A DNA stretch of 64,000 bases from assembly GCA_021323865.1 (NCBI GenBank), contig JAJPKF010000024.1:9207-73206 (forward strand), written 5' to 3'. This document shows positions 1-64,000 of this stretch, in pieces. Source of the stretch: Pseudomonadota bacterium. GTDB lineage: Bacteria; Chloroflexota; UBA5177; JAJPKF01. Below the pieces are notes generated by a model. It searched no databases. It was not told the DNA's origin and saw only the letters and a program-made list of their open reading frames with translations. How positions within the stretch are numbered: position 1 is the first letter of the stretch; every line of letters starts with the position of its first letter. Made by a program: the position numbers and the translations under genes.

Positions 1-284
1 GCTGAAATTTTGTGTGGGAGGGAGCCTGCGGCCCCTTCCTCCCCGCCCGACTTTCTTCAAAGCCTAAAGAAAGACTGCCACAAGATAGCAGGAACAGGCG
101 GTCGACGCCAAGCCAACGCGGACGCCTATGGGGCTCGTCTTCTGGTCGACACTCCCCAACTCGGTCAGCGCCTCGAACCGGTGACGACGAGCCATGCGCC
201 GGTGCAGGGCCACGACCCGAATTGGCGACTACTCGTTCTCCCGCACCCGGGAATCCCGCGGCAGCGAATCCGGCCTCGAGGCAG

Positions 285-971
285 CTATATCCAGCGTGGA
301 AAGTGCTCCAGCTTGTATTGGATGTCCCGACTGCGGTCGCGAATCTTGCGCGCCGGCACGCCGCCAACCAGCGTATAGGGCTCGACGTCCCGGTTCACCA
401 GCGCCGCCGCGGCCACGTAGGCCCCCTCGTGGATGGTGACGCCCGGAAGAATCGTGGCCCGCATGGCCACCCACGCGTTGTCCTCGATGACGATCTTGCC
501 CACCAGCCCCTCCGCCGTGGGCGAGTCCACCAGATGATGTCCGCCGATGGTCAGCACCTCACCGGCCAGATTGACGTTGCGGCCGATGGTCAGACTGCCC
601 CTGCCGTCGAGAGTCGTGAAGGGGCCGATGATACAGTTCGGCCCAATCGTGATGCTTCTGGCCTCCAGCACGAAGGCATGCATCATGATGTTCGTCGTGG
701 GCTCGACCCGTAACCCCGCCAGGCGGTAGAGCGCCATGCGCAGCTCGGGGAAGGGGATCTTGTTGACGACGGTGTTGAGCAGATAGTCCACCACCATGGG
801 GTCCTCGATCGAGGGCAGCCGGTCGGCCAGCATCTGAACCGCGGAATCCACGTTGCCGTTGGACAGCCGGCCAAGGGCTCCCATGGCCGTGGCCGCTGCG
901 GCCATGGCTGCCGCGCCGCGCAGTCGCTTCCCCATTCCCGTCCTCCTCATCGCAGTCAATCGACTGCTCAA
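285..971 (-). CDS. hexapeptide-repeat (left-handed beta-helix) acyl/acetyltransferase, WcaF / maltose-O-acetyltransferase-like
   Basis: Track ORF translation shows repeated [LIV]-G-x-x-x-x hexapeptide pattern (IGPNCIIGPFTTLDGRGSLTIGRNVNLAGEVLTIGGHHLVD...VIEDNAWVAMRATILPGVTIHEGAYVAAAALV) and the conserved N-terminal block MLADRLPSIEDPMVVDYLLN typical of WcaF-like acetyltransferases. The true start is probably the internal Met near 833 (Ala/Met-rich N-extension upstream looks non-coding). Confidence 0.7.
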   Translation of the reverse strand: MSSRLTAMRRTGMGKRLRGAAAMAAAATAMGALGRLSNGNVDSAVQMLADRLPSIEDPMVVDYLLNTVVNKIPFPELRMALYRLAGLRVEPTTNIMMHAFVLEARSITIGPNCIIGPFTTLDGRGSLTIGRNVNLAGEVLTIGGHHLVDSPTAEGLVGKIVIEDNAWVAMRATILPGVTIHEGAYVAAAALVNRDVEPYTLVGGVPARKIRDRSRDIQYKLEHFPRWI

Positions 972-1099
972 TTGTGAGCCAGACCGCCGGAGGTCAATCT
1001 TTGCCGCCGAACCGATCCTTCACCTCAGCGAGAAGAGTGATGTGTCTCGGGCTGCCCATCAGGCTGCAGTAGAATGCCGGTGGCTTGGAGAGGGGGCTC

Positions 1100-1738
1100 A
1101 TGGGCGCGGAGCCCGTGCCGGTTCGCACGATCCAGCATCCGCTGGTCGAGGATTCGCTCACGCGCCTGCGTGACCGGGACACGGACACCGACGGCTTCCG
1201 TCGGCACGCCCGCCTGCTGAGCTTGGTGCTCGCCCTCGAGGTGCTGCGCGATCTCCCCACCAGGGCGGTTCGGGTGGAGTCGCCGCTCGAGCCCGTCCAG
1301 GGTGGCCGGATCGACCGCCCGGTGATCTTTGTGCCGGTGCTTCGTGCCGGCCTGGCCATGCTGGACGCGATGAGCGGCTTCGTCCCGGGCAGCAAGGTTG
1401 GGTTTGTGGGGCTGGAACGAGACGAGGAGACGGCCATTGCCCACAGCTACTACGAGAAGCTGCCGGCCCAGCTCGCGGGCGCCGAGACGGTGATCCTCGA
1501 TCCCATGCTGGCGACGGGCGGCTCGGCCCTGGCCGCCATCGACGCCCTGACCCGCAATCACGCTACCGCGATCCGGCTGGCCTGCATCGTGGCCGCTCCC
1601 GAAGGGATCGAGGCGGTGCAGAGCGCGTACCCAAGGACGGGCATCCTCGCATGCGCCGTCGACCGGTCACTCAACGAGCGCAAGTTCATCCTGCCCGGCC
1701 TGGGGGACTTCGGCGACCGCTATTTCGGGACGGTTTGA
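1100..1738 (+). CDS. upp: uracil phosphoribosyltransferase
   Basis: MGAEPVPVRTIQHPLVEDSLTRLRD... and the PRPP-binding motif VILDPMLATGGSA are classic UPRTase. The track ORF starts at TTG 1085. ATG 1100 is preceded by GGAGAGGGGG (SD) and gives the canonical N-terminus. Confidence 0.9.
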   Translation: MGAEPVPVRTIQHPLVEDSLTRLRDRDTDTDGFRRHARLLSLVLALEVLRDLPTRAVRVESPLEPVQGGRIDRPVIFVPVLRAGLAMLDAMSGFVPGSKVGFVGLERDEETAIAHSYYEKLPAQLAGAETVILDPMLATGGSALAAIDALTRNHATAIRLACIVAAPEGIEAVQSAYPRTGILACAVDRSLNERKFILPGLGDFGDRYFGTV

Positions 1739-1759
1739 GGTGGGTCGGGCGGATAATCG

Positions 1760-1999
1760 GTGGTGACCGCGACTTCCGACCAGGCCATCTTCAGCCAGAT
1801 CGACGAGTGGTACCAGCGCGCGCCCGCGGGTCTGTCGAAGGGGGAGACCATCGACTGGGTCCAGTACAACTCCGAGGTCGCCTGTCCTCGCTGCGGCGAG
1901 TGGCTATGGGTGATCCGTGGGGAGAATGCGGGCGGCCGGGGCATCTACCACCTGGCCCTTTGTGAGAGCCCCAGCTGCGATTTCCAGGCCGCGGACTGA
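1760..1999 (+). CDS. hypothetical small zinc-ribbon protein
   Basis: 79-aa ORF with GTG start and CPRCGEW...CESPSCDF (C-x2-C...C-x3-C) ribbon. High GC3 is consistent with coding, but no strong SD. Confidence 0.35.
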   Translation: MVTATSDQAIFSQIDEWYQRAPAGLSKGETIDWVQYNSEVACPRCGEWLWVIRGENAGGRGIYHLALCESPSCDFQAAD

Positions 2000-2108
2000 C
2001 CCGGCGGCTCGACCTCCCGCAACAACGAGTCCCGGCAACCGCGAGGAGAGGGATATACTTCGACGCCGCCAGACGCCTGTGCGGCTGCAGATATTTGGAG
2101 AGAGAGCC

Positions 2109-4058
2109 ATGATTCGTAATCTTGCCGCCGGGCTCAGCGCCCTCGGCCTCATCCTGACCGGTTTTGCCTGGCATGGTGTGGCGCCGGTGCAGGCCAAGTC
2201 CAGGCCCGTCAAGCTGGGGCTGTACCACAACGGCTGGGACACCTACTATCGCAGCCCGTTCGGGGCCGCGCCGACCGACTCCAGGGTGACCCTCCGGCTA
2301 CGCAGCGCCACGGTGGTGACGAAGGCGACGCTCTATCTCCAAACGGAGAGCGGCTCGACCACCAAGCTGCCCATGCGTGTCTTCAAGCGAGGCAAGTCGG
2401 CAATCGTCTGGACGGTGACGACCAGACTCCCGTCCAAAGCGACGCAGCTCTCCTACTTCTTCCGGGCTCAGGCAGGCAGCACCGTTCGTTGGTACGGCGA
2501 CAACAGCGGTGTCGGCGAGGGAGGGCCGGGTCAGACCTACGGCAACGCCAACGACGTGGTCACGTACAGCCTCACCGTGTATCTGAAATCCTTCCATACG
2601 CCGGCCTGGATGAGAAATGCCGTGGTCTACCAGATCTTTCCCGACCGCTTTTTCAACGGCAACACCAAGAATGACCCCAAGAACGGTACCCGCTACGGCT
2701 ACATCACGGTGCGGTTTCACAAGCACTGGTCGGACCTTCCCGACCAGCCCTCATGCGGCTGCGACTTCTTCGGCGGCGATCTTCAGGGCATCATCGACAA
2801 GCTCGGCTATCTGCACAAGCTCGGCGTCAACGTCATCTACCTGAACCCCATCTTTCTGGCGCCGTCAAATCACAAATACGACACCAGCAACTTCAAGGCG
2901 ATCGATCCGGAATTCGGGACGCTCAAGACCTTCAAAGCGCTGGTGGGCGCGGCCAAGAAGCTGGGCATTCATCTGATCCTCGACGGCGTCTTTGAGGACA
3001 CGGGCAGCGACAGCGTCTACTTCGACAAGTACAGCCGGTTTCCCCACTCCCTCGGCGCCTACGAGTCCAAGAAGTCGCCGTACTATCCCTGGTACACCTT
3101 CTATCAATGGCCGGATAACTATGCCGACTGGAGCGGCGTGGACAGCCTGCCTCTCCTCAAGGAGAGCAACGCGGTCAAGGACTTTATCTTTCGCAAGAAG
3201 AGCTCGGTGGCCCAGTACTGGCCGGCACAGGGGGCGTCGGGTTGGCGCCTCGACTCTGCCAACAGTCTGAGCAACGGCTACTGGGAGCAGTTCCGAAGCG
3301 CCGTCAAGGCGGCCTATCCGCAGTCGGTGATGATCGGAGAGTACTGGCAGGATGCGCTGCCCTGGCTCATGGGGAACATGTGGGACGGCGTGGTCAACTA
3401 TCAGTTCCGGGAGCCGGTTCTCGATTTCTTCGCCAACGGTCAGGGCGCCCAAACGCCGACGCCCTACGGCGCCACCACCTTCCTCGAGAGCGAGATGGGT
3501 CTCATTGCCGAGTATCCTCGGCCGGCTATCGTCTCCTCGATGAACATCGTCGACTCGCACGATGTGGCGCGCATCCTGACTGACTTGAACGGCAGCAAGG
3601 CGGCACTGCGTCTCGTCGCGCTGTTCCAGATGACCTGGCTGGGCGCGCCCACCGTGTACTACGGTGACGAGACGGGAGTGATGGGCGCCTCCGATCCGGA
3701 CGACCGGCGGACGTTCCCCTGGTCGCACCAGGACAAGGCCCTCGAGCGCTATTACGCCAAGATCATCCATATCCGCCTGGGCCACGGCGCCCTCACAACC
3801 GGCTCGGTCACACCGCTCCTCAGCGCGGACGGCAAGCGATCGCTGGCCTTCCTGCGGCAGTCGGGCAGCCAGCGAATCGTCGTCGCGCTGAACGATAGCC
3901 ACCGTTCTCAGACCCTCAGCATTCCCGTGAGTCAGATCAAGAACGGCACCAAGTTAACCGAGCTGCTGAACGGCGGATCGCATACCGTGAGCAAGGGCCG
4001 GCTGCAGGTCAAGCTGGGGGCGCTCAGCGGCGCGGTTCTCGAGGCGGCCGGCCGGTAG
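2109..4058 (+). CDS. secreted GH13 alpha-amylase family enzyme (neopullulanase/cyclomaltodextrinase-like) with N-terminal beta-sandwich domain
   Basis: ATG 2109 is preceded by GGAGAGAGAG. The signal peptide is MIRNLAAGLSALGLILTGFAWHGVAPVQA. GH13 hallmarks are present: VVYQIFPDRF, GVNVIYLNPIF, GIHLILDGVFEDTG, GWRLDSAN, EYW, VDSHD. The track ORF (1917..) is over-extended upstream. Confidence 0.85.
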   Translation: MIRNLAAGLSALGLILTGFAWHGVAPVQAKSRPVKLGLYHNGWDTYYRSPFGAAPTDSRVTLRLRSATVVTKATLYLQTESGSTTKLPMRVFKRGKSAIVWTVTTRLPSKATQLSYFFRAQAGSTVRWYGDNSGVGEGGPGQTYGNANDVVTYSLTVYLKSFHTPAWMRNAVVYQIFPDRFFNGNTKNDPKNGTRYGYITVRFHKHWSDLPDQPSCGCDFFGGDLQGIIDKLGYLHKLGVNVIYLNPIFLAPSNHKYDTSNFKAIDPEFGTLKTFKALVGAAKKLGIHLILDGVFEDTGSDSVYFDKYSRFPHSLGAYESKKSPYYPWYTFYQWPDNYADWSGVDSLPLLKESNAVKDFIFRKKSSVAQYWPAQGASGWRLDSANSLSNGYWEQFRSAVKAAYPQSVMIGEYWQDALPWLMGNMWDGVVNYQFREPVLDFFANGQGAQTPTPYGATTFLESEMGLIAEYPRPAIVSSMNIVDSHDVARILTDLNGSKAALRLVALFQMTWLGAPTVYYGDETGVMGASDPDDRRTFPWSHQDKALERYYAKIIHIRLGHGALTTGSVTPLLSADGKRSLAFLRQSGSQRIVVALNDSHRSQTLSIPVSQIKNGTKLTELLNGGSHTVSKGRLQVKLGALSGAVLEAAGR

Positions 4059-4124
4059 CGGCGGCGACGTCGGGTCTGGCCTGTCTTCAGACCGCGGATG
4101 GGAGTATCGTGGGGTGAGAGAACG

Positions 4125-4922
4125 ATGACGAGGGTGGATTCGATGAACCGGGTGCTGGGCAAAGTCGCGGTGGTGCCGGCAGTGCTGCTGATGATCATGT
4201 CGGCCGGTGCCGGCGGACCCGTCCAGACACGGGCGGCCACCAATCCGGCGCTGCACCTTTTGAAGCAGTCGCTGCGAGTTTCGGCAGACAAGAAGGCGGC
4301 TCACGTTGTGGGCGGTCTCGGCGCTCGGATCTCCGACCACCTGGAAGGATTCACATTTTCGGTGACGGTTCGTGCCGGTGTCCGGGGCGATGTCGTAGAT
4401 CGCAGGCAGGGCCTGAGAGCGCACCTCAAGGGCCAGGAGCGCCTTGGTGGCTCGGCTCGGTCCTACAAGCTCGTGGTGGCGAACGGCAAGATTGCAAGCA
4501 AGTACCGCAAGACGGCGTGGGCCTGCACATCGCTCACCTCAGCCGGCTCGACGTTGGGTCTGGGCATGGGAACCATCACCCAGATGGCGGGCTTCGAGCG
4601 GAAGCTCAGGCGTGTGCTGCAGGTAACGGATCTGGGATCGACGACATTTCGTGGCGTACCGGTGTGGCATCTCCGCGCTACTATCCTCACGCGAATACCC
4701 ATGCGGACCACCGGCTCCTCGGGGAAGGTCAAGGTTACGCATCCGTGGGTCCACGTTCGAGCCAACTTCTGGATCAGCCGCAGCAACCAGACGGTTCGCC
4801 GAGTGACGGCGTTTGCGAAGATTCGGGCCAAGCAGAGCGCCGCGACGCTCCATCTTTGGGCTCGCTTCTCGCGCTACGGCGAGCACGTGCCGATCCACCT
4901 GCCGCCTGCCTGTCGCAAGTAG
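4125..4922 (+). CDS. hypothetical secreted protein (signal peptide), unknown function, in starch-utilisation locus
   Basis: The SD GGGTGAGAG precedes ATG 4125. The N-terminus has a hydrophobic signal (VAVVPAVLLMIMSAGAGGPVQTRAA). No recognisable domain. It is convergent with the ABC permease genes. Confidence 0.5.
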   Translation: MTRVDSMNRVLGKVAVVPAVLLMIMSAGAGGPVQTRAATNPALHLLKQSLRVSADKKAAHVVGGLGARISDHLEGFTFSVTVRAGVRGDVVDRRQGLRAHLKGQERLGGSARSYKLVVANGKIASKYRKTAWACTSLTSAGSTLGLGMGTITQMAGFERKLRRVLQVTDLGSTTFRGVPVWHLRATILTRIPMRTTGSSGKVKVTHPWVHVRANFWISRSNQTVRRVTAFAKIRAKQSAATLHLWARFSRYGEHVPIHLPPACRK

Positions 4923-4998
4923 CGACTTCCTGCCGCCCTAAATGAGGGCGGTGACGACGGGCGTCAGGCGGACCAGCGAGGGTAAGGCCTGACGACGA

Positions 4999-5949
4999 CT
5001 ACCCCTTCACGGCTCCGCGAGACAGCCCGGCGACCAGGAATCGCTGCATGGAGAGGAAGACGATCAACAGCGGTAGCGAGCCGAGAACGGCCGCGGCCGC
5101 GAAGTCGGTCCAGTTCTGGGTGAAGGCGCTGTTGATGAAGCCGTGCAGGCCCAGCGCCATGGTGTAGTTGCTGGTGTTCTGCAGCAGGAAGCTGGCGACC
5201 AGGTATTCGCTGTACAGGCCGAACCACGTGAAGAGAAAGACCACCGCCATCATCGGCCGGGTCAGGGGCAGGATCACCCGGAGATAGGCCTGCAGCTTGG
5301 ACGCGCCGTCGACATACGCCGCCTCCTCGAGATCCCGGGGCAGCGAGTCGATGTAGCCCTTGAACAGCCAGGCCACGAAGGGCAGACCGCCGCCGATCAT
5401 GACCAGCGTGTAGCCCTGCAGCGTGTCGTATAGGCCGATCTTGTTGAGCAGGAACTGGTAGGCGATGAACGACATCTGGGCAGGGAACATCTGGATGAGC
5501 AAGAGGCCCATGAGTCCGTACTTGCGGCCCTTGAAGCGGAACCGGCTGAAGGCGTAGGCCATGGTGGCCACCAGCAGCACGGTGATGACGCCGACAGAGG
5601 TGCAGACGATCACCGAGTTTCTGATCCAGGTGACGAACCCCACGTTGAGGTTGGGGTCGAACAGCGCTCGGTAGTGGTCGAGCGTGAACCCGGTGGGAAA
5701 GATGGTGTTGGTGAAGTAGGTCCCCGGCTGGAAGGAGGTGCCCACCACCCAGACGGCCGGCACCAAGATCAGAAACATGACGATCCAGACGATGATGCGG
5801 CTGCTCCAGAGGAACACGCGCTCGCCGGTTCGCATCCGTCTCTTCGCGCGCGAGCGGCCCCTGATCCAGCCCAGACCGCGTCCGGCCTGGGGCGTGCCCA
5901 CGGCGGCCGCAGGGAGGGCTTGGGCGACGCCCTGGCTGGTGGGTTCCAT
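4999..5949 (-). CDS. carbohydrate ABC transporter permease (MalG-like, binding-protein-dependent inner membrane component)
   Basis: Six TM segments and the EAA-like loop (YIDSLPRDLEEAAYVDGASKLQAYLRVILPLTRP) of sugar ABC permeases. Its start overlaps the stop of the upstream permease (TGATG coupling). Confidence 0.85.
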   Translation of the reverse strand: MEPTSQGVAQALPAAAVGTPQAGRGLGWIRGRSRAKRRMRTGERVFLWSSRIIVWIVMFLILVPAVWVVGTSFQPGTYFTNTIFPTGFTLDHYRALFDPNLNVGFVTWIRNSVIVCTSVGVITVLLVATMAYAFSRFRFKGRKYGLMGLLLIQMFPAQMSFIAYQFLLNKIGLYDTLQGYTLVMIGGGLPFVAWLFKGYIDSLPRDLEEAAYVDGASKLQAYLRVILPLTRPMMAVVFLFTWFGLYSEYLVASFLLQNTSNYTMALGLHGFINSAFTQNWTDFAAAAVLGSLPLLIVFLSMQRFLVAGLSRGAVKG

Positions 5950-6923
5950 CAGTCAACCTCCTGAAATGCGCCGCTGAGCCGCATGTTGATGGAGCTGAGG
6001 GTTCCGATGATGAAGAAGATCAGGATCCCGTAGGCACAGGCCAGCCCCCACTCGTGCAGTGTGTAGGCGACGCTGTAGGTATAGGTTGGAAGGATATCGG
6101 TTGCGCCCGCGGTGACCGACGTCACGGGCCCGCCACCCGTCAGCAGATAGACAACGCCGAAGTTGTTGAGGTTGTAGGCGAAGGTGGCGATGACCAAGGG
6201 CAGGGAGGCGGTCCGGAGAAGCGGGAACGTCACGCGGAAGAACTTCTGGAACCCGTTGGCGCCGTCGATCTCGGCCGCCTCGTGAACGTCGGGCGGGATG
6301 CTCTGTAAGGCGCCCAAACAGGCGGTCATCATAAACGGGTAGCCCAGCCAGAAGTTGACCAGGAGCACGGAGAAACGGGCCCAGAACGGGTCGCCTAAAA
6401 AGGGGATGCTGGGCACGTGGAAGACGTTCACCAGAATGGTGTTGATCATGCCGCCACCGGTGAAGTTCTGGAGAATTCCGCCCCAGGCGAGGATGGCGAT
6501 GGTGCCCGGGAGGGCCCACGGCACGATGAGGATCGTGCGGTAGAGATTGCGCTCCCACATGTTTTCGTTGTTCAAGAGATAGGCGAGAACCAGTCCGCCG
6601 CCAAAGTTAAGTGCGGTGGTCACGGCAGCGAAGATGACGGTCCACTCGAAGACGCCCAGGAACGCCTGAGGCTGAAAGACCGTGAAGATCTTCACGAAGT
6701 TGTCGAGACCGATGAAGCTGAAGTTGAGGTCGTGGGCCTCACTGTAGTTGGTCATCGACATATAGATGGTGAAGAGGATGGGGAAGAAGCTGGCCACCAC
6801 CATGAAGGCCAGCGACGGAGCGATGTACCCGTACGGATACAGACCGTCGAGGAACCGGCGGCGGCGCCGCACGGGTTTGACCACCGGGGCGTCCGCGGGC
6901 GCGGGCGGGGATATGGCGGCCAT
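5949..6923 (-). CDS. carbohydrate ABC transporter permease (MalF-like)
   Basis: Polytopic membrane protein with the conserved permease loop (DVHEAAEIDGANGFQKFFRVTFPLL). The strong SD AAGGAGGAAG lies upstream of the ATG at 6923. Confidence 0.85.
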   Translation of the reverse strand: MAAISPPAPADAPVVKPVRRRRRFLDGLYPYGYIAPSLAFMVVASFFPILFTIYMSMTNYSEAHDLNFSFIGLDNFVKIFTVFQPQAFLGVFEWTVIFAAVTTALNFGGGLVLAYLLNNENMWERNLYRTILIVPWALPGTIAILAWGGILQNFTGGGMINTILVNVFHVPSIPFLGDPFWARFSVLLVNFWLGYPFMMTACLGALQSIPPDVHEAAEIDGANGFQKFFRVTFPLLRTASLPLVIATFAYNLNNFGVVYLLTGGGPVTSVTAGATDILPTYTYSVAYTLHEWGLACAYGILIFFIIGTLSSINMRLSGAFQEVD

Positions 6924-6958
6924 CGTCTTCCTCCTTGTCTATCCCTAAATCGGCGGTT

Positions 6959-6988
6959 CAGAGGGGTGCGGCTTGCCGCACCCCTCTG
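6959..6988 (-). other. intercistronic GC-rich stem-loop (13-bp perfect stem, 4-nt loop) between binding-protein gene and first permease gene
   Basis: The stem is cagaggggtgcgg, the loop is cttg, and the complement is ccgcacccctctg. It resembles the mRNA-stabilising / partial terminator hairpins found between malE and malF-type genes. No U-tract follows on the minus strand. Confidence 0.5.
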
Positions 6989-7003
6989 ACTGCCGGTTCG
7001 CGA

Positions 7004-8260
7004 CTACGCTCCGGCCTTGCGGGCCTGAGCGGCGGCGGCCTTGAGGTTCTTGGCAGCCGAGCCGTTGTTCTGAAGGGTCAGGGCGATTGCCTTCTGGGCA
7101 GGTGACCAGATGGGCGACATGAAGGGAACGTTCGGAAGCGGCACACTGTGCTTGAAGCCGTTGCTGTACTGCTTCAGCTCCGCATTCTTCGACACCTTCT
7201 TGAGGGCGGCCTTGGTGGCCGGGATGCGGGCGCCGGCCTTGAAGAGGGCCAGCTCACAGTGCAGGCTCAGGTACGAGGCCAGGCTCTGCGCCGCGGAAAC
7301 GTGCTTGGAGAACTTGTTCACGACCATCGTCTGGACGCCGAGGAACGGCTGGCCGAACTTGTGCTGCGCGTCGCGCGGCAGTGGGGCGAAGCCGTACTTG
7401 AGGTGCGCCGCGCGCCAGGTCGGATCCGACCAGGGGCCGTCGAGCACGATGGCGGCGTTGCCGGACGCCAGCTGGGCGCCGTAACCGCCGCTGTTGCTGT
7501 TGCTGCTCAGCCAGTCGCTGACCGGGGTCCCCGACTCGTCGATGACCTTCTTCAGGTAGTTCAGTCCTCGGATCGAGCCACGATTGTCGAGGAGGACCTT
7601 CTTGGTGTAGCCGCTGCTGCTGTGCTTCAGCGCGCCGCCGCCATAGGCGGTGAAGAAGTCGTAGTCATAGTAGAAGTTGTCCCACTGCCACACCATGCCG
7701 AGCTTGCCGGTCTTTGCGTGGAACTTGTGGGCCCACTTGGCGACCTTGTCCCAGGTGTAGGCCTTGCCCTTGAACAGGGAGGCCGGGGCCAGCTTCTTGT
7801 TGTAGTAGAGGCCCACCATCTCGAGCGCCCACGGGTAGCAGAAGGTGTGTCCCTTGATGGTGCAGCCGGAGACGGCCGAGGCGACGTACTTGCTCTTCTG
7901 GAGCTTGGACGGCGCGACGAGCTTGGCGCCATAGTCGGCGCCGGCCTGGTCGTCGGGCATCATGACGATGTCCGCGGCCTTGTGGGGGTCGGCGGTGAAG
8001 GCGTTGTTGGAGCCGTTGGCGGGCTGGGCCGGCTCGGTAACGGTGTTACCGGTCTTCTTGGCCCACTGCTGGGCGATCTTGTTCATCGCCACCCGCTCCG
8101 GGGTGTTGACGGGCGTCTGGTTGAAGAAGTCCCAGATGACGAGGTGCACACCCTTCTTGGCCGGGTGCTGGGCCGAGGCGACGCTCAGCGTGCCGAAGAC
8201 CATGGCCAAGGCCACAAGGGTCCCGACCAGGACGTTCAGCGACTTGTAGTTACGCGGCAT
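7004..8260 (-). CDS. extracellular solute-binding protein (family 1) of sugar/maltodextrin ABC transporter
   Basis: N-terminal signal MPRNYKSLNVLVGTLVALAMVFGTLSVASAQ. Size and composition are typical of MalE-like sugar-binding proteins. It sits in an operon with two sugar permeases. Confidence 0.85.
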   Translation of the reverse strand: MPRNYKSLNVLVGTLVALAMVFGTLSVASAQHPAKKGVHLVIWDFFNQTPVNTPERVAMNKIAQQWAKKTGNTVTEPAQPANGSNNAFTADPHKAADIVMMPDDQAGADYGAKLVAPSKLQKSKYVASAVSGCTIKGHTFCYPWALEMVGLYYNKKLAPASLFKGKAYTWDKVAKWAHKFHAKTGKLGMVWQWDNFYYDYDFFTAYGGGALKHSSSGYTKKVLLDNRGSIRGLNYLKKVIDESGTPVSDWLSSNSNSGGYGAQLASGNAAIVLDGPWSDPTWRAAHLKYGFAPLPRDAQHKFGQPFLGVQTMVVNKFSKHVSAAQSLASYLSLHCELALFKAGARIPATKAALKKVSKNAELKQYSNGFKHSVPLPNVPFMSPIWSPAQKAIALTLQNNGSAAKNLKAAAAQARKAGA

Positions 8261-9956
8261 GAATGGATTCCTCCAAGTGAATATCTAGCGATTGGATTTC
8301 GACCGGCTGCTTCGCTTCTCTACCCGATTGCTCCTCCTTTCTGCTCGTGCTTTCTACTCGATGTTCGTTCCCCTGCGCAAATACGGCCGCCCGGCTGGGA
8401 AGGACCTCGACGCGGCCGTTGTTGATGGTGCCGGAATCGTCGGCGCGGACCCAGATGTCGTTCCTGGCGAGGACGTGCGCGGCGAACTCATACTTGCCCG
8501 GAGGCAAGGAGCCGAGCGTCACGCCGTAGACATTGTGACCGTCGCTGGAGCTGATGAGCCGCATGGGGCTGTTCTTGGGACTGGGCCATACGGAGCCGAA
8601 GAGGGCCACGCGATCCCAGTGCAGCAGGGCCTTCACGCCGTCGTACCCGGCGGCTTGGCCATCCTCCAGCTCCACCTCCACGGTCACGGAAACGGGATCG
8701 CCGCTGCCCACACGGAGGAAGCCTGGCTTGAGATTCCCCGCCCAGGCCACCCTGGCATCGCTGGGCTTGAGGATCATGCCCAGCTCGGCCAGCTCGGGCC
8801 ATACCGGCGTCTCTTCGAAGGCCGGCTGTGCCAGGCCGGCGTCGTCGACGTACATGGCGTGCTCGGCGACGCCGAAGAATTGCTCGAGCACCAGCGTCGC
8901 CGCTCCGATACAGGAGGCCCGCGGGCCCAGCTTTCCGGGCACCGGCTGTGGCTGCGGCATTCCGAACAGCGCCGGCCGCCGGGTCAGCGCTTCCTTCAGA
9001 TGGGCAAGGGTGGTCTCGCCGCACTCGAAGAGGCGGCCGCCCAGGACGATCATGTCCGGGCGCAGCTGGCGGCAGACGTTGTTGATGCCGACCGCCAGAT
9101 AAGCCATGGCCTCGTCGAGGGCATTCAGAGCAATGGGATCGCCACCGCGCACGGCCTCCATAACAACGTCGAAGCTCACCGACTCCCAATCGCCACCGGC
9201 GCGGTCGGCGATGCCGGTGGCGCCTCCCAGCTTGGAAGCGGCGACCGTGCGGCGCACGATGGAGCCCACGGAGGCCACGGCCTCCAGACAGCCATAGTTG
9301 CCGCACAGACATGGCGGCCCATCGACGTCGATGACCGTGTGGCCCACCTCGCCGGCCGCGCCGTCCACCCCCCGGTACAGGGCGCCGTCGATCACCATGC
9401 CCGAGCCGATGCCGTGATCGACGTAGAGATAGACGAGCGAGCCCGTGCCGTGCAGCCGGCTGCCCGCCCCATATCGAAACTCCGCCAGGGCAGCGAGATT
9501 GGAATCGTTCTCGAGTGTGACCGGCAAGCCCAGGCGCCGCTCGAGCGTCTCGGCCAGCGGAATCCGGCTCCAGCCGGGAAACCCGGGAATGCCGATGACC
9601 GTTCGCCCGCCCGTAACCGGGCCGGGACAGCCCACCCCGACGCCCAGGACCTTCGCCGTGTCGATGCGAGCCAGCCGGTTGACCTGATCGGCGGCCTCGA
9701 CCACCGTCGAGGAGACGGAATCCGGGTCCGCCCCGCCCTGCAGGGGCAGGCTGGTCTCCGACCGGATGTTGCCCACCAGGTCCGTCAGGACCGCCTCGAC
9801 CTGCGTGGGCCGGATGTTCACGCCAATGGCAAAGTGAGCGTCGGGCTCCAGCTCCACCAATGTCGGCGGACGACCGCCGGTCGAGGGGCCCAGACCGATT
9901 TCTCGAATGAGCCCTCGACGGGAGAGCGAGCTGAGCACGTTGAGCACCGAGGACAA
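8250..9956 (-). CDS. ROK-family (NagC/Mlc-like) regulator fused to a C-terminal glycogen/starch-binding (AMPK-beta/CBM48-like) domain; N-terminal wHTH extends upstream of the called TTG start
   Basis: The ROK core carries the zinc motif GHTVIDVDGPPCLCGNYGCLE. The C-terminal ~100 aa (VSVTVEVELEDG...LPPGKYEFAAHVLARNDIWVRADDSGTINNGRVEVL) matches the carbohydrate-binding module (CBM) pattern of AMPK-beta/CBM48. The in-frame sequence upstream of 9956 (to the stop at ~10158) encodes SARLARYNRAVVLDLIRRFGPVSKSELADRSGLALSSVLNVLSS, which is the ROK winged helix. The real start is therefore upstream, but no ATG/GTG/TTG is present there. Confidence 0.8.
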   Translation of the reverse strand: MSSVLNVLSSLSRRGLIREIGLGPSTGGRPPTLVELEPDAHFAIGVNIRPTQVEAVLTDLVGNIRSETSLPLQGGADPDSVSSTVVEAADQVNRLARIDTAKVLGVGVGCPGPVTGGRTVIGIPGFPGWSRIPLAETLERRLGLPVTLENDSNLAALAEFRYGAGSRLHGTGSLVYLYVDHGIGSGMVIDGALYRGVDGAAGEVGHTVIDVDGPPCLCGNYGCLEAVASVGSIVRRTVAASKLGGATGIADRAGGDWESVSFDVVMEAVRGGDPIALNALDEAMAYLAVGINNVCRQLRPDMIVLGGRLFECGETTLAHLKEALTRRPALFGMPQPQPVPGKLGPRASCIGAATLVLEQFFGVAEHAMYVDDAGLAQPAFEETPVWPELAELGMILKPSDARVAWAGNLKPGFLRVGSGDPVSVTVEVELEDGQAAGYDGVKALLHWDRVALFGSVWPSPKNSPMRLISSSDGHNVYGVTLGSLPPGKYEFAAHVLARNDIWVRADDSGTINNGRVEVLPSRAAVFAQGNEHRVESTSRKEEQSGREAKQPVEIQSLDIHLEESIHAA

Positions 9957-10176
9957 CGCGAGCCCGCTGCGATCCGCCAGCTCCGACTTGGAGACCGGTC
10001 CAAATCGGCGGATAAGATCGAGAACGACGGCCCGGTTGTAGCGAGCAAGGCGCGCCGATTGCTGCTGAGGTATCTCCCTGCTCCCCAGTGAACTTTCTTC
10101 AACTGATGGTAGAAGTTCACCATCAGGATAGGGCCAAACGCGCGAGAAGTCAACCCCTCACCCAGATGAATATTCA

Positions 10177-10635
10177 ATGAATGAAGGAAGTACGAACTTC
10201 CGTTCCACCGAGGAGCGGCGATACGCGACCCTCAGCCGCGTGGAGCCGGATGTTGTGGAGCTGGCGGTGGAAAGCGGTATTCAGCGTACCTGGACCCGGC
10301 GGGCGCCCGAGGAATCGCTCGATCAGCTCTTTCAACGCTGTCTGACGTGGTTGAGCCACGAGGGCTGGCGGCCGATCAGCCATCACAATGCGGGCGCCGC
10401 CGGCGTGGTGCTGGCGCGCGTTCCCTACCCCGCCGGCGCCCGGCTCTCGACCTTCGGCGTCCTCCGGTTCGTCGACGCCGATTGCCTGGTGCTTTCGGTC
10501 AGCGGCTCAACCATGCGTCGTTGGGACGGTGACACCCGTGAACGGCTGCTGGATCGTGCCATTCAAGAGCTGCACCGAGAGGGTTGGATGGTGCACCGAC
10601 GATACAGCCGTGGCGCCACCGTCGTCAGGGCCTGA
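10177..10635 (+). CDS. hypothetical protein
   Basis: 152-aa ORF with high GC3 that starts in an AT-rich intergenic region. No recognisable domain. It is terminated by a strong hairpin at 10651-10688. Confidence 0.4.
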   Translation: MNEGSTNFRSTEERRYATLSRVEPDVVELAVESGIQRTWTRRAPEESLDQLFQRCLTWLSHEGWRPISHHNAGAAGVVLARVPYPAGARLSTFGVLRFVDADCLVLSVSGSTMRRWDGDTRERLLDRAIQELHREGWMVHRRYSRGATVVRA

Positions 10636-10650
10636 TTCTGACGAATGGCA

Positions 10651-10688
10651 ACAAAAAGGGCGAGCCGGAGTGGCTCGCCCTTCTCTGT
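10651..10688. terminator. bidirectional intrinsic terminator (11-bp perfect stem aagggcgagcc/ggctcgccctt, loop ggagt) flanked by A-run (plus strand) and T-rich tract
   Basis: The hairpin is A-tract (caacaaaaa) + AAGGGCGAGCC-ggagt-GGCTCGCCCTT + ctctgtg. On the minus strand it is followed by UUUUUGUUG, so it terminates the sigma-factor gene. It also ends the plus-strand ORF 10177-10635. Confidence 0.7.
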
Positions 10689-10696
10689 GCGTTGGA

Positions 10697-11779
10697 TCAG
10701 TCGACGTAGTCGCGGATCTTCCGCGTGACGGTCGGATGGCGCAGCTTGCGCAGCGCCTCGATCTCGATCTGCCGGATGCGCTCCCGAGTGAGGCCGAAGT
10801 GACCACCCACCTCTTCCAGCGTCTGCGGGCGGCGCCCGGAGAGCCCATATCGAAGGCGGATGATGCCGGCTTCCCGGTCGCTCAGCTTGCCGAGTGCATC
10901 GTCGATGGAGTCGCGCAGGAGGCTCTTGTTGGCCAGCTCTTCCAGGTCGTGTGAGCCGTCCTCGATGAAGTCGCCCAGGAGGCTATCTTCATCGTCTCCG
11001 ACCGGCTTCTCGAGGGAGATCGGGAAGCGAACGGCGCTCTTGATCTCCTCGACCTTCTCGGGACTGACCTCCATCACCGTGGAGATCTCCGCCACCGTCG
11101 GCTCGCGGCCCAGCTCCTGGGAAAGCTGCATGACGGCACGGTTGTACCGGCTGATGCGCTCGTTCATGTGCACCGGGACTCGGATGGTCCGAGACTGGTC
11201 GGCGATGCAGCGGGTCACCGCCTGGCGAATCCACCAGGTGGCATAGGTGGAGAACTTGAAGCCTCGGCGCCAGTCGAACTTCTCGAACGCGCGCATGAGC
11301 CCGGTGTTGCCCTCTTGGATCAGATCCAGCAGGGACATGCCGTGGCCGAGATACTTCTTGGCCACGGAGACCACCAGGCGCAGGTTCGCCTCGATCATCT
11401 GGCGGCGAGACTCCTCACCCTTGCGTTCGTAGTCGCGCAGCACGGCCGGTTCCCAGGTCAGGACTCGTTGGGTTTCGGTCTCGCTCAGGCCATAGTCGTC
11501 GTTCTCGTCCAGCAGCCGGCGCTTGGCCTCTTCCTGGCCGGCCTCGTTCTCTCGGGCAAGCTCGATGAGCCGTTGCAGCTCAATGGACTTTGCCAGCCGG
11601 ACCTCGTCGGCCTTCTTGAGGAGCGGCACGCGACCGATCTCCCGTAGATATAGACGGACGGCGTCGTCGGCTTGTTCGCGCTCCAGCTCGGCATGGTCTT
11701 CGTCGGTGACCTGCCACTCATGAGACTCCTCCTCCAGGAGCGCCTCGTCGGGCACGACATCGTCTACAGGCGCGTACAT
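10697..11779 (-). CDS. RNA polymerase sigma-70 factor, RpoD/SigA (primary-like) family
   Basis: Region 1.2/2 (DLIQEGNTGLMRAFEKFDWRRGFKFSTYATWWIRQAV), region 3 and region 4.2 (LEEVGGHFGLTRERIRQIEIEALRKLRHP) are all present. An acidic N-terminus precedes them. A ~450-bp AT-richer promoter region lies upstream. Confidence 0.9.
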   Translation of the reverse strand: MYAPVDDVVPDEALLEEESHEWQVTDEDHAELEREQADDAVRLYLREIGRVPLLKKADEVRLAKSIELQRLIELARENEAGQEEAKRRLLDENDDYGLSETETQRVLTWEPAVLRDYERKGEESRRQMIEANLRLVVSVAKKYLGHGMSLLDLIQEGNTGLMRAFEKFDWRRGFKFSTYATWWIRQAVTRCIADQSRTIRVPVHMNERISRYNRAVMQLSQELGREPTVAEISTVMEVSPEKVEEIKSAVRFPISLEKPVGDDEDSLLGDFIEDGSHDLEELANKSLLRDSIDDALGKLSDREAGIIRLRYGLSGRRPQTLEEVGGHFGLTRERIRQIEIEALRKLRHPTVTRKIRDYVD

Positions 11780-12243
11780 GTTTCACCCCTCTCCTGTAAC
11801 GTTCGAAAGGCCACAGAGGGGCTGCCCTCTATGGCCTGCGGATACGGCACAAGAACACGAAATGTGATCTGAATTGTTCCCTACACCGATATCTTAACAC
11901 AACATAACGTTGTTGGCAAGGGGAAACAATTATACACATGCGAGCTGCCGGCAACGGATTTGTTTGCCGGGGGGCCAACGGCACGAATGCCGACTCGCTG
12001 CCTGGACATCGTTTCCCTCGCGGACGGCGAGCCTCTGATAAGGCTTTATGGGCCAGCCTCAAACACTGTGTCATGGAACCATTGGATGCACGTGTGACGC
12101 CTGCAAAATGTGGGCCTGCGAACATCGGGGCCGCCTGAGACCGGTGTACATTGTGATGCGCATCACACTGAAGGAGGCGAGCGGCGCACCCACCATCCGC
12201 CGTCTCGGAGACGGCCGACCGCCTCCAGACCAACCTCGAGCTG

Positions 12244-13143
12244 GTGATACTCGGGAAGAGCGAGATCATCCGCCACCTCCTGGTCGCTTTGTTCTGCGGC
12301 GGTCACGTGCTCTTCGAGGACGTTCCGGGAACCGGCAAGACCACCCTCGCCCGAGCCCTTGCCCGCTCCATCGACTGTGACTTCAAGCGGGTGCAGTTCG
12401 CGCCCGACCTGCTCCCCTCAGATGTCACGGGCACCAACTTCTTCAACATGAAGTCGAGTGAGTTCGAGTTCCGACCCGGTCCGGTCCTGACCAATGTGCT
12501 GCTGGCCGATGAGATCAACCGGGCCACGCCCCGTACGCAGGCAAGCCTCCTGGAGGCCATGGAGGAGCGGCAGGTGACGGTCGACGGCGTGAGCCGGCCG
12601 CTTCCGCGACCATTCATGGTGCTGGCGACGGAGAACCCCATCGAGCTGGAGGGAACGTTTCCACTCCCCGAAGCGCAGGTGGATCGTTTCTTCATGCAGC
12701 TGTCCCTCGGCTATCCCGACCTCGCCTCGGAGAGCGAGATGCTGCTGTCGCAGGAGCGGGTGCACCCACTGGACTCTCTGCAGCCGGTCATCACGGGAAC
12801 TGAGGTGGCCGATCTCGAGCAGTCGGTTCGCGCGGTCACGGTTCACGACGACATTCGCGACTACATCCTGCAGCTCGTGCGGAGCACGCGTGAGCGCACG
12901 GAGCTGTCACTGGGCGCCAGCCCCCGCGGCTCGCTGGCGCTCTACCGAGCCACCCAGGCCCTGGCCGCCATGTCTGGTCGCGACTATGTCCTTCCCGACG
13001 ACGTCAAAGCCATGGCCGTGGAGGTGCTGGCCCACCGTCTGATGCCCTCCGCGGAGGGACGGCTGAAGCGTATCGAGCCGGCTGCCGTCCTGCACCAGAT
13101 CCTGTCCGATGTCGAGGCGCCGGTCGAGCCGCTCGCCTCCTAA
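12244..13143 (+). CDS. MoxR-family AAA+ ATPase (5' end apparently frameshifted)
   Basis: Walker A is GGHVLFEDVPGTGKTT and Walker B is LLADEINRA, in a MoxR-type arrangement. The conserved N-terminal helix (...TADRLQTNLELVILGK) is encoded in-frame upstream of GTG 12244 without a start codon. ATG 12156 in the +2 frame could supply the N-terminus if a 1-nt indel exists near 12205-12212. Confidence 0.85.
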   Translation: MILGKSEIIRHLLVALFCGGHVLFEDVPGTGKTTLARALARSIDCDFKRVQFAPDLLPSDVTGTNFFNMKSSEFEFRPGPVLTNVLLADEINRATPRTQASLLEAMEERQVTVDGVSRPLPRPFMVLATENPIELEGTFPLPEAQVDRFFMQLSLGYPDLASESEMLLSQERVHPLDSLQPVITGTEVADLEQSVRAVTVHDDIRDYILQLVRSTRERTELSLGASPRGSLALYRATQALAAMSGRDYVLPDDVKAMAVEVLAHRLMPSAEGRLKRIEPAAVLHQILSDVEAPVEPLAS

Positions 13144-13149
13144 GCCGCG

Positions 13150-14457
13150 ATGGCCACCGTCCTGCTCGACCTCGGCGCCGGCTTCCTGCTCATCCTGGCG
13201 CCCCTGCTGCTGTTCCTCTGGTACTGGAACAACCGAGAGCTGACCACCCGCGAGTGGGCGTTACTGTGCTTCGTAATCCTTGCCGGTGGCGTCCTGGCGC
13301 GCATCGCCGTGGTGGCCCTCTTGGCGGCCCTGATCCTCGTTGGGATCGGCGTCGCGTGGCTGTGGAACCGCGTGATCCTTACCGACGTGGACTACTCGCG
13401 GTCGTTTGCCCAGACCCACCTCTTTCCCGGCGAGTCGACCACCGTCACCTGGACCTTCCGGAACGACAAGCCGCTGCCGGTCAGCTGGCTGCGCTGGCAG
13501 GAGGGCGTGCCGATTCACCCCTTCGGGGCCCTTCGACATGGGGAGGGCCTGCAGATCGAGGATATCGACATCCGCATCATCCTTGACGGCGGCGCCGACG
13601 GCATCGACGAGGTCACGTCGATCGGCGGCTTTCAGACGCTGATCAAGACCGCTCGAATCTCGGCGCTTCGGCGCGGGTATTACCGCTTCGGGCCCACGCA
13701 GTGGGACGCCAGCGACGTCCTCGGGCTCTACCGAACGACCAAACGGTTTGAGGCCGACTCCGCGCTGACCGTCTATCCGCGATTGTTCTCGCCGGAACAG
13801 CTTCAGCTACCGACCGAGGCCATTCTGGGCGATCTCCGGCGACGCAGCTTTGTGGAGGACCCGAGCTGGTATCGCGGCGCCCGCGACTACCGCTCGAGTG
13901 ATCCCATGAAGACCATCGACTGGCTGGCGACGGCCCGCACGCGCCGTATGCAGGTCAAGGTCTTCGAGCCGACCGTACATCCCAAGCTTATGATCCTGGC
14001 AAACCTACACGCCTTCGAGCGGATCTCTCGAGGCGTGATCACCGAGTACATGGAGGATGTGATCAGCGCCGCCGGATCCATCGCCCGCTGGGGTCTGGAG
14101 ACCGGTTTCGAGGTGGGACTCCACTCCAACGGGGCCCTGCCGGGCAGCCACATGCCGCTGCGCATCCCGCCCTCGGCCCGTCCCGAGCAGCTGTTTCTCA
14201 TCCTCGACTACCTGGCCAGGATCATGTTGATCGTCGACCGAAACGTCGAGGATCTCATTCGTCGGGACGTGCAGGACCTCCCGCACGGCAGCAGCCTGGT
14301 GATCTGCACCAACGTCATTACCCAGGGGATGACCTCGGTGCTGACGGACATCGGCCGCCATCGCAGGGTCACCGTGCTCCTCATCGACAATGATACGCGG
14401 TTCAGCATTCCCAATGTGACCGTCACCCAGCTTCAGACGGGACGCAGGGCGGCCTGA
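13150..14457 (+). CDS. DUF58 domain protein (MoxR-associated, vWA-like)
   Basis: Two N-terminal TM helices and the DUF58 signature YRGARDYRSSDPMKTIDWLATARTRRMQVKVFEPT. It lies immediately downstream of moxR. Confidence 0.85.
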   Translation: MATVLLDLGAGFLLILAPLLLFLWYWNNRELTTREWALLCFVILAGGVLARIAVVALLAALILVGIGVAWLWNRVILTDVDYSRSFAQTHLFPGESTTVTWTFRNDKPLPVSWLRWQEGVPIHPFGALRHGEGLQIEDIDIRIILDGGADGIDEVTSIGGFQTLIKTARISALRRGYYRFGPTQWDASDVLGLYRTTKRFEADSALTVYPRLFSPEQLQLPTEAILGDLRRRSFVEDPSWYRGARDYRSSDPMKTIDWLATARTRRMQVKVFEPTVHPKLMILANLHAFERISRGVITEYMEDVISAAGSIARWGLETGFEVGLHSNGALPGSHMPLRIPPSARPEQLFLILDYLARIMLIVDRNVEDLIRRDVQDLPHGSSLVICTNVITQGMTSVLTDIGRHRRVTVLLIDNDTRFSIPNVTVTQLQTGRRAA

Positions 14458-15836
14458 TGACCATAGTCACCTCCTTCGTCCGGTTCCTGTTGCGCACCGC
14501 CTGGCTCCTGCCGGTGGCATGGATGTACGGAGGCAACCTGGCCGGCTCGATGGGAGTCGTTCTCCCCGTGATGGTGCTGATCGCGTTTGGGACCGCGCTG
14601 ATCTTCCTCTGGCCACTGCTGTCCACGCTCGTCAGACGACTGGGACTGAGCCGTTTCTCAACGGCGTTTGTCATCGGGCTCGGCGTCCTGGGAGGCACCA
14701 TCGTCGCGGTAGGGAACATCTCGTTCGGCGTTCACACGAATGCAGGCACGTATGCCTTGGAATGGCTGCTGCTCCTGGTCATCGGCAGCGTCGCGTTCTC
14801 CTCCGTGGTCGGCGAGCAGACCTATCCGGGTATCAGTCGCGACTTCATCCTCGGCACCCTCGGGTTGCTCCTGGTGGTGGCCTTCTCCTACACGCTGGGG
14901 AGCCGGAGTCAGATGCACTTCGGCGCCCTCGTCTACGCCGGGTTCATCGGCTATGTGCTCCTTGGTGTGGCGGGTTTGGGTTTTGCCCGGCGGTACGCTC
15001 CAGACGAGTTCGCCACGGACATGCGCAGCGGCAGCCTCGAGCCGGACTGGCTGCTCACGGTCGTCCTCCTGATCGGCGGCCTCGGCATTGCCAGCCTGGT
15101 CTTCGCCCAGCTCTTTGCCTTCGACATCATGGGCGCCATTGGCCATCTCACCCAGCCGCTGCAGGACCTGGCCATCCAGGGCCTCAAGGTCGTTGCGACG
15201 TCAATCGCGGCATTCCTCGTCTGGCTCATCCACATCCTGGGCATCAAGCCGCGGCACCACGCCGTCCATCCCACGGTCCGACGTGCGCCGCAGCGAAACC
15301 CGATTCCCAGCCGGCATCTCCATTCCAACCGGGTGCCCTCGTGGATCCTGCTGACGCTCGAGGCGCTGCTGCTGGCCGCCGTGGCCATTGCCGCTCTTTC
15401 TGTCCTCACCCTCATCTTCCGCTCGCTCCTGGGCCTGCGCCTTTCCACGCTCAAAGGCGAGAGGCGCGTGTCGGAGTGGTCATGGCGGAAGATGACGGGG
15501 TGGCTGTTCCGGCAGGGCCAAACACAGCTGCGGAGTCTGCTTCCCGAGCACGGTCTCCGGCTTCCCCGGCGCCGCAGGCTGGATACGGTACGCGACGTAT
15601 ATCGGGCGTTTCTGCACCTTGGTGGGGAGCGCGGCCGCGCGCGTGTGGCAGCGGAAACAGGGCTCGAATACAGCCTCGACGTCGAGGCTCGCTGGCCCGC
15701 CAGCGAGGAGGGGCTTGACCGCTTGAATGCGATCTACATGGCAGAGCGGTATGGATTGAGGGAGCCCGACGCGGAACGAGTGGCCGCCGCGAGGGCGGAG
15801 CTGGAGCGCTTCGACGAGATCTCCCGGGAGCCCTAG
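14457..15836 (+). CDS. polytopic membrane protein with C-terminal DUF4129-like domain (third gene of MoxR module)
   Basis: About 8 TM helices, then a cytoplasmic C-terminus (TVRDVYRAFLHLGGERG...LDRLNAIYMAERYGLREPDAERVAAARAELERF) resembling DUF4129. Its start overlaps the DUF58 stop (TGATG). Confidence 0.6.
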   Translation: MTIVTSFVRFLLRTAWLLPVAWMYGGNLAGSMGVVLPVMVLIAFGTALIFLWPLLSTLVRRLGLSRFSTAFVIGLGVLGGTIVAVGNISFGVHTNAGTYALEWLLLLVIGSVAFSSVVGEQTYPGISRDFILGTLGLLLVVAFSYTLGSRSQMHFGALVYAGFIGYVLLGVAGLGFARRYAPDEFATDMRSGSLEPDWLLTVVLLIGGLGIASLVFAQLFAFDIMGAIGHLTQPLQDLAIQGLKVVATSIAAFLVWLIHILGIKPRHHAVHPTVRRAPQRNPIPSRHLHSNRVPSWILLTLEALLLAAVAIAALSVLTLIFRSLLGLRLSTLKGERRVSEWSWRKMTGWLFRQGQTQLRSLLPEHGLRLPRRRRLDTVRDVYRAFLHLGGERGRARVAAETGLEYSLDVEARWPASEEGLDRLNAIYMAERYGLREPDAERVAAARAELERFDEISREP

Positions 15837-16687
15837 ACCTCTCTCCGGGAGAAGCTGAAGACCGCCAGGCCGAGCACGGCCAGAATCCAGAAGACAACCC
15901 ACACCGCGTAGGCGGCCGTGGGCGGCGCCGTGACCGTGAAGGGGTTGGCCGATGCTTCACGTGAGGCGCTGGTGACGGCAATCATAGAGACCGGCTCCAG
16001 ATTGAAGATGGCCCCACGCCACATGCCGTCGGTGGGCAGCACCAAGCTGGTGGCCGTGCCCACATCGGCCAGAACCGTGTTCCCAAAGGCGGCGCCGATC
16101 TGTCCCGCCACGCCCACGATCCAGGTGACGCCGAAGAGGATCACGGCGATGATCCCGCAGGTGATGGGAGCCAGCCGGGTGCTTCCCAGCACGGCCAGGG
16201 TCAGGAGACAGAGCCCCTCCCCCGTGATGAAGACCGTGGTCAGAACCGGGTGCGGCGGAAGGTAGCCGACACCGACCCAGACCGCCAGGAAGGCGAGACC
16301 GCAGGTCATGACCGTGTAGGCGGTGACCAGCACGGCGAGGCCCAACCACTTGCCGATCAGCACCTCGGCGCGTCGAATGGGTCGCGGAAGGATGCTGAGG
16401 ATCACGTGAGACTCGATGTCGGCGGCGATCGCCGGCGCTCCTATGAATGGAGCCGCCACGGCGATGACGAAGCTGAACATGTAGGCAACCAGGATCAGCA
16501 GCACGGCTTCAACCGTCCGCAGCGTCCCCGGGCCGCAGGCTCCGTTACAGGGCAGCGTCGGTATGCGCGAGAACCCCCAGCCCAGGAGCGGCATGATGAT
16601 CAGCGTGATCAGCCCGACGGCGATCAGCAGTTTGCGGCGGGACGCCTCCCGAAGGGTCAGCTCAGCTATGGTCAGGATGGCCATCAT
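15833..16687 (-). CDS. ABC-2 family transporter permease
   Basis: Six TM segments of an ABC-2 type permease. It is coupled to the upstream ATPase gene (26-nt overlap). Confidence 0.75.
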   Translation of the reverse strand: MMAILTIAELTLREASRRKLLIAVGLITLIIMPLLGWGFSRIPTLPCNGACGPGTLRTVEAVLLILVAYMFSFVIAVAAPFIGAPAIAADIESHVILSILPRPIRRAEVLIGKWLGLAVLVTAYTVMTCGLAFLAVWVGVGYLPPHPVLTTVFITGEGLCLLTLAVLGSTRLAPITCGIIAVILFGVTWIVGVAGQIGAAFGNTVLADVGTATSLVLPTDGMWRGAIFNLEPVSMIAVTSASREASANPFTVTAPPTAAYAVWVVFWILAVLGLAVFSFSRREV

Positions 16688-17639
16688 GCGCTCCTTCCAG
16701 AAGTTTGAGGAACGTATCCTCTAGTGTCCCGGCCGCCGGTTGTACGGCATAGACGCGAGCGCCGGACTGCACGACTGCGCGCACGATTTCGGGGACCGCG
16801 TCGTCGCCGATACCTCGAACAACGGTCCATCCCTCGCTCTCCTCCACCGGCCCGAACCGGCGTAAGGATTGCCGCACCTCTTCGTCGACGCCTTCTGCCC
16901 GGATGCGGACACCCTTTCCGGCGCCGCGCAGCTCGTCGATGGTGCCGATCGCGATCACCCGACCCTGGTCGACGATCGCGACTCGATCGCACACCAGCTC
17001 GACCTCACCGAGCAGGTGAGAGTTCAGGAAGACGGTCGTGCCTCGGGCCTTTAGGGTGCGGATGATCTCCCGCACATCGTGTCGGCCCACCGGATCGAGC
17101 GCCGACGTCGGCTCGTCGAGAAAGAGAACCTCGGGGTTGCCGACCAGGGCCACCGCCAGTCCCAGCCGCTGCTGCATGCCCTTGGAGTAGGCGCCGACAC
17201 GGTCGTCGGCCCGGCCGGCGATTCCGGCCAGCTCCAGGGCGTGCTCCGCGGCTCGTTCCCGCTGGTCTCGGGGAATGCCGGCAAGGCGGCAGTGGAAACC
17301 CATCACCTCGCGGCCCGTCAGCCAGTCCTGGTAGCGGAACAGCTCGGGCAGGTAGCCGATGCGGGATCGAACGGCCCGATTGCCCAGACGTTCTCCCAGC
17401 ACCCATCCCTCACCGCGAGTGGGTTTGCTCAAGCCAACCAGCAGCTTCACCGCCGTCGTCTTCCCGGCGCCGTTGGGACCGAGAAAGCCGAAAATCTCGC
17501 CCTTGCCCACCGTCATGGTGAGTCCGGCCAGGGCCACGGTTGATCCGAACTCCTTGGCCAGCTCCAGCGTCTGGATGGCGGTCGTTGCCGGACTGTCCGG
17601 CGCGATTTCGGACGCGCTGCGTTCCGCGGTCGCCTGCAT
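16662..17639 (-). CDS. ABC transporter ATP-binding protein (ABC-2 exporter type)
   Basis: Walker [10 protein letters not shown], signature [12 protein letters not shown]-like ([15 protein letters not shown]), Walker [13 protein letters not shown]. The GGAGGAGAG SD precedes the ATG at 17639. The track ORF is extended to 17765. Confidence 0.85.
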
Positions 17640-17706
17640 CTCTCCTCCTAGGATGGCGGGGGGCGGCGCCATCCACGCGGACGGCGCCGCCCTTGGGTGG
17701 GGTTGG

Positions 17707-18801
17707 TCAGTGCAGGGAGTTGGCGATGGAGAGGACCTGGGTGGCCGTGAGCTGGCCGGCAACACCGTAGATCTCGCGGTGCTGCTCCCAGATCACCACA
17801 CTGGCGACGCCGGTGTTGTCGCCGATGAGCACCCCGGGCGCGCCGTTCACCCGAACGCTGTGCGAGTAGGCGAGATTGACGGGCACCGGGATGGGGAGTG
17901 TGGTGGCCGGCTTGCCGATGGCTTCGATCTGCCGTGCGAGCTGCGGAGAAACGCCAGGGAGGTGCAACAGATACCGCTCGATGCGGGCGAGACCCGCGCC
18001 GCTCGAGGTGACGGTGGGTGCGGCTGCCTGGCCGACAACCAGGCTGGGCAGGGCATGAGCGGGCCCGTAGACGGTGATGACGGCAAGGCCGGTCTTGAGC
18101 CGAATGGTCGAGCCGTTGATGGCCTTGGGCATGCCCTTGAGCCGGCTGTGATGCTTGGCCGCGTAGTTGGCCGCCTTGGAGGCGCTGAAGGTGAAGGAGC
18201 TGTGCTGCGCGGGCAGCACCTGGAAGAAACGGGAGTGGGGAACCGAGGCCGGCAGGTGAGCCGGCACGAGCAGGTGCTCATGGGCGGCGGCCTCAGCGGC
18301 CTTCAGGCTATTGAGGGTTTCGGGCTGCACGTTCGAGGGGATGTGCAGCGATCCGTAGTTGCGCAGGTCGGGAAGGCTGCGCAGCTCTCCCGGCGTCACC
18401 GCCAGCGTGGTGAGCTGCTGGGGCTGAAAAACGGAGAGAACGTTATTGGCCAGGGCACCGGCCGGGGTGAAGGCGACGACGGCCGCGATGACCGCCGCCA
18501 TGGGAACCGGGCTCAGCCGCCATAGCTTGCGCGGCCTCAGATCTGAGATGTTCCAGCCCGGGCGGGTGCGCCGCACGTTTTGGCCGGAGGCGGCTTCAAG
18601 ACGTGCCCGCGCGCCGACGATGTCGCCCGCATATGAAGGGCGGTGACCCAGAATCTGGGCGACGATGTCTCGGTCACGCTTCACCTCTTCCAGCCGTCCG
18701 GAGCAGACCGGGCAGTGGGCCAGATGTTCGGCGCGGGATGAGCCCAATGCGAACGGCTCGTCCAGGAAGCGCCGCAGCTCTCCACGATTGATGTGTCTCA
18801 C
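17707..18801 (-). CDS. anti-sigma factor (zinc-finger HxxxCxxC, single TM, extracytoplasmic domain)
   Basis: N-terminal AEHLAHCPVCSGRLEE (ZAS-like) and a TM segment LSPVPMAAVIAAVVAFTPAGALA. It sits immediately downstream of, and overlapping, the ECF sigma gene. Confidence 0.7.
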   Translation of the reverse strand: MRHINRGELRRFLDEPFALGSSRAEHLAHCPVCSGRLEEVKRDRDIVAQILGHRPSYAGDIVGARARLEAASGQNVRRTRPGWNISDLRPRKLWRLSPVPMAAVIAAVVAFTPAGALANNVLSVFQPQQLTTLAVTPGELRSLPDLRNYGSLHIPSNVQPETLNSLKAAEAAAHEHLLVPAHLPASVPHSRFFQVLPAQHSSFTFSASKAANYAAKHHSRLKGMPKAINGSTIRLKTGLAVITVYGPAHALPSLVVGQAAAPTVTSSGAGLARIERYLLHLPGVSPQLARQIEAIGKPATTLPIPVPVNLAYSHSVRVNGAPGVLIGDNTGVASVVIWEQHREIYGVAGQLTATQVLSIANSLH

Positions 18802-19337
18802 TTCAATACCTCCTTTCGAAAGGCAGCCTCAGCCCGTCGGAGCAGGGTCCCCACATGGTTGATCCCGCAATCGAGGGCATCGGCGACTTCGGCGTAGCTC
18901 AACCCGCTGTAGCGGAGAGCGAGAATTTCGGCATGCCGGGGCGATAGTCTGCTCAGCGCCTCTCGGACCTCACGGCGGCTCTCGGTTCGATCGAGATGCC
19001 CCTGTGGGTCCAGGGCGGCTGGGGCGTCCAACCGCTCCTGCCGCACGGCCTCGCGCTCCTCGCGCCGGGTTCGGCGTCGTTTGGAGCGCACGGCATTGAG
19101 GGCAAGATGGGCCGCCGCTCGATGGAGCCAGGCGGGCGCATACGGAGCATCGGGATCGTGCCGGCCCATGAAGGAGAGAAATACCTCCTGCGCCACGTCC
19201 TCGGCCTCGTCGGCATCGTTGACGATGCGGTGGGCAATCGCCACCACCCGGCGGTACTCGCCGGTAAAGAGTCGCTCGAACTTGAGGCTCTGATCGGTTC
19301 CGGTGGTGGTCACCAAGCCGTGTACGCGTAGGGCCAT
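18798..19337 (-). CDS. ECF (group 4) RNA polymerase sigma factor
   Basis: Region 2 (YRRVVAIAHRIVNDADEAEDVAQEVFL) and region 4 (LSPRHAEILALRYSGLSYAEVADALDCGINHVGTLLRRA) are present. The anti-sigma gene overlaps its stop. Confidence 0.85.
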   Translation of the reverse strand: MALRVHGLVTTTGTDQSLKFERLFTGEYRRVVAIAHRIVNDADEAEDVAQEVFLSFMGRHDPDAPYAPAWLHRAAAHLALNAVRSKRRRTRREEREAVRQERLDAPAALDPQGHLDRTESRREVREALSRLSPRHAEILALRYSGLSYAEVADALDCGINHVGTLLRRAEAAFRKEVLK

Positions 19338-19534
19338 ATGAATGCCGCGATCCCTTGAGTCGTGTTCCTATTCACCCAGCACCACGCGGTCCACAATTGT
19401 GACACTCGGCGGGGATGAGAGATGCTGGGGTCGGGCGGCGCCGGCTGTTCTTTTCGCCCTCGGCTACTCGCGGACCCAACCAAGAAAGTCTGCCTCTGGG
19501 TACCCACTCCTCTGCGGCGCGGCCGACTCGCGGC

Positions 19535-20392
19535 TCAATCGACGAGCAATGGGGCCGTCACGGCGTGAGAGTCGAGGATGCCTCGAGCACTGAGCTGTCG
19601 CTTGAGCATGCCGATCACGGCCGCGTTGCGCGATCCCTGACCGGCCGGAACCCTGCTCTCGATGGCCACGATCTCCGTCTGGGCGGCGCGGGCCGTGGCA
19701 AAATCGCCCCGGGCCGCCGCCTCGTAGGTGCGAACACAAAGGTGGGGATAGGCATTGGCGATGCTGGGAATGGCGCCGACGGCGCCCGCCAAGACGGCGG
19801 CGTCGATCAGATGCCGGGTGCCCGCAAACGCCCGAAACTCCCTTTCGCCCAGTCGCAGGGTCAGCTCCCGGAACCACTCCAGATCGTTCTGGCTGTCCTT
19901 GATTCCCACTACGGTGCCGTCTTCAGCCAGCCGGCAGGCCGTCTCCAGGCCCACATTGACGCGGACCGTCTGGGGAATGTTGTAGATGAGGAGCGGCAGA
20001 TCGACGCTGCTGCGAATGGCCGCGTAGTGATCCAGCAGCTCCGCCTGGCTGTGTGGATAGTAGTAGGGCGGTGTGGCCGCGATGGCGTCGGCTCCTGACT
20101 CCCGAGCCCGCTGCGCGTGCCGGAGGGCCAGCCGGGTGGCGGCGTCACTTACGTTGGCGATGACCGGGACTCGCCCGGCCACCCGCTCGACGACCGTGCG
20201 GGTTGCGGATGCCCGCTCGTCGGCGTCGAAGGCGGCGAACTCGCCGGTGGTGCCCATGACCCACAACCCGTGGACGCCCTGCTGAAGCTGAAAGTCGACC
20301 AGGCGTTCCATGGAGGCGAGGTCGAGCGTGCCCGTCGCATCTACCGGGGTGACCAGGGGCGTGAAGATGCCCCGAAACGCCGAAAGGCTCAC
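19535..20392 (-). CDS. dihydrodipicolinate synthase / N-acetylneuraminate lyase family (class I aldolase) protein
   Basis: The family motifs GTTGEFAAF and the Schiff-base lysine context VVGIKDS are present. It is translationally coupled to metG (4-nt overlap). Confidence 0.8.
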   Translation of the reverse strand: MSLSAFRGIFTPLVTPVDATGTLDLASMERLVDFQLQQGVHGLWVMGTTGEFAAFDADERASATRTVVERVAGRVPVIANVSDAATRLALRHAQRARESGADAIAATPPYYYPHSQAELLDHYAAIRSSVDLPLLIYNIPQTVRVNVGLETACRLAEDGTVVGIKDSQNDLEWFRELTLRLGEREFRAFAGTRHLIDAAVLAGAVGAIPSIANAYPHLCVRTYEAAARGDFATARAAQTEIVAIESRVPAGQGSRNAAVIGMLKRQLSARGILDSHAVTAPLLVD

Positions 20393-21969
20393 GGCTGCAC
20401 TGCCACGCCGGCTTCCCGCTCCAGTCGCGGGAAGAGCGGCTCCGGAGCCGTGACCTGCGCGCCTTCGACCTCGAATGCGGCAGGGCCGCGCCCTGGGTTC
20501 GGAATGCCAAGCTGGTTGAACATGCGTTCGGCCGTTACCGGCAGGAATGGCCGCAGGTTGACCGCCACCAGACGAAGCACGTGGGCGAGCGTGTTCAGGA
20601 CGGCATCGAGTCGGTCGCGTGCGCCGGCCGTCTCCGCCCCCTCGCCCCGCTCAAGACCGCGCTGCTTCCAAGGCGCCTGCTGCTCGATGTAGCGGTTTGC
20701 CGCGCTGATCACTTCCCAGACGGCGGCGGTCGCATGTTGGAACTGGTATGCCACCATGGCCTGGTGCACGCGGCCGGCCAGTCCTTCGGCGCGGGCCCGC
20801 AGCTCCGCGTCAGCCTCGTTCGTGGTGGCTCCCGAGGGCACCCGGCCGCCTCGGTAGCTCCGGATCATGGAGATCGTGCGGTTGAGGAGGTTGCCCAGAT
20901 CGTTGGCCAGGTCGGCGTTGTAGCGGGCCTCAAATGCCTCGATGGAGAAGTCGGCGTCGGCGGTGGGATGCGTGGCCGCCAGAAAGTAATACCGCACCGC
21001 CTCACTGCCGTACTCATCAACCAGCTCCACCGGGCTCAGAGAGTTGCCGAGTGACTTGCTCATCTTGCGGCCGTCGACGGTGTAGTGGCCGTGGACGAAG
21101 AGGACGTGCGGCAGCGGCACGCCCGCGGAGAGCAGCATGGCCGGCCAGTAAACGGCGTGGAAGCGGATGATGCCCTTGCCCACGGCGTGCACCCGGCAGT
21201 CGTTCTCCACCCAGAAGCGCCGGTAGAGGTCCTCGTCGCCGGCGTAGCCCAGGGCGGTGATGTAATTGCTGAGCGCGTCGAACCAGACGTACATCATCTG
21301 CGTCTCATCGCCTGGAACCGGAACTCCCCACCCGCGGGCCCGCTCGCGCGTACGTGAGATGCTGATATCTCGCAGACCCGACCTGAGGAAGGACAACACC
21401 TCGTTCTTGCGCTGTTCCGGGATCACCCGATAGGTATCGGACGCGATAAGCTCGGTCAGCCGCTCACCATAGCGGGAGAGGCGAAAGAAGTAATTCGTCT
21501 CCTGCACCTTATCGGGTGCGATGAGGTGGTCGGGACAGAGGCCGTCGACCAGCTCGTCCTCGTCATAGAACAGCTCGCATCGAGGGCAATACAGGCCGAA
21601 GTAGTCCTTCACATAGATGTCGCCGGCTCGATCCACCGCGGTCCAGAGCTTCTGAGCGCCCGCAGCATGACGGGGGTCAATGCTGGTACGGATGAACTGG
21701 TCGTAGGAGATGTCGAGCTTCTCGTCCAGCTCCATGAAGGCGCGGGTGTTGCGAGCCACCAGATCAGGAACGGCCAAACCCTCGCGCTCGGCAGCCAGCA
21801 CGTTGGTGATGCTGTTGTCGTCGCTGCCGGTCAGGAAGTAGGTCTCGTCGCCGATGAGCCGGTGGAACCGGGCGAGGGCATCCACCTGGGTCGCCTCGAG
21901 CCCATGACCCACGTGGGGGGCGGCATTGACGTAGGGAATTGCGGTGCTGATATAGAAGCGATTGGGCAT
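20389..21969 (-). CDS. metG: methionyl-tRNA synthetase
   Basis: Class I motifs HVGHGL (HIGH) and KMSKSLGN (KMSKS). Zinc-knuckle cysteines CPRCE...CPDH in the connective peptide. Confidence 0.9.
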   Translation of the reverse strand: MPNRFYISTAIPYVNAAPHVGHGLEATQVDALARFHRLIGDETYFLTGSDDNSITNVLAAEREGLAVPDLVARNTRAFMELDEKLDISYDQFIRTSIDPRHAAGAQKLWTAVDRAGDIYVKDYFGLYCPRCELFYDEDELVDGLCPDHLIAPDKVQETNYFFRLSRYGERLTELIASDTYRVIPEQRKNEVLSFLRSGLRDISISRTRERARGWGVPVPGDETQMMYVWFDALSNYITALGYAGDEDLYRRFWVENDCRVHAVGKGIIRFHAVYWPAMLLSAGVPLPHVLFVHGHYTVDGRKMSKSLGNSLSPVELVDEYGSEAVRYYFLAATHPTADADFSIEAFEARYNADLANDLGNLLNRTISMIRSYRGGRVPSGATTNEADAELRARAEGLAGRVHQAMVAYQFQHATAAVWEVISAANRYIEQQAPWKQRGLERGEGAETAGARDRLDAVLNTLAHVLRLVAVNLRPFLPVTAERMFNQLGIPNPGRGPAAFEVEGAQVTAPEPLFPRLEREAGVAVQP

Positions 21970-22305
21970 GATGCGGCTCTCCGCGTGGCTTACTCCAGCA
22001 TAGAGAAGCCACGACTGGCGGTCGGATGGCGGCTGGACGCGATTGTCACTCTCAAAGCCGGCTCAACGGTGGCCCCGACGAAGTGTCCTCCCGCAGTTCC
22101 ATGAAGTGAACGGTGAGCCTCCTGCCGATTGCGAACGACGTCCCAGAGGGACTTAGGTTCTGGCCGCGCGTTCCCGCCGTCTGCAGGAAAAGCGGCTGCA
22201 GCCACCATTCCCGACCACCGTCCAGCGGCCGAAGGATCGCCAGTCCGCGCCCTGGACGCGGCGCGATGGAGCGTAGTACGCCCGTTGGCTGCATCCGTAC
22301 ATCCT

Positions 22306-22334
22306 TTGACAAAGCGACGAGTGCGGCGTACAAT
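22306..22334 (+). promoter_or_regulatory. consensus sigma-70 type promoter (TTGACA-17-TACAAT)
   Basis: tTTGACAaagcgacgagtgcggcgTACAATg has perfect -35 and -10 hexamers with a 17-nt spacer. It lies ~40 nt upstream of the ATG at 22374. Confidence 0.5.
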
Positions 22335-22373
22335 GAACGAGAGCCGTCCGCGGAGAGAGAGCCGAGCAGCGCG

Positions 22374-22772
22374 ATGAATATCCCTACCCGCAACATGGCC
22401 ATGCGCAAGGCTGATCCGGAGAAGGTCATCGCGCGCTACGCCGAGCTGCGCAATCTCGAGCGGACCGGGCGCGAGTTCGGCATCACCCGAGAGCGGGTTC
22501 GACAGATCGTCAATCGAGCCGGCATCTCCACCGGCCGGCAGCTGAAGCCGAAGCCGGAGCGCAAGACCCGCCTCTGCAAGGAGTGTGGCGATCCCGTCGC
22601 TTCCGCCCACAGCCTGTACTGCTCAACCCATCGTTTGGAGAAACACAAGCGGCGCTACCGGGCGATCAAGGCGGACCCGGAGAAGTACGCACATTGGCGT
22701 GATCTGCTGAAGAAGTACGACCGGCGTCGCAAGATTCGTCTGCAGGAGCAGGCAGAGGCAGCTCCCGCCTAG
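22374..22772 (+). CDS. small DNA-binding protein with sigma-70 region-4-like HTH and C-terminal zinc-ribbon/basic tail
   Basis: LERTGREFGITRERVRQIVNRAG resembles sigma region 4.2. It is followed by CKECGDP...CSTH and a Lys/Arg-rich tail. The SD GGAGAGAGAG precedes ATG 22374. The track ORF (22113..) is over-extended. Confidence 0.55.
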   Translation: MNIPTRNMAMRKADPEKVIARYAELRNLERTGREFGITRERVRQIVNRAGISTGRQLKPKPERKTRLCKECGDPVASAHSLYCSTHRLEKHKRRYRAIKADPEKYAHWRDLLKKYDRRRKIRLQEQAEAAPA

Positions 22773-22882
22773 GAGACGCTTCCGCTCCTAACGGCCCTGG
22801 GACGGGCATTCAACCCGCCCGTCATTGGTCAGCCTCCAGGGTATAAGGGGCCGACTTCTGAGGCCCTGTTGGGCTGATCCGA

Positions 22883-24061
22883 CTAGCGGACGGCCGTCGC
22901 CCGGCTGTCGAGCGCGTTCAATGCCGCGTCCAGATCGGCGAGCAGGTCCTCGACGTCCTCAATGCCGACCGAGAGCCGCACGAGGCCGTCGCTGATGCCG
23001 GCCGCCTCGCGGGCTTCCTTGGGGACCGAGGCGTGAGTCATGACGGCCGGGTGATCGGCCAGCGACTCGACGCCGCCCAGGCTCTCCGCCAGGGCGAAGA
23101 GCTGCAACGACCGCATGAATCGCGAAGCCCCCTCTAAGCCACCCGCGACCTCGACGGTAACGATGCCGCCAAAGCCGGACATCTGGCGCGCGGCCACGTC
23201 ATGGCCGGGGTGTTCCTCCAGGCCCGGATACAACACCCGAGTCACCACGTCCGTTCGCCCGGCCAGGTAGCGGGCCACCGCCGCGGCGTTTTGCTGGTGG
23301 CGCTCCATGCGCACGGCGAGTGTCTTCAGGCCGCGCAACAGCAGCCAGCAATCCATGGGGCCGGGTACGGCGCCGATGGCGTTTTGGTGAAACTTGAGCC
23401 GGTCGTGCACCTCGACATCGGCCAGGCTGACCGTTCCCATGACCAGGTCGCTGTGACCGCCGAGGTACTTGGTCGCGCTGTACAGGGCGATATCGGCGCC
23501 CAGCTCCAGCGGCCGCTGGAGGTAGGGACTGGCGAAGGTGTTGTCCACGGCCAAAAGGGCGCCATGAGCGTGGCCAATCTCGGCCATGTGCCGGATATCG
23601 ACGATCTTGAGCAGGGGATTGGTGGGCGACTCGATCCAGATCAGCCGGGTCTCGGGACACACGACCCGCTCGACCTCCTCCGGTCGAGTGGCGTCAACGA
23701 AATCGAAGCGCAGGCCGTACTTCCGATACACGCGCTCGAACAGCCGGTAGGTGCCGCCGTAGCAGTCGTCGGAAACGATCACGTGATCGCCGGGACCGAA
23801 CAGCGCCATCACCGTGGCTTCAGCCGCCATGCCCGAAGCGAACGCGAGCGCCCCGGCGGCCCCGTCGAGCGACGCCAGCGCGGTCTGGAGGGCAGATCTG
23901 GTGGGATTGTCGGTGCGCGAGTACTCGTAGCCCCGGTGCTGCCCGATGTCGGCTTGGGCATAGGTCGAGGTCTGATAGATGGGCACGGTCACCGAGCCGG
24001 TTTGGGGGTCAGGCTCCTGACCGGCATGGATCGCGCGAGTGCTGAACCCTTCGGGTTTCAC
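22883..24061 (-). CDS. cystathionine gamma-lyase / gamma-synthase (Cys/Met-metabolism PLP enzyme)
   Basis: PLP-lysine context YSATKYLGGHSDL and the family blocks IWIESPTNPLL and AVDNTFASPY. The GTG start at 24061 overlaps the CBS stop (GTGA coupling). The track ORF is extended upstream through the CBS gene in another frame. Confidence 0.85.
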   Translation of the reverse strand: MKPEGFSTRAIHAGQEPDPQTGSVTVPIYQTSTYAQADIGQHRGYEYSRTDNPTRSALQTALASLDGAAGALAFASGMAAEATVMALFGPGDHVIVSDDCYGGTYRLFERVYRKYGLRFDFVDATRPEEVERVVCPETRLIWIESPTNPLLKIVDIRHMAEIGHAHGALLAVDNTFASPYLQRPLELGADIALYSATKYLGGHSDLVMGTVSLADVEVHDRLKFHQNAIGAVPGPMDCWLLLRGLKTLAVRMERHQQNAAAVARYLAGRTDVVTRVLYPGLEEHPGHDVAARQMSGFGGIVTVEVAGGLEGASRFMRSLQLFALAESLGGVESLADHPAVMTHASVPKEAREAAGISDGLVRLSVGIEDVEDLLADLDAALNALDSRATAVR

Positions 24062-25473
24062 TGTGCCGCCCGGTTGTGGGCGATGAACTCGAGCAGGTCC
24101 GAGCGGGTAATCACCCCCACGGGCCGGTTGCCCTGCACGGCGATCAGGGCCGAGTCGGCGCCCAGCAGCGGCTCGACCACCGCCTCCACACTGTCGTTTA
24201 GATCGACCAGATCGAGGGGCGCATCCATCACATCTCCGACCTGATGCTCGACCATGGACGGATCCCTGAATACGCTGGCCAGCAGCGACTTCTCCTGAAT
24301 GCTGCCCACAATATCGTCGACCCGCTGCACCAGGCCCCTGCCTCCGACGGTCGAGCCATCTCCATCGGCCGTCAGAAGGGCGACGGGCATCTGGGAGATG
24401 CCATACTCCTGGAGCATATCGATCGCCTGGCCCACGCGGGAGGTCGGTGTGACCGCGACCATCTCCGGGATGTCGCCGTGACGGACACGGAGCAGGTCGG
24501 CCACCCGGGCCGAGGGCAGGCGTTCCAGATAGCCGTTGTCCTGCATCCATTGGTCGGAGAAGACTTTGGATAGATAGTTCCGGCCCGTGTCGGGAAGCAG
24601 GATGACCATGAGCGCGTGCTCGTCGAGATCCCTGGCGACCTCGAGCGCGGCAACCAAAGCGCTCCCGCCCGAGCCTCCCACCAAGATACCTTCCTCGCGG
24701 GTAACTCGCCGGGCAGCCCGGAACGAGTCCCGATCGGTCACCCGCACCCAGCGATCGATGATGCCGGGGTCGAATGTCCCCGGCCAGAAGTCCTCGCCGA
24801 TGCCCTCGACCTTGTAGGGCCGGATCTCACCGCCCGAGAGGAGCGAGCCTTCGGGATCGGCGCCGACCACCGTGACGTCAGGATTGCGCTCCTTGAGATA
24901 GCGCCCGGTGCCGGAAATGGTGCCGCCCGTGCCCACGCCGGCCACGAAGTGGGTGATGGCCCCGTCGGTCTGCTCCCAAATCTCGGGACCGGTGGTGGCA
25001 TAGTGAGTGTCCGGATTGGCCTGGTTGTAGTACTGGTTTGGCTGGAAGCCGCCCGGAGTTTCGAGGGCGAGCCGGTCGGCCACGCGGTAATAGCTGTCGG
25101 GTGATTCGGGCGGCACGGCCGTGGGTGTGATGACCACCTCGGCGCCATAGGCCTTGAGGAGCGCGATCTTCTCGGCGCTCATCTTGTCGGGCATCACGAA
25201 GATCGTCCGGTAGCCCTTGATGGCGGCGGCAATGGCCAGTCCCACTCCCGTGTTGCCGGACGTGGGTTCGATGATGGTGCCGCCCGGCCGCAGCAGGCCG
25301 CGCCGCTCGGCGTCGTCGATCATGCGGATGCCGATCCGGTCCTTGACGCTGCCGCCCGGGTTGAGGCTTTCCAGCTTGACGAGCATGGTCGGTTTCAATC
25401 CCCGCGAAACGCGCTGAAGCCGCACGAGGGGCGTGTTGCCGATGAGGTCGAGGAGGCTCTCGCGTACCTCCAT
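24058..25473 (-). CDS. cystathionine beta-synthase with tandem C-terminal CBS domains
   Basis: PLP fold-II motifs (LESLNPGGSVKDRIG, GNTGVGLA) and two C-terminal CBS motifs. Confidence 0.9.
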   Translation of the reverse strand: MEVRESLLDLIGNTPLVRLQRVSRGLKPTMLVKLESLNPGGSVKDRIGIRMIDDAERRGLLRPGGTIIEPTSGNTGVGLAIAAAIKGYRTIFVMPDKMSAEKIALLKAYGAEVVITPTAVPPESPDSYYRVADRLALETPGGFQPNQYYNQANPDTHYATTGPEIWEQTDGAITHFVAGVGTGGTISGTGRYLKERNPDVTVVGADPEGSLLSGGEIRPYKVEGIGEDFWPGTFDPGIIDRWVRVTDRDSFRAARRVTREEGILVGGSGGSALVAALEVARDLDEHALMVILLPDTGRNYLSKVFSDQWMQDNGYLERLPSARVADLLRVRHGDIPEMVAVTPTSRVGQAIDMLQEYGISQMPVALLTADGDGSTVGGRGLVQRVDDIVGSIQEKSLLASVFRDPSMVEHQVGDVMDAPLDLVDLNDSVEAVVEPLLGADSALIAVQGNRPVGVITRSDLLEFIAHNRAAQ

Positions 25474-26787
25474 CTAAAACTGCCTGGGATCAACCCAGTC
25501 GCGGCCCACGATGACCACAACGGGTTGGGAGTAGGGGAGGGACTGCGCGGTGACGTGGGCCCCCAGGAGGTCTCCGGCCATTCGCGCCACGAAGTCGCCG
25601 CCTCCCCGGGAGTTGTTCTTGATGACGTGTGTTTGTGTGTAGCCCGAGCTGGCCGCGTTAGCAACCTGGGTCACGTCGAAGCCTGAGGCTCGCATCCAGG
25701 CGGCCGCCTGAGCGGCCGCGCCGGGCATGCCGCTGCCGTTGAGGACGGCGATTGGCCGGGAGGCCAGATCGGGGTCCTGGAACGTCTGCCGCGCAATCCA
25801 GTGAATGCGAGGCCAGTTGGGCAGCAGGACGTCGGCCCCGCCCGCGGTCGTGTAGTTCGAGACCGCGTTGTTGGCGTAATTCAGGGCAGATCGATGGACG
25901 TGAGATTTGGGAGCGGTCATGACCAGCCGCGCCAGATAGGTGAGATCCGGATAGGGGAAATTGGTGTCGACGGCCTGACCGAGCGCTGCCAGTATGCCGG
26001 GAAGGTTGATGAGAGTGGTGGGCCGCAGCATCTGCTGCTTGAGGGCCACCAGCAGCTGCTGCTGACGCTGATTGCGACCCAGGTCTCCCAGCGGATCGTC
26101 GTGACGTGTGCGTACGTACTCCAGCGCCAGCTGTCCGTTCATGTGCTGGACGCCGGCTCGGATATGGAGCGGTGCGTAGCCGTAGCCGGTCGGTGCCGGA
26201 TAGAAGGGATCGTCAATGCGCCGCTTGACGTCGATGGTGACACCGCCGGCGGCGTCAATCACCTTTTGAAAGCCGGTGAACTTGATGATCGCGTAGTAGC
26301 GGATGGGCATGTTCACGATGCTCTCCGCCGTCCGGATGAGCTTCTTCGTGCCGCCATATCCGTAGGCGTCGTTGACGCGATCCGGCCCCACGCCGGGAAT
26401 GGTGACCCATAGGTCCCGCGGGATAGACAGCATGCGAACGGAGCCGCTTCCGGGCAGGATGGACACCACCATCATGGTGTCGGTGTGGGGGAACTGGCCG
26501 GCCATGCCGGGCCGCTCGTCCAGGCCTACGACCACCATATTGACCGGGTCGGTCCCGTTCCAGGCGACGGCGCCCGACTGTGTTTTGACAAAGAAAGAGG
26601 TGAGGCTGCGCGACAGCGTGGGCGAGAACGCCACCAGCAGCGTGGCCACGATCAGCAACGCGAAGAAGCTCAGGACCAGCATGAGCAACCGCGTGAGCAG
26701 CGATCGGACCGTGATCGCGGAGGCGCCGGAGGCGCCCGTGAACAGGTGGTAGGAGCTGGTGGGCGCTCGGGTCTGGGTCGCCGTCAT
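25474..26787 (-). CDS. LytR-CpsA-Psr (LCP) family cell-wall polymer ligase with LytR_C domain
   Basis: N-terminal TM helix. The LCP core is MVVVGLDERPGMAGQFPHTDTMMVVSILPGSGSVRMLSIPRDLWV...VNDAYGYGG. The C-terminal LytR_C-like region is LNGSGMPGAAAQ. Confidence 0.85.
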   Translation of the reverse strand: MTATQTRAPTSSYHLFTGASGASAITVRSLLTRLLMLVLSFFALLIVATLLVAFSPTLSRSLTSFFVKTQSGAVAWNGTDPVNMVVVGLDERPGMAGQFPHTDTMMVVSILPGSGSVRMLSIPRDLWVTIPGVGPDRVNDAYGYGGTKKLIRTAESIVNMPIRYYAIIKFTGFQKVIDAAGGVTIDVKRRIDDPFYPAPTGYGYAPLHIRAGVQHMNGQLALEYVRTRHDDPLGDLGRNQRQQQLLVALKQQMLRPTTLINLPGILAALGQAVDTNFPYPDLTYLARLVMTAPKSHVHRSALNYANNAVSNYTTAGGADVLLPNWPRIHWIARQTFQDPDLASRPIAVLNGSGMPGAAAQAAAWMRASGFDVTQVANAASSGYTQTHVIKNNSRGGGDFVARMAGDLLGAHVTAQSLPYSQPVVVIVGRDWVDPRQF

Positions 26788-26796
26788 CCAGATAGT

Positions 26797-27861
26797 CTAG
26801 TCGCTGAAGGCTGGCAGAGCGGGCTTCAGATTCTCGACTGGAATGAGCGCGGAGCCGCCTTCCGCGAGGGCCACCGTGGCAGCGGGGCCGGAGTATCCCG
26901 AGGCCGCGCGGCCGGCCGGGTCAACGGAGACGATCTCGCCCTCGGTCAGCCGGAGACCGGAGAGGAAGGTCACCCGGGCTCCCGCGCCAAGCTCATCGGG
27001 CTCGATCGCGACCGACCCGCCATGTTGTCCGGTCAGGATCAAGGCGCCCAGCCGCCGTGATTCCTTGTGGCAGACGACCGCGGCCGGCAGACCGGCCGCC
27101 GGTCGCAGGAGATTCCGCGGTCCGGAATGGATCCCCATGCCGCCATAGCCGGATAGCAGCAGCAGTGTGGGCGCTCTCCCCGAGAGACCTCGGCGGGCCA
27201 CCACCGTGCCGTGTGAGACGCCGCCGACGACCAGGGCAACAGGCTGATGCTCGCCGAAGCTGTCTTGGACCAGCTGCAAAAGGTCGTCTGGAGGCGGATC
27301 AAGAAAGGCGAGGATGCGGGGAGGCATGTCCGCGGCAGCAGACCCAAGACGGGCAAGATCGGCCGAGGCAGATGTCCCCTCGATGACCGTCAGCACGCCG
27401 AATGCGTCCGGCCCGTCCACCAGGGCGGCGTCCAGCACCCTTCCCTCCACCGCCACGCCGATGCCCTGATCGTTGACGGATGCGACTTGGCCGGCGACCC
27501 GCGACGTGACGGTGTGCTCCACCTCTGTCGGACGAATGACCACCACACCGTCCTGTCCCAGCACGCCCCGAATGACGCCTGAGACGGGCGATACCACCTG
27601 GCGTTTGCCGAAGCCGAATGGGCCGGAGGATCGAGCGAGCACCTCACCCTCGGTCACACTATCGCCCCGGCGCTTGGCAATCGCCCGAGCAAGCTGCCTG
27701 CCCTGCCGCTTGATCGCCGGGCCAACCTCCACGGTCTGCAACTGCGATTCGGGCGTCGTTCGCGCGATCGGGTCGCCGGCCAGCACCGCCTGGCCCTCCT
27801 GGACCAGGGGCGTAAACCGGCTCATGGCGTGCAGGTACACGAATGGGTTAGCTGGGACCAC
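26797..27861 (-). CDS. hypothetical protein (no recognisable domain; Gly/Val-rich, possibly beta-helical)
   Basis: 354-aa ORF with high GC3. It is operonic, sitting 10 nt upstream of the LCP gene and 4 nt downstream of the ASKHA ATPase gene. Confidence 0.5.
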   Translation of the reverse strand: MVPANPFVYLHAMSRFTPLVQEGQAVLAGDPIARTTPESQLQTVEVGPAIKRQGRQLARAIAKRRGDSVTEGEVLARSSGPFGFGKRQVVSPVSGVIRGVLGQDGVVVIRPTEVEHTVTSRVAGQVASVNDQGIGVAVEGRVLDAALVDGPDAFGVLTVIEGTSASADLARLGSAAADMPPRILAFLDPPPDDLLQLVQDSFGEHQPVALVVGGVSHGTVVARRGLSGRAPTLLLLSGYGGMGIHSGPRNLLRPAAGLPAAVVCHKESRRLGALILTGQHGGSVAIEPDELGAGARVTFLSGLRLTEGEIVSVDPAGRAASGYSGPAATVALAEGGSALIPVENLKPALPAFSD

Positions 27862-27865
27862 GTTT

Positions 27866-29611
27866 TTAGTCCAAGCCCGACAGGACTTCGGCGTCGACGG
27901 CGTCCATCACCTGGAGCCATTCCATGAGATGCGCCTGCCGGATCAAGTCGTCGGCGGAGAGGACCATCGGCCTGCCGCGCGCGTCCACGACCAACCCCAG
28001 AATCCCGCCCTCAACGGTCTGACCATCCCCTTCCTCGCCACCATCGACCTGACCGCGGGCCCAATATCCGTCGCTCTCCTGCAGCCGGAAGGAGACCCGG
28101 CGACTGGTGGTGACTCGCAGTGAGGAGACCTGGCCGGGGCGGAGAGGGATGAGCATCAGGGAACCGAAGCGTACGTCGAAGGTGGTGCGCTCCGCAGTGC
28201 CTTCCACGCTCAGGATCTCAACCTCGATCTCTCCCACGGTTTCGCCGTCCGTCGCCCGGCCCATGAGGCTCAGGCAGGGACCCAGGTCGACGAGGGTATC
28301 GCTCTTGAGGAGAGAGAGCCCGGCCTGAGTATCGTGCGGGGCGAGGGCGCCGACGCGGGCCAGAATGCCCGACGCATCTGCCAGCAACCGGCACGGCCCG
28401 GCAGGCTGCAGCGCATCCAAGAGAACCAGCGCCGTCTGACCGAATCGAGGATACGCGGCCGCGGGACCGGTGACGGCGACCAGCTCCGGCACAACCGTCC
28501 ACTGAGGATTGCGCGTCGCAATGGCACATTCCCGGGCGACCGCCTGGTCGATAAGCAAACCCTGGACGTCGCCGGCCCGAGGCTCACGTCGAAGTGCGCG
28601 ATTGCCCAGGTAGTCCATCAGCCCCTCCGGGGGCAGGTCAAAGGGCAGCCAGCGAAGGAGAGCGGACGGTGATATCGCATCGAGCACCCGAGAGAACCCC
28701 TCGCCCGTACCCAGACGAGTGTGGCCCGTGAGAACGGACTGATCGCCTCCGTTCCTTCGCTCGAGGGCTTGATCGTGCGCCACCACGATATGGGTCTCGG
28801 GTCCGCCCAGGTCGAGGAGGCAGGTGTTGGCCTGCGCGGTGGTCTGGAGGGTGCATGCCGCGGCTTCTAAGGCGGTGGGGCGAGTCTCCAGCGGTCCGCG
28901 GGTCCCGGTTCGAGCGCGCAACGGCTCCAGCCGCTGCCGCACCCGCTCGGCTACCGCGGTTCGAGCCGCGGCGAGATCGAAGCCGCTGTGCCCCCAATCG
29001 ACCGTGCCCGCGGTGATCAGCTGGGCCGCCGAGGTGAGATCGTTGTTGAGTGTGGTCGCGACTTCCGTGGGGCCGCTGAAGAGGAGCAGGGCCCGACCGG
29101 CCGGTGTCTTGATCCTGACGGCGCGCAGAAGCGCCGAGAGCAGCTCGGCCTCTTGGCGGCTTCGCAGGGAGGCGAGAATGACCTCCAGTGTGCAGCCGTC
29201 CAGGGCACGGGCGGCGGCTCCGGCGCCGGATGGTGCGCGGCCACGCGTGTCGAGGATCAACTCCAGGCTCACGTCTAGGTCGGGAAGCTGTGCGGCCCGC
29301 TCTCGGAGGGCCCGAAGGCCGTCCACGGTCCCGGCGATCAGCACGGTGGGCAGGGTGAGAGTGGCCACGGCTGCCACCAGCGGCGGCGCCGCCGAGCGAT
29401 CGACCATGCACCAGCCGGACAGCCGCTCCAAGGTCCTCAGGGCCTCACCAAGGCCGGCGGTGGGGTCAGCTCCGTTTGCGCCCGCCCTCGAGTCGAGAAC
29501 CAGCCGCTGCCTACCTTCCGAGGGAGCCATAACGCCCACACGGACATAGTCCTCACCGATGTCGGCCAGCAGTCCCGCGGTCATGCCGGGCCGCTGGGCG
29601 GTTTCCGTCAT
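27866..29611 (-). CDS. actin-fold (ASKHA) ATPase, FtsA/PilM-like core with ~180-aa C-terminal extension
   Basis: Phosphate-1 GLLADIGEDYVRVGV, phosphate-2 CLLDLGGPETHIVVAHD and an adenosine-like LVAVTGPAAAYP are spaced as in FtsA-type ASKHA proteins. Confidence 0.55.
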   Translation of the reverse strand: MTETAQRPGMTAGLLADIGEDYVRVGVMAPSEGRQRLVLDSRAGANGADPTAGLGEALRTLERLSGWCMVDRSAAPPLVAAVATLTLPTVLIAGTVDGLRALRERAAQLPDLDVSLELILDTRGRAPSGAGAAARALDGCTLEVILASLRSRQEAELLSALLRAVRIKTPAGRALLLFSGPTEVATTLNNDLTSAAQLITAGTVDWGHSGFDLAAARTAVAERVRQRLEPLRARTGTRGPLETRPTALEAAACTLQTTAQANTCLLDLGGPETHIVVAHDQALERRNGGDQSVLTGHTRLGTGEGFSRVLDAISPSALLRWLPFDLPPEGLMDYLGNRALRREPRAGDVQGLLIDQAVARECAIATRNPQWTVVPELVAVTGPAAAYPRFGQTALVLLDALQPAGPCRLLADASGILARVGALAPHDTQAGLSLLKSDTLVDLGPCLSLMGRATDGETVGEIEVEILSVEGTAERTTFDVRFGSLMLIPLRPGQVSSLRVTTSRRVSFRLQESDGYWARGQVDGGEEGDGQTVEGGILGLVVDARGRPMVLSADDLIRQAHLMEWLQVMDAVDAEVLSGLD

Positions 29612-29618
29612 GGCCCGC

Positions 29619-30089
29619 TCACGAACCGGGCTCGGGCCGGCCGTGATAGCCGGACTTCAGACGGACGAGCAGGCTGGGGTCGACCCGGTCGAAGGGGCGG
29701 AACATCACTCGAACCTCAGGTGGCTCATGAAGCTCCGGAACGGCGATGCTGATCTCGGTGTGATCATGTTCATCGGCGGCGCCCGACTGACTCTCGGGCG
29801 GTTCCGTCGGCACGAACGCCGGCGCATCCGACGGCTTGAATGCAAATCCGTCGCCGTCTGAGGACAGGATCGGTCCAGGCAGGTTTTGACCCATCGCCGG
29901 CGTGCCGGCTCCCTCCCGAGGGGACTGAGCTTCCCCGCTCTCCTCGACCGCGGAGACGCCGCTGTGACCCACCTCCGGCTCCGGAGGCGGAGCATCACCT
30001 CCGGCAACCTCGAGGGAGGCGCCGCACTTCGGGCAGGTGTCATCAGCGGCGCCCACTGGGGCGGCGCAGACGCGACAGGTTCGAGCCAT
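29619..30089 (-). CDS. zinc-ribbon protein with acidic disordered linker and conserved C-terminal motif
   Basis: CRVCAAPV...CPKCGASL ribbon, a long Pro/Glu/Ser-rich linker, and a C-terminal VMFRPFDRVDPSLLVRLKSGYHG. It is the first gene of the operon. Confidence 0.5.
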   Translation of the reverse strand: MARTCRVCAAPVGAADDTCPKCGASLEVAGGDAPPPEPEVGHSGVSAVEESGEAQSPREGAGTPAMGQNLPGPILSSDGDGFAFKPSDAPAFVPTEPPESQSGAADEHDHTEISIAVPELHEPPEVRVMFRPFDRVDPSLLVRLKSGYHGRPEPGS

Positions 30090-30186
30090 GGCGTTTCCCA
30101 GAGGTGGCCCTGAAATCGCATCAATCTAGCACTTTCGTGGCGTCGCGGACGCGGGTGCTATCCTCTGGCACGTCGGGAGGGTGGCG

Positions 30187-30516
30187 ATGGCAGTTCGGCG
30201 CGGCAAGCGCCGTCGAAAAGAGCGACGGCGCGTCTGGACGGATGGGGAGCGGCCGATCGCACCGCAGCCCCAGCCGGCTGCGACACGCCCGGAGCCGAGG
30301 CGTCGTGGTGGGCGTCCGCTGGCGCAACGATCGCCCATCGTCTCGGGCGCCTTCTGCCTGCTTTGCGTGGTAGGAACGGTATTCACGGCCACCACCTTCC
30401 CGCTCAACGGGCGGCACCTGCTGAACGTCTTCTTTCTGTGCCTCTACGCAGTTCTGGCCATCGTGCAGGGCTGGCTCACCTTCGCGATCCGCCGTGCGCG
30501 CGGCAGCTGGAGTTGA
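30187..30516 (+). CDS. small membrane protein (basic N-terminus, two TM helices)
   Basis: GGGAGGG is 7 nt upstream of ATG 30187. The N-terminus is RRGKRRRKERRR, followed by two hydrophobic helices. Confidence 0.4.
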   Translation: MAVRRGKRRRKERRRVWTDGERPIAPQPQPAATRPEPRRRGGRPLAQRSPIVSGAFCLLCVVGTVFTATTFPLNGRHLLNVFFLCLYAVLAIVQGWLTFAIRRARGSWS

Positions 30517-30534
30517 CCCACCGCTCAGGAGCAA

Positions 30535-31773
30535 CTAAGCTCGACCTCGGACTAGATCGATCAGGCGACCCAGAATGCGGCCTCCGTCCACCCGCAGGCC
30601 GTTGTGTTCGTACTCGCTGGTGACCCACGGTCGGAGACCGCTGATCGTCGCCCCGGTTTCCTTGGACAACTCGTACTCAACGTAAAGGTCATCCCAGTAG
30701 ATAGCGGCCGCGGCCGGCACCTCGTTTCGGCGAAGCGCCTCGACGTCGTAGAGGCGCCCCCATTCGTGTCCTGCCAGGATGTCGGCCGCCTCCTTGAGAG
30801 GGCGGAGCGCGGCTTCGTCGTCAAACACCGAAGGGAAAATGTGCTCGCCGGTGAACTGGTCCGGCTCCCGGAGATCGTCCGGGAGGAGTCGCCCTGCGGA
30901 CCAGCGGGTCGTTCCTCCGTCGGCGTAGCAGGCTTCGTGAAGGATGGCGTATAGCGGGTTGCGCCCGAAGTGAGTCGATGCCTCGACGTCATAGCGAAAT
31001 GCCGGAGAATCCGGCGGAAGCTCGACGATGTGATGGAGCTGGTCGGCCCCGTCACTCCGTCCCAGAAGACCGCCAAGCTGGCGGAAGCGCTCGGGCGTGA
31101 GCCGGTCGCCCGAGGGGAGCCGAACGTCCGAGCCGGCCAGCCGATCGTGTATTCGACGGACACGGTCTCGATCCTCGGGATAGCGCTCGTAGTAGCGACG
31201 AGTCCGTTGTCGAACACGCGGATAGGTGTGCTTGTAGACGTCGTCGACGTCATGTCCGACGGGCGCAAGACCACCCGTGAAGAATGCCTCCCGGAGACCC
31301 TCCGGCGCAATGGAGAGATACGTCGTCAGGCAGAAGCCGCCGAAGCTCTGGCCCAGGACCGACCACCCATCGACGCCCATCGCCTTCCTGATCCACTCGG
31401 CGTCTCGAACGATGGAATCGGCCCGAAAGTGGGTCAGATACTCGGCCTGCTGTTCGGGAGACATGCCCGGAAGCGCCCCAACCGGCGTCGAGCGGCCCGT
31501 GCCCCGCTGATCCAGCAGCAGGACGCGGTAGTCCTGCAGCGCTCGAGCAACCCACCCGGAGGGAGGTCCAGTGACGCGGGCGGCTTCGCCCCCTGGCCCG
31601 CCCTGGAGGAACAAGAGATACGGCCGCTCTTGGCCCTCCGGATCGGCGATTTCTCGCACGAACACGTTGATGGTGCGGCCGTCGGGTCGTTCGTGATCCA
31701 GAGGGACGTCGAATTCGTGCTCGACGGTGATCATGCCCGGAGAGCGGTACCGGGAGGGCAGCTCCTCGCTCAA
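30535..31773 (-). CDS. alpha/beta-hydrolase, proline iminopeptidase (S33) family
   Basis: LFLQGGPGG motif and nucleophile elbow GQSFGG. Confidence 0.8.
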   Translation of the reverse strand: MSEELPSRYRSPGMITVEHEFDVPLDHERPDGRTINVFVREIADPEGQERPYLLFLQGGPGGEAARVTGPPSGWVARALQDYRVLLLDQRGTGRSTPVGALPGMSPEQQAEYLTHFRADSIVRDAEWIRKAMGVDGWSVLGQSFGGFCLTTYLSIAPEGLREAFFTGGLAPVGHDVDDVYKHTYPRVRQRTRRYYERYPEDRDRVRRIHDRLAGSDVRLPSGDRLTPERFRQLGGLLGRSDGADQLHHIVELPPDSPAFRYDVEASTHFGRNPLYAILHEACYADGGTTRWSAGRLLPDDLREPDQFTGEHIFPSVFDDEAALRPLKEAADILAGHEWGRLYDVEALRRNEVPAAAAIYWDDLYVEYELSKETGATISGLRPWVTSEYEHNGLRVDGGRILGRLIDLVRGRA

Positions 31774-32179
31774 CGCGTCGCCCTCGGCTGGCGGTCGCCA
31801 GCGGGGTGAAACCGAGCCGGTCTGTGGTGTCCAGTATTCATGATTGCCCCGCGAATGGATTCAGTCCACGTTTCAGTCTGTGGCATGAGCCAGTCCGACC
31901 AGCTCTGCCATACACCGGACGGAAATCAGCACACTACAGGCGCAAGTCTCGCTCCGCAAACCCAGCTGGTCAGGAATCAACAAAGCCAGGAGCTAAGGGG
32001 AAACCCGCGGCTCTTTCTAACTCCTCTGCTGATAAGTTACTTGACTCTCTTCTTAGCAAGGTTTTGGAGTACACTTGGGTGAGGCTCAGGCTGAGCCATC
32101 TCATTCACCTTCAATCTCCGGCCGTGAGAATGAGGCCGGAGCATTGAGCCCTCGGTCCTCAAAGGAGGGACCACTCGTG

Positions 32180-33100
32180 ATGCAGCGACGCAACTGGTAC
32201 GGACGAGACGTCAGCCTTCAGATCCGGATGGCCGTGACGGTCCTCCTGCTGATCGTGACCTTCCTGATCTTCGGCGCTGTGCTCTTCGCTTTCACCAAGG
32301 TCTACCTGTTTCTGATCATCATCCCGCTGATTGGGTTGGTGGTTCAGTATTTCGCCTCCGACAAGCTGGTGCTGGCCGCGACGGGCGCCAAGGAGGTATC
32401 GCCTCAGCAGGCCCCACAGCTGCACGACATGGTGGCGCGGCTTGCCCAGCTGGCCGATCTGCCCAAGCCCAAGATCGCGCTGATGGACAGCGCCATGCCC
32501 AACGCTTTTGCCACGGGCCGCAATCCCAAGCACGCCGTGGTGGCCGTGACCTCGGGCCTCCTAAACCGGCTCACCCCCGCGGAGCTGGAGGCCGTTCTGG
32601 GCCATGAGCTGACTCACATCCGCAACCGCGACATGACGGTGATGACCATGGCCAGCTCGATTCTGGCCGTCGCCTCGTGGCTCACCCAGATTCTCATCTG
32701 GACCGGGATGTGGGGCGGCATGGGTGGCGGCTTCGGCGACCGCCGGCGCGACAACAACCAGGCCTACGGCCTTCTGGTGGTGCTGGCCGTCTCTGTTCTG
32801 ACCTGGTTCGTCAGCTACGTCCTCATCAACGCCCTGTCCCGATATCGCGAATACGCCGCCGATCGCGGCAGCGCCATCCTGACCGGCTCGCCCGAGAATT
32901 TGATCTCGGCCCTGGTCCGCATCAGCGGCGACATGGCGAGGGTTCCGACGGAAGACCTGCGTAAGGCCCAGCCCATGAGCGCGCTCTACATCGCGCCTCC
33001 GCAGCGTGAGTACCTGACCGAGGTGTTCTCGGATCATCCGTCTCTGCAGCACCGGATCGCCCGGCTCCAGAGTTTGCAACAGCAGATGGTGGCCGTATGA
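32180..33100 (+). CDS. htpX: zinc metalloprotease HtpX (M48)
   Basis: HELTHIRNRD zinc motif, four TM helices, and NPKHAVVAVTSGLL. The AAAGGAGGG SD is 10 nt upstream of ATG 32180. The track ORF starts at an upstream TTG. Confidence 0.9.
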   Translation: MQRRNWYGRDVSLQIRMAVTVLLLIVTFLIFGAVLFAFTKVYLFLIIIPLIGLVVQYFASDKLVLAATGAKEVSPQQAPQLHDMVARLAQLADLPKPKIALMDSAMPNAFATGRNPKHAVVAVTSGLLNRLTPAELEAVLGHELTHIRNRDMTVMTMASSILAVASWLTQILIWTGMWGGMGGGFGDRRRDNNQAYGLLVVLAVSVLTWFVSYVLINALSRYREYAADRGSAILTGSPENLISALVRISGDMARVPTEDLRKAQPMSALYIAPPQREYLTEVFSDHPSLQHRIARLQSLQQQMVAV

Positions 33101-33672
33101 GCCTGCTTGACGCCCTGCTTGGGCGTGACAAGCCGGCCAAATCGAAGACGGAAGCGCTCTTTGCCCTGACCACCTGCGAGCCCACGCTGGTGACGGAGCT
33201 AAACCTGTCGCCGACCAACCACGCCGCGATCTCCTTCCGGCCCGTATCCAGCGGCGACTGGACCTCCATGGAGCAGGAGATCGACGACCTGCTGAAGGTC
33301 AGCACCCGCGACGCGCCCCTGGAGTGGAAGTCGTTCGCCGACGACTACGGCTTCAAGTGGATCGTGCTCAAGGCCAACGAGTTTGAGAACCTGGTGGCCA
33401 CCATCAACATGATCGGTGACGAGCTGGGCAGCCACGGGTTTGGGGAGCAGCTGCTGGCCGCGATTGTTCAGCTGAAGGACCAGAATGGCCGCTCCGCCTA
33501 TCTGATCTACAACTACAAGCGAGGAACCTTCTATCCCTTCGTGCCCAATCCGGATCGAGCTCAGGACCGCCTCAATGCCGAGGAGTTTCGCATGAGCGGC
33601 GTGCTGAAGGGAGAGCTACCCATTGAAAAGGAGATCGAAGCCTGGTATCCCCTATGGGGAGTGCCCCTCTGA
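33097..33672 (+). CDS. hypothetical protein co-transcribed with htpX
   Basis: Its ATG overlaps the htpX stop (ATGA). It is a 191-aa soluble protein with no recognised domain. Confidence 0.6.
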   Translation: MSLLDALLGRDKPAKSKTEALFALTTCEPTLVTELNLSPTNHAAISFRPVSSGDWTSMEQEIDDLLKVSTRDAPLEWKSFADDYGFKWIVLKANEFENLVATINMIGDELGSHGFGEQLLAAIVQLKDQNGRSAYLIYNYKRGTFYPFVPNPDRAQDRLNAEEFRMSGVLKGELPIEKEIEAWYPLWGVPL

Positions 33673-33722
33673 CCTATCGCCATACTGGTCTTGGTCGCGC
33701 GCAATCTCGACCTCTTGAAAGG

Positions 33723-34295
33723 TCAGATGCCTGGCGTTCTGCCATCGAGCAATTCCTTGAATAGACCCGCCGCGGCCGCGTAGACGGCCCCGACGCCGAG
33801 GCCGATGCCCGCTCCCGATATGACGTCGAAGGGATAGTGAACGCCGACATAGACTCGGGAGTAAGAGATGGTTAGCCCGAGAGCCAACAGCCCACTGGCC
33901 TGTTCCGGGTATGAGGCAATCAGTGTGGTCATGGCGGCGGCCGAGGATGCCGCGTGGGCCGAGGGCCAGGAGTGCTGTTTCTCCCGGCCCACGAGAAGGG
34001 CCGGACGCAGCTTGGAACGCCGGTAGGGGCGCTGCCTCCGGATGGCCGGCTTGAGCAGCAGGTTCACGATCCCCTGGGCCGTGAGCGTGGCGGCCATGGT
34101 GAGCGCCGCCGCCCGGCGTGCCCGCCTTCCGCCCAATAACGCCATGGCGCCACAGATCGCGATCCAGGCGCTGCTCTTGGTCCCTGCCCGAGTTGCGCTG
34201 ACCATAATCGGGTCCAGCGCTTCCGACCGCAGCCGTCTGTGGATGAGCCGATAGAGCCAACCGTCGATGCCGGGCAGGAGCCGTAGCAGCCCCAT
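33723..34295 (-). CDS. PAP2-family lipid phosphatase
   Basis: PAP2 motifs KxxxxxxRP (KPAIRRQRP), PSAH (SWPSAHAAS) and SRxxxxxHxxxD-like (SRVYVGVHYPFDVISG). Confidence 0.8.
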   Translation of the reverse strand: MGLLRLLPGIDGWLYRLIHRRLRSEALDPIMVSATRAGTKSSAWIAICGAMALLGGRRARRAAALTMAATLTAQGIVNLLLKPAIRRQRPYRRSKLRPALLVGREKQHSWPSAHAASSAAAMTTLIASYPEQASGLLALGLTISYSRVYVGVHYPFDVISGAGIGLGVGAVYAAAAGLFKELLDGRTPGI

Positions 34296-35179
34296 TACGT
34301 TGTTGCGCCTTGGGGCGCCATGACCCGCACTGCGCCGGGAAGGATGCGAACGGCCGCCGGGCTTTGCGCCTTGATCTCGCCATCCAGTGTGATGGCTTCC
34401 GGATAGGCGACGTCGATCCGCGCTTCGGAAACCTCGACCACCGGCCGGCCCGGCATTCCTAGGTGACGCCCGAAGAAGATGGCCGGCAGCATGCGCAGCA
34501 CCGATCCCAGCCGCAGGTCGTCTATGCAGAGCACCGTGAGGCGGACACCATCGGACTCGGCAAGACCCGTCCGATGCTGCAGCCGGCTGCTGGGGATGAC
34601 CGTCACCTGAAAGGCATGAAGGCTGCGTCGGGTGCCCTCCGCTTCCATATGGACCGACAGGCGCCTTCGGCGGAAGTAGACGACCAGCGAGGCGACGGGG
34701 TAGGAGAGCCGGCCCAGGAGCAGGCGTAGACGCTGCGACACACGCGCGAAGTCCACATTGAGACCCATGATGGCCGCATGGGCAAAGTAGCGGCCGTTGA
34801 CCTCACCGACGTCGATGCGGCGGGGCGCTCCGCGGGCGATGACGCCCACCGCGGCAGGAATGGTTCGGGGCACGTCAAGGCTGCGCAGGAAGTTATTGGA
34901 CGTGCCCGCTGGAATGACGCCCAGAATTACATCCTGGCCGAGAATGGCCTCCACGACCGAGCCGACCGTACCGTCGCCGCCGAACGCGATGACCAGGCTG
35001 GTTCCTCTGGCTCGTGCGTCGCGAACGCTCTCGACGATGGAGGTCCGGCTGAGATCGAAGCGCACATCCGTCACGTCGATGCCGGCGGCGCGGAGGCTGG
35101 TCAGCGACCGGAAGAAGCTCCGGCGCGCGCTGCCCGAGCGGATGTTGGCGAACATGATCGCCCGGCGCGTCTCCTGCAT
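34295..35179 (-). CDS. diacylglycerol-kinase catalytic-domain (YegS/DgkA-like) lipid kinase
   Basis: DAGK_cat signature LVIAFGGDGTVGSVVEAI. It is coupled to the downstream PAP2 gene. Confidence 0.8.
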   Translation of the reverse strand: MQETRRAIMFANIRSGSARRSFFRSLTSLRAAGIDVTDVRFDLSRTSIVESVRDARARGTSLVIAFGGDGTVGSVVEAILGQDVILGVIPAGTSNNFLRSLDVPRTIPAAVGVIARGAPRRIDVGEVNGRYFAHAAIMGLNVDFARVSQRLRLLLGRLSYPVASLVVYFRRRRLSVHMEAEGTRRSLHAFQVTVIPSSRLQHRTGLAESDGVRLTVLCIDDLRLGSVLRMLPAIFFGRHLGMPGRPVVEVSEARIDVAYPEAITLDGEIKAQSPAAVRILPGAVRVMAPQGATT

Positions 35180-35425
35180 CTATTCCTCTCTCGCCGCCTC
35201 ACGGGGAGTGTCGACCGGGAGCGTGGTTCCCAGGGCAAAGCCCAGACAGATTCCGGCCGCCAGAGGAATGCGGATGGCGAGATCGACCGGCAGGGAGAGC
35301 AGGACAATGACCATGATGCCCGCCGTCACGACCGTCACCATCAGGCGGACGGCGAGCCGATAGATGAGAATACCGGAGATGCAGGCGCCGACGACCAGCC
35401 CCAGGGTGAGGAGAACCGGGAACAT
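35180..35425 (-). CDS. small membrane protein (three TM helices)
   Basis: 81 aa, hydrophobic. Its stop abuts the lipid-kinase start (operon). Confidence 0.45.
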   Translation of the reverse strand: MFPVLLTLGLVVGACISGILIYRLAVRLMVTVVTAGIMVIVLLSLPVDLAIRIPLAAGICLGFALGTTLPVDTPREAAREE

Positions 35426-35485
35426 GGCTTCCGCCTATTCCCGGCTGCCCGTGGGGGCGTGCATGCCGTTTGAAATGGAGCGCCC

Positions 35486-36262
35486 TTGACCGCAAACGCG
35501 GACTTCAGCCTCTCGGTCGTGCTGCCGGCACACAACGAGGCGGGCAACATCGAGCCCGTCGTGCGGGACGCACTGGAGAAGCTGCCCGAGATGGTGGATC
35601 GGTTCGAGATCCTGATTGTCGACGATGGGAGCCGCGACGAGACCGGCCGCATCGCCGACCGCCTCGCGGCGGGGGACGAGCGAGTGAAGGTCATTCATCA
35701 CCCCAAGAATAGGGGCTATGGTTGTGCCTGGCGGACCGGCATCTCGGTGGCATCCGGCAGCTGGATCTTCTTTATGGACTCCGACCGACAGTTCGACATC
35801 GGCGAGATCGCCAAGCTGCTGCCCTACCGCGACGGCCACGATGTGGTGACCGGCTTTCGGATCGCTCGCCGCGATCCCTACTACCGATTCCTGGTCGGCT
35901 CCTGCTTCAACATCCTGGTGAAGGTGCTGTTCAAAGTGCACCTGCGGGACATCGATTGCGGCTTCAAGATGTTCCGTGCGCCCCTGCTCAAATCGATGCG
36001 CCTCGAAAGCCCGGGCGCGCTGATCAACACCGAGATCCACGCCAAGGCCAACCTGGCAGGAGCGCGGTTGAAGGAGGTGGGCATCAACCACTATCCCCGC
36101 CGCGTGGGCCGGCAGTCGGGAACCAAGCCCAAGGTGATGCTGCGGGCGGCCTGGGAGATCATTCAGCTGCGTCGCCAGCTGGGTCGCTACAAGGCCTCGA
36201 GGTTGGAGGGGATCGAAGCCGAGGGGTTCCCGGCCACCGAGACCGGCACGCATACTTCGTGA
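35486..36262 (+). CDS. family-2 glycosyltransferase (polyprenyl-phosphate sugar transferase-like)
   Basis: SVVLPAHNE, ILIVDDGSRDET and FMDSDRQ (DxD) motifs. Confidence 0.85.
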   Translation: MTANADFSLSVVLPAHNEAGNIEPVVRDALEKLPEMVDRFEILIVDDGSRDETGRIADRLAAGDERVKVIHHPKNRGYGCAWRTGISVASGSWIFFMDSDRQFDIGEIAKLLPYRDGHDVVTGFRIARRDPYYRFLVGSCFNILVKVLFKVHLRDIDCGFKMFRAPLLKSMRLESPGALINTEIHAKANLAGARLKEVGINHYPRRVGRQSGTKPKVMLRAAWEIIQLRRQLGRYKASRLEGIEAEGFPATETGTHTS

Positions 36263-36267
36263 CTGCC

Positions 36268-37050
36268 ATGGAGCAGCCCCTGCTCCTCACCGTCGACGTC
36301 GGCAACACCAACGTCTCGCTGGCCGTGTTCGACGGGCCGCGACGGCTGGCCTTCTGGCGGCTCTCGACCGATCGACGCCGCACGGCGGACGAGTACCGCC
36401 CCCTGCTCACGCAGCTGCTGGGCCTGATCGGGCTGCAGCCGGACGGGCTGGATGGGGTGGTGGTGGCGAGCGTGGTGCCTCCGGTGCTGTCCGCACTGGT
36501 CGACGCCTTCCGACAGATGGGTGTCCCGGCCCAGGTCCTGACCGGCGAGCGGGACTTCGGCATTCCCGTTCGCTACGATCCTCCCACCACCGTCGGCGCG
36601 GATCGCCTGGCCAACGCCATCGCGGTGCAGGCGCTCTATGGTCAGCCGGCCATCATCGCCGATCTCGGGACGGCGACCACCATCGACGTCCTCGATCGGT
36701 CGGGCGCATATGTGGGCGGCGCCATCGCACCGGGCTTCGAAGCCAGTATGGAAGGGCTTTTCTCGACGGCGTTTCAGCTCCCGCGCTTGGACTTGGGGCC
36801 GCCGCCGGCCGCCATCGGCCGCAACACGGTGGACAGCATTCGCTCGGGTGGTTTGTTCGGCTGGGCCGGGCTCGTCGACGGCCTCATTGCGCGTTTCCGC
36901 GCCGAGCTGGAGGGCGGTCCCCACGTCGTCGCCACCGGCGGTCTGGCGCCCTTGGTGGCGCCGTACTGCCGTGAGGTGCAAGTCGTCAATGAGGAGCTGA
37001 CTCTCGAAGGCCTGCGCCTGGCCCACGAACGCCTCGCGCCCGATCGGTGA
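36268..37050 (+). CDS. coaX: type III pantothenate kinase
   Basis: LLLTVDVGNTNVSLAVF (phosphate-1) and ADLGTATTIDV (phosphate-2). The ATG at 36268 is in-frame within the longer track ORF (35722..), immediately after the GT2 stop. Confidence 0.85.
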   Translation: MEQPLLLTVDVGNTNVSLAVFDGPRRLAFWRLSTDRRRTADEYRPLLTQLLGLIGLQPDGLDGVVVASVVPPVLSALVDAFRQMGVPAQVLTGERDFGIPVRYDPPTTVGADRLANAIAVQALYGQPAIIADLGTATTIDVLDRSGAYVGGAIAPGFEASMEGLFSTAFQLPRLDLGPPPAAIGRNTVDSIRSGGLFGWAGLVDGLIARFRAELEGGPHVVATGGLAPLVAPYCREVQVVNEELTLEGLRLAHERLAPDR

Positions 37051-37079
37051 TCGACCCGAACGAATCGGGTGAGGAGCGC

Positions 37080-37913
37080 ATGGTCGAGCTTGCGGCGTAC
37101 GCCAAGATCAACCTGGCGCTCGACGTGCTGGGCCGGCGGGCCGACGGCTACCACGAGCTTCGCACAGTCATGCAGATCATTAGCCTGCACGACGATCTGC
37201 GGCTTTCTCTCGGAACATGGCCCGATGGCGGAAGCAATGCCCAGGATGTCTCCCTGATCGACAAAGCGCTCCAGGCCGTTCGTGTCTGGAGCGGTTCAGA
37301 GGAGGCGATGGGCTACCACGTGGTGAAGCGCATTCCGACCGCGGCAGGACTGGGCGGAGGCAGCTCGGACGCCGCCGCGGCGATTCGGGGCGCCTGCCTC
37401 CTTTTGGGGCTGCACCCCTCGGAGGAAGAGCTGCTCGAGCTGGCGGCGTCGGTGGGCTCGGATGTGCCCTTCTTCCTGCTGGGTGGCACGGCTCTGGTCG
37501 AGGGTCGTGGTGAGCGGGTCACGGGTCTGCCCGATGCTCCCGCGTTCTGGGTACTGCTGGCGTCATCAGGCAGACCGGTATCGACCGGCGCCGTGTTCGG
37601 GGCCTGGAGCGAGGCAGACGCGGGCGACGGTCAGGCGTCGAACCGCGTCTTGGCAGCACTTGAACAGTCCCGGGTTGTCCTCGATGGTAATGACCTGCTG
37701 CCGCCGTCGCTTCGGGTCGAGCCGGGAATCGAGGAGGATCTAGCGCGTCTGCGATCCATCGCTCCGGATGCTCCGGTGGGCATGACCGGCAGTGGCGGCA
37801 CGGTGATGGCGCTGTTTGACGACCCGGTTGCGGCTCGCCAGGCATGTGAACAGGCCCAGCGGGCATTCTCCTGGGTCTCGCTGGCGCAATCCGTTTCGCG
37901 TCCGGACCGGTGA
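37080..37913 (+). CDS. ispE: 4-diphosphocytidyl-2-C-methyl-D-erythritol kinase
   Basis: GHMP-kinase motif IPTAAGLGGGSSDAAAA and the N-terminal AYAKINLALDV. The GGTGAGGAG SD precedes ATG 37080. Confidence 0.85.
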   Translation: MVELAAYAKINLALDVLGRRADGYHELRTVMQIISLHDDLRLSLGTWPDGGSNAQDVSLIDKALQAVRVWSGSEEAMGYHVVKRIPTAAGLGGGSSDAAAAIRGACLLLGLHPSEEELLELAASVGSDVPFFLLGGTALVEGRGERVTGLPDAPAFWVLLASSGRPVSTGAVFGAWSEADAGDGQASNRVLAALEQSRVVLDGNDLLPPSLRVEPGIEEDLARLRSIAPDAPVGMTGSGGTVMALFDDPVAARQACEQAQRAFSWVSLAQSVSRPDR

Positions 37914-38089
37914 GGCAGGGTCCTTCCGAACGACTGGGCGGAGGTCGCCCCGGCTCTTGGGGTGCGGGGCTTGGACGAACCATCGCGTCCGCCACAGCAC
38001 CAGATGGTGAAGATCGCGGTTCCCGAAAGAGTCCTAGAGAGGAGTGTCAGCCCGCGCTGGTATGGATCACATCGGGAAGGCAGGCTCGC

Positions 38090-38536
38090 TCACTCGGGCG
38101 GATCGCGGAAGCGAGCTTCCAGCCGGTCAAGGCAGTCGTTCCAGCCCGTGATGTGGTTGTCGCGCTCACCGTCGTCGGGAAAGCCCTCGTGCCGGAGACG
38201 TACCTCGGTTTGGTCCCCGGTCAACTCTCGGAAGCGCACGTCAACTCGAGTCTCCCCGTCGGTGTCGTTGTTCCATCGGAAGGTGTAGGAGAGATGCTCC
38301 GGCCGGTCTACCTGCAGGAATTTGCCGGAAAGATCAAGGACGCCCATGTCGGGGATGTCGGCGGTCTTGAATCGGTAGGCGCCGCCGGGCCGGGCGTCGA
38401 TGACATACGTGGTCTGGAGCCTGGCGGGCCACCACCATAGATTCAACTCGGCGGGATCGGTCCAGGCGCGCCACACGGCGTCTCGCGAACCACCGATCGA
38501 TCGGGTCAGCTCCAGCGTGGCGCCTTCAGCCGGCAT
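38090..38536 (-). CDS. SRPBCC / AHSA1-like (activator of Hsp90 ATPase homologue) family protein
   Basis: Characteristic LELTRSIGGSRDAVWRAWTDPAELNLWWWP N-terminus of the AHSA1 family. The start is probably the Met at 38536. Confidence 0.75.
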   Translation of the reverse strand: MPAEGATLELTRSIGGSRDAVWRAWTDPAELNLWWWPARLQTTYVIDARPGGAYRFKTADIPDMGVLDLSGKFLQVDRPEHLSYTFRWNNDTDGETRVDVRFRELTGDQTEVRLRHEGFPDDGERDNHITGWNDCLDRLEARFRDPPE

Positions 38537-38599
38537 CCTTGGCCTCCTCGGATGACAATCTCGCAATTCTCGCCCACCCGGTAGAATGAGTCAGCAACT

Positions 38600-38787
38600 G
38601 CATACATGGCCTTCGGGGCAGGGTGAGACGAGGAATCGCCAATTCCCGATCGGCGGTAGAGCCCGCGAGCGCGTCAGCGCAGGATCTGGTGAGACTCCAG
38701 AGCCGACGGTACAGTCCGGATGGAAGAAGGCACCATGCCCGCTCCCGGCGGGTCCTTCCCCGAAGTGCGTGCACTCGGGGTTTTTCA
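38600..38787 (+). ncRNA. FMN riboswitch (RFN element) with terminator/SD-sequestering expression platform
   Basis: The aptamer (~38608-38730) matches the RFN consensus block by block: CUUCGGGGCAGGGUGA, AUCGGCGGUAGAGCCCGCGAGC, GGAUCUGG...GAGCCGACGGUACAGUCCGGAUGGAAGAAGG. The B. subtilis ribD leader has ...UUCGGGGCAGGGUGAAAUUCCC-ACCGGCGGUA...AGCCCGUGAC...GCCGACAGUGAAAGUCUGGAUGGGAGAAGG for comparison. It is followed by the terminator at 38757-38784. Confidence 0.85.
38757..38784 (+). terminator. intrinsic terminator of FMN riboswitch expression platform
   Basis: CCCCGAAGUGC-gu-GCACUCGGGG (10-bp stem with one bulge) followed by UUUUU. The 3' arm contains the GGGG that would serve as the SD for the TTG at 38788. 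Confidence 0.75.
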
Positions 38788-39630
38788 TTGACCTCACTCT
38801 CATCCTCCGATCAGCTCTCTCCCCTGGCCGCGCGTGGTCGTGAGCGGGGGCACCCGGCCGTCAACCGGCCGCCTGGACGTCGACAGCCTCGGCTGAGGTC
38901 CTGGCACCTGCTGCTCATTCCTTTGTGCATCCTGCTGGGGCTCTGGCTGGTCGCGGCCCACCGGTATGGGCCGGGCATCGTCCCCGGACCAGTCGATGTC
39001 TGGGATCGCTTCGTATCGGCCTGGAAGGAGGGCATCTTCTGGCCGGCAGTGGGAACCACCGCCTTGGAGGCGGCGCTGGGGTGGGGGCTGGGCTGTGTGA
39101 CCGGCCTCTCGCTGGGGTATGCGCTCGGTCGCTGGCGCGCCGTCGAGCTGACCGTTGCCCCTTACGTTTCGGCGAGCCAAGCCATGCCCGTCCTGGCGAT
39201 CGCTCCCCTCTTGGTGATCTGGCTGGGATTTGGCTTGGAGCCCAAGGTCGTGGTGGCCGCGCTCATCGTGCTCTTCCCGGTCATGACCACGACCATGGCG
39301 GGCATTCGCGGGATCGACCGCAGTCTTCGCGACGTGGCCGTGGTGTTCGGAGCCGGCTTCTTCCAGACCATCGTTTTCCTGGAGGCGCCGGTCGCGGCGA
39401 GGAGCATCTTCGCAGGGTTGAAGATCGGCGCCGTGCTCTCCGTGACCGGGGCCGTGGTCGGCGAGTATGTCAGCTCCGATCAGGGCCTGGGCTACCTGGT
39501 CCAGTTCGGGCGATTTCAGTTCGACACGCCGCTGACATTCGTCGCCCTAATTGCGCTCATGCTCCTGGGCGGCTTGGCCTACGCCGCGCTCAGCACTTTA
39601 GAGAGGCTGGTATTGCGATGGACGGAATGA
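38788..39630 (+). CDS. ABC transporter permease, NitT/TauT family (RibX-like riboflavin importer permease)
   Basis: The TM1 plus LPxP-like motif (LLLIPLCILLGLWLVAAHRYGPGIVPGPVDVW) and the EAA-like loop (MTTTMAGIRGIDRSLRDVAVVFGAGFFQ) are both present. The start is uncertain. TTG 38788 is the first in-frame start after the riboswitch terminator. The track ORF 38623.. runs through the riboswitch. Confidence 0.75.
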   Translation: MTSLSSSDQLSPLAARGRERGHPAVNRPPGRRQPRLRSWHLLLIPLCILLGLWLVAAHRYGPGIVPGPVDVWDRFVSAWKEGIFWPAVGTTALEAALGWGLGCVTGLSLGYALGRWRAVELTVAPYVSASQAMPVLAIAPLLVIWLGFGLEPKVVVAALIVLFPVMTTTMAGIRGIDRSLRDVAVVFGAGFFQTIVFLEAPVAARSIFAGLKIGAVLSVTGAVVGEYVSSDQGLGYLVQFGRFQFDTPLTFVALIALMLLGGLAYAALSTLERLVLRWTE

Positions 39631-40625
39631 GGCGACTTGCCATGGTTGGGTCCACGGCGATCATGCTGCTTTTGACGGCGTGTGCCGGTACCGGGCAACC
39701 CGATGCCGCAGCCGTGCACAAGCTGCGCACCGTTCGCGTCTCCATGGGGTACATCCCCAACGTTCAATTTGCCCCCTTCTACGTGGCCCGCAAGCTGGGC
39801 TATTACCGGTCCGCCGGACTGAAGGTCTCCTTCAACTATCAGAACGAGCCGGATGCGCTGACCCTGCTGTCGCGCGGAAGCGTGGACTTCGTTAACTCCG
39901 GCGGCGATGAGGTGCTGACCGCGGGCGCGCATGGGCTGCACGTGCGCTACGTCCTGACCCAGTACTCACGCTTCCCCTCGGCCCTCTTCTTCCTAAAGAG
40001 CCGTCACATTCGCACGGTGTCGGACCTTCACGGAAAGACCGTCGGCATTCCCGCGCCCTACGGGGCGTCCTACGTGGGGCTCCTGGCCCTGTTGGCGGCC
40101 CACCACGTTCCCCAGTCGGCGGTACGGATCGAGACCATCGGCTACACGCAGGTTCAGGCCGTGGCAACCGGCCACGTGGACGCGGCGATGGGGTATGCGC
40201 CGAATGAGCCGGTGCAGCTGCGCTCGGAAGGCAAGGCCGTGGGCGAGTTCGACGTCTATCACTCTGCCAATGTGGCGGGGGCCGGCCTGGCCACCAATGA
40301 CCGGTTGATCGCCCGCCGGCCGGGATTGGTGCGGGCGTTCGTACAGGCCACTCTGCGTGGCTTGCGGTTCACGCTCCGGCATCCCCGGCGCGCGTTCACC
40401 ATCTCGGCCGCCCAAATCCCCGGTCTCCAGAACCCGAAGCTCCAGCGTCAGGTGCTCGATCGGGCCATCGACTTCTGGAAGCCGGTCCGCGTGCCGCTGG
40501 GGCACGTCGACCCGGTCGTGTGGCGGCTCACCGCCCGGTTGCTGTTTCGCTTCCATCAGGTTCAGCGCGCCGTCAAGCACCCCACGCGCTACTACACCAA
40601 CCGGTTTGTGCTTCCCAAGCGCTGA
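39618..40625 (+). CDS. NMT1/THI5-like substrate-binding lipoprotein (RibY-like)
   Basis: Lipobox LLLTACAG and the NMT1-family block VSMGYIPNVQFAPFYVA. Its start overlaps the permease stop. No cognate ATPase gene is in the operon. Confidence 0.8.
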   Translation: MDGMRRLAMVGSTAIMLLLTACAGTGQPDAAAVHKLRTVRVSMGYIPNVQFAPFYVARKLGYYRSAGLKVSFNYQNEPDALTLLSRGSVDFVNSGGDEVLTAGAHGLHVRYVLTQYSRFPSALFFLKSRHIRTVSDLHGKTVGIPAPYGASYVGLLALLAAHHVPQSAVRIETIGYTQVQAVATGHVDAAMGYAPNEPVQLRSEGKAVGEFDVYHSANVAGAGLATNDRLIARRPGLVRAFVQATLRGLRFTLRHPRRAFTISAAQIPGLQNPKLQRQVLDRAIDFWKPVRVPLGHVDPVVWRLTARLLFRFHQVQRAVKHPTRYYTNRFVLPKR

Positions 40626-40645
40626 CGACTTAGCCGCCAAAAAAA

Positions 40646-40682
40646 CGGGGGGAAGGCCGCTGACTTGAGCGCCTTCCCCCCG
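40646..40682 (+). terminator. intrinsic terminator after the RibXY-like operon (12-bp perfect GC-rich stem)
   Basis: The stem cggggggaaggc pairs with gccttccccccg across a 12-nt loop. It is preceded by an A7 run, which gives U7 on the opposite strand. The plus-strand 3' tract is weak (ucucu). Confidence 0.65.
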
Positions 40683-40841
40683 TCTCTACCCGGAAGCTAT
40701 ATGGTTGTGAAGGAAGCCAAAGGTTCCCTGCAGATAGCGTACGCCAAGACTCATTACCGGACGGTAAATAAACCCTAAACTTCCGGTAAATATCAGCGCA
40801 AGATCAGTGCCAGGAGGACCAACACGGAGAGCCTCGACGCC

Positions 40842-42197
40842 GTGATCATCGGCTCCGGTCAGTCCGGGGGGCCTCTGTCGACCGCCCTCGTCGCCGCCGG
40901 GCGTCGCACGGTGCTGATTGAGCGTGACCAGATCGGCGGCACCTGCATCAACGTGGGCTGCACGCCCACCAAGACCATGGTGGCCAGCGCCGACACCGCG
41001 GACACAGTGCGCCGCGCCGGTTCCTACGGCGTCAGGACGGATGGTCCGCATGTCGACATGATGAGCGTACGGGAGCGGAAGCGCCGGATTGTGGAGGAGT
41101 TTCGTTCGGGCAGCCGGGCGGCAATCGAGCGAGGCGGCGTCGAGATTCTCATGGGTGAAGCCTCGTTTACCTCCGAGGGTACCGTCCATGTGCGGCTGCG
41201 TGCCGGAGGGGAGCGGGAGCTGCAGGCGCCCCTGACGGTCATCGACACGGGCACGCGGCCGGCCTCGCCACCCATCGACGGGCTGGAAATCGTGCCGGCC
41301 CTCGATTCCACCACCATCATGGAGCTCGACGAGGTCCCTGAGCATCTACTGGTTTTGGGGGGCGGCTATGTGGGCGTCGAGTTCGGCCAGATGTTCCGTC
41401 GGTTCGGGAGCCGGGTCACCATCGTCCAGACGGGACCGGCACTGCTCGCCCGAGAGGACCCCGACATCGCGGAAGCGGTTCGCGACATTCTGGCCGAGGA
41501 CAGCATCGAGGTGCTTCTCAGGGCCCGCACCACTCGCGTCTCAGGTTCGGCCGGAGCGGTAACTCTCACCCTCGACATGGACGGCGTCCGGCGGGAGGTT
41601 CAGGGATCGCACCTGCTCCTGGCCACTGGCCGCCGGCCCCAGGTCGAGGCGCTGAACCTGGAAGTGCGCGGCATCGCCACCGACGGGAAGGGCTTCATTC
41701 GTGTCGACGAGCGCCTGCAGACCACCGCGCCAGGCGTCTACGCCACAGGCGACGTCACCGGTGGGCCGGCCTTTACGCACATCTCATACGACGACTTCCG
41801 GATTCTGCGCGCGAATCTCATCGAGGGAGGAGATCGGACCACGCGGGACCGTCTGGTGCCCTACACGGTCTTCATTGATCCACAGCTGGGCCGGGTGGGG
41901 TTATCCGAGACGGAGGCGCGCCAGCGCGGCATCGACGTGAAGGTGGCCCGCCTGGAGATGAGTCACGTCGCGCGGGCCCTGGAGACCGGTGAGACGCGCG
42001 GGCTGCTCAAGGCAGTTGTGGACGCCGGAACCGGCCGCATCCTCGGGTGTGCCGCTCTCGGGATGGAGGGCGGCGAGATCATGGCGATGTTTGAGATCGC
42101 GATGCTTGGGAAGCTACACTACACGACCTTGCGGGACGGCATCTTCGCGCATCCCACGCTGGCCGAGAGTCTCAACAACCTGTTTTCGCCCATCTAG
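40842..42197 (+). CDS. class I pyridine nucleotide-disulfide oxidoreductase (RclA / dihydrolipoyl dehydrogenase / MerA-core-like)
   Basis: FAD motif IIGSGQSGG, redox-active disulfide GGTCINVGCTPTK, NAD motif VLGGGYVGVEFG, and C-terminal FAHPTLAES. GTG 40842 has GGAGAG 10 nt upstream. Confidence 0.85.
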   Translation: MIIGSGQSGGPLSTALVAAGRRTVLIERDQIGGTCINVGCTPTKTMVASADTADTVRRAGSYGVRTDGPHVDMMSVRERKRRIVEEFRSGSRAAIERGGVEILMGEASFTSEGTVHVRLRAGGERELQAPLTVIDTGTRPASPPIDGLEIVPALDSTTIMELDEVPEHLLVLGGGYVGVEFGQMFRRFGSRVTIVQTGPALLAREDPDIAEAVRDILAEDSIEVLLRARTTRVSGSAGAVTLTLDMDGVRREVQGSHLLLATGRRPQVEALNLEVRGIATDGKGFIRVDERLQTTAPGVYATGDVTGGPAFTHISYDDFRILRANLIEGGDRTTRDRLVPYTVFIDPQLGRVGLSETEARQRGIDVKVARLEMSHVARALETGETRGLLKAVVDAGTGRILGCAALGMEGGEIMAMFEIAMLGKLHYTTLRDGIFAHPTLAESLNNLFSPI

Positions 42198-42203
42198 CCG
42201 CGC

Positions 42204-44393
42204 CTAGCGCACCTGGGCGGGCAGCTCCGGTCCGGCCAGATGCCGTTCCACATGGCTGGCCGGATGGATGCTGATGTCGAGGTTGTCCGGGTTGTCCTTG
42301 ATCTCGAGCAACAGGGAGCCATTCTCGCGGATGATACGGAGACCAAGCTTGGAGCCGCAGATGGACATGCCGTCGACATCCAGCTCGTCGAGACCGGCGG
42401 GCAGGACGGGCGTGATGTCCACGTGTCGCGAGAACGGGCGCGGAGCGATGCCCAGCCACGTCTGCAGGAGGAGGAAGATGACGCCGGCCGACCAGGCCTG
42501 TGGGCGGCAGGCGTCGGGCTGGCGCGCGAGCACGCCGGCCGTTTCGCGGGTCACGCCGCAGTACACCTCCGGCCACCGGCGGTACTCGAAGTACTGTGAC
42601 GCGTCGACCAGCGCTTCATGCACCTGCTGGGCGGCCCGAACGTAGCCGTACTTCTTCAGTCCGGCCGCCATGAGGGAGTTCTCAAACGGCCAGATCGATC
42701 CGTCGTGATAGCTAAGGGCGTTGAAGGCCCGCTCGTCGGTGGCCATGGTACGGATACCCCAGCTGGAGCACATCTTCGGATCCACCAGCGTTTCGGCGAC
42801 GGCTTGCGCATGCTCCTCGTCGATGAGACGGGCCCAGAGGCAATGGCCCGGATTGGAGGTGACCACGTCGACCTGGCGGTGGTGGCCGTCGAGGGCCATG
42901 GCGTAAAAGTTCTTGTTCGGCATCCAGAACTCCTCGTTGAAGCGCTGCTTGAGCGCGTCCGCCCGCTCCTGGAGCCGCCGCCCTTCCGCCCCCACGCGTT
43001 CTGAGGGCGGCATCGCGGCATACAGGTCGGCCCACAGCTGCAGCGCTCGGTAGAGGTAGCCCTGGACCTCCGACAGGCTGATGGGATGATCTCGGACAAT
43101 GGAGCCGTCGGAGTAGACGACGGCAATGGAGCTGTCCTTCCAGCCCTGATTGAAGAGCCCCACGGTCAGCGCCGCTGATCCAGGAGCCGGCGGCGTGTGG
43201 GCCTTGTATTGGATGTAGCCGGATCCATCCATATCGCCGTCGGTGTCGATCCACTTCCAGGCTGCATCCAGATGGGGTCGGATCTCGCGGAACCATTCGA
43301 GATCCTGCGTCCAGCGCAGGTACTCGGCGGCCAGAACCAAGAAGAGCGGCGTGGCGTCGACCGAGCCGTAGAACAGGCCGAATGGAACCTCGCGCAACCT
43401 GGCCAGTTCCCCGGTGTGCATCTCATGCATGATCTTGCCGGGCTGTTCGTCGTTCCAGGGATTGTTCTCCTTGCCTTGGCGGTCAGCCAGGAAACAGAGT
43501 ACGTCTCGAGCGATGTTGGGGTTCCAAGACAGCGTCTGCAGCGCCGTGATGATGCAGTCACGACCGAAGGGAACGGCAAAGCGGGGAAGTCCCGCGCAGG
43601 GCACCCAGCCGTCCGGAAACTCGGTCATCAAGGCTTCCAAATCGTCCGTGCTTCGGCGCAGGATGGAGTCGAGGGTGGCGTTGCTCACCAGGAAGCGGGT
43701 GCCCTGGTCGAACCACGGTGGCTTCGGCTTACCGGAGATTTCCGGCTGGGCCGAGAGGTGCCCGCCGTGCGTCGCCTCCGACTTGAGCTGCAGCTCGAGA
43801 CGCACGGTCTGCCGCTCGTTGACGTCGAGCTGGATGTCGAAGTACATGGTGGAGCCTTCGAATCGCGTGATATCGGGCTTGGTTCGAATACGGGTCGTGT
43901 CGCGGACGTCGTCCAACCCCACGTAGGCCAGGTGAACCGTGTTGTGGGTGCTCTCGGGGTCCATTAGCCGGCCGCGCTTCATTCGCTTGACCCCGCGCGC
44001 CTCGAAGGAGTCAAAGAAATCGCTGCCGATTTCGATGGACAGCTCCAGGTCCACCGCTTTCCCCGACCAGTTGACGAGGGTCATCTCCATGTGAACGTCG
44101 GCGAGGCCGCTGGATCGTTCCTGCAGGGTGTTGCGCTGGAGGATGCCGACCGCTCGGGTTGGAATGCCGTCGAGCGACGGGTTGGTGAATAGGTAGGAGA
44201 GCTGGAAGAGATGCTCCTCGGTCGAGCCAAGGAGCACCGGTTCACAGCCGTTGATTCGGATCTGAAAGCGGCTGAGAAAGCGGGTGTCGGCCAGGAACAG
44301 GCCCTGGCTGGAGGCCGCCTCCGGATTCATGGAGCCGTCCTCGGCCGTGGCCAGGACGATGGGGCCCTCTTTGATGATGCGGCGGTGCTGCAT
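42204..44393 (-). CDS. amylo-alpha-1,6-glucosidase (GDE C-terminal domain) family, (alpha/alpha)6-barrel glycoside hydrolase
   Basis: 729 aa with GDE_C-like blocks (GKIMHEMHTGE, DATPLFLVLAAEYLRWTQD, WKDSSIAV, GHCLWARLID, SYHDGSIWPFEN). Confidence 0.7.
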   Translation of the reverse strand: MQHRRIIKEGPIVLATAEDGSMNPEAASSQGLFLADTRFLSRFQIRINGCEPVLLGSTEEHLFQLSYLFTNPSLDGIPTRAVGILQRNTLQERSSGLADVHMEMTLVNWSGKAVDLELSIEIGSDFFDSFEARGVKRMKRGRLMDPESTHNTVHLAYVGLDDVRDTTRIRTKPDITRFEGSTMYFDIQLDVNERQTVRLELQLKSEATHGGHLSAQPEISGKPKPPWFDQGTRFLVSNATLDSILRRSTDDLEALMTEFPDGWVPCAGLPRFAVPFGRDCIITALQTLSWNPNIARDVLCFLADRQGKENNPWNDEQPGKIMHEMHTGELARLREVPFGLFYGSVDATPLFLVLAAEYLRWTQDLEWFREIRPHLDAAWKWIDTDGDMDGSGYIQYKAHTPPAPGSAALTVGLFNQGWKDSSIAVVYSDGSIVRDHPISLSEVQGYLYRALQLWADLYAAMPPSERVGAEGRRLQERADALKQRFNEEFWMPNKNFYAMALDGHHRQVDVVTSNPGHCLWARLIDEEHAQAVAETLVDPKMCSSWGIRTMATDERAFNALSYHDGSIWPFENSLMAAGLKKYGYVRAAQQVHEALVDASQYFEYRRWPEVYCGVTRETAGVLARQPDACRPQAWSAGVIFLLLQTWLGIAPRPFSRHVDITPVLPAGLDELDVDGMSICGSKLGLRIIRENGSLLLEIKDNPDNLDISIHPASHVERHLAGPELPAQVR

Positions 44394-44453
44394 GACCGCT
44401 CCCCCGGTTGTTATCGCATCATCGTAAACCGCGACGATGCGGCTAGAGGCGGA

Positions 44454-46301
44454 CTAGCCCGCTGCCTCTACGACCCCGTCGTGGCAGTGGGCCTCCACCC
44501 GGCCATCCGCGAACTGCTCGTGATACAGCCGCGAGTAGGGGCCCTGCATGCGCATGAGCTCGGCATGGCTGCCACGCTCCACGATGCGGCCTCGTTCGAG
44601 CATCAGGATCTGGTCGGCACGAAGGATGGTGGACAGGCGATGGGCAATCGCGATCGTCGTGCGCCCCTGCATCAAGGGTTCGAGGGCGGCCTGGATCAGC
44701 CGCTCGGAGTGCGTGTCCAGGGCGCTGGTGGCTTCGTCCAGGATCAGCACCCGTGGGTCCTTCAGGACCACGCGGGCGATCGCCAGGCGCTGTTTCTCGC
44801 CGCCAGAGAGACGGTAGCCGCGCTCTCCGACCATGGTGTCGAGCCCGTCGGGCAGCTCGGAGATACGTTCGGCGAGGTTGGCCGCGCGGACCGCCTCATG
44901 CAGTTGAGCCTCGGTGGCCTCGGGCTTGGCGAACAGGAGGTTGTCACGGATGGTGGCGTGGAACAGGAAAGTCTCCTGCGTGACCATGCCGATGGCCTCA
45001 GCCAGCGACTCGAGGGTAATGTCGCGGACGTCCCGGCCGTCGAGGAGCACCCGTCCGCTCGTCGCCTCATAGAGCCGAGCCGCCAGGTAGGTGATGGTTG
45101 TCTTCCCTGCGCCGCTGGGTCCGACGAGCGCCACCAGCCGGCCCGGATCGGCCTCGAACGTGACATCCTGGACGGCGGGCCGGCCACCGGTGCCGTCGTA
45201 GCTGAACCACACCTGCTCGAAGGCCACATCGCCGCCGACGCGTGCCGGATTGAGGGTGACCGCACCCGGCCGGTTGGTGATCTCGATGGGCAGGTCGAGG
45301 TACTCGAAGATGCGGTCGAACAGGGCCAGCGCCCCCTGCATCTGCACCTGAACCTGCAGCAGCTGACCGATCGGGAAGAACACCCGGCTCTGCAAGGTCG
45401 TGAAAGCGACGATATCGCCGATGGTCGGATGGCCGGCGACATGTCCGAGGATGAGCCGGCCGGCCACGTAATACACGAGCGCCGGCGAGATGGAGAAGAA
45501 GGTCGATATGAGCATGAAGAACCAACGGCCAACCATCTGCTGGCGCAGCTCGAGGTCTGCGAGTCGCTGGTTTTCAGTAGTGAATCGCTCGACGGATTGC
45601 TCCTGCCGGCCGAAGACCTTGGTGACCAAAACGCCGGAGACGGAGAGCGTCTCTTCCACAAGCGCGCTCATGCTGGCCATCGTCATCTGCGTGGCTTTGC
45701 TGATCTCGCGCCGGATCTTACCCACCTTGTAGGTGATGAAGAGGAAGATGGGCATCAGGGCGAAGGTCAGCAGCGTGAGCTGCCAGGAGATGATGACCAT
45801 GGCGATGACGGTCGAGAGGACGGTCGTGATATTCGACACGACGCTGGTGGCCGTGTTGGTGATCACATCCTGCACACCGCCGACGTCGTTGGAGAGCCTG
45901 GATTGAATTTCCCCGGTGCGGGTGTTGCTGAAGAAGCGCAGGCTCATGGCTTGGAGATGGCGGTAGAGGTTGTTGCGCAGATCGCGCATGACCCGCTGGC
46001 CGACCAGGTTGTTCAGGTAGGTCTGACCGACGCCGATCAGTCCCGTGAAGATGGGGATCACGACCATGAGCGCGGCGTAGAGAGTCAGTTTCGAAAGGCT
46101 GCGATGGAGCAGCGCATCGTCGATGATCAGCTTCAGCAGGAGCGGATTGGCCAGGCCAAAGATGGCGATCACCAGGATGGCGACCAGCACCAAAACGACC
46201 TGCGCGCGATAGGGCCGGAAGTATCCCGTCACGCGACGGACGGTTCCGGGTCGCGGCTTGTGCTCGGGCGCCTGCACTGCGCCCAGACTGTGTCGGCCCA
46301 C
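44454..46301 (-). CDS. ABC exporter, fused transmembrane/ATP-binding protein (MsbA-like type I)
   Basis: Six N-terminal TM helices. Walker A GPSGAGKTT, signature LSGGEKQRLAIARV, Walker B LILDEATSALD. Confidence 0.85.
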   Translation of the reverse strand: MGRHSLGAVQAPEHKPRPGTVRRVTGYFRPYRAQVVLVLVAILVIAIFGLANPLLLKLIIDDALLHRSLSKLTLYAALMVVIPIFTGLIGVGQTYLNNLVGQRVMRDLRNNLYRHLQAMSLRFFSNTRTGEIQSRLSNDVGGVQDVITNTATSVVSNITTVLSTVIAMVIISWQLTLLTFALMPIFLFITYKVGKIRREISKATQMTMASMSALVEETLSVSGVLVTKVFGRQEQSVERFTTENQRLADLELRQQMVGRWFFMLISTFFSISPALVYYVAGRLILGHVAGHPTIGDIVAFTTLQSRVFFPIGQLLQVQVQMQGALALFDRIFEYLDLPIEITNRPGAVTLNPARVGGDVAFEQVWFSYDGTGGRPAVQDVTFEADPGRLVALVGPSGAGKTTITYLAARLYEATSGRVLLDGRDVRDITLESLAEAIGMVTQETFLFHATIRDNLLFAKPEATEAQLHEAVRAANLAERISELPDGLDTMVGERGYRLSGGEKQRLAIARVVLKDPRVLILDEATSALDTHSERLIQAALEPLMQGRTTIAIAHRLSTILRADQILMLERGRIVERGSHAELMRMQGPYSRLYHEQFADGRVEAHCHDGVVEAAG

Positions 46302-46467
46302 GCCTAGCGTCCCCTGAGCTGTTTATCCCATCGTACGTGGATGGGCCTTTGACGAGAGATGAACGTCAGGTTAAAATGGCGCACGTCCGGTCCAGGCGGC
46401 CCACCCGAGACCCGCGTCTTCACCGCCATCCCGAGGCCTAACTAGTCATCCCTGGAGAGTCGCCCAC

Positions 46468-47994
46468 ATGCATACCTGGGAGCCACCTGCCGCACTAAAG
46501 CTACTCAAGCTGCCGGTGACCATGGTCGCCGGCATTGTTGTCATCCTAAGCCTCTCGATGGGTGTCGCCTCGCCGGCGCCCGCCGGGCACCAGGCAGGTC
46601 AGGCGATGAGCCTCGCCGGCCTCCAGCGACTCCTGGGGTCCGAAGCCTCGATGGGCTCGCTTCCGGGCGGCGCACCCGCGCCCGCGGTTGCAAGCCTTCA
46701 TCAGGCCGCCGCGCCCCTTCGTTCCGCGAACAAGAAGTGCGCTCACGCTCCGGCCCACGGTTTTCTGCATACCTCGGGAGTGTGGATCGTGGACAAGAAC
46801 AACTGCAAGGTGCGTCTGGTCGGCGCCACCTGGTACGGTATGCAGACCACCTACTACGTTCCCGCCGGCTTGGATTTTCTTCCGTATCAGGAGATCCTTT
46901 CCAAGATCAAGCAGCTGGGCTTCAACACCATTCGCATCCCGCTCTCTGATGAGCTGGTTCGCTACAACAAGAAGCTGCACGTGAACAACAGCTATCTGCA
47001 GGCAAACCCGGACCTTCAGAATCTGCACCCGCTTCAGGTGCTGGACAAGATCGTGGCCGCCGCCGGCAAGCTGAAGCTCATGATCATCCTGGACAACCAC
47101 TTCTCGGTTGCCCGGACCCCCGCCTCGTACGGCAAGCATTCTCATGCTCGAAAGCACGAAGCGACCTGGATCACCAAGGGCTATTCCGAGCAGACCTGGA
47201 TCAACGACTGGCTGACCGTGACGCACCGCTACCGCGGCGATCCGACGGTCATCGGTTTCGATCTGCGCAACGAGCCCCACACCGACGGCCCCGGACCCTG
47301 GAGCCTCAAGACGTATCTGAAGCAGGGCGCCACATGGGGCCGGTACCCCAGCAAGATGTGGAAGCCCAGCAGTGACTGGGCCGCCGCGGCGACCAAGGCC
47401 GGCAACCACATCCTGTCCGTGAACCCGCATCTGCTGATGTTCGTGGAGGGTGTGCAGCTCTACCCGGACCCCAAGGGGCAGATGAAGCCACTCACCCATC
47501 GCGGCGTGGAAACCTACTGGTGGGGAAGCATCCTGCGCGGCGTTCTGACCGATCCCATCCACTTTCGGATCGGCCATCAGCTGGTCTACTCGCCGCACGA
47601 GTGGGGGCCATGGAAGTACAACCTGGGCCAGTTCAGCTACAAGACAACGTACAAGTACCTCTCCCACATCTTTGGATGGAACTGGGCGTTCATTCTCCAC
47701 AGCAAGAACCCCAAGATTCGGGCGCCCATCTGGCTCGGTGAGTTCAATACCTGTAACACGCGCAAGAAGTGCGTCAACGCCAAGGCCAAGGGCAGCCAGG
47801 GGGAATGGTTCCAGCTCCTCTTGCACTACCTGCGTGATAATCCCGAGATCAACTGGTCCTACTATCCGCTCAACGGCAGCAACTCGTTTGACGAGCCTTC
47901 CAACAACAGCATCCTCAATCCCAACTGGACCCAGCCGCGGCTGCCCGATCTGATGAAGGCGCTGCGACCCCTGGAGAAGCAGCCCAAGAACTAA
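46468..47994 (+). CDS. secreted glycoside hydrolase family 5 (cellulase family A) enzyme, paralogue 1
   Basis: Signal peptide, then the GH5 acid/base motif IGFDLRNEPH and nucleophile motif IWLGEFN. The promoter-like TTGACG-17-TAAAAT at ~46357-46385 lies upstream. Confidence 0.8.
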   Translation: MHTWEPPAALKLLKLPVTMVAGIVVILSLSMGVASPAPAGHQAGQAMSLAGLQRLLGSEASMGSLPGGAPAPAVASLHQAAAPLRSANKKCAHAPAHGFLHTSGVWIVDKNNCKVRLVGATWYGMQTTYYVPAGLDFLPYQEILSKIKQLGFNTIRIPLSDELVRYNKKLHVNNSYLQANPDLQNLHPLQVLDKIVAAAGKLKLMIILDNHFSVARTPASYGKHSHARKHEATWITKGYSEQTWINDWLTVTHRYRGDPTVIGFDLRNEPHTDGPGPWSLKTYLKQGATWGRYPSKMWKPSSDWAAAATKAGNHILSVNPHLLMFVEGVQLYPDPKGQMKPLTHRGVETYWWGSILRGVLTDPIHFRIGHQLVYSPHEWGPWKYNLGQFSYKTTYKYLSHIFGWNWAFILHSKNPKIRAPIWLGEFNTCNTRKKCVNAKAKGSQGEWFQLLLHYLRDNPEINWSYYPLNGSNSFDEPSNNSILNPNWTQPRLPDLMKALRPLEKQPKN

Positions 47995-48097
47995 CCGGCC
48001 GTGCCGCCGGCGATCGATCCCTCCCGGATGCCCTTCGTCGCCCGATTCCCAGAACCACCCGTTACACAAGCCGATTGCGGAAAGGAGCGAGCCTGTC

Positions 48098-49453
48098 GTG
48101 GCACCAGCCGGCCGCCGGACCTTTGCCTCACTGCTTCTCGTCATGGCGACGCTCGCCGTCGTCCTGTCCATCGCCGTCACCGGGAACCTGGTCTCCCGAG
48201 CCCAGATACTGCCGATCGGCGCTCATCAGAGCCCCTGCGGCACCGCCCCCAACCCCGGGTGGTTCCACACCAAGGGCGTGTGGATCGAGGACAGTCAGAA
48301 CTGCCGGGTCCGGCTCGAGGGAGTCACCTGGTACGGCATGCAGACGTTGTTTTACGCACCGGGCGGTCTGGACTATCAGCCCTATACTGCGATCCTCAGC
48401 AAGATCAAAGACCTGGGATTCAACACGATTCGGATCCCTCTGACCGACCAGCTGGTCCGTTACGACAGCCAGATCACGGTCACGCAGCATCTGCGGGCGA
48501 ACCCGGACCTGAAGGGCCTGCACCCACTCCAGATCCTCGACCGGATCATCCAAGCCGCCGGACAGCTGGGCCTCTTCGTCATCCTGGACAATCACGACAC
48601 CACCGCGCGGACCAAGCCGATTGCCCCCGGGGAGGGGCCGGCTCTTTGGACCGAGGGCAGCTACTCAGAGCTGACGTGGATCCATGACTGGACCACGCTG
48701 GCCAGGCGGTATCAGAACAATCCGACGGTGATCGGCTTCGATCTGCGCAACGAGCCGCACACCAACGGGCCCGGGCCATGGAGCCTCAAGACGTATCTGA
48801 AGCAGGGCGCAACCTGGGGCCGCTATCCCAGCAAGGCGTGGAAGCGCAGAACCGATTGGGCGCGGGCGGCGCGCCGCTGCGGCGACGCGGTCCTGAAGGT
48901 CAATCCGCACCTGTTGATCTTCGTGGAGGGCGTACAGCTTTATCCCGACGCCAAGGAACCGCGCCACATCGACGCCTACTGGTGGGGCAGCATTCTGCGT
49001 GGGGTTGCGCACGATCCAGTGCGTCTGGATGTGCCTCACCAGCTCGTCTACTCCACGCACGAGTGGGGGCCCTGGAAGTATCGGTCACCGCAGTTCTACG
49101 GCAAGGTCACCTGGAAACGGATATTCCACCTGTTCAATTCGCAGTGGGGGTTCATCCTTCATCAGGCCGATCGGGCGCTGCGCGCGCCCATCTGGCTGGG
49201 TGAGTTCAACACCTGCAACGATCGCAAGAAGTGCGTGGCCAACAGCAAACGAGGCAGTCAGGGTCAGTGGTTCCAGATCCTGCTCCGCTACCTCAAGCGG
49301 AACCCCGAGATCAGCTGGTCGTACTACCCCATCAACGGGACCAACAGCTGGGATCAGACGTCGAACAACAGCATCCTGAATCACCACTGGAGCAAGGTGC
49401 GACTGAAGACGCTGATGAAGGCCTTGAAGCCGATCCAGCGGCAGCCCGGATAG
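48098..49453 (+). CDS. secreted glycoside hydrolase family 5 enzyme, paralogue 2 (tandem duplicate)
   Basis: Signal peptide MAPAGRRTFASLLLVMATLAVVLSIAV. GFDLRNEPH and IWLGEFN motifs. There are long stretches of near-identical protein, and partly nucleotide, sequence with the upstream GH5 gene. Confidence 0.8.
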   Translation: MAPAGRRTFASLLLVMATLAVVLSIAVTGNLVSRAQILPIGAHQSPCGTAPNPGWFHTKGVWIEDSQNCRVRLEGVTWYGMQTLFYAPGGLDYQPYTAILSKIKDLGFNTIRIPLTDQLVRYDSQITVTQHLRANPDLKGLHPLQILDRIIQAAGQLGLFVILDNHDTTARTKPIAPGEGPALWTEGSYSELTWIHDWTTLARRYQNNPTVIGFDLRNEPHTNGPGPWSLKTYLKQGATWGRYPSKAWKRRTDWARAARRCGDAVLKVNPHLLIFVEGVQLYPDAKEPRHIDAYWWGSILRGVAHDPVRLDVPHQLVYSTHEWGPWKYRSPQFYGKVTWKRIFHLFNSQWGFILHQADRALRAPIWLGEFNTCNDRKKCVANSKRGSQGQWFQILLRYLKRNPEISWSYYPINGTNSWDQTSNNSILNHHWSKVRLKTLMKALKPIQRQPG

Positions 49454-49823
49454 GGAGCCGGACGAACCCAGAAACTAGTAACCCGGAAACCGAGGATTCT
49501 GGGTATCTGCCTCGTCGCCCCGGCGGAACTCGCAGTGGTGAGACGCGCGCCCGAAATCACAAGCGAAGCTCGGGACGCTGTTGCTTCAGATGCAGCAACG
49601 AGGTAGTCGAGCGGCGTGGCCGGGTCTTTGGCCGGCGGCAGGCTGGTGAGAGCTTGGGGCCTTCGCCCGGGTTAGCTGCCTGCCGACGGGGCGTTGTTCG
49701 CCGGCGGATCCACCGGAGACGCGGCGCTGCCGATGTCACCCGGCAGGACGCTTCATGGCCCCCACATTCGGCGGAAAGCAGCCCCGATTGCTCACTACAA
49801 TCGATTGGGAGGTGAATGTCGTC

Positions 49824-50336
49824 ATGGAAGATCCACGCCGCCGAGGGCCCGGCTACATTTCGCTTCGAGACGCCGTGAATCAGCTCTTTGAGGGGAGCGT
49901 CGTCTCACCCGGTCGCCCTCGCCAGGACTTCGAGGGGATCACTCCGCCCGTGGATGTCCACGAGACGGAGGACGCGTACCACATCTCGATGGCCGTACCG
50001 GGAGCTGATCCGGACAAGATCAATGTCTCTGCCCAGGGGAGAACGCTCATCGTCGCCGGAACCGTCGAGCGGCGCTGGCAGCGGGAGCGGGCGCACGTCC
50101 ACTATCAGGAGATCGAGACCGGACACTTCTCGCGCTCGTTCACCCTGGGCGACGATGTCGACGTGGACCAGGCCGACGCCTCGTTCGATAACGGCATACT
50201 CAGCCTGACGCTGCCCAAGGCGCAGACGGCAAGGCCCAGGTCGATCAAGGTGACCAGCGGACGGGCGGGCGCCGGCCAGGGTACGCCCATCCAGGGACAG
50301 GAGTCTGCCGGCAGCGAGACCAAGCTCGAGGGCTAG
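49824..50336 (+). CDS. Hsp20/alpha-crystallin family small heat-shock protein
   Basis: Alpha-crystallin domain (VDVHETEDAYHISMAVPG...GILSLTLPK). The GGAGGTGA SD precedes ATG 49824. The track ORF starts upstream at 49755. Confidence 0.85.
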   Translation: MEDPRRRGPGYISLRDAVNQLFEGSVVSPGRPRQDFEGITPPVDVHETEDAYHISMAVPGADPDKINVSAQGRTLIVAGTVERRWQRERAHVHYQEIETGHFSRSFTLGDDVDVDQADASFDNGILSLTLPKAQTARPRSIKVTSGRAGAGQGTPIQGQESAGSETKLEG

Positions 50337-50476
50337 TCCCGAGGCAGCCTGGGCTCCCCAGCAGAGAGCGGCGGACGAATGTGCCGCCGGATGGGGAGGC
50401 GCAGAACAGTCGTTCGGGCGTTTGCCTACCCCGACGGGCCAGAGCTGGCCACCGAAGCGAGGACAGCCGCCTGCGG

Positions 50477-51043
50477 CTAGATCCGCTCCAGCCAGTTGCG
50501 CAGGATGTGCGGGCCTTCTGGTGTCATGACCGACTCGGGGTGGAACTGAACCCCCTCGACATCGTGTTCCCGGTGACGCAGACCCATCACCGTGCCATCG
50601 GCGGTGCGTGCCGTGACCTCGAGACATTCGGGGACGCTTTCGGCGTCGATGGTCAGCGAGTGATACCGGACGGCAGAGATCGGATTGGGGACGTTCCGAA
50701 AGACGCCCTCGCCGGAGTGATAGACCTCTGAGCTCTTGCCGTGCATGAGCTCGGGGGCGATGACCACGCGTCCTCCATAGGCGTGCCCGATGCATTGGTG
50801 TCCCAGGCACACGCCGAGAATGGGGACCGTTCCCGCAAGCTCCGAGACGATCTGCAGCGATACGCCGGCCCGGTCCGGGGTGCCGGGACCTGGCGATATG
50901 ACCACGCCGCGGGGAGGCCGGGTCTTGAGATCGGCCACCTCAATGGCGTCGTTCCGCCGGACCTCGACGTTGGCGCCCAGCTCCGAAAGGAGCTGAAACA
51001 GGTTGAAGGTGAAGCTGTCGTAGTTGTCCACGAGCAGGATCAT
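50477..51043 (-). CDS. trpG: anthranilate synthase component II / glutamine amidotransferase
   Basis: MILLVDNYDSFTFNL, catalytic GVCLGHQ and HPES triad motifs. The start could instead be the upstream Met at 51079, which overlaps the trpE stop. Confidence 0.85.
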   Translation of the reverse strand: MILLVDNYDSFTFNLFQLLSELGANVEVRRNDAIEVADLKTRPPRGVVISPGPGTPDRAGVSLQIVSELAGTVPILGVCLGHQCIGHAYGGRVVIAPELMHGKSSEVYHSGEGVFRNVPNPISAVRYHSLTIDAESVPECLEVTARTADGTVMGLRHREHDVEGVQFHPESVMTPEGPHILRNWLERI

Positions 51044-51071
51044 ATCCTGCCCACCGTTCGCACCAGCCATC

Positions 51072-52577
51072 TCATCCAAGCCTTTGGGCCGCGCCCGCAG
51101 CCAGCAGGAGGGCCCGCGCCTTGTTCATGCTCTCTTGGTACTCACGCTCGGGTACGGAGTCGGCCACGATCCCGGCCCCGGCCTGGACGTGGATCTGGCC
51201 TCCCTTGATCACCGCGGTCCGTATGGTGATGGCAAACTCCATGTCGCCCGAGGGCGTCAGGAAGCCGACAGCGCCTCCGTAGGCCCCGCGTCGCTCCGGC
51301 TCCAGCTCGGCGATGATCTCCATCGCTCGAATCTTGGGCGCGCCTGAGAGGGTGCCGGCGGGGAAGGTGGCCCACAGTGCGTCGTCGCAGCTTCGATCGG
51401 ATCTGAGCGTGCCGGTGACATCGGAGACGATGTGCATGACGTGAGAGAAGCGCTCGACCTGCATCAGACTCTCAACCCTCACGGTGCCGGGAACGCAAAC
51501 CCGTCCGAGGTCGTTGCGGGCCAGATCCACCAGCATGATGTGCTCGGCGCGCTCCTTCTCGTCCGCCAGCAGCTCGGCGGCCAGCGCCTGGTCTTCCTCC
51601 TCGTCGCGACCGCGATGTCGCGTCCCGGCGATGGGACGGGTGGTGGCGGTCGATCCCTCCATCTGGAGCAGTAGCTCGGGCGATGCCCCAACCACTTGAT
51701 GGTCGCCGAACTCCAGGAAATACATGTAGGGCGAGGGGCTGACCGTTCGCAGCGCTCGATACAGGCCAAACGACTCACCACGCAGGGGGATCCGAAGCCG
51801 CTGGGAGAGGACGACCTGAAGGATGTCGCCGGCCGCGATGTAGGCCTTCGCCTCGCGGACCATCTCCTCGAACGCCTGAGGAGACACGTTGGATCGGGGC
51901 TGAACGAAGCCCCGACTGTCGGATGTCGAGCCGCCCGCAACGTACTCATCGGGAGAGACCGAGGTCCGCAAGCGTTCCACGAGTGCCTCGATGCGAGACA
52001 CCGCAGCCAGGAATTCCTCCTCCCGATGGTCGTCGAGGGGCATGTGGCTGATGACCCTAATGGTGTGCCGGACGTGATCGAAGACCAGGAATGTCTCGAC
52101 GCCCATGAAGAGACCGTCGGGCAACCCCAGTGAGTCGCGGTCAGGCACGGGAACGCGCTCCACCCGCCCGACCGCCTCGTACGAGAGGTAACCGATGGCG
52201 CCGCCGTCGAACCGCGTCTCCTCGGAGGGGAAGATGGTGCGCATGGCCGCCACCTTGGCGCGCAGCTCCGCGAAGGCAGCCGGAGCGACGCCCGAGGCAA
52301 CGTTTCCCGGAGGTGTGTCCGGAGCCTGCTGCGGCATCTCCCATCGCCAGGTGCCGTTTCCCAAAAAAGAGTAGCGACCAACACGCTCGCCTCCTTCCAC
52401 ACTCTCGAGCAGGAAGCTGAGCGAACCTTGGCGTACCTTCAGAAACGCCGACACCGGAGTGTCGAGGTCGGCAAGAATCTCGCGCTGAATGGCCACCACG
52501 CCGCCCGAGGGAAGATCCCGAATCTCGTCGAAGGCAGGAAAGTACCCGGTGATCCGCGAGGCGGCTCTCGCCTTCAC
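51072..52577 (-). CDS. trpE: anthranilate synthase component I
   Basis: Chorismate-binding family blocks (GAVGFLTPSGDMEFAITIRT, LSGAPKIRAMEII) and the N-terminal Trp-feedback LESVEGG motif. Confidence 0.9.
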   Translation of the reverse strand: MKARAASRITGYFPAFDEIRDLPSGGVVAIQREILADLDTPVSAFLKVRQGSLSFLLESVEGGERVGRYSFLGNGTWRWEMPQQAPDTPPGNVASGVAPAAFAELRAKVAAMRTIFPSEETRFDGGAIGYLSYEAVGRVERVPVPDRDSLGLPDGLFMGVETFLVFDHVRHTIRVISHMPLDDHREEEFLAAVSRIEALVERLRTSVSPDEYVAGGSTSDSRGFVQPRSNVSPQAFEEMVREAKAYIAAGDILQVVLSQRLRIPLRGESFGLYRALRTVSPSPYMYFLEFGDHQVVGASPELLLQMEGSTATTRPIAGTRHRGRDEEEDQALAAELLADEKERAEHIMLVDLARNDLGRVCVPGTVRVESLMQVERFSHVMHIVSDVTGTLRSDRSCDDALWATFPAGTLSGAPKIRAMEIIAELEPERRGAYGGAVGFLTPSGDMEFAITIRTAVIKGGQIHVQAGAGIVADSVPEREYQESMNKARALLLAAGAAQRLG

Positions 52578-52930
52578 GGGCCTTCCTCGACGAGATCGGG
52601 TCGCAGACCGCGAGCCTCACCCAGGTAGGTGTGCTGGACCGGCCCGGTTCCCTCCACATGGATGAGCACTCGGATGGCCCGCTCCAGCCCACCCGGTACG
52701 CTTACCTCGACGGTATCGAGCATGGGCACGGAGTCCCAGCCGATGCCTCGAGCCGCTCGGGCAGGATAGGTGGCGTTGAGATCGGGTGTCAGGCTGAAAA
52801 ACGCGCTGACCACGTCGCGGGCACCGATCCGGTTGCGCCGCTCGATCTCGCGCAGCATCTCACAGGTGGCGCGCTCGATGGCATCGGCCGAATTGGCGCT
52901 CGCCGTGATGGCGCCCCGAATTGCCCTCAT
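52574..52930 (-). CDS. aroH: chorismate mutase, AroH class
   Basis: MRAIRGAIT...[10 protein letters not shown]...[15 protein letters not shown] aligns along its length with the B. subtilis AroH monofunctional chorismate mutase. Confidence 0.8.
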
Positions 52931-53367
52931 GTGCCCTCCTCGGTGAGCAGCCAGTCAAGCGCCAGCAGGTACCCGCGCCATCCCAGGCCCACAATCTGCC
53001 CCCGGCAGACGGCTGTCAGCACCGAGCGCCGCCTGAAGCGCTCCCGCGCCTGGGTGTTGCTGATATGGACCTCGACCGTCGTGAGCCGTACGCCGGCAAT
53101 GGCGTCCCGAAGCGCGTAGCTGGTATGTCCCAGGGCGCCTGGATTGATGATGAGGCCCTCAGCCCAGGGCGCACCTTCCTGAATGGTGTCAATGAGCACA
53201 CCCTCGTGGTTTGACTGGAGCGTCCTCAGCTCCACGTCTCGGGCCCGAGCCTCGGTCTGCAGGCGTTCGTCGATTTGAGCCAGCGTGATGCTGCCATAGA
53301 TCTCGGGCTCTCGTGAGCCGAGAAGGTTCAGGTTGGGGCCGTGAACGACCAGCACTCGACGGATCAT
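52927..53367 (-). CDS. aroQ: 3-dehydroquinate dehydratase, type II
   Basis: [21 protein letters not shown] and HISNTQARE motifs of type II DHQase. Confidence 0.9.
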
Positions 53368-54974
53368 GGCACCGCTTGGACGGGCGCCCGCTGGACCTGA
53401 GCCAGCCCCTCGGTGACTTCGTCCAGTGCGACCGGCTCCAGCGTCACCCTACCTGCCGTTCCTCCCATCACCATGGGGATCTTCCCTCCATGGCGCTTCT
53501 TGTCCTGAGCCATCCGCGCACGAAGATCGTCCAAGGGGACTTCGGGCAGCTCGGTGGGGAGACCCAGCCGGCTCAGCAGAGACTCGAGACGGTCCGCCGA
53601 GGCCCCCTCGAGCGACCCGATCCTTTGCGCCACGCGTGCCTCGGCCACCATCCCCATTGCCACACAGGCGCCGTGAGACCGGCGATAGTCGAAGAGGCTC
53701 TCCAGGGCATGCCCAATCGTATGGCCGAAGTTCAAGACAGCACGCTCGCCGGTTCGTTCGAAGGGGTCGCGGCTCACCACCGCGATCTTGTTGCGAACGG
53801 CTCGCCGGACGAGATCGCTCCGCTCCCGAATCGAACCGACTGCCTCCAGGCCTTCGAGTGCCCCAAAGAGGGCCTCATCGCGGGCGAAGCCGATCTTGAC
53901 CATCTCGGCAATGCCTTCGCCCAACGCCGGCTCGGGCAGCGTATTGAGGAACTGCGAGTCCACACACACCAGCCGCGCCGGATGGAAGGAGCCGACGAGG
54001 TTCTTGACGCCATCGAAGTCCACGCCCGTCTTGCCTCCGATGGCGGCGTCGACCTGTGCGAGGAGAGTGGTGGGGACCAAGACCAGCTCCAGACCCCGGA
54101 GGTAGGTGGCGGCGGCGAACCCTGCCACGTCACACACCACCCCTCCGCCGGCCGCCACCATGACCGCCCCTCGCTCCAACTCATCGGCCTTGAGGCTTCC
54201 GTAGATGGCCCTGACCGTGTCGAGGTTCTTGGCGGCTTCACCCGGTGGGATTACGATGCGGCTGATACGCTCCTCTGTGCCTTCGGTGGCCAGATCGAGG
54301 GCCGGACCATGCAGCCCGGCGACGGTGGAGTCCGTGATCAGAGCTATTTGGCGGCTGCCGTCGAGATCGAGATCGCAGAGCCGGGCGGAACCGAAGAGCA
54401 CAACCGTCTGTTCCCCCGTCGGAAACCGCAGCTGATACACGGCCCCACGCTCACCGGACCGGTGGCGGCGGTAGAGGTCCACGATCTCCTCGATAGCTGA
54501 TTCCGGCGACCCCTCGGTGGACACCAGTGGATAGGGATCGTACAGGGCAGCACGCCGATCCAACAGTCTGCGCAGCCCGTCCACGCCCTCAGCCCCGAGG
54601 GTGCGCATACCCACCGGTCGCAATTCCTCCCCCTGCTCCTGAATCCGAGCGGCCGCCGTGACCGGCGAGCAGCTGAGCGTGACGATAAGCCCAGTCGACT
54701 CGGCCGCGGTGCGTGCCGCGTTGTTCTGCAGGGCTCCTCCGCCGAGGGCGATCACTGACGGGGGTCGGGCAATCGCCGTGCGCAGCGCCGCTTCTTCCAG
54801 CCGGCGAAACTCGCTCTCGCCGCGGCTCTCGAAGATGGTGGCAATCGTGGTCCCTGACTTCCGTTCGATCTCCGCGTCAAGATCGAGGAAAGGAAGGCCC
54901 AGCCGCGATCCGACCACCGGTCCCAGGGTGGACTTGCCCGTGGCCATGAAGCCGTTGAGGAACAGGTGTCTCAT
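53364..54974 (-). CDS. aroKB: bifunctional shikimate kinase / 3-dehydroquinate synthase
   Basis: The N-terminus carries shikimate kinase Walker [12 protein letters not shown]. The C-terminus has the DHQ synthase Fe-ADH fold ([30 protein letters not shown]). The ATG at 54974 overlaps the aroC stop (ATGA). Confidence 0.85.
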
Positions 54975-56089
54975 GACTCGGCTCTCGCCATGTGCTCGTC
55001 CAGCTCCTCGACGCTGTCGCCACCAAACTTCTCCAGCAGGGCGTCGGCGAGCACCAGGCACATCATCGCCTCCGCCACCACTCCGGCGGCCGGAACCGCG
55101 CAGATGTCGGATCGCTCGTACGTGGCGCGCGTCGGCTCTCCGGTCGCGATATCGACCGACTCCATACCCTTCAAGAGGGTCGAGATGGGCTTCATGGCTA
55201 CGGTGACCACGACCGGCTGCCCGTTGGTGATGCCGCCCTCGAGCCCACCGGCATTGTTGGAGGGCCTCCTGGTGCCGCCGTCACCGGGCATGATGGGGTC
55301 ATGCAGCCGGCTGCCGGGAGTGGCCGCCCCGGCGAACCCTGCCCCGATCTCCACTCCCTTGATGGCCTGAATGCTCATCATGGCGCCTGCGAGCCGGCCA
55401 TCCAGCTTGCGGTCCCAGTGGACGTGGCTCCCGAGGCCTGCCGGCACGCCGAGAGCCTCGACGCGGATGACGCCGCCGACGGTGTCGCGCGCACGCCGAG
55501 CGTCGTCAATGGCGGCGATCATCGCCTGTTGCCCTGCCTCATCGCCGGTCCGTACCGGCGATTGGTCGACACGCCGTCTGGTGTTGGGATCGGCGAGATC
55601 CACAGGCGTCGCCTGGACGGGGCCAATGGCGACGACCTGACTGGCCACGACAATCCCCGCATGGGCCAGCAAGGCCCGGGCGATGGCGCCGAGCCCTACG
55701 CGGGTCGCGGTCTCCCTGGCGCTGGCCCGCTCCAGTCCGAGGCGCAGGTCGGCATATCGATACTTCTGGGCCGCAGCCAGATCGGCATGACCCGGGCGAG
55801 GTATGGTCATGACCGGCCGGGGCTTGTCGCGCCAGTTCGGCCAGTCGCGGTTTTCGATTTGCAGGGCAATCGGGCCGCCGGTGGTCCGGCCTCCGGTCAC
55901 GCCGCCCAGGATTTGCGCGTGGTCCTTTTCGATGACCTGGCGGCCCGACCGTCCGTAGCCCTGCTGGCGCCGGCGAAGGTCGTGGTCGATATCGGCCTCG
56001 CTCAACGGGAGACCCGCCGGCATGCCTTCCATGATCCCGGTCAGGGCCGGGCCGTGTGACTCACCGGCGGTAAGGATGCGCAGCGTCAT
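54971..56089 (-). CDS. aroC: chorismate synthase
   Basis: MTLRILTAGESHGPALTGIMEGMPAG and the GRSSARETA-like block are present. Its start overlaps the aroE stop. The track ORF is extended upstream to 56200. Confidence 0.9.
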   Translation of the reverse strand: MTLRILTAGESHGPALTGIMEGMPAGLPLSEADIDHDLRRRQQGYGRSGRQVIEKDHAQILGGVTGGRTTGGPIALQIENRDWPNWRDKPRPVMTIPRPGHADLAAAQKYRYADLRLGLERASARETATRVGLGAIARALLAHAGIVVASQVVAIGPVQATPVDLADPNTRRRVDQSPVRTGDEAGQQAMIAAIDDARRARDTVGGVIRVEALGVPAGLGSHVHWDRKLDGRLAGAMMSIQAIKGVEIGAGFAGAATPGSRLHDPIMPGDGGTRRPSNNAGGLEGGITNGQPVVVTVAMKPISTLLKGMESVDIATGEPTRATYERSDICAVPAAGVVAEAMMCLVLADALLEKFGGDSVEELDEHMARAES

Positions 56090-56949
56090 GTCGTGGCAGC
56101 GCCCACACGCCCTGCCGCCCGCTCTGCACCTTCCGGCGCTTCGGCGGCGCTTTCGGCCGCACGACGGAAGACCTCGTCGGGGAGACGACGGCCGGTCCAA
56201 AGCTCAAACGAGTCGGCCGCCTGCGCCGCCAGAAGCGCCAGACCATCCACGGTGGTGCATCCCGCCGTGCGCGCCTGTCGTAGCAAACGGGTCTCGAGCG
56301 GCGTGTAGACCAGCTCTATGACGGTGAGATGGGGCGGGAGTCGGATAGCTGCCGGCAGGGGAGACTCATGGGGACGGCCCATCCCGGCGGCAGTCGCGTT
56401 CAGGAGCAGGGAGGCGTCTTCGACCTCTCGGTTAGTCATATCGGCAAGCGGAAGGACTTCTGCGCACCCGGCGAAGGCGGCTCGGGCCCGTTCAGCGGTG
56501 CGGTTGGCAACCAGGATACGCCATCCGCGGCACGCGAGTGCATCTACCGAGGCTCGTGCTGCCCCGCCGGCCCCGATCACGATCGCGCGACCGGCCGAAA
56601 GCGGAAGTCCGTCGAGAATCCGCGCCATGCCGCCGGCGTCCGTATTGTGGCCGATGAGTCCGCGGCCCTCCCGGACCACACAGTTGACCGCTCCCACCCG
56701 TTGCGCCGAGGTCTCGAGGGCATCGAGATGGGCGAGCACGGTCTCCTTGTGCGGAATGGTGACGTTGAAGCCGGTGAGCTGAGCGGATCTAATGTGCTGC
56801 ATGGTTTCGGTGAGCTGCTCCGGGGGTGTGGGCAGCAGTTGATAGCTACCGCTCAGGCCACAGTGTTGAAGCGCGGCCTGATGCATAGCCGGCGAGCGGC
56901 TGTGCGCGACCGGATAGCCCATGATGCCCAGCCGGACCTCAGGCGTCAT
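56086..56949 (-). CDS. aroE: shikimate dehydrogenase
   Basis: LGIMGYPVAHSRSPAMHQAAL N-terminus and the NADP-binding GAGGAARA motif. Confidence 0.85.
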   Translation of the reverse strand: MTPEVRLGIMGYPVAHSRSPAMHQAALQHCGLSGSYQLLPTPPEQLTETMQHIRSAQLTGFNVTIPHKETVLAHLDALETSAQRVGAVNCVVREGRGLIGHNTDAGGMARILDGLPLSAGRAIVIGAGGAARASVDALACRGWRILVANRTAERARAAFAGCAEVLPLADMTNREVEDASLLLNATAAGMGRPHESPLPAAIRLPPHLTVIELVYTPLETRLLRQARTAGCTTVDGLALLAAQAADSFELWTGRRLPDEVFRRAAESAAEAPEGAERAAGRVGAATT

Positions 56950-58216
56950 GGATCATCCCTCCGAGGCCGCGCATTGTGGAGCCGAAACAGGGAAACGAGA
57001 CAGCTGCCGCCTCGGCTCCCTCTACGATCGTCTCACCGGCCGCGATCAGTCCTGCCAGCCCCAGCATCATGGCCACGCGATGGTCGCCGTGTGATTGGAC
57101 CCTCGTGCCCTGCAGCCGGGAGCCGCGGACTCGGAACCCGTCGGGCTGCTCCTCGATCGCCGCGCCCAACCGCCCAAGCTCGGCGGCGACGGTGGCGATG
57201 CGGTCACTCTCCTTCACCCGTAGCTCGCCGGCGCCCGTCACCCGGGTCTCGCCTGCTGCGACCGTACCGAGGAGCGCGACCAAAGGCAGCTCGTCGAGCA
57301 TGGTCGCGGCTTCGTCGGCGCCGATTTCGACGCCGGTGAGCGGCGCCGGACGAACGCGGATCGAGCCCACCGGTTCGCCGCCCTCCTCGCGCTCCTCGCT
57401 CGTCTCCAGATCGCACCCCATCCGGCGCAGCACCTGAAGGAACCCGGTCCGGGTCGGGTTGAGCCCCACATCGCGTACGGTGACGTCACCGACTCCGGCT
57501 ATTGCGGCCCCTGCCAGCAGAAAGGCCGCGGAGGAAAGATCCCCGGGCACGCACAGGTCGAAGGCACGAGGTCGTGCGGGGCCATGGACGGCGACCGTCT
57601 GCTCCTTTGCATCGACGGCGATGCCCGTCGCACGCATCAGCCGTTCCGTGTGGTCTCGAGTCGCAACGGTCTCCCAGACTGAGGTCGACCCCTCGGCGAA
57701 GAGACCCGCCAGGAGGACGCAGCTCTTGACCTGAGCGCTGGGTGGGTCGCACCGGTACCGAATGGCGCGAAGCCGGCCGCCGCGAATGCGAATCGGAGCG
57801 TGGCCGTCCTCGGTGTCTACCTGGGTGCCCATTTCCATGAGAGGTCTGGCGATGCGGCCCATGGGCCTGCGGCAGAGCGAGGCGTCGCCGGTGACGACCG
57901 AGTCGAACGGCTGGCCTGCGAGGATGCCGCTCAGGAGCCGCATGGTGGTGCCGGAATTGCCGGCGTCCAGGGGAGCCGAGGGTGGTCGAAGTGCGCCCCC
58001 CTGCACGCAAACCTGGTCTCCCGAGCGCTCGATTCGCACCCTCAGGGCTCGGAGACAGGCGACGGTTGAGGCCACGTCCTCACCGTCCCCAAGCCCTCGA
58101 ATGGATGACGTGCCGTCCGCCAGCGCAGCGAGCATGAGCGCTCGATGGGAGATCGACTTGTCGCCGGGCACCGCCGCCTCACCGGCGATGCCCGAGGGCC
58201 GCACCTGCCATCTCAT
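56939..58216 (-). CDS. aroA: 3-phosphoshikimate 1-carboxyvinyltransferase (EPSP synthase)
   Basis: GDKSISHRALMLAALA, LDAGNSGTTMRLL and HGDHRVAMM motifs. Confidence 0.9.
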   Translation of the reverse strand: MRWQVRPSGIAGEAAVPGDKSISHRALMLAALADGTSSIRGLGDGEDVASTVACLRALRVRIERSGDQVCVQGGALRPPSAPLDAGNSGTTMRLLSGILAGQPFDSVVTGDASLCRRPMGRIARPLMEMGTQVDTEDGHAPIRIRGGRLRAIRYRCDPPSAQVKSCVLLAGLFAEGSTSVWETVATRDHTERLMRATGIAVDAKEQTVAVHGPARPRAFDLCVPGDLSSAAFLLAGAAIAGVGDVTVRDVGLNPTRTGFLQVLRRMGCDLETSEEREEGGEPVGSIRVRPAPLTGVEIGADEAATMLDELPLVALLGTVAAGETRVTGAGELRVKESDRIATVAAELGRLGAAIEEQPDGFRVRGSRLQGTRVQSHGDHRVAMMLGLAGLIAAGETIVEGAEAAAVSFPCFGSTMRGLGGMIHDA

Positions 58217-59025
58217 GTCACGGCCTGCCTGCCCCGACGGAGCAGCGATTGGACGGCGTCGAAATCCCGTCGATCCAACGAGCCTGCCGCCTCCTCAAGG
58301 ATCTGGATGATTCCCCGAAGTGCGCCGGAAACATGGTCCGCGTTCTGCAGCAGAATCTCGGTCCACAGCCCGTCGTCGCTCGCGGCGAGCCGCAGCATTC
58401 CCGCGAGTCCCGGCCCGCGCAGCGGGTCGTGGCGGCCGCCGTCCAGGGCCCCGCTCAGGGCGCTGGAGAGCAGCTGGGGCAAATGGCTGGTCCGGGCGAC
58501 CATGGCGTCATGTGCGTCGGCCTCGATCTCAAGGGAACGGGCGCCGAGATCCGCCACCAGATGTTCGACAACCTCGACGGCGCCACGTTGGGTTCGCTCC
58601 CCTGGCACCACGGCATAAGGTGCATCGCGAAAGAGGTCGGGGTCGGCGGCATCGGGGCCCGATCGCTCCCGCCCCGCGAGGGGATGCCCACCCACACAGC
58701 GGGCCGCGGCCGCCTGCGCTTCCATAACGCCGAGGACCGAGCGCTTCACACTGGCGACGTCGGTGAGGACGGCCGCCCTATCCATCAGGCCGGCCACCGC
58801 GGGAATGGTGCTCAGAGTCTCAGGGATGGGAAGGCAGATGAAGATGACCTCGGCATTGCTCGCGACCTCGGCAGTCGAGGCGGTGGCATCGACAAGGTCG
58901 CGGTTGGCGGCGATCCCGGCGGCCGTCGGGTCACGATCGGACCCGATCACCTGATGACCCGCGGCCCGGAACGCGGCCCCCAGGGAGCCGCCGATCAGGC
59001 CGAGGCCGACGATACCGATTCGCAT
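58213..59025 (-). CDS. tyrA: prephenate dehydrogenase
   Basis: Rossmann motif MRIGIVGLGLIGGS and the PDH-family block VASVK. Its start overlaps the 3' end of the DAHP synthase gene by ~31 nt. The track ORF is extended upstream. Confidence 0.8.
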   Translation of the reverse strand: MRIGIVGLGLIGGSLGAAFRAAGHQVIGSDRDPTAAGIAANRDLVDATASTAEVASNAEVIFICLPIPETLSTIPAVAGLMDRAAVLTDVASVKRSVLGVMEAQAAAARCVGGHPLAGRERSGPDAADPDLFRDAPYAVVPGERTQRGAVEVVEHLVADLGARSLEIEADAHDAMVARTSHLPQLLSSALSGALDGGRHDPLRGPGLAGMLRLAASDDGLWTEILLQNADHVSGALRGIIQILEEAAGSLDRRDFDAVQSLLRRGRQAVT

Positions 59026-60068
59026 GCCGGGGCAATGTGGCGGCCGATGGCCGTCGCGATGGCTCGAAGCTCGATCATCAGCTCCTGAAACCTCGCCGGC
59101 TTCAATGACTGGGCCCCGTCCGAGAGCGCCTCGGTGGGACGCGGGTGCACCTCGATGAGCAGACCATCGGCCCCGGCCGCCACCGCCGCGCGCGCCACCG
59201 GCCCGACGAAGGACCACCGGCCGGTGGCCTGGCTGGGATCGACGACCACTGGAAGGTGCGTCAGCGTCTTGAGCACCGGCACGGCGCTGATGTCAAGCGT
59301 ATTGCGGGTCGCCGTCTCAAAGGTGCGGATGCCGCGCTCGCAGAGCAGCACGTTGGGGTTGTGGTTGGCCAGGATGTACTCCGCCGCCTGCAGGAACTCC
59401 TCCAGGGTGGCGCTCATACCTCGCTTGAGGAGGACCGGGTGGCCACTGCGTCCGGCCGCCTGCAGGAGGGCGAAATTCTGCATGTTGCGGGTGCCGATCT
59501 GGAGGATGTCCACATGGCGGCAGACCATCTCGACCTGGTCCTCGGAAAGCACCTCAGACACCACCAGCATTCCCATCTCACGCCGGACCTGGTCCAGCAT
59601 CTCCAGTCCACGCACTCCCAGACCCTGAAAGCTATAGGGGCTCGAACGGGGCTTGAAGGCGCCGCCGCGGAGGATGCGAACGCCCTCCTCCTTCATTGCC
59701 GCCGCGGTCTCCCACAGCTGCCGCTCGTCTTCCACCGCGCATGGGCCGGCCATCACGATGACCTCGTCGGAGCCGAAGGTCACATCCTCAACCTGGATGA
59801 GGCTGTTGAGGGGGCTGAAGTCGCGACTGGCCAGCTTGTAGGGCTTGGTGACCGGCAGCAGGTGGTCGACGCCGGGCAGGTCGGAGAGAGATTGGAGCTG
59901 ATCGGGCCGGCTGTGACCGATCACGCCGATGATGACGGTTTCCTCTCCCGCCGAGACATGGGCGCGGTATCCAAGCTCGTGCACGTGGCTGACCACGTTC
60001 TCCACGTGCTGGTGGCTGGCGTTGCGCTGCATCACGATGATCATGTCTCGGTACTCCACTGCTGCCAT
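58995..60068 (-). CDS. 3-deoxy-D-arabino-heptulosonate-7-phosphate synthase, type I-beta with N-terminal ferredoxin-like regulatory domain
   Basis: The N-terminal ~70-aa ACT-like domain is followed by a KDO8PS-like TIM barrel (VMAGPCAVE, KPRSSPYSFQGLG, DPSQATG). The AAGGAAAC SD precedes the ATG at 60068. Confidence 0.85.
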   Translation of the reverse strand: MAAVEYRDMIIVMQRNASHQHVENVVSHVHELGYRAHVSAGEETVIIGVIGHSRPDQLQSLSDLPGVDHLLPVTKPYKLASRDFSPLNSLIQVEDVTFGSDEVIVMAGPCAVEDERQLWETAAAMKEEGVRILRGGAFKPRSSPYSFQGLGVRGLEMLDQVRREMGMLVVSEVLSEDQVEMVCRHVDILQIGTRNMQNFALLQAAGRSGHPVLLKRGMSATLEEFLQAAEYILANHNPNVLLCERGIRTFETATRNTLDISAVPVLKTLTHLPVVVDPSQATGRWSFVGPVARAAVAAGADGLLIEVHPRPTEALSDGAQSLKPARFQELMIELRAIATAIGRHIAPACESVSSASA

Positions 60069-60107
60069 TATGGTTTCCTTGGAATCCTGTTCCGGCCTGA
60101 AATCTCG

Positions 60108-60148
60108 GGGAAAACAAAAGACCAGAGGCCTCAGGGCCTCTGGTCTTT
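60108..60148 (-). terminator. intrinsic terminator in the leader of the aromatic supraoperon (attenuator)
   Basis: On the minus strand, AAAGACCAGAGGCC-cuga-GGCCUCUGGUCUUU (14-bp perfect stem) is followed by UGUUUUCCCC. It lies ~50 nt upstream of the DAHP synthase ATG and downstream of the Trp-rich leader ORF. Confidence 0.6.
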
Positions 60149-60187
60149 GGGCACGACGTCGAGGGGCGAGCCCTCAGCCCGGGCTCG

Positions 60188-60238
60188 TTACGTCATGCCC
60201 TTCCTTCGCCAGTACCAGATGTCACGCCAAGCGGTCAT
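60188..60238 (-). CDS. putative Trp/Tyr-rich leader peptide (MTAWRDIWYWRRKGMT) of aromatic supraoperon
   Basis: The 16-codon ORF is ATG ACC GCT TGG CGT GAC ATC TGG TAC TGG CGA AGG AAG GGC ATG ACG TAA. Three Trp and one Tyr fall in 7 consecutive positions. It is located between a candidate promoter (TTGGAC-16-TATCGT, ~60327-60299) and the terminator. An in-frame upstream ATG would give a 32-aa version. Confidence 0.4.
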   Translation of the reverse strand: MTAWRDIWYWRRKGMT

Positions 60239-60339
60239 GGATGATCTCGGAATCGGCTGAGATACGCCAGTATAGCGGTTCATGCCCCAGTGCTTCTCAC
60301 GATAGATTGAGGCGAGCCCGGTCCAACCATGGAGAACCG

Positions 60340-60705
60340 ATGCCCTCCACGTTGAGAGACATTTGCTTCGACTGCGCCGACCAGACGGCGCTGGCCGGCT
60401 TCTGGGCGGAGGTGCTCGGCTATGAGCTGCGGCCGTCTCATCCGGGGCCGGAGGACCCGGTGGTGATCATTCCGCCTGATGCGTCCGGCCTCCGAATCTG
60501 GTTCAACAAAGTGCCCGAACCCAAGATATCCAAGAACCGGGTGCACATCGACGTCAACATGACGGACGGCGACGAGATGGCGCGGCTGGAGCAGCTGGGC
60601 GCCCGGCAGGTCCGAGAGATCAGAGACGACGCGGGAACGCTCCATTGGACGATCATGGCTGATCCCGAGGGCAACGAGTTCTGCGCCTTTCCTCCCCGGG
60701 ACTGA
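60340..60705 (+). CDS. VOC-family (glyoxalase/bleomycin-resistance fold) protein
   Basis: 122 aa. A paired beta-alpha-beta-beta-beta module pattern (ICFDCAD...GYEL; NRVHIDV...HWTIMADPEGNEFC). The GGAGAA SD precedes ATG 60340. Confidence 0.75.
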   Translation: MPSTLRDICFDCADQTALAGFWAEVLGYELRPSHPGPEDPVVIIPPDASGLRIWFNKVPEPKISKNRVHIDVNMTDGDEMARLEQLGARQVREIRDDAGTLHWTIMADPEGNEFCAFPPRD

Positions 60706-60865
60706 GCGGACTCTTGTCCCTATTTCAGCTCGGCGCCTCGGAGCCCTGACCGGACGATTCGATTGGAGAGTGCCGGCCACCCGGTGCCAGGATGCGCCCT
60801 GGGGAGAGCTTGCGGGTCGTCCATCTCGGCGCTTGGATGGCATAGCCCCAACCTGTCATCATGGA

Positions 60866-61140
60866 GGTGATCGTGCTAGGCGGGGAGCTAGCGGTGCCCT
60901 GTACCCGCAATCCGCTATAGCGGGGCGTAATTCCGCGCTTGAGGCCTGGCTCAGCCAACACTGTTCGGTTTGTTCGACGTTGAAGACCGGGTTCTGCGCG
61001 GCGGAGCCCCGTGAACCCCGTCAGGTCCGGAAGGAAGCAGCGGTAAGCGGCCAGCTCCGGGTGACGCAGAGGAGCCTGGTCTGAGCCGGCATGCTGGATA
61101 AGCTGAGTGGACCAGTGTCGAGAGTGCGGTGCACGATCAC
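60866..61140 (+). ncRNA. ffs: signal recognition particle RNA, large Bacillus-type (with Alu domain)
   Basis: The domain IV core CCCGUCAGGUCCGGAAGGAAGCAGCGG is present. The Alu-domain region GAUCGUGCUAGGCGGGGAGCUAGCGGUGCCCUGUACCCGCAAUCCGCUAUAGCGGGGC aligns almost base-for-base with B. subtilis scRNA. The 5'/3' closing helix is GGUGAUCGUGC...GCACGAUCACC. The protein ORF 60770-61084 covering it is spurious. Confidence 0.8.
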
Positions 61141-61163
61141 CCACCCCCTCTCCCGGAGACGCC

Positions 61164-61682
61164 ATGATTGAGGCTCCAGAGCGGACGGATCCGCCCATGA
61201 TTGCCGACGAACGCCCCATGCTCGAAACCTGGCTGGACTGGCAGCGCGCCACCCTGGCCACCAAGTGCGCAGGCCTCACCGACGCGCAGCTCCGGGAGCG
61301 GGCCGTGCCGCCCTCCAGTCTGTCCCTGCTGGGGCTGCTGCGCCACATGACTGAGGTGGAGCGCGGCTGGTTCTGTCGAGCACTCGCGGGCGAGGAGACC
61401 CAGCCGCTCTACTACTCGGATGACCGTCCGGACGACGACTTCGACGACATCGAGCATCAGGACCCCGCGGAGGCCTATGAGATCTGGAATGAGGCCTGCC
61501 GGTCGGCTCGCGAGAAGGTCGCGGCCGTCGACTCTCTCGATGCTCCCGCCAAGCGCCGGCAATCAAATGGTGAGGGCATTTCACTGCGCTGGATCATGGT
61601 CCACATGATCGAGGAGTATGCCCGCCACAATGGTCACGCCGATTTCCTGCGCGAGCGCCTCGACGGAGCGACCGGCGACTAG
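61164..61682 (+). CDS. DinB/YfiT-like (DUF664, mycothiol-dependent maleylpyruvate isomerase N-terminal-like) protein
   Basis: LETWLDWQRATLATKCAGLTDAQLRER...LLGLLRHMTEVE...WIMVHMIEEYARHNGHADFLRE is the DUF664 pattern. The GGAGACG SD precedes ATG 61164. Confidence 0.7.
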   Translation: MIEAPERTDPPMIADERPMLETWLDWQRATLATKCAGLTDAQLRERAVPPSSLSLLGLLRHMTEVERGWFCRALAGEETQPLYYSDDRPDDDFDDIEHQDPAEAYEIWNEACRSAREKVAAVDSLDAPAKRRQSNGEGISLRWIMVHMIEEYARHNGHADFLRERLDGATGD

Positions 61683-61725
61683 TCGACCGCGGCCGGGGAG
61701 CGGCGAGCTGCTGAGTCTGGGGACG

Positions 61726-62151
61726 ATGTCTCGAGCGCAGGTCGGAGCCCTCTATCGTGAGAGCCGGGCCGGAAGGATTCCAGACGGCCGTGGTGACGGG
61801 CTCGCGTTGGTCTTGCCGGGAACCGGCATCTGCCGGCCAATGGCGGCCTTCATCCGGCTGACTTCATGGCAGGGCAAGATCTTCAACCGCCGACATGGCG
61901 AGCTGGTCAATCGAGTCACACCCTTCGGTCTGCCGGCGATACGGGCCCGGGTCTATACAGGACCGAGCCGATTCGACGGTCGCGAGAGCATCATCCTCGA
62001 CTATTCCCAGACGTCTTGGGTCGCCCGTTGGGTACGTGACGAGATCCGCGAGGTCTCAGCCGGCGTCTATCTCGGTTTCGCCTATGCCCTCGGCATCCGG
62101 GTCATCACCTTCGCGCTTCGTTTCCCAGCAAAGGCTGCGTCCGAGGACTAA
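61726..62151 (+). CDS. hypothetical protein
   Basis: ~141 aa from ATG 61726 (GGGGACG upstream). No recognisable domain. It overlaps the end of the convergent HD-GYP gene by 4 nt. Confidence 0.45.
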   Translation: MSRAQVGALYRESRAGRIPDGRGDGLALVLPGTGICRPMAAFIRLTSWQGKIFNRRHGELVNRVTPFGLPAIRARVYTGPSRFDGRESIILDYSQTSWVARWVRDEIREVSAGVYLGFAYALGIRVITFALRFPAKAASED

Positions 62152-63509
62152 GCCGCCGAGCTGAGCGGAGGACTGACCGTCTCGGTGTGCTCCCGGGACA
62201 TCATGAGCACGAAGGCGAATGCCAGCAGGGGATCGAAGTGCGATCCCGCGTCCGCGGTGATGCGCAGGAGGGCCTCCTGGGTCGAGAGCCCACGCCGGTA
62301 GGGCCGGTCGGAGGTCATGGCGTCGAATGCATCGGCAAGGGCAAATATGCGGGCGGCGAGCGGGATGTCTTCCCCCGAGAGCCGGTCGGGATAGCCCTCA
62401 CCGTCCCATCGCTCGTGATGATGGCGGATGACCGGCAGCGCGTCCTGCAGGAACGAAATGTTCTTGATCATCTCGTATCCGATGACCGGATGGCGGCGCA
62501 TGAGCTCCCACTCTTGCTCGGTGAGAGGGCCCGGCTTGCGCAGGACGGCATCGGGCACGCCGATCTTGCCGATGTCGTGCAGCTCGGCGCCGTCGCGGAG
62601 TCCCCGAAGCGACTCCTCGTCAATGCCGATGTGCTCTGCCAGTCGTGTCGCGAGCGCCGTCACGCGTTTGGAATGGCTCTCCGTCTGAGAGTCACGGGCG
62701 TCGACGGCCGCCGCGAGGGACATGATGGTTTCGGAATAGCTGGCCTCCAGACGTGCCTGCTCGGCTTGGAGCTGCCCTTGCTGCCGGATGATGGTGCGGG
62801 ATCCGGCCCGAACGATGCCGAAGAGGAGGAGATACAACAGCAGCAAACCCCCGCCAATAACCAGGTAGGTAATGTGCTGCAGATCGGCAATCTGGGCCGC
62901 GAGGGGCCCGTAGGTCTCGTAGATCTCGAACGCGCCCACAACAGGGCCATTGCCGAAGCGGATGGGAATGTAGACCTGCATCAGCTGCCCAAAGCGTCGG
63001 TCCGCCTGGTTTTCCTCGGCCGAGAGGTTGGACACATTGGCGAAATCGTGGCCGGCCAGCGCCTGCGCCACATCGTCCTCGATCGGGAATCGCTTGCCCA
63101 CGATGCTGCGATCCGTTGAGTACACCACCTGGCCCTGGGGGTTCCAGACCTTGACCACCACGATGCGGTGGGTCAGCACATCAGACCGGACCAGCCGATC
63201 AAACTGTGCCAAGCGCCACCCCGACATGGCTCGATGGAGCTCCCAGGGATGGAGGTGGTTGACAAGGGGCCCTTGGAGGCTGTCGAAGGCCGCTGATTCG
63301 GCCGCCTTGAGGGCGGAGGATTGCATAGCCGACCCCACCTGCTGGGCCGTCCCCAGACCAATCAGAACGAACACGGCCAGGCTGGTCACGGCAAACCGCT
63401 GCAGCAGTGTGAACCGACGCAGCGCCGAGCGCAGCCGGTCTCCGCCCCGGAGCAGAAGCTTCATTGCGCCATCAATATGCGGCCCTCCTTTGGGGGGCGC
63501 GTTAGCCAA
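62148..63509 (-). CDS. HD-GYP domain phosphodiesterase with N-terminal two-TM periplasmic sensor domain
   Basis: HD...HDIGKIGVP and HHERWDGEGYP (HD-GYP signature). Two TM helices flank a ~150-aa extracytoplasmic region. Confidence 0.8.
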   Translation of the reverse strand: MANAPPKGGPHIDGAMKLLLRGGDRLRSALRRFTLLQRFAVTSLAVFVLIGLGTAQQVGSAMQSSALKAAESAAFDSLQGPLVNHLHPWELHRAMSGWRLAQFDRLVRSDVLTHRIVVVKVWNPQGQVVYSTDRSIVGKRFPIEDDVAQALAGHDFANVSNLSAEENQADRRFGQLMQVYIPIRFGNGPVVGAFEIYETYGPLAAQIADLQHITYLVIGGGLLLLYLLLFGIVRAGSRTIIRQQGQLQAEQARLEASYSETIMSLAAAVDARDSQTESHSKRVTALATRLAEHIGIDEESLRGLRDGAELHDIGKIGVPDAVLRKPGPLTEQEWELMRRHPVIGYEMIKNISFLQDALPVIRHHHERWDGEGYPDRLSGEDIPLAARIFALADAFDAMTSDRPYRRGLSTQEALLRITADAGSHFDPLLAFAFVLMMSREHTETVSPPLSSAA

Positions 63510-63635
63510 TTTGGCGGTGTCGCCCAGCGTCCCGATGAAGCTCTCGAACCGCAGGCGTTACCTGCGGACTATGATGAGGGCAACATGGTCGGCTGGTCGG
63601 CTGCGTACCCCCGGACATCGCCGGTAGGCATCTCG

Positions 63636-64000
63636 TGAGCACCATCACAGAGATCGAGGCGGGCATTGGGACCGCGGAATCGCTCGACCCGCGGGCCGCC
63701 ATCAGTGTTCGGGGTCTGCGCAAGACCTACGGATCGTTCGAGGCCGTCTCAGGAGTCGACTTCGACATCCAGCCCGGCGAGATCGTGGCCTTCCTGGGGC
63801 CGAATGGGGCGGGCAAGACCACGACCGTCGAGATACTCGAGGGATATCGTGAGCGCACCGCCGGAGCGGTTCGAGTTCTGGGCGAGGACCCGGCGACCGC
63901 TCCCCTCCTCTGGCGCGATCGCATCGGCGTGGTGCTGCAGGATTCCGAGATCGAGCCGGACCTTACCGCCCGCGAGTGCGTCGAGCTGTACGCCGGCTAT
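63636..64000 (+). CDS. ABC transporter ATP-binding protein (5' partial, runs off window)
   Basis: GTG 63636. Q-loop-preceding region with Walker [10 protein letters not shown] and typical LRKTYGSFEAVSGVDFDI. No stop before the window end. Confidence 0.7.

Follow-up and report, generated by a model that had tools for sequence, protein, structure and literature searches.

A candidate divergent copy of a conserved GlmL-family ATPase-partner gene pair in an LCP-containing operon

Three tightly packed minus-strand genes in a 64,000-nucleotide stretch of DNA (the window) run directly into a gene for a wall-glycopolymer ligase. The question is whether they form an undescribed cytoskeletal or envelope-assembly system, as a first reading of the sequence had proposed (the original prediction), or something else. 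The layout itself was confirmed. The open reading frames (ORFs) encode a small acidic protein of 156 aa (29619..30089), an ATPase of 581 aa (27866..29611) and a partner protein, P3, of 354 aa (26797..27861), at exactly the coordinates first reported. Their GC contents at the three codon positions (0.75/0.57/0.73, 0.74/0.53/0.79 and 0.76/0.52/0.78, respectively) follow the high/low/high pattern of coding sequence. Downstream on the same strand lie a LytR-CpsA-Psr (LCP) glycopolymer ligase gene with an N-terminal membrane anchor (25474..26787; LytR_cpsA_psr, E 2e-42; LytR_C; TIGR00350) and the distal operon genes (22883..25473), which code for cystathionine beta-synthase (CBS, 24058..25473; PALP and CBS domains) and a cystathionine gamma-lyase-type protein (CGL). 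These profile matches bear out the identities proposed for LCP and CBS. The gaps amount to 7 nt between the first gene and the ATPase gene, 4 nt between the latter and P3, 9 nt between P3 and LCP, and 0 nt between LCP and CBS, where stop and start codons abut as TAGATG. No terminator-like site was found in 22000-32200, and the LCP gene is probably cotranscribed with P3.

The ATPase matched the Pfam MutL model (PF13941) with 24.4 bits (E 1.5e-5), under the cut-off of 27 bits, and none of the NCBIfam models. Its relatives matched far better: PF13941 was recovered in 50/50 sampled family members (best E 1.3e-76), accessory_GlmL in 48/50, and the GlmL models of NCBIfam as a group (accessory_GlmL, the GlmL-related ornithine-degradation model and TIGR01319) in 46 to 48 of the 50. 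We therefore assign the window ATPase to the GlmL/MutL family (PF13941; NCBIfam TIGR01319 and NF040745) of ASKHA-fold proteins by transitive membership, because its own score is below the cut-off while those of its relatives are not. The family is large, with 775 cluster representatives at E<=1e-30 in an exhaustive search, mostly 570 to 700 aa long and matching end to end.

This placement bears on the reading favored at first, in which the protein resembles FtsA or PilM and is cytoskeletal or acts as a platform for the divisome or a pilus. The ASKHA fold on which it drew was borne out, with recognizable phosphate-2 and adenosine motifs, and PilM was among the weak Foldseek matches (E 0.012). 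However, none of the 50 family members matched the Pfam models for FtsA, SHS2_FTSA, PilM or MreB (E<=0.01), whereas all matched MutL/GlmL; membership of the middle protein in the FtsA/PilM family, and with it the label "FtsA-like," is thus not supported. The Foldseek matches, which included the glycerol dehydratase reactivase 1nbw (E 0.02), came from a low-confidence model (pLDDT 51.5) for which no PDB structure matched at E<=1e-3. The inserted alpha/beta domain also differs from that of FtsA and PilM (strands and helices at residues 87-202 in the low-confidence model), as does the C-terminal domain.

The three nucleotide-binding motifs quoted in the original prediction were located at residues 17-27, 267-276 and 378-388, although the first of them, the phosphate-1 loop DIGEDYVRVGV (29531..29563, minus strand), is degenerate. 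The family consensus, D-[CIV]-G-S-x-x-T-[RK], is retained at D17 and G19, but Ser20 is replaced by Glu, and Thr23, which is kept in 77/83 relatives, by Val. Phosphate-2 has D267, G269 and T273, and the adenosine loop can also be recognized. Given the loss of the conserved Ser and Thr, the window copy may bind rather than hydrolyze nucleotide.

The Pfam MutL match ends at residue 437. The C-terminal extension is consequently about 145 aa long, shorter than the ~180 aa first estimated, and is predicted to form a beta-rich domain with a terminal helix (residues 438-581; 27869..28300, minus strand; strands at 441-502 and helices at 555-580 in the low-confidence model). This domain is absent from the Pfam model and kept in all relatives. 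It carries a signature motif, GGILGLVVDARGRP in the window (residues 535-548; 27968..28009, minus strand), with the consensus GGxxGLxxDARGRP. Across 50 diverse members no substitution occurs at G539, D543, R545, G546 or R547, and conservation at G535, G536 and P548 is >=90 %. The motif was present in 82/83 loci, the exception being a gene split over two ORFs (L069). A conserved Trp of the terminal helix, W565, is retained in the window ATPase, and some ATPases of the family end in basic tails, e.g., KKRGFSLGRRR.

The family thus shares with GlmL/MutL, the accessory protein of methylaspartate/glutamate mutase, a homologous ASKHA core that in 50/50 relatives matches PF13941, with D-x-G-S-x-x-T-K as phosphate-1 and D-x-G-x-x-x-T as phosphate-2. 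It differs by the additional ~145-aa domain with its GGxxGLxxDARGRP motif, so that the architecture exceeds the ~450-position ASKHA model. The window copy differs further, being under the curated cut-offs and having a degenerate phosphate-1.

We asked whether the three genes belong together. The ATPase was present in 83/83 related loci, full length in all except three (contig end or split gene), and a P3 homolog followed directly downstream on the same strand in about 80 of them, as it does here after 4 nt. In one family member (P0154, on a metagenomic contig of 36 % GC), ATPase and P3 form a single fused chain (hhalign 99.9 %, E 1.5e-34). Another contig, which carries SpoIIT and SpoIID genes, has P3 immediately before the ATPase gene, whose product in this case is fused to a transmembrane segment plus an extracellular domain. 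The possibility that three unrelated hypothetical ORFs happen to be adjacent, for which only the weak individual domain matches of the window proteins speak, is very improbable in the face of this co-occurrence, the natural fusion and a gene order conserved in several bacterial classes; for the ATPase-P3 pair it is refuted. The claim that these are not random hypotheticals therefore stands: the three genes are a co-inherited module, and the ATPase-P3 pair recurs across Chloroflexota and beyond together with membrane proteins. From co-inheritance and fusion, it is very probable that ATPase and P3 form a complex.

P3 is the cytoplasmic partner of the ATPase. It had been described as lacking any recognizable domain, which proved incorrect: an N-terminal barrel-sandwich-hybrid domain of the NqrA/RnfC type (residues 8-140; 27442..27840) and a small C-terminal beta-barrel resembling Tudor, KOW and SH3 domains (residues 290-350; 26812..26994), both on the minus strand, flank a poorly modeled alpha/beta middle. 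NqrA and RnfC belong to membrane redox pumps as peripheral subunits, and the match to them covers this one domain. Unlike those subunits, P3 has no flavin, iron-sulfur or NADH-binding motifs and ends in a KOW/Tudor-like barrel; Nqr and Rnf genes did not occur near the loci examined. The window P3 aligns over its full length with the P3 family. All 30 P3 homologs found are unnamed or annotated as "hypothetical protein," and in one public annotation the window gene starts 12 codons later, giving a protein of 342 aa.

Family membership and a dedicated partner together raise the possibility of a canonical GlmL-type reactivase, i.e., a chaperone that uses ATP to restore a mutase dependent on coenzyme B12, with P3 as a DdrB-like small subunit. 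GlmL models match 46 to 48 of the 50 relatives and PF13941 all of them, known reactivases such as DdrAB and GdrAB have two subunits, and the weak structural matches include a glycerol dehydratase reactivase. For an accessory GlmL protein, however, the functional definition is that its gene is associated in the genome with one for a B12-dependent mutase (GlmS/GlmE, OraS/OraE or KamD/KamE). No B12 mutase, aminomutase, eut or pdu gene was a recurring neighbor within 7 kb in the 83 loci, where P3 and membrane proteins recur instead, and genes for the three mutases named were absent from the ORFs of the window between 22000 and 36000. The Pfam MutL model does not cover the additional C-terminal domain, no similarity of P3 to any reactivase subunit could be detected, and the window copy falls under the Pfam and NCBIfam cut-offs. 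We thus regard a canonical reactivase as decidedly unlikely. The original prediction had held that placement of the ATPase as EutA or MutL with known partners would speak against a new system; the ATPase does fall into the MutL family, but the known partners are missing, since a B12 mutase gene accompanies none of the 83 loci. DdrAB/GdrAB and EutA nevertheless offer the closest mechanistic analogy, that of a non-polymerizing switch in which an ASKHA-type large subunit works with a dedicated second protein. The likeness does not extend to sequence: no EutA or Ddr-family Pfam match was found among the 50 members, a PDB sequence search gave no match, and the P3 fold, judged from its confident domains, is unrelated to the DdrB type.

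The recurring neighbors are membrane proteins, among which curated Pfam models match only zinc-ribbon (Zn-ribbon) domains and DUF6754. In most Chloroflexota the ATPase-P3 pair forms the last two genes of a seven-gene cluster, which also encodes a ~99-aa protein, a DUF6754 protein, two polytopic membrane proteins and a protein combining a Zn ribbon, disordered PxWL repeats and a transmembrane segment, ~750 aa long. On the contig with the fused gene, the ~99-aa protein and DUF6754 are encoded as well, together with a polytopic membrane protein and a homolog of the membrane domain of the Zn-ribbon protein, but the order differs. In Ktedonobacterales the order is the same as in the window, with a Zn-ribbon/disordered protein followed by ATPase and P3. 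The neighborhood first proposed, Zn-ribbon protein, ATPase, unnamed protein and LCP, is therefore conserved for the ATPase-P3 pair and, in Ktedonobacterales and the longer clusters, for the Zn-ribbon protein; LCP does not belong to it (2/82 other loci).

The Zn-ribbon/disordered protein upstream of the ATPase is represented in the window by the 156-aa version. Four cysteines (C5, C8, C19 and C22) form a C4 zinc ribbon of the CxxC-x10-CxxC type (residues 5-22; codons at 30024..30077, minus strand), with weak Pfam matches to Zn_Ribbon_1/DZR (E 3e-3 to 3e-2, all under family cut-offs). A disordered linker rich in Pro, Asp and Glu follows (net charge -14), and the protein has no hydrophobic segment. 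The ribbon and the acidic linker were thus predicted correctly. The C-terminal peptide VMFRPFDRVDPSLLVRLKSGYHG (residues 128-150; 29640..29708, minus strand) had been called conserved, which holds for its core, [VT]MF[RQ]P[FL], in two syntenic relatives and no further: L001 and L004 have the core in the small ORF that immediately precedes the ATPase gene and whose product has no zinc ribbon, and it is absent from every other ORF of the 84 loci. The peptide is a candidate docking motif. The Ktedonobacterales proteins have the same architecture and are longer (470 to 900 aa), and Zn-ribbon proteins outside the window lineage contain five to nine PxW[LMV] motifs and have a transmembrane segment or a basic amphipathic tail at the C-terminus. 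Docking might proceed through MF[RQ]P[FL] or PxWL motifs.

The order with LCP, CBS and CGL is the same in L001 and L004, the two closest relatives, both syntenic. A bona fide LCP gene lies 9 nt downstream of P3 here, as in an LCP wall-glycopolymer ligase operon, but the conserved ATPase-P3 module does not include LCP, since an LCP gene occurs within 7 kb in 2/82 other loci, L001 and L004. LCP linkage is confined to this narrow lineage, in which the MF[RQ]P[FL] motif is likewise found exclusively, and the LCP gene is a neighbor outside the module; its coupling to the module consequently loses its value as functional evidence. The possible envelope link of the module depends on an LCP neighbor that occurs at only three loci. 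The cytoskeletal reading in its full form, in which the ATPase would polymerize on the membrane, tethered by the C-terminal peptide of the Zn-ribbon protein, and would organize LCP-mediated attachment of wall polymers, takes the adjacent LCP gene of the same operon as support. It also draws on an analogy of logic, as FtsA and ZipA engage peptide ligands and the companions here have disordered linkers, short repeated peptide motifs and membrane tethers. Against it stand, besides the profile matches, the Foldseek values and the degenerate phosphate-1 loop, the 2/82 count for LCP and the gene neighborhoods: neither ftsZ, pilN/O nor partition genes appeared in any recurring neighbor cluster, and the listed ORFs of the window include no ftsZ/ftsQ or pilN/pilO/pilP/pilQ, in agreement with what had been noted at the outset. 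We consider this reading, and its FtsA/PilM-like premise, unlikely.

We propose, with a probability of roughly 0.45, that the locus represents a diverged and reduced version of an undescribed two-protein core, which is widely conserved and would act at the membrane. The core consists of P3 and an ASKHA protein of the GlmL family to which a unique C-terminal beta-domain has been added. Their complex at the cytoplasmic face of the membrane might serve as a nucleotide-dependent switch or assembly chaperone, in a mode closer to that of its nearest relatives (GlmL, EutA and the DdrAB reactivases) than to a filament. Short linear motifs of disordered Zn-ribbon proteins, MF[RQ]P[FL] in the window lineage and PxWL repeats elsewhere, would recruit it, and it would act on or with membrane proteins, plausibly in envelope biogenesis. 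In the window lineage the module has become joined to the LCP-CBS-CGL operon. Membrane association of the window copy is an extrapolation, because its three proteins have no membrane segment and a six-frame profile search of the 64-kb window detected none of the membrane companions (the two polytopic proteins, DUF6754 and the ~99-aa protein). No description of an ATPase-P3 system was found in the searchable literature. Overall, the observations of the original prediction stand, and its interpretation does in part: the module is co-conserved, includes an ASKHA protein and is undescribed, but FtsA likeness, a domainless P3 and the LCP coupling as functional evidence were not upheld.

How far has the window copy diverged? 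Between genomes whose neighboring genes are 65-85 % identical, the ATPases share 34-35 % and the P3 proteins 26-33 % identity. The lineage keeps 63-67 % of the family-conserved columns in the ATPase (median 95 %), the lowest retention, and 56-75 % in P3 (median 92 %), among the lowest. The L004 ATPase has no DxG segment at all, and neither the window P3 nor that of L001 has kept the TEGFG motif. The window module appears to be a reduced, fast-evolving copy of the conserved core, and with such fast evolution and conserved residues gone it could have lost the family function. A decaying or repurposed relic, whose membrane partners were lost and whose ancestral function disappeared under relaxed or altered selection, would account for this divergence, the Ser20 and Thr23 replacements and the absence of the membrane-cluster genes from the window. 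It is doubtful nonetheless: three diverged genomes have intact, full-length reading frames, GGxxGLxxDARGRP and Trp565 are kept, operon position and tight spacing are conserved, the GC profile over the codon positions is typical of expressed coding sequence, and the partner genes could be elsewhere in the genome.

A divergent intergenic region of ~90 nt (30090..30180) separates the Zn-ribbon gene from a small membrane-protein gene on the plus strand (30181..30516). It is the presumed promoter region of the operon; this function is inferred, as no sigma-70 consensus was found there. The true start of the CGL-type gene lies downstream of the listed ORF start. The small divergent membrane-protein gene is also kept in L001.

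The region 26797-30089 of the window contains three minus-strand ORFs, with exactly the sizes and orientation of the original prediction. They code for a 156-residue acidic, disordered zinc-ribbon protein (29619-30089), a 581-residue ATPase (27866-29611) and a 354-residue protein, called P3 (26797-27861), and are separated by only 7 and 4 nt. In all three, GC content by codon position follows the high/low/high pattern of real genes in this genome of 66% GC. The predicted sequence motifs were also recovered at their positions, with C5, C8, C19 and C22 as the zinc-ribbon cysteines. No membrane-spanning segment was found in any of the three proteins. The gene for an LCP wall-polymer ligase, whose product has an N-terminal anchor, begins 9 nt past the end of the P3 gene and is followed by genes for cystathionine beta-synthase (CBS) and a cystathionine gamma-lyase-type enzyme (CGL). 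The LCP stop codon abuts the CBS start (TAGATG, 25471-25476), and a search of 22000-32200 found no terminator-like hairpin. The LCP-CBS-CGL order (22883-26787), which oddly joins a wall-polymer ligase gene to genes of reverse transsulfuration, is kept in L001 and L004, the two loci closest to the window.

The ATPase had been described as FtsA-like, and the system as possibly cytoskeletal. Its sole Pfam match in the window copy is PF13941 “MutL” (residues 237-437; E 1.5e-5, just below the curated cut-off), named for the glutamate mutase L component and not for the mismatch-repair protein. An indexed homology search returned few relatives; when 1.84 billion cluster representatives were searched exhaustively with a profile, 2,716 matched at E≤1e-3, including 775 at E≤1e-30, and the best 150 of the 2,716 are mostly 570 to 700 residues long and align from end to end. 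When 50 diverse family members were scanned one by one against profiles, all matched PF13941 (best E 1.3e-76), and NCBIfam matches were obtained with accessory_GlmL (48 members), the GlmL-related ornithine-degradation protein (46) and TIGR01319 (46). None of the 50 matched an FtsA, PilM, MreB or EutA model, which rules out an FtsA/PilM assignment on profiles. The ASKHA loops of the family consensus are textbook, L-x-x-D-[CIV]-G-S-x-x-T-[RK] and D-[LV]-G-x-x-x-T. By sequence, then, the ATPase belongs to the GlmL/MutL family and lies outside the FtsA and PilM families. A cytoskeletal role of the FtsA/PilM type, which has neither profile nor partner support, is improbable.

A region of approximately 145 residues extends past the end of the Pfam model in every family member. 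In a low-confidence model, this C-terminal domain consists largely of beta structure and terminates with a helix. It carries the signature GGxxGLxxDARGRP, of which five residues are invariant in the 50 members, and a Trp is conserved as well. PDB sequence searches and an hhalign comparison with P3 detected no relative of the domain; homology to P3 was ruled out (hhalign probability of 1%), and the resemblance of the DARGRP strand to the Thermus hypothetical protein 2eis/TTHB207 (E 0.42) was taken as chance. Structure prediction of the ATPase from a 5-sequence alignment was poor (pLDDT 51.5), and a Foldseek search of the PDB with this low-confidence model returned nothing at E≤1e-3; the matches above that threshold, to Ppx/GppA, PilM, Hsp70, glycerol dehydratase reactivase and others, carry no weight. 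A PDB sequence search with the ATPase gave only chance-level matches.

The third protein had been considered devoid of recognizable domains. This did not hold, as P3 has single domains in common with NqrA/RnfC and with KOW/Tudor proteins, but its overall architecture matches no solved structure, and a PDB sequence search yielded only matches at the level of the biotinyl domain. The AlphaFold model of P3 has good confidence at residues 8-140 and 290-350 and poor confidence in the stretch between them. The middle of P3 is an alpha/beta region containing a P...TEGFG motif that is nearly invariant in the family. An alignment-seeded search retrieved 30 homologs, all unnamed or annotated “hypothetical protein.”

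A pattern scan based on a 3-sequence alignment, with one genome per species, identified 80 loci. All come from metagenome-assembled genomes labeled Chloroflexota, except for one “uncultured bacterium” and one “uncultured proteobacterium” (L004), and the Chloroflexota classes sampled are Chloroflexia, Anaerolineae, Ktedonobacteria, Caldilineae, Thermoflexia and Promineifilaceae. We analyzed these loci jointly with three metagenomic loci and the window. One ATPase gene is present in each of 83 loci, full-length in all but three, where it is at a contig end or split. In 78 of the 83, the next same-strand gene downstream codes for a P3 homolog; in a few more P3 is one gene further, and the loci with no P3 gene near the ATPase are contig ends. 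A B12 mutase gene occurs in none of the 83 neighborhoods, making it quite improbable that the ATPase is a classical B12-mutase reactivase. With no mutase partner and an extra domain, it does not correspond to an accessory GlmL in function or architecture. A large part of the GlmL/MutL family thus sits in a context quite different from that of the B12 mutase accessory protein, and annotations by analogy to the latter are probably misleading.

Two architectures recur upstream of the ATPase gene. The first, in Anaerolineae, Chloroflexia, Caldilineae, Thermoflexia and others, is a cluster of seven co-directional, tightly spaced genes found in about 40 to 56 of the 83 loci (e.g., L079:1710-9236, L012:1300-9292 and L051:1659-8155). 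They code, in order, for a ~99-residue protein, a DUF6754 protein, a ~210-residue polytopic membrane protein, a zinc-ribbon protein of ~750 residues, a ~226-residue polytopic membrane protein, the ATPase and P3. In the zinc-ribbon protein, a double zinc ribbon is followed by a long disordered stretch, which has up to 28 PxW[LMV] motifs, and then by a ~250-residue domain lying between two transmembrane segments. Every component of the cluster is uncharacterized. PDB sequence searches with the membrane domain of the zinc-ribbon protein and with DUF6754 found nothing, and literature searches returned no description of the ATPase subfamily, DUF6754 or the cluster. No PADLOC or PHROG model matched, and we ruled out a defense-system or phage origin on these grounds.

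The second architecture, a three-gene form in Ktedonobacterales, has a zinc-ribbon protein of 470 to 900 residues directly before the ATPase and P3. In this protein, a C4 zinc ribbon at the N terminus is followed by a disordered region that is rich in Pro and contains 5 to 9 PxWL motifs, then by an acidic stretch and a C terminus that is basic and amphipathic (e.g., RGGGWLGFLRRDKR). The window has the three-gene form, and its zinc-ribbon protein is much shorter. In some Chloroflexia ATPases (L022, L026, L047 and L057), a long disordered tail terminates with a basic peptide resembling KKRGFSLGRRR, and Ktedonobacterales zinc-ribbon proteins (L058, L071 and L076) have similar ends of the GWLGFLRR type. 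These peptides could be interchangeable membrane-targeting or docking sequences.

Natural fusions link the pair more directly. P0154, a 995-residue protein encoded on a metagenomic contig (L086:2029-5016), comprises the ATPase followed by P3 in a single chain, and the alignment covers P3 almost completely (hhalign probability of 99.9%, E 1.5e-34). Also encoded on this contig of 36% GC, in an order that differs from that of the seven-gene form, are the ~99-residue protein, DUF6754, the ~210-residue membrane protein and the zinc-ribbon protein's membrane domain. In P0108 (1,304 residues), a signal peptide, an extracellular region and a transmembrane segment are joined to the ATPase; a P3 homolog (99.9%) is encoded directly upstream (L087:1100-6371 for the two genes), and nearby SpoIIT and SpoIID genes suggest a spore-forming Firmicute. 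These contexts indicate that the pair occurs outside Chloroflexota, and the two fusions are strong evidence that the ATPase and P3 function as a unit and that this unit works with membrane proteins. Chance adjacency of the three ORFs is contradicted by co-conservation and fusion and is practically untenable; the initial view that they are not random hypotheticals was correct. ATPase-P3 is thus a conserved GlmL-family gene pair with a new C-terminal domain, recurrently associated with zinc-ribbon/disordered proteins and a fixed set of membrane proteins.

The window lineage departs from this picture. L001 and L004 share synteny with the window across more than 10 kb, the common order being HtpX, PspAB, small upstream protein, ATPase, P3, LCP, CBS and CGL. 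Their flanking genes are 65 to 85% identical to those of the window, but the ATPase only 34 to 35% and P3 26 to 33%, a divergence equal to that between different classes of the phylum. The three lineage copies keep 63 to 67% of the family-conserved ATPase columns and 56 to 75% of those of P3, versus medians of 95% and 92% elsewhere. In the window ATPase, Ser20 and Thr23 of the phosphate-1 loop are replaced with Glu and Val, the L004 ATPase lacks the DxG segment, and the TEGFG motif of P3 is gone in the window and L001. Profile searches in all six frames found none of the membrane-cluster genes in the 64-kb window. The small upstream proteins of the three loci have in common only their acidic character and the sequence [VT]MF[RQ]P[FL], which is found nowhere else among the 84 loci, and the zinc ribbon is present in the window copy only. 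A homology between the window small protein and the ~99-residue cluster protein was not supported, with only a five-residue MFRPF/xxQPF overlap (E 0.13). The window thus holds a divergent, reduced copy of the module. Its fast divergence and lost residues would also fit a copy that is decaying or repurposed, which we consider somewhat unlikely.

Coupling to an LCP enzyme had been taken to suggest a cytoskeletal or envelope-assembly system. An LCP gene lies within 7 kb only in the window, L001 and L004. The LCP linkage is a lineage-specific operon fusion and does not define the module.

We propose, with a probability of about 0.45, that the ATPase and P3 form a complex on the cytoplasmic side of the membrane, that short motifs of the disordered zinc-ribbon proteins recruit it, and that its output concerns the membrane or envelope. 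In this proposal, the complex would behave as a nucleotide switch or an assembly chaperone rather than a filament, like its nearest characterized relatives, GlmL, EutA and DdrAB. A broader, tentative possibility is that the pair drives or regulates, from the cytoplasm, an unrecognized membrane machine, ancestral to Chloroflexota and present in at least some other lineages, with an envelope- or membrane-assembly task performed through a GlmL-type ASKHA switch and unrelated to B12 reactivation. DUF6754, the two polytopic proteins, the zinc-ribbon/PxWL-repeat/transmembrane adaptor and the ~99-residue subunit would be its other components, and the window would then represent a pared-down version that has been drawn into an LCP wall-polymer operon.

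The novelty lies in the architecture and context in which this GlmL-family ASKHA protein occurs. Chloroflexota are abundant and in many cases filamentous; their envelope is atypical, and experiments have clarified little of their cell biology. As it is kept in nearly every sampled lineage, tied to membrane proteins and fused in some organisms, ATPase-P3 is a strong candidate for an unnamed core cellular function, and the system gives experimenters a list of its parts, together with conserved motifs and naturally occurring fusions. The window copy is mainly of interest as an evolutionary end-point and for its LCP link.

Several other features surround the module. A gene for a small arginine-rich protein with predicted membrane helices (30181-30516, plus strand) is divergent from the zinc-ribbon gene and has a counterpart at the same position in L001 (1795-2118, minus strand). 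The module is separated from the HtpX/PspAB genes by an alpha/beta-hydrolase gene (30535-31773, minus strand; Abhydrolase_1, E 3e-18) that is missing at that position in L001 and L004, indicating a local insertion or loss in the relatives. Genes for a YegS/DAGK-type lipid kinase and a PAP2 phosphatase (33723-35179, minus strand) are located ~4 kb upstream of the module in both the window and L004, and the unrelated L086 cluster is flanked by a DAGK-type kinase and CdsA (L086:2-1652). As lipid kinase genes are not enriched in the other loci, this proximity may be coincidental. No tRNA genes were detected in the 64 kb of the window; it has a bacterial large-type SRP RNA (RF01854, 175 bits) at 60871-61136 on the plus strand. 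This RNA is not expected in Proteobacteria, and thus the “proteobacterium” label of the syntenic L004 is probably wrong. An FMN riboswitch (RF00050, 94 bits, E 2e-20) is present at 38605-38735 on the plus strand. The only strong sigma-70-like promoter match in a 10-kb scan (TTGACA, 17 nt, TACAAT; 11/12; 22306-22334, plus strand) sits within the ORF at 22113-22772 (plus strand), just 5′ of the codon where translation of a small basic protein probably begins; the L001 counterpart of this protein has a Sigma70_r4 domain.

Follow-up and report, generated by a model that had tools for sequence, protein, structure and literature searches.

The locus lies at positions 38600-40625 of the window, by which we mean the whole 64-kb stretch of DNA that was analyzed, and consists of an FMN riboswitch leader followed on the plus strand by two genes, ribX and ribY; the coordinates given for it in the earlier note were accurate. 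The aptamer (RFN element) occupies 38605-38735 on the plus strand. It had been recognized in the earlier note from three sequence blocks, together with a call for a scan with the Rfam covariance model of the FMN riboswitch. All three blocks are present, at 38615 (GGGGCAGGGTGA), 38651 (CGGCGGTAGAGCCCGCGA) and 38702 (GCCGACGGTACAGTCCGGATGGAAGAAGG), and the model (RF00050) matches with 94.1 bits, well above its gathering score of 66.2 (E = 2.2e-20), with the alignment spanning the full length of the model (positions 1-138 of 138). The core of P1 is formed by 38609-38614 paired with 38726-38731. P1-P6 and the junction core are kept, the only non-canonical pairs in the cmscan alignment being the two outermost of P1, and the aptamer is intact at 60 of 60 columns that are conserved in at least 94% of 35 related aptamers. 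This is the sole riboswitch that the Rfam scan detects in the window. TPP (RF00059) and guanidine-I (ykkC) riboswitches, already judged in the earlier note not to fit the leader, have no Rfam match anywhere in the 64 kb and were rejected. Upstream of the aptamer, a simple scan for promoters gave no sigma-70-like match. Judged by its sequence, the leader RNA is predicted to bind FMN as its riboswitch ligand.

The first gene, ribX (38788-39630, plus strand), encodes a NitT/TauT-type ABC importer permease (COG0600) of 280 residues when read from TTG 38788, with a BPD_transp_1 domain (PF00528, E = 9e-24). Of the canonical in-frame starts, TTG 38788 alone retains TM1, which it places after 39 residues. 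In agreement with this choice, the homologue in L003, the closest relative, begins at an ATG 40 residues before TM1. The metagenome's gene caller (JGI) did not choose this codon and placed the start at TTG 38923, which we rejected because it cuts away half of the conserved TM1. The region of the EAA-type coupling loop is recognizable in RibX, and in the window's clade, which includes L003 and L005, its motif reads AARS in place of AALP.

The second gene, ribY (39627-40625, plus strand), starts at ATG 39627, with alternative starts at 39618 and 39642, and overlaps the stop codon of ribX in an ATGA (39627-39630), which suggests that translation of the two genes may be coupled. RibY is an NMT1/THI5-like substrate-binding protein (PF09084, E = 6e-42) and a putative lipoprotein, with a signal peptide (MRRLAMVGSTAIMLLLTA, followed by C) and a lipobox (LLTA before the C) that were read from the sequence. 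Its identity is 67% with a protein from a Chloroflexota MAG and 64% with P0008, which JGI annotates as 'putative riboflavin transport system substrate-binding protein'. Beyond ribY lies a strong hairpin (40644-40690) that is preceded by A7 on the plus strand and reads as a hairpin plus U7 on the minus strand, where it is matched by the terminator scan and where the fold of 40620-40845 has a z-score of -3.5. Probably the operon ends here, or the hairpin serves as a bidirectional or minus-strand terminator. The region after ribY (40626-40841) shows neither an Rfam family nor conservation across 80 related loci, and the next gene beyond the hairpin encodes an FAD-dependent disulfide oxidoreductase.

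Between the aptamer and ribX, a small GC-rich hairpin (38737-38753, plus strand) is present in every predicted fold and is followed by a switching segment (CCUUCCCCGAAGUGC, 38754-38768, plus strand) with two predicted partners. In the FMN-bound state the segment would provide the 5' arm of an intrinsic terminator (38758-38785, plus strand), in which a 9-bp hairpin interrupted by a single bulge (38758-38780) runs into UUUUU (38781-38785), whereas in the FMN-free state it would pair with the 5' strand of P1 and J1/2 (GCCUUCGGGGCAGG, 38609-38622, plus strand). The terminator hairpin alone is predicted at -13.5 kcal/mol; a simple terminator scan did not pick it up, the bulge in the stem being the probable reason. 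Folded without constraint, 38600-38800 reaches a minimum free energy of -80.6 kcal/mol with the long-range helix between 38609-38622 and 38754-38768 formed and the terminator absent, whereas the fold with P1 enforced has -74.7 kcal/mol and contains the terminator hairpin. The 6 kcal/mol between these folds appears to be within reach of what ligand binding could bridge. The folding energy of the whole leader is not unusual against shuffled sequences (z = -0.5), as is expected for a switch, and lends no support.

Related leaders show the same design. The terminator 5' arm is complementary to the 5' P1/J1-2 strand of the aptamer in 24 of 28 of them, significantly so against shuffles, and to the 3' strand of P1 in 1 of 28; a crude scan finds a hairpin and U-run 3' of the aptamer in 33 of 35. 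Mutually exclusive structures coupled to P1, the mark of an FMN riboswitch expression platform, are hence predicted computationally. With FMN bound, P1 would close and CCCCGAAG (38758-38765) would be freed to form the hairpin 38758-38780 with its U5, ending transcription 2-7 nt upstream of the TTG start. When FMN is scarce, pairing of 38609-38622 (the 5' strand of P1 with J1/2) with 38754-38768 would act as an antiterminator, blocking the hairpin and permitting expression of ribX and ribY.

The hairpin may have a second role. A candidate Shine-Dalgarno sequence of ribX, GGGG at 38777-38780 (plus strand), lies within the predicted terminator 3' arm, 7 nt upstream of TTG, which agrees with the earlier observation that the terminator adjoins and pairs with the likely Shine-Dalgarno. 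Dual transcriptional and translational control by one hairpin is plausible from this arrangement: in a read-through mRNA, the GGGG ribosome-binding site would stay hidden in the terminator hairpin. The idea hinges on TTG 38788 as the start and GGGG as the Shine-Dalgarno. The competing explanation, pure transcription attenuation in which the pairing of GGGG is a by-product without a translational effect of its own, stands at slightly less than even odds. According to this argument, the terminator 3' arm must mimic the conserved CUUCGGGG of the aptamer (38612-38619), since the widespread complementarity of the 5' arm to the 5' P1/J1-2 strand makes the 3' arm necessarily a G-rich copy. Attenuation alone also agrees with L003, where the overlap of terminator and Shine-Dalgarno is not conserved because 31 nt separate the terminator from the ATG, and where the hairpin holds no SD-like sequence, and with most related leaders, in which the U-tract is well 5' of the start codon. 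It agrees less well with L027, L042, L043 and L054, which share the window's layout of hairpin, U-tract and start: the U-tract runs directly into CAUG in these leaders, and UUUUUCA is followed by UUG in the window, leaving only 1-2 nt between U-tract and start codon. Given such a layout, a read-through transcript that retains the hairpin must have an occluded ribosome-binding region.

We assign a probability of roughly 85% to the reading that this two-gene ribXY operon imports riboflavin or a related flavin and is shut off by FMN through the leader riboswitch. Lipid-anchored RibY would capture the flavin and hand it over to a RibX dimer. The name RibXY dates from 2013, when the system was described as related to ThiXYZ but without an ATPase and under the control of an FMN riboswitch (PMC3766115), and the FMN riboswitch in the leader separates RibXY orthologues from thiamine, methionine and guanidine paralogues (PMC4418817). 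The locus has a COG0715 RibY, an adjacent COG0600 RibX, an FMN leader and an ATPase-less operon, and the RibXY assignment made in the earlier note, a PF00528 permease and a PF09084 lipoprotein behind an FMN riboswitch, is upheld. The published criterion for RibY orthology asks for >38% identity with the C. aurantiacus protein at a coverage of 80% or more (PMC4418817). When a Chloroflexaceae RibY served as the query, the best 120 homologues were Oscillochloris and MAG proteins, with the C. aurantiacus prototype absent among them, and the available proxies are 43% (a Chloroflexaceae MAG), 39% (Chloroflexales ZM16-3) and 38% (Oscillochloris trichoides) identical to the window's RibY at ~90% coverage.

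The linkage between riboswitch and transporter extends to related loci. Of 40 loci, mostly from Chloroflexota, 35 have an FMN riboswitch above the Rfam threshold upstream of the ribY homologue and in the same orientation, and four more have sub-threshold matches (41-64 bits) at the correct position; a family-specific nhmmer profile found the element in 28 of 29 further loci. Altogether a leader element is detectable in 67 related loci, upstream on the coding strand, and all 67 are FMN and none TPP elements. In the close relative L005, neither the covariance model nor the nhmmer profile detected an FMN aptamer.

This uniform linkage bears on whether the transporter could carry a substrate other than riboflavin under FMN repression, such as a flavin breakdown product or precursor (lumichrome) or the thiamine pyrimidine. 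The family is versatile, in that homologues elsewhere follow TPP, ykkC or T-box elements (PMC4418817), and the solved structure closest to RibY in a PDB sequence search is the thiamine-precursor binder ThiY (3ix1, E = 3e-12), with THI5-type enzymes also among the best hits; the search returned no solved RibY with which pocket residues could be compared. The similarity to ThiY is low, however, and the member of the family that has been assayed transports riboflavin: at low riboflavin, the C. aurantiacus operon complemented an E. coli riboflavin auxotroph (a ribB mutant) in 2015, and RibY is reported to bind flavins (both as cited from Rodionova et al. 2015 in PMC4418817). We consider a different substrate very unlikely.

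The description of the operon in the earlier note as lacking its own ATPase extends to the whole 64-kb window, in which no NitT/TauT-type ATPase is encoded. The window does contain ABC ATPase domains at about 17480, 45122 and 63797, but all three were rejected as the cognate partner: they share 29-39% identity with the ribZ-like ATPases of related loci, a group whose members share 50-65% with one another. Two of these domains have exporter membrane domains of their own, one adjoining an ABC-2 permease and the other fused. A NitT/TauT-type ATPase gene directly follows ribY in 57 of 75 evaluable related loci (~76%), and the window's clade falls within the ATPase-less minority. The energy for RibX would most likely come from an ABC ATPase whose gene lies at another place in the genome, and the retained EAA-type loop of RibX fits docking of such a putative partner. 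That RibXY of this clade needs no ATPase and works as a binding-protein-dependent facilitator is very unlikely: the missing gene in the operon and the surrounding 64 kb, the divergent coupling-loop motif and the functioning of C. aurantiacus ribXY alone in E. coli (as reported in PMC4418817) are compatible with it, but the dedicated ATPase at 57 of 75 loci marks the family as ancestrally ATP-driven, an EAA-like loop is still discernible in the window's RibX, the ATPase search covers 64 kb of the genome, and E. coli ATPases of the SsuB/TauB type could have stood in during the complementation.

A broader proposal holds that the window's clade either has become an ATPase-independent, binding-protein-dependent flavin facilitator or has switched to a moonlighting ATPase shared with an unrelated ABC importer and, separately, that a hairpin serving as terminator and SD sequestor is recurrent in the family; taken as a whole, it seems very improbable. 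The part on the clade draws on the missing ATPase, the AARS loop and a single riboswitch-less relative.

Among known systems, the SsuABC and TauABC importers belong to the same NitT/TauT superfamily as the window's transporter but have no FMN riboswitch. Annotation pipelines label homologues of the locus SsuABC or TauABC, in line with the earlier remark that such loci tend to be mislabeled as sulfonate or nitrate transporters. Identity with these importers was rejected. The models nearest to RibX are SsuC, SaoP and TauC, all of them far under their cut-offs, and the NCBIfam equivalogs score 90.6 against 347 for SsuC and 61.2 against 342 for TauC; for the binding protein, the values are 81.1 against 163.5 (SsuA_fam) and 32.2 against 304 (taurine binding protein).

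ThiXYZ, with ThiY (3ix1), is closer in that it has a homologous permease and the same NMT1-like binding-protein fold. It is, however, regulated by a TPP riboswitch and includes an ATPase, whereas the window has an FMN leader and only distant similarity to ThiY; ThiXYZ identity was rejected on the unmatched RF00059 and the E-value of the ThiY match. The RibXYZ-type operons of Anaerolineae and other Chloroflexota share the riboswitch, the gene order and the terminator/antiterminator design with the window, but have an ATPase gene of their own (Walker A GPSGCGKSTLLR) directly after ribY, which the window does not.

For control at both levels, the FMN riboswitch of E. coli ribB offers a reported precedent (Pedrolli et al. 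2015; Hollands et al. 2012, as cited in PMC11571811). There, termination is Rho-dependent and the ribosome-binding site is sequestered in a separate helix, whereas in the window a single intrinsic terminator hairpin would serve both levels.

The arrangement at the locus is real, but it has already been described and tested in Chloroflexi, and the locus is an ordinary further example. The claim in the earlier note that the riboswitch re-assigns it to riboflavin uptake is thus supported as an assignment but is not new, RibXY having been known since 2013-2015 and some JGI annotations already giving homologues a riboflavin transport name. The locus adds one ATPase-less RibXY to the known set, and its value is largely one of annotation: where the metagenome contig has only generic NitT/TauT-type calls for the two genes and an N-terminally shortened permease, the riboswitch permits a specific assignment to flavin uptake. 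Comparative data are added as well, in the form of the share of related loci with a dedicated ATPase and the pairing of the terminator 5' arm with the 5' P1/J1-2 strand. Whether ATPase-less RibXY systems are driven by an ATPase, and by which one, is a recognized, modest question. The nearest counterparts remain RibXY of C. aurantiacus (Caur_0816-0817) and of other Chloroflexi, in which an FMN riboswitch, ribX and ribY form an ATPase-less operon just as they do here. The window differs from Chloroflexus in its lineage, which is another, uncultured one though both are Chloroflexota-like, with RibY ~38-43% identical to the Chloroflexaceae homologues; it differs further in the divergent coupling loop of RibX and in a start codon that adjoins the U-tract of the terminator.

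A scan of the whole 64-kb window with Rfam 15 gave two matches above the gathering score, an FMN riboswitch and an SRP RNA. The FMN riboswitch (RF00050; 38605-38735, + strand) reaches 94.1 bits (threshold 66.2, E 2.2e-20) and spans model positions 1-138 of 138, bearing out the earlier note's view that the leader senses FMN; the three RFN blocks it quoted are all present in the leader. Only the two outermost pairs of P1 are non-canonical. An alignment that includes 35 aptamers of related loci has 60 columns conserved at 94% or above, and the window's aptamer deviates at none of them. The riboswitch is real and far beyond chance. The same scan found neither a TPP nor a guanidine element in the 64-kb window, in keeping with the earlier dismissal of both. 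The SRP RNA is of the large bacterial type (RF01854; 60871-61136, 175 bits).

Both ribX and ribY lie downstream of the riboswitch on the same strand. The product of ribX is a BPD_transp_1 permease (PF00528, E 9e-24) that resembles SsuC, SaoP and TauC and scores far under their curated cut-offs. Its frame lacks an ATG and offers just two canonical starts, TTG 38788 and TTG 38923. The gene caller's choice, in the public call from JGI metagenome 3300005532 (contig Ga0070739_10000146, 154 kb, to which the window belongs), is TTG 38923, which yields 235 aa and cuts the conserved TM1 in two, losing its N-terminal half. With TTG 38788, 39 aa precede TM1, as against 40 aa from the ATG in the closest relative (locus L003); this start fits the homologues better. 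We therefore reject TTG 38923 and take ribX as 38788-39630 (+ strand, 280 aa). The ribX stop and the ribY ATG (39627) share the sequence ATGA, suggesting that translation of the two genes is coupled. RibY belongs to the NMT1/THI5-like binding proteins (PF09084, E 6e-42) and carries both a signal peptide and a lipobox, MRRLAMVGSTAIMLLLTA|C; its nearest homologues, mostly from Chloroflexota MAGs, are 55-67% identical.

An AHSA1/SRPBCC-family gene lies upstream of the riboswitch and runs in the opposite direction. The operon is followed at 40842-42197 by a gene for an FAD-dependent pyridine nucleotide-disulfide oxidoreductase, which is RclA/MerA/lipoamide-dehydrogenase-like and falls under every equivalog cut-off; a flavoprotein gene adjoins the flavin importer, with a hairpin and a 216-nt spacer between it and ribY. 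This strong hairpin (40644-40690) has an A7 run before it on the + strand, so that its minus-strand reading is a textbook hairpin-plus-U7 terminator, yet the stretch to its right contains no minus-strand gene up to 42204. Folding of the 40620-40845 minus strand gives z = -3.5; the region has no Rfam family match and no similar DNA in 80 related loci. Candidate roles for the hairpin are a bidirectional terminator and a small minus-strand RNA.

Downstream of the aptamer, the leader contains a small hairpin (38737-38753, + strand) and then a 9-bp hairpin with one bulge (38758-38780, + strand; -13.5 kcal/mol) followed by UUUUU (38781-38785, + strand), CA and the TTG start. Enforcing P1 gives a fold of -74.7 kcal/mol that contains both aptamer and terminator, whereas in the unconstrained minimum (-80.6 kcal/mol) the 5' P1 strand and J1/2 (38609-38622) pair with 38754-38768 and no terminator forms. 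The predicted gap of 6 kcal/mol is of a size that ligand binding could overcome. Among related leaders, 24 of 28 have a terminator 5' arm (consensus (G)CCCCGAAGG) whose complementarity to the opening 25 nt of the aptamer exceeds that of shuffled sequences; the same test on the 3' P1 strand succeeded in only 1 of 28. By a crude scan, 33 of 35 leaders have a hairpin and U-run downstream of the aptamer. The terminator/antiterminator design appears conserved among these leaders and, because of the 24/28 and 33/35 counts, transcription attenuation is probably the family's main mode.

The earlier note also proposed translational control through a terminator that abuts and pairs with the likely SD. 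This geometry is present: GGGG sits inside the terminator 3' arm, 7 nt upstream of the TTG, and the U-tract ends 2 nt from it. The arm carries GGGG because it must mimic CUUCGGGG. If a read-through transcript retained the hairpin, the ribosome-binding region of ribX would be buried. Four related loci (L027, L042, L043 and L054) share the layout, with the U-tract followed by C and AUG, and the window differs in its start, UUUUUCA then UUG. L003 departs from this layout: 31 nt separate the end of its terminator from the ATG, and it shows no SD, so the overlap is not a conserved requirement. The odds of a genuine translational component are roughly even, and dual control is unproven. A precedent cited in PMC11571811 is the E. 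coli ribB FMN riboswitch, although its mechanism, as cited there, differs in combining Rho-dependent termination with RBS sequestration.

Searching with a profile built on 20 RibY homologues yielded 80 genome loci, almost all of them in Chloroflexota, and their commonest gene order is riboswitch, ribX, ribY. Of 40 loci scanned with Rfam, 35 have an FMN riboswitch in the upstream region, on the coding strand, and 4 of the remaining 5 have sub-threshold matches (41-64 bits) in the correct place. An nhmmer profile of related aptamers found the element in 28 of 29 further loci with enough upstream sequence. L005, the fifth of those remaining loci and a close relative with ribX-ribY (RibY 55% identical) and without an ATPase, has no FMN aptamer by Rfam at E<=0.1 or by this profile, and L081 likewise lacks one. 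In two loci the element immediately precedes ribY with no ribX within 3 kb (L004:2733-2874, L017:2626-2752), resembling the monocistronic ribY of Deinococci (PMC4418817). Four Anaerolineae loci carry an extra ORF between ribX and ribY within the FMN-riboswitch operon (L020:1649-2986, L039:1587-2951, L044:1556-2866, L055:1572-2984). These ORFs are homologous (43-53% identical, about 440 aa, 8-10 hydrophobic segments) and match no Pfam family above cut-off, with a weak GT87-like match only; they encode an uncharacterised membrane protein that is co-regulated with flavin uptake. L053 has a cobalamin riboswitch just 3' of the operon (4114-4343), and L034 has a TPP riboswitch in opposite orientation (613-740, minus strand), upstream of its FMN element; vitamin-responsive leaders cluster in such genomes.

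A NitT/TauT-type ATPase (Walker A GPSGCGKSTLLR) directly follows ribY in 30 of 39 evaluable loci of a first set and 27 of 36 of a second, about 76% overall. Among the minority without one are the window's nearest relatives (L003, L004 and L005), a Chloroflexaceae MAG (L010) and Herpetosiphon (L073). A six-frame motif scan of the window detected three ABC ATPase domains: near 17480 (-), adjoining an ABC-2 permease; near 45122 (-), fused to an exporter membrane domain; and near 63797 (+). The ATPases downstream of ribY in related loci are 50-65% identical to one another and 29-39% identical to these three, which are therefore ruled out as partners. Given this low identity and the exporter-type surroundings of two of them, no cognate ATPase is encoded within the 64-kb window, and the missing-ATPase claim stands at that scope. 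The RibX coupling loop usually reads ...A..WQ.F..LE.PAALP.L.GG..., but in the window's clade (with L003 and L005) it diverges to ...FGAG..Q....LE.P.AARS.FAG..., still recognisable as EAA-type. The retained EAA-type loop is consistent with docking to an ATPase encoded elsewhere; a change of partner is also conceivable.

Dual control excepted, the earlier interpretation is supported, and the riboflavin-importer reading matches a published system. RibXY was treated by Sun et al. and by Gutiérrez-Preciado et al. 2015 (PMC4418817), who found that an E. coli ribB mutant given little riboflavin is rescued by the ribXY operon of C. aurantiacus, and who also placed RibXY in Actinobacteria and Thermobaculum. 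According to the same paper (PMC4418817), homologues preceded by TPP, ykkC or T-box elements are likely to transport other substrates. Through a citation of Rodionova et al. 2015 it also reports that RibY binds flavins and that some Chloroflexi have a ribZ ATPase. The window's RibY is an estimated 38-43% identical to Chloroflexales proteins serving as proxies for the C. aurantiacus prototype. Some JGI annotations of homologues already use the riboflavin transport name, including a 'putative riboflavin transport system substrate-binding protein' that shares 64% identity with the RibY of the window. The value of the locus is as an annotation fix, in the specific substrate assignment and the ribX start. 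Every element of the earlier interpretation is already published (Sun et al.; PMC4418817), and the window's system belongs to a kind already described and experimentally validated.
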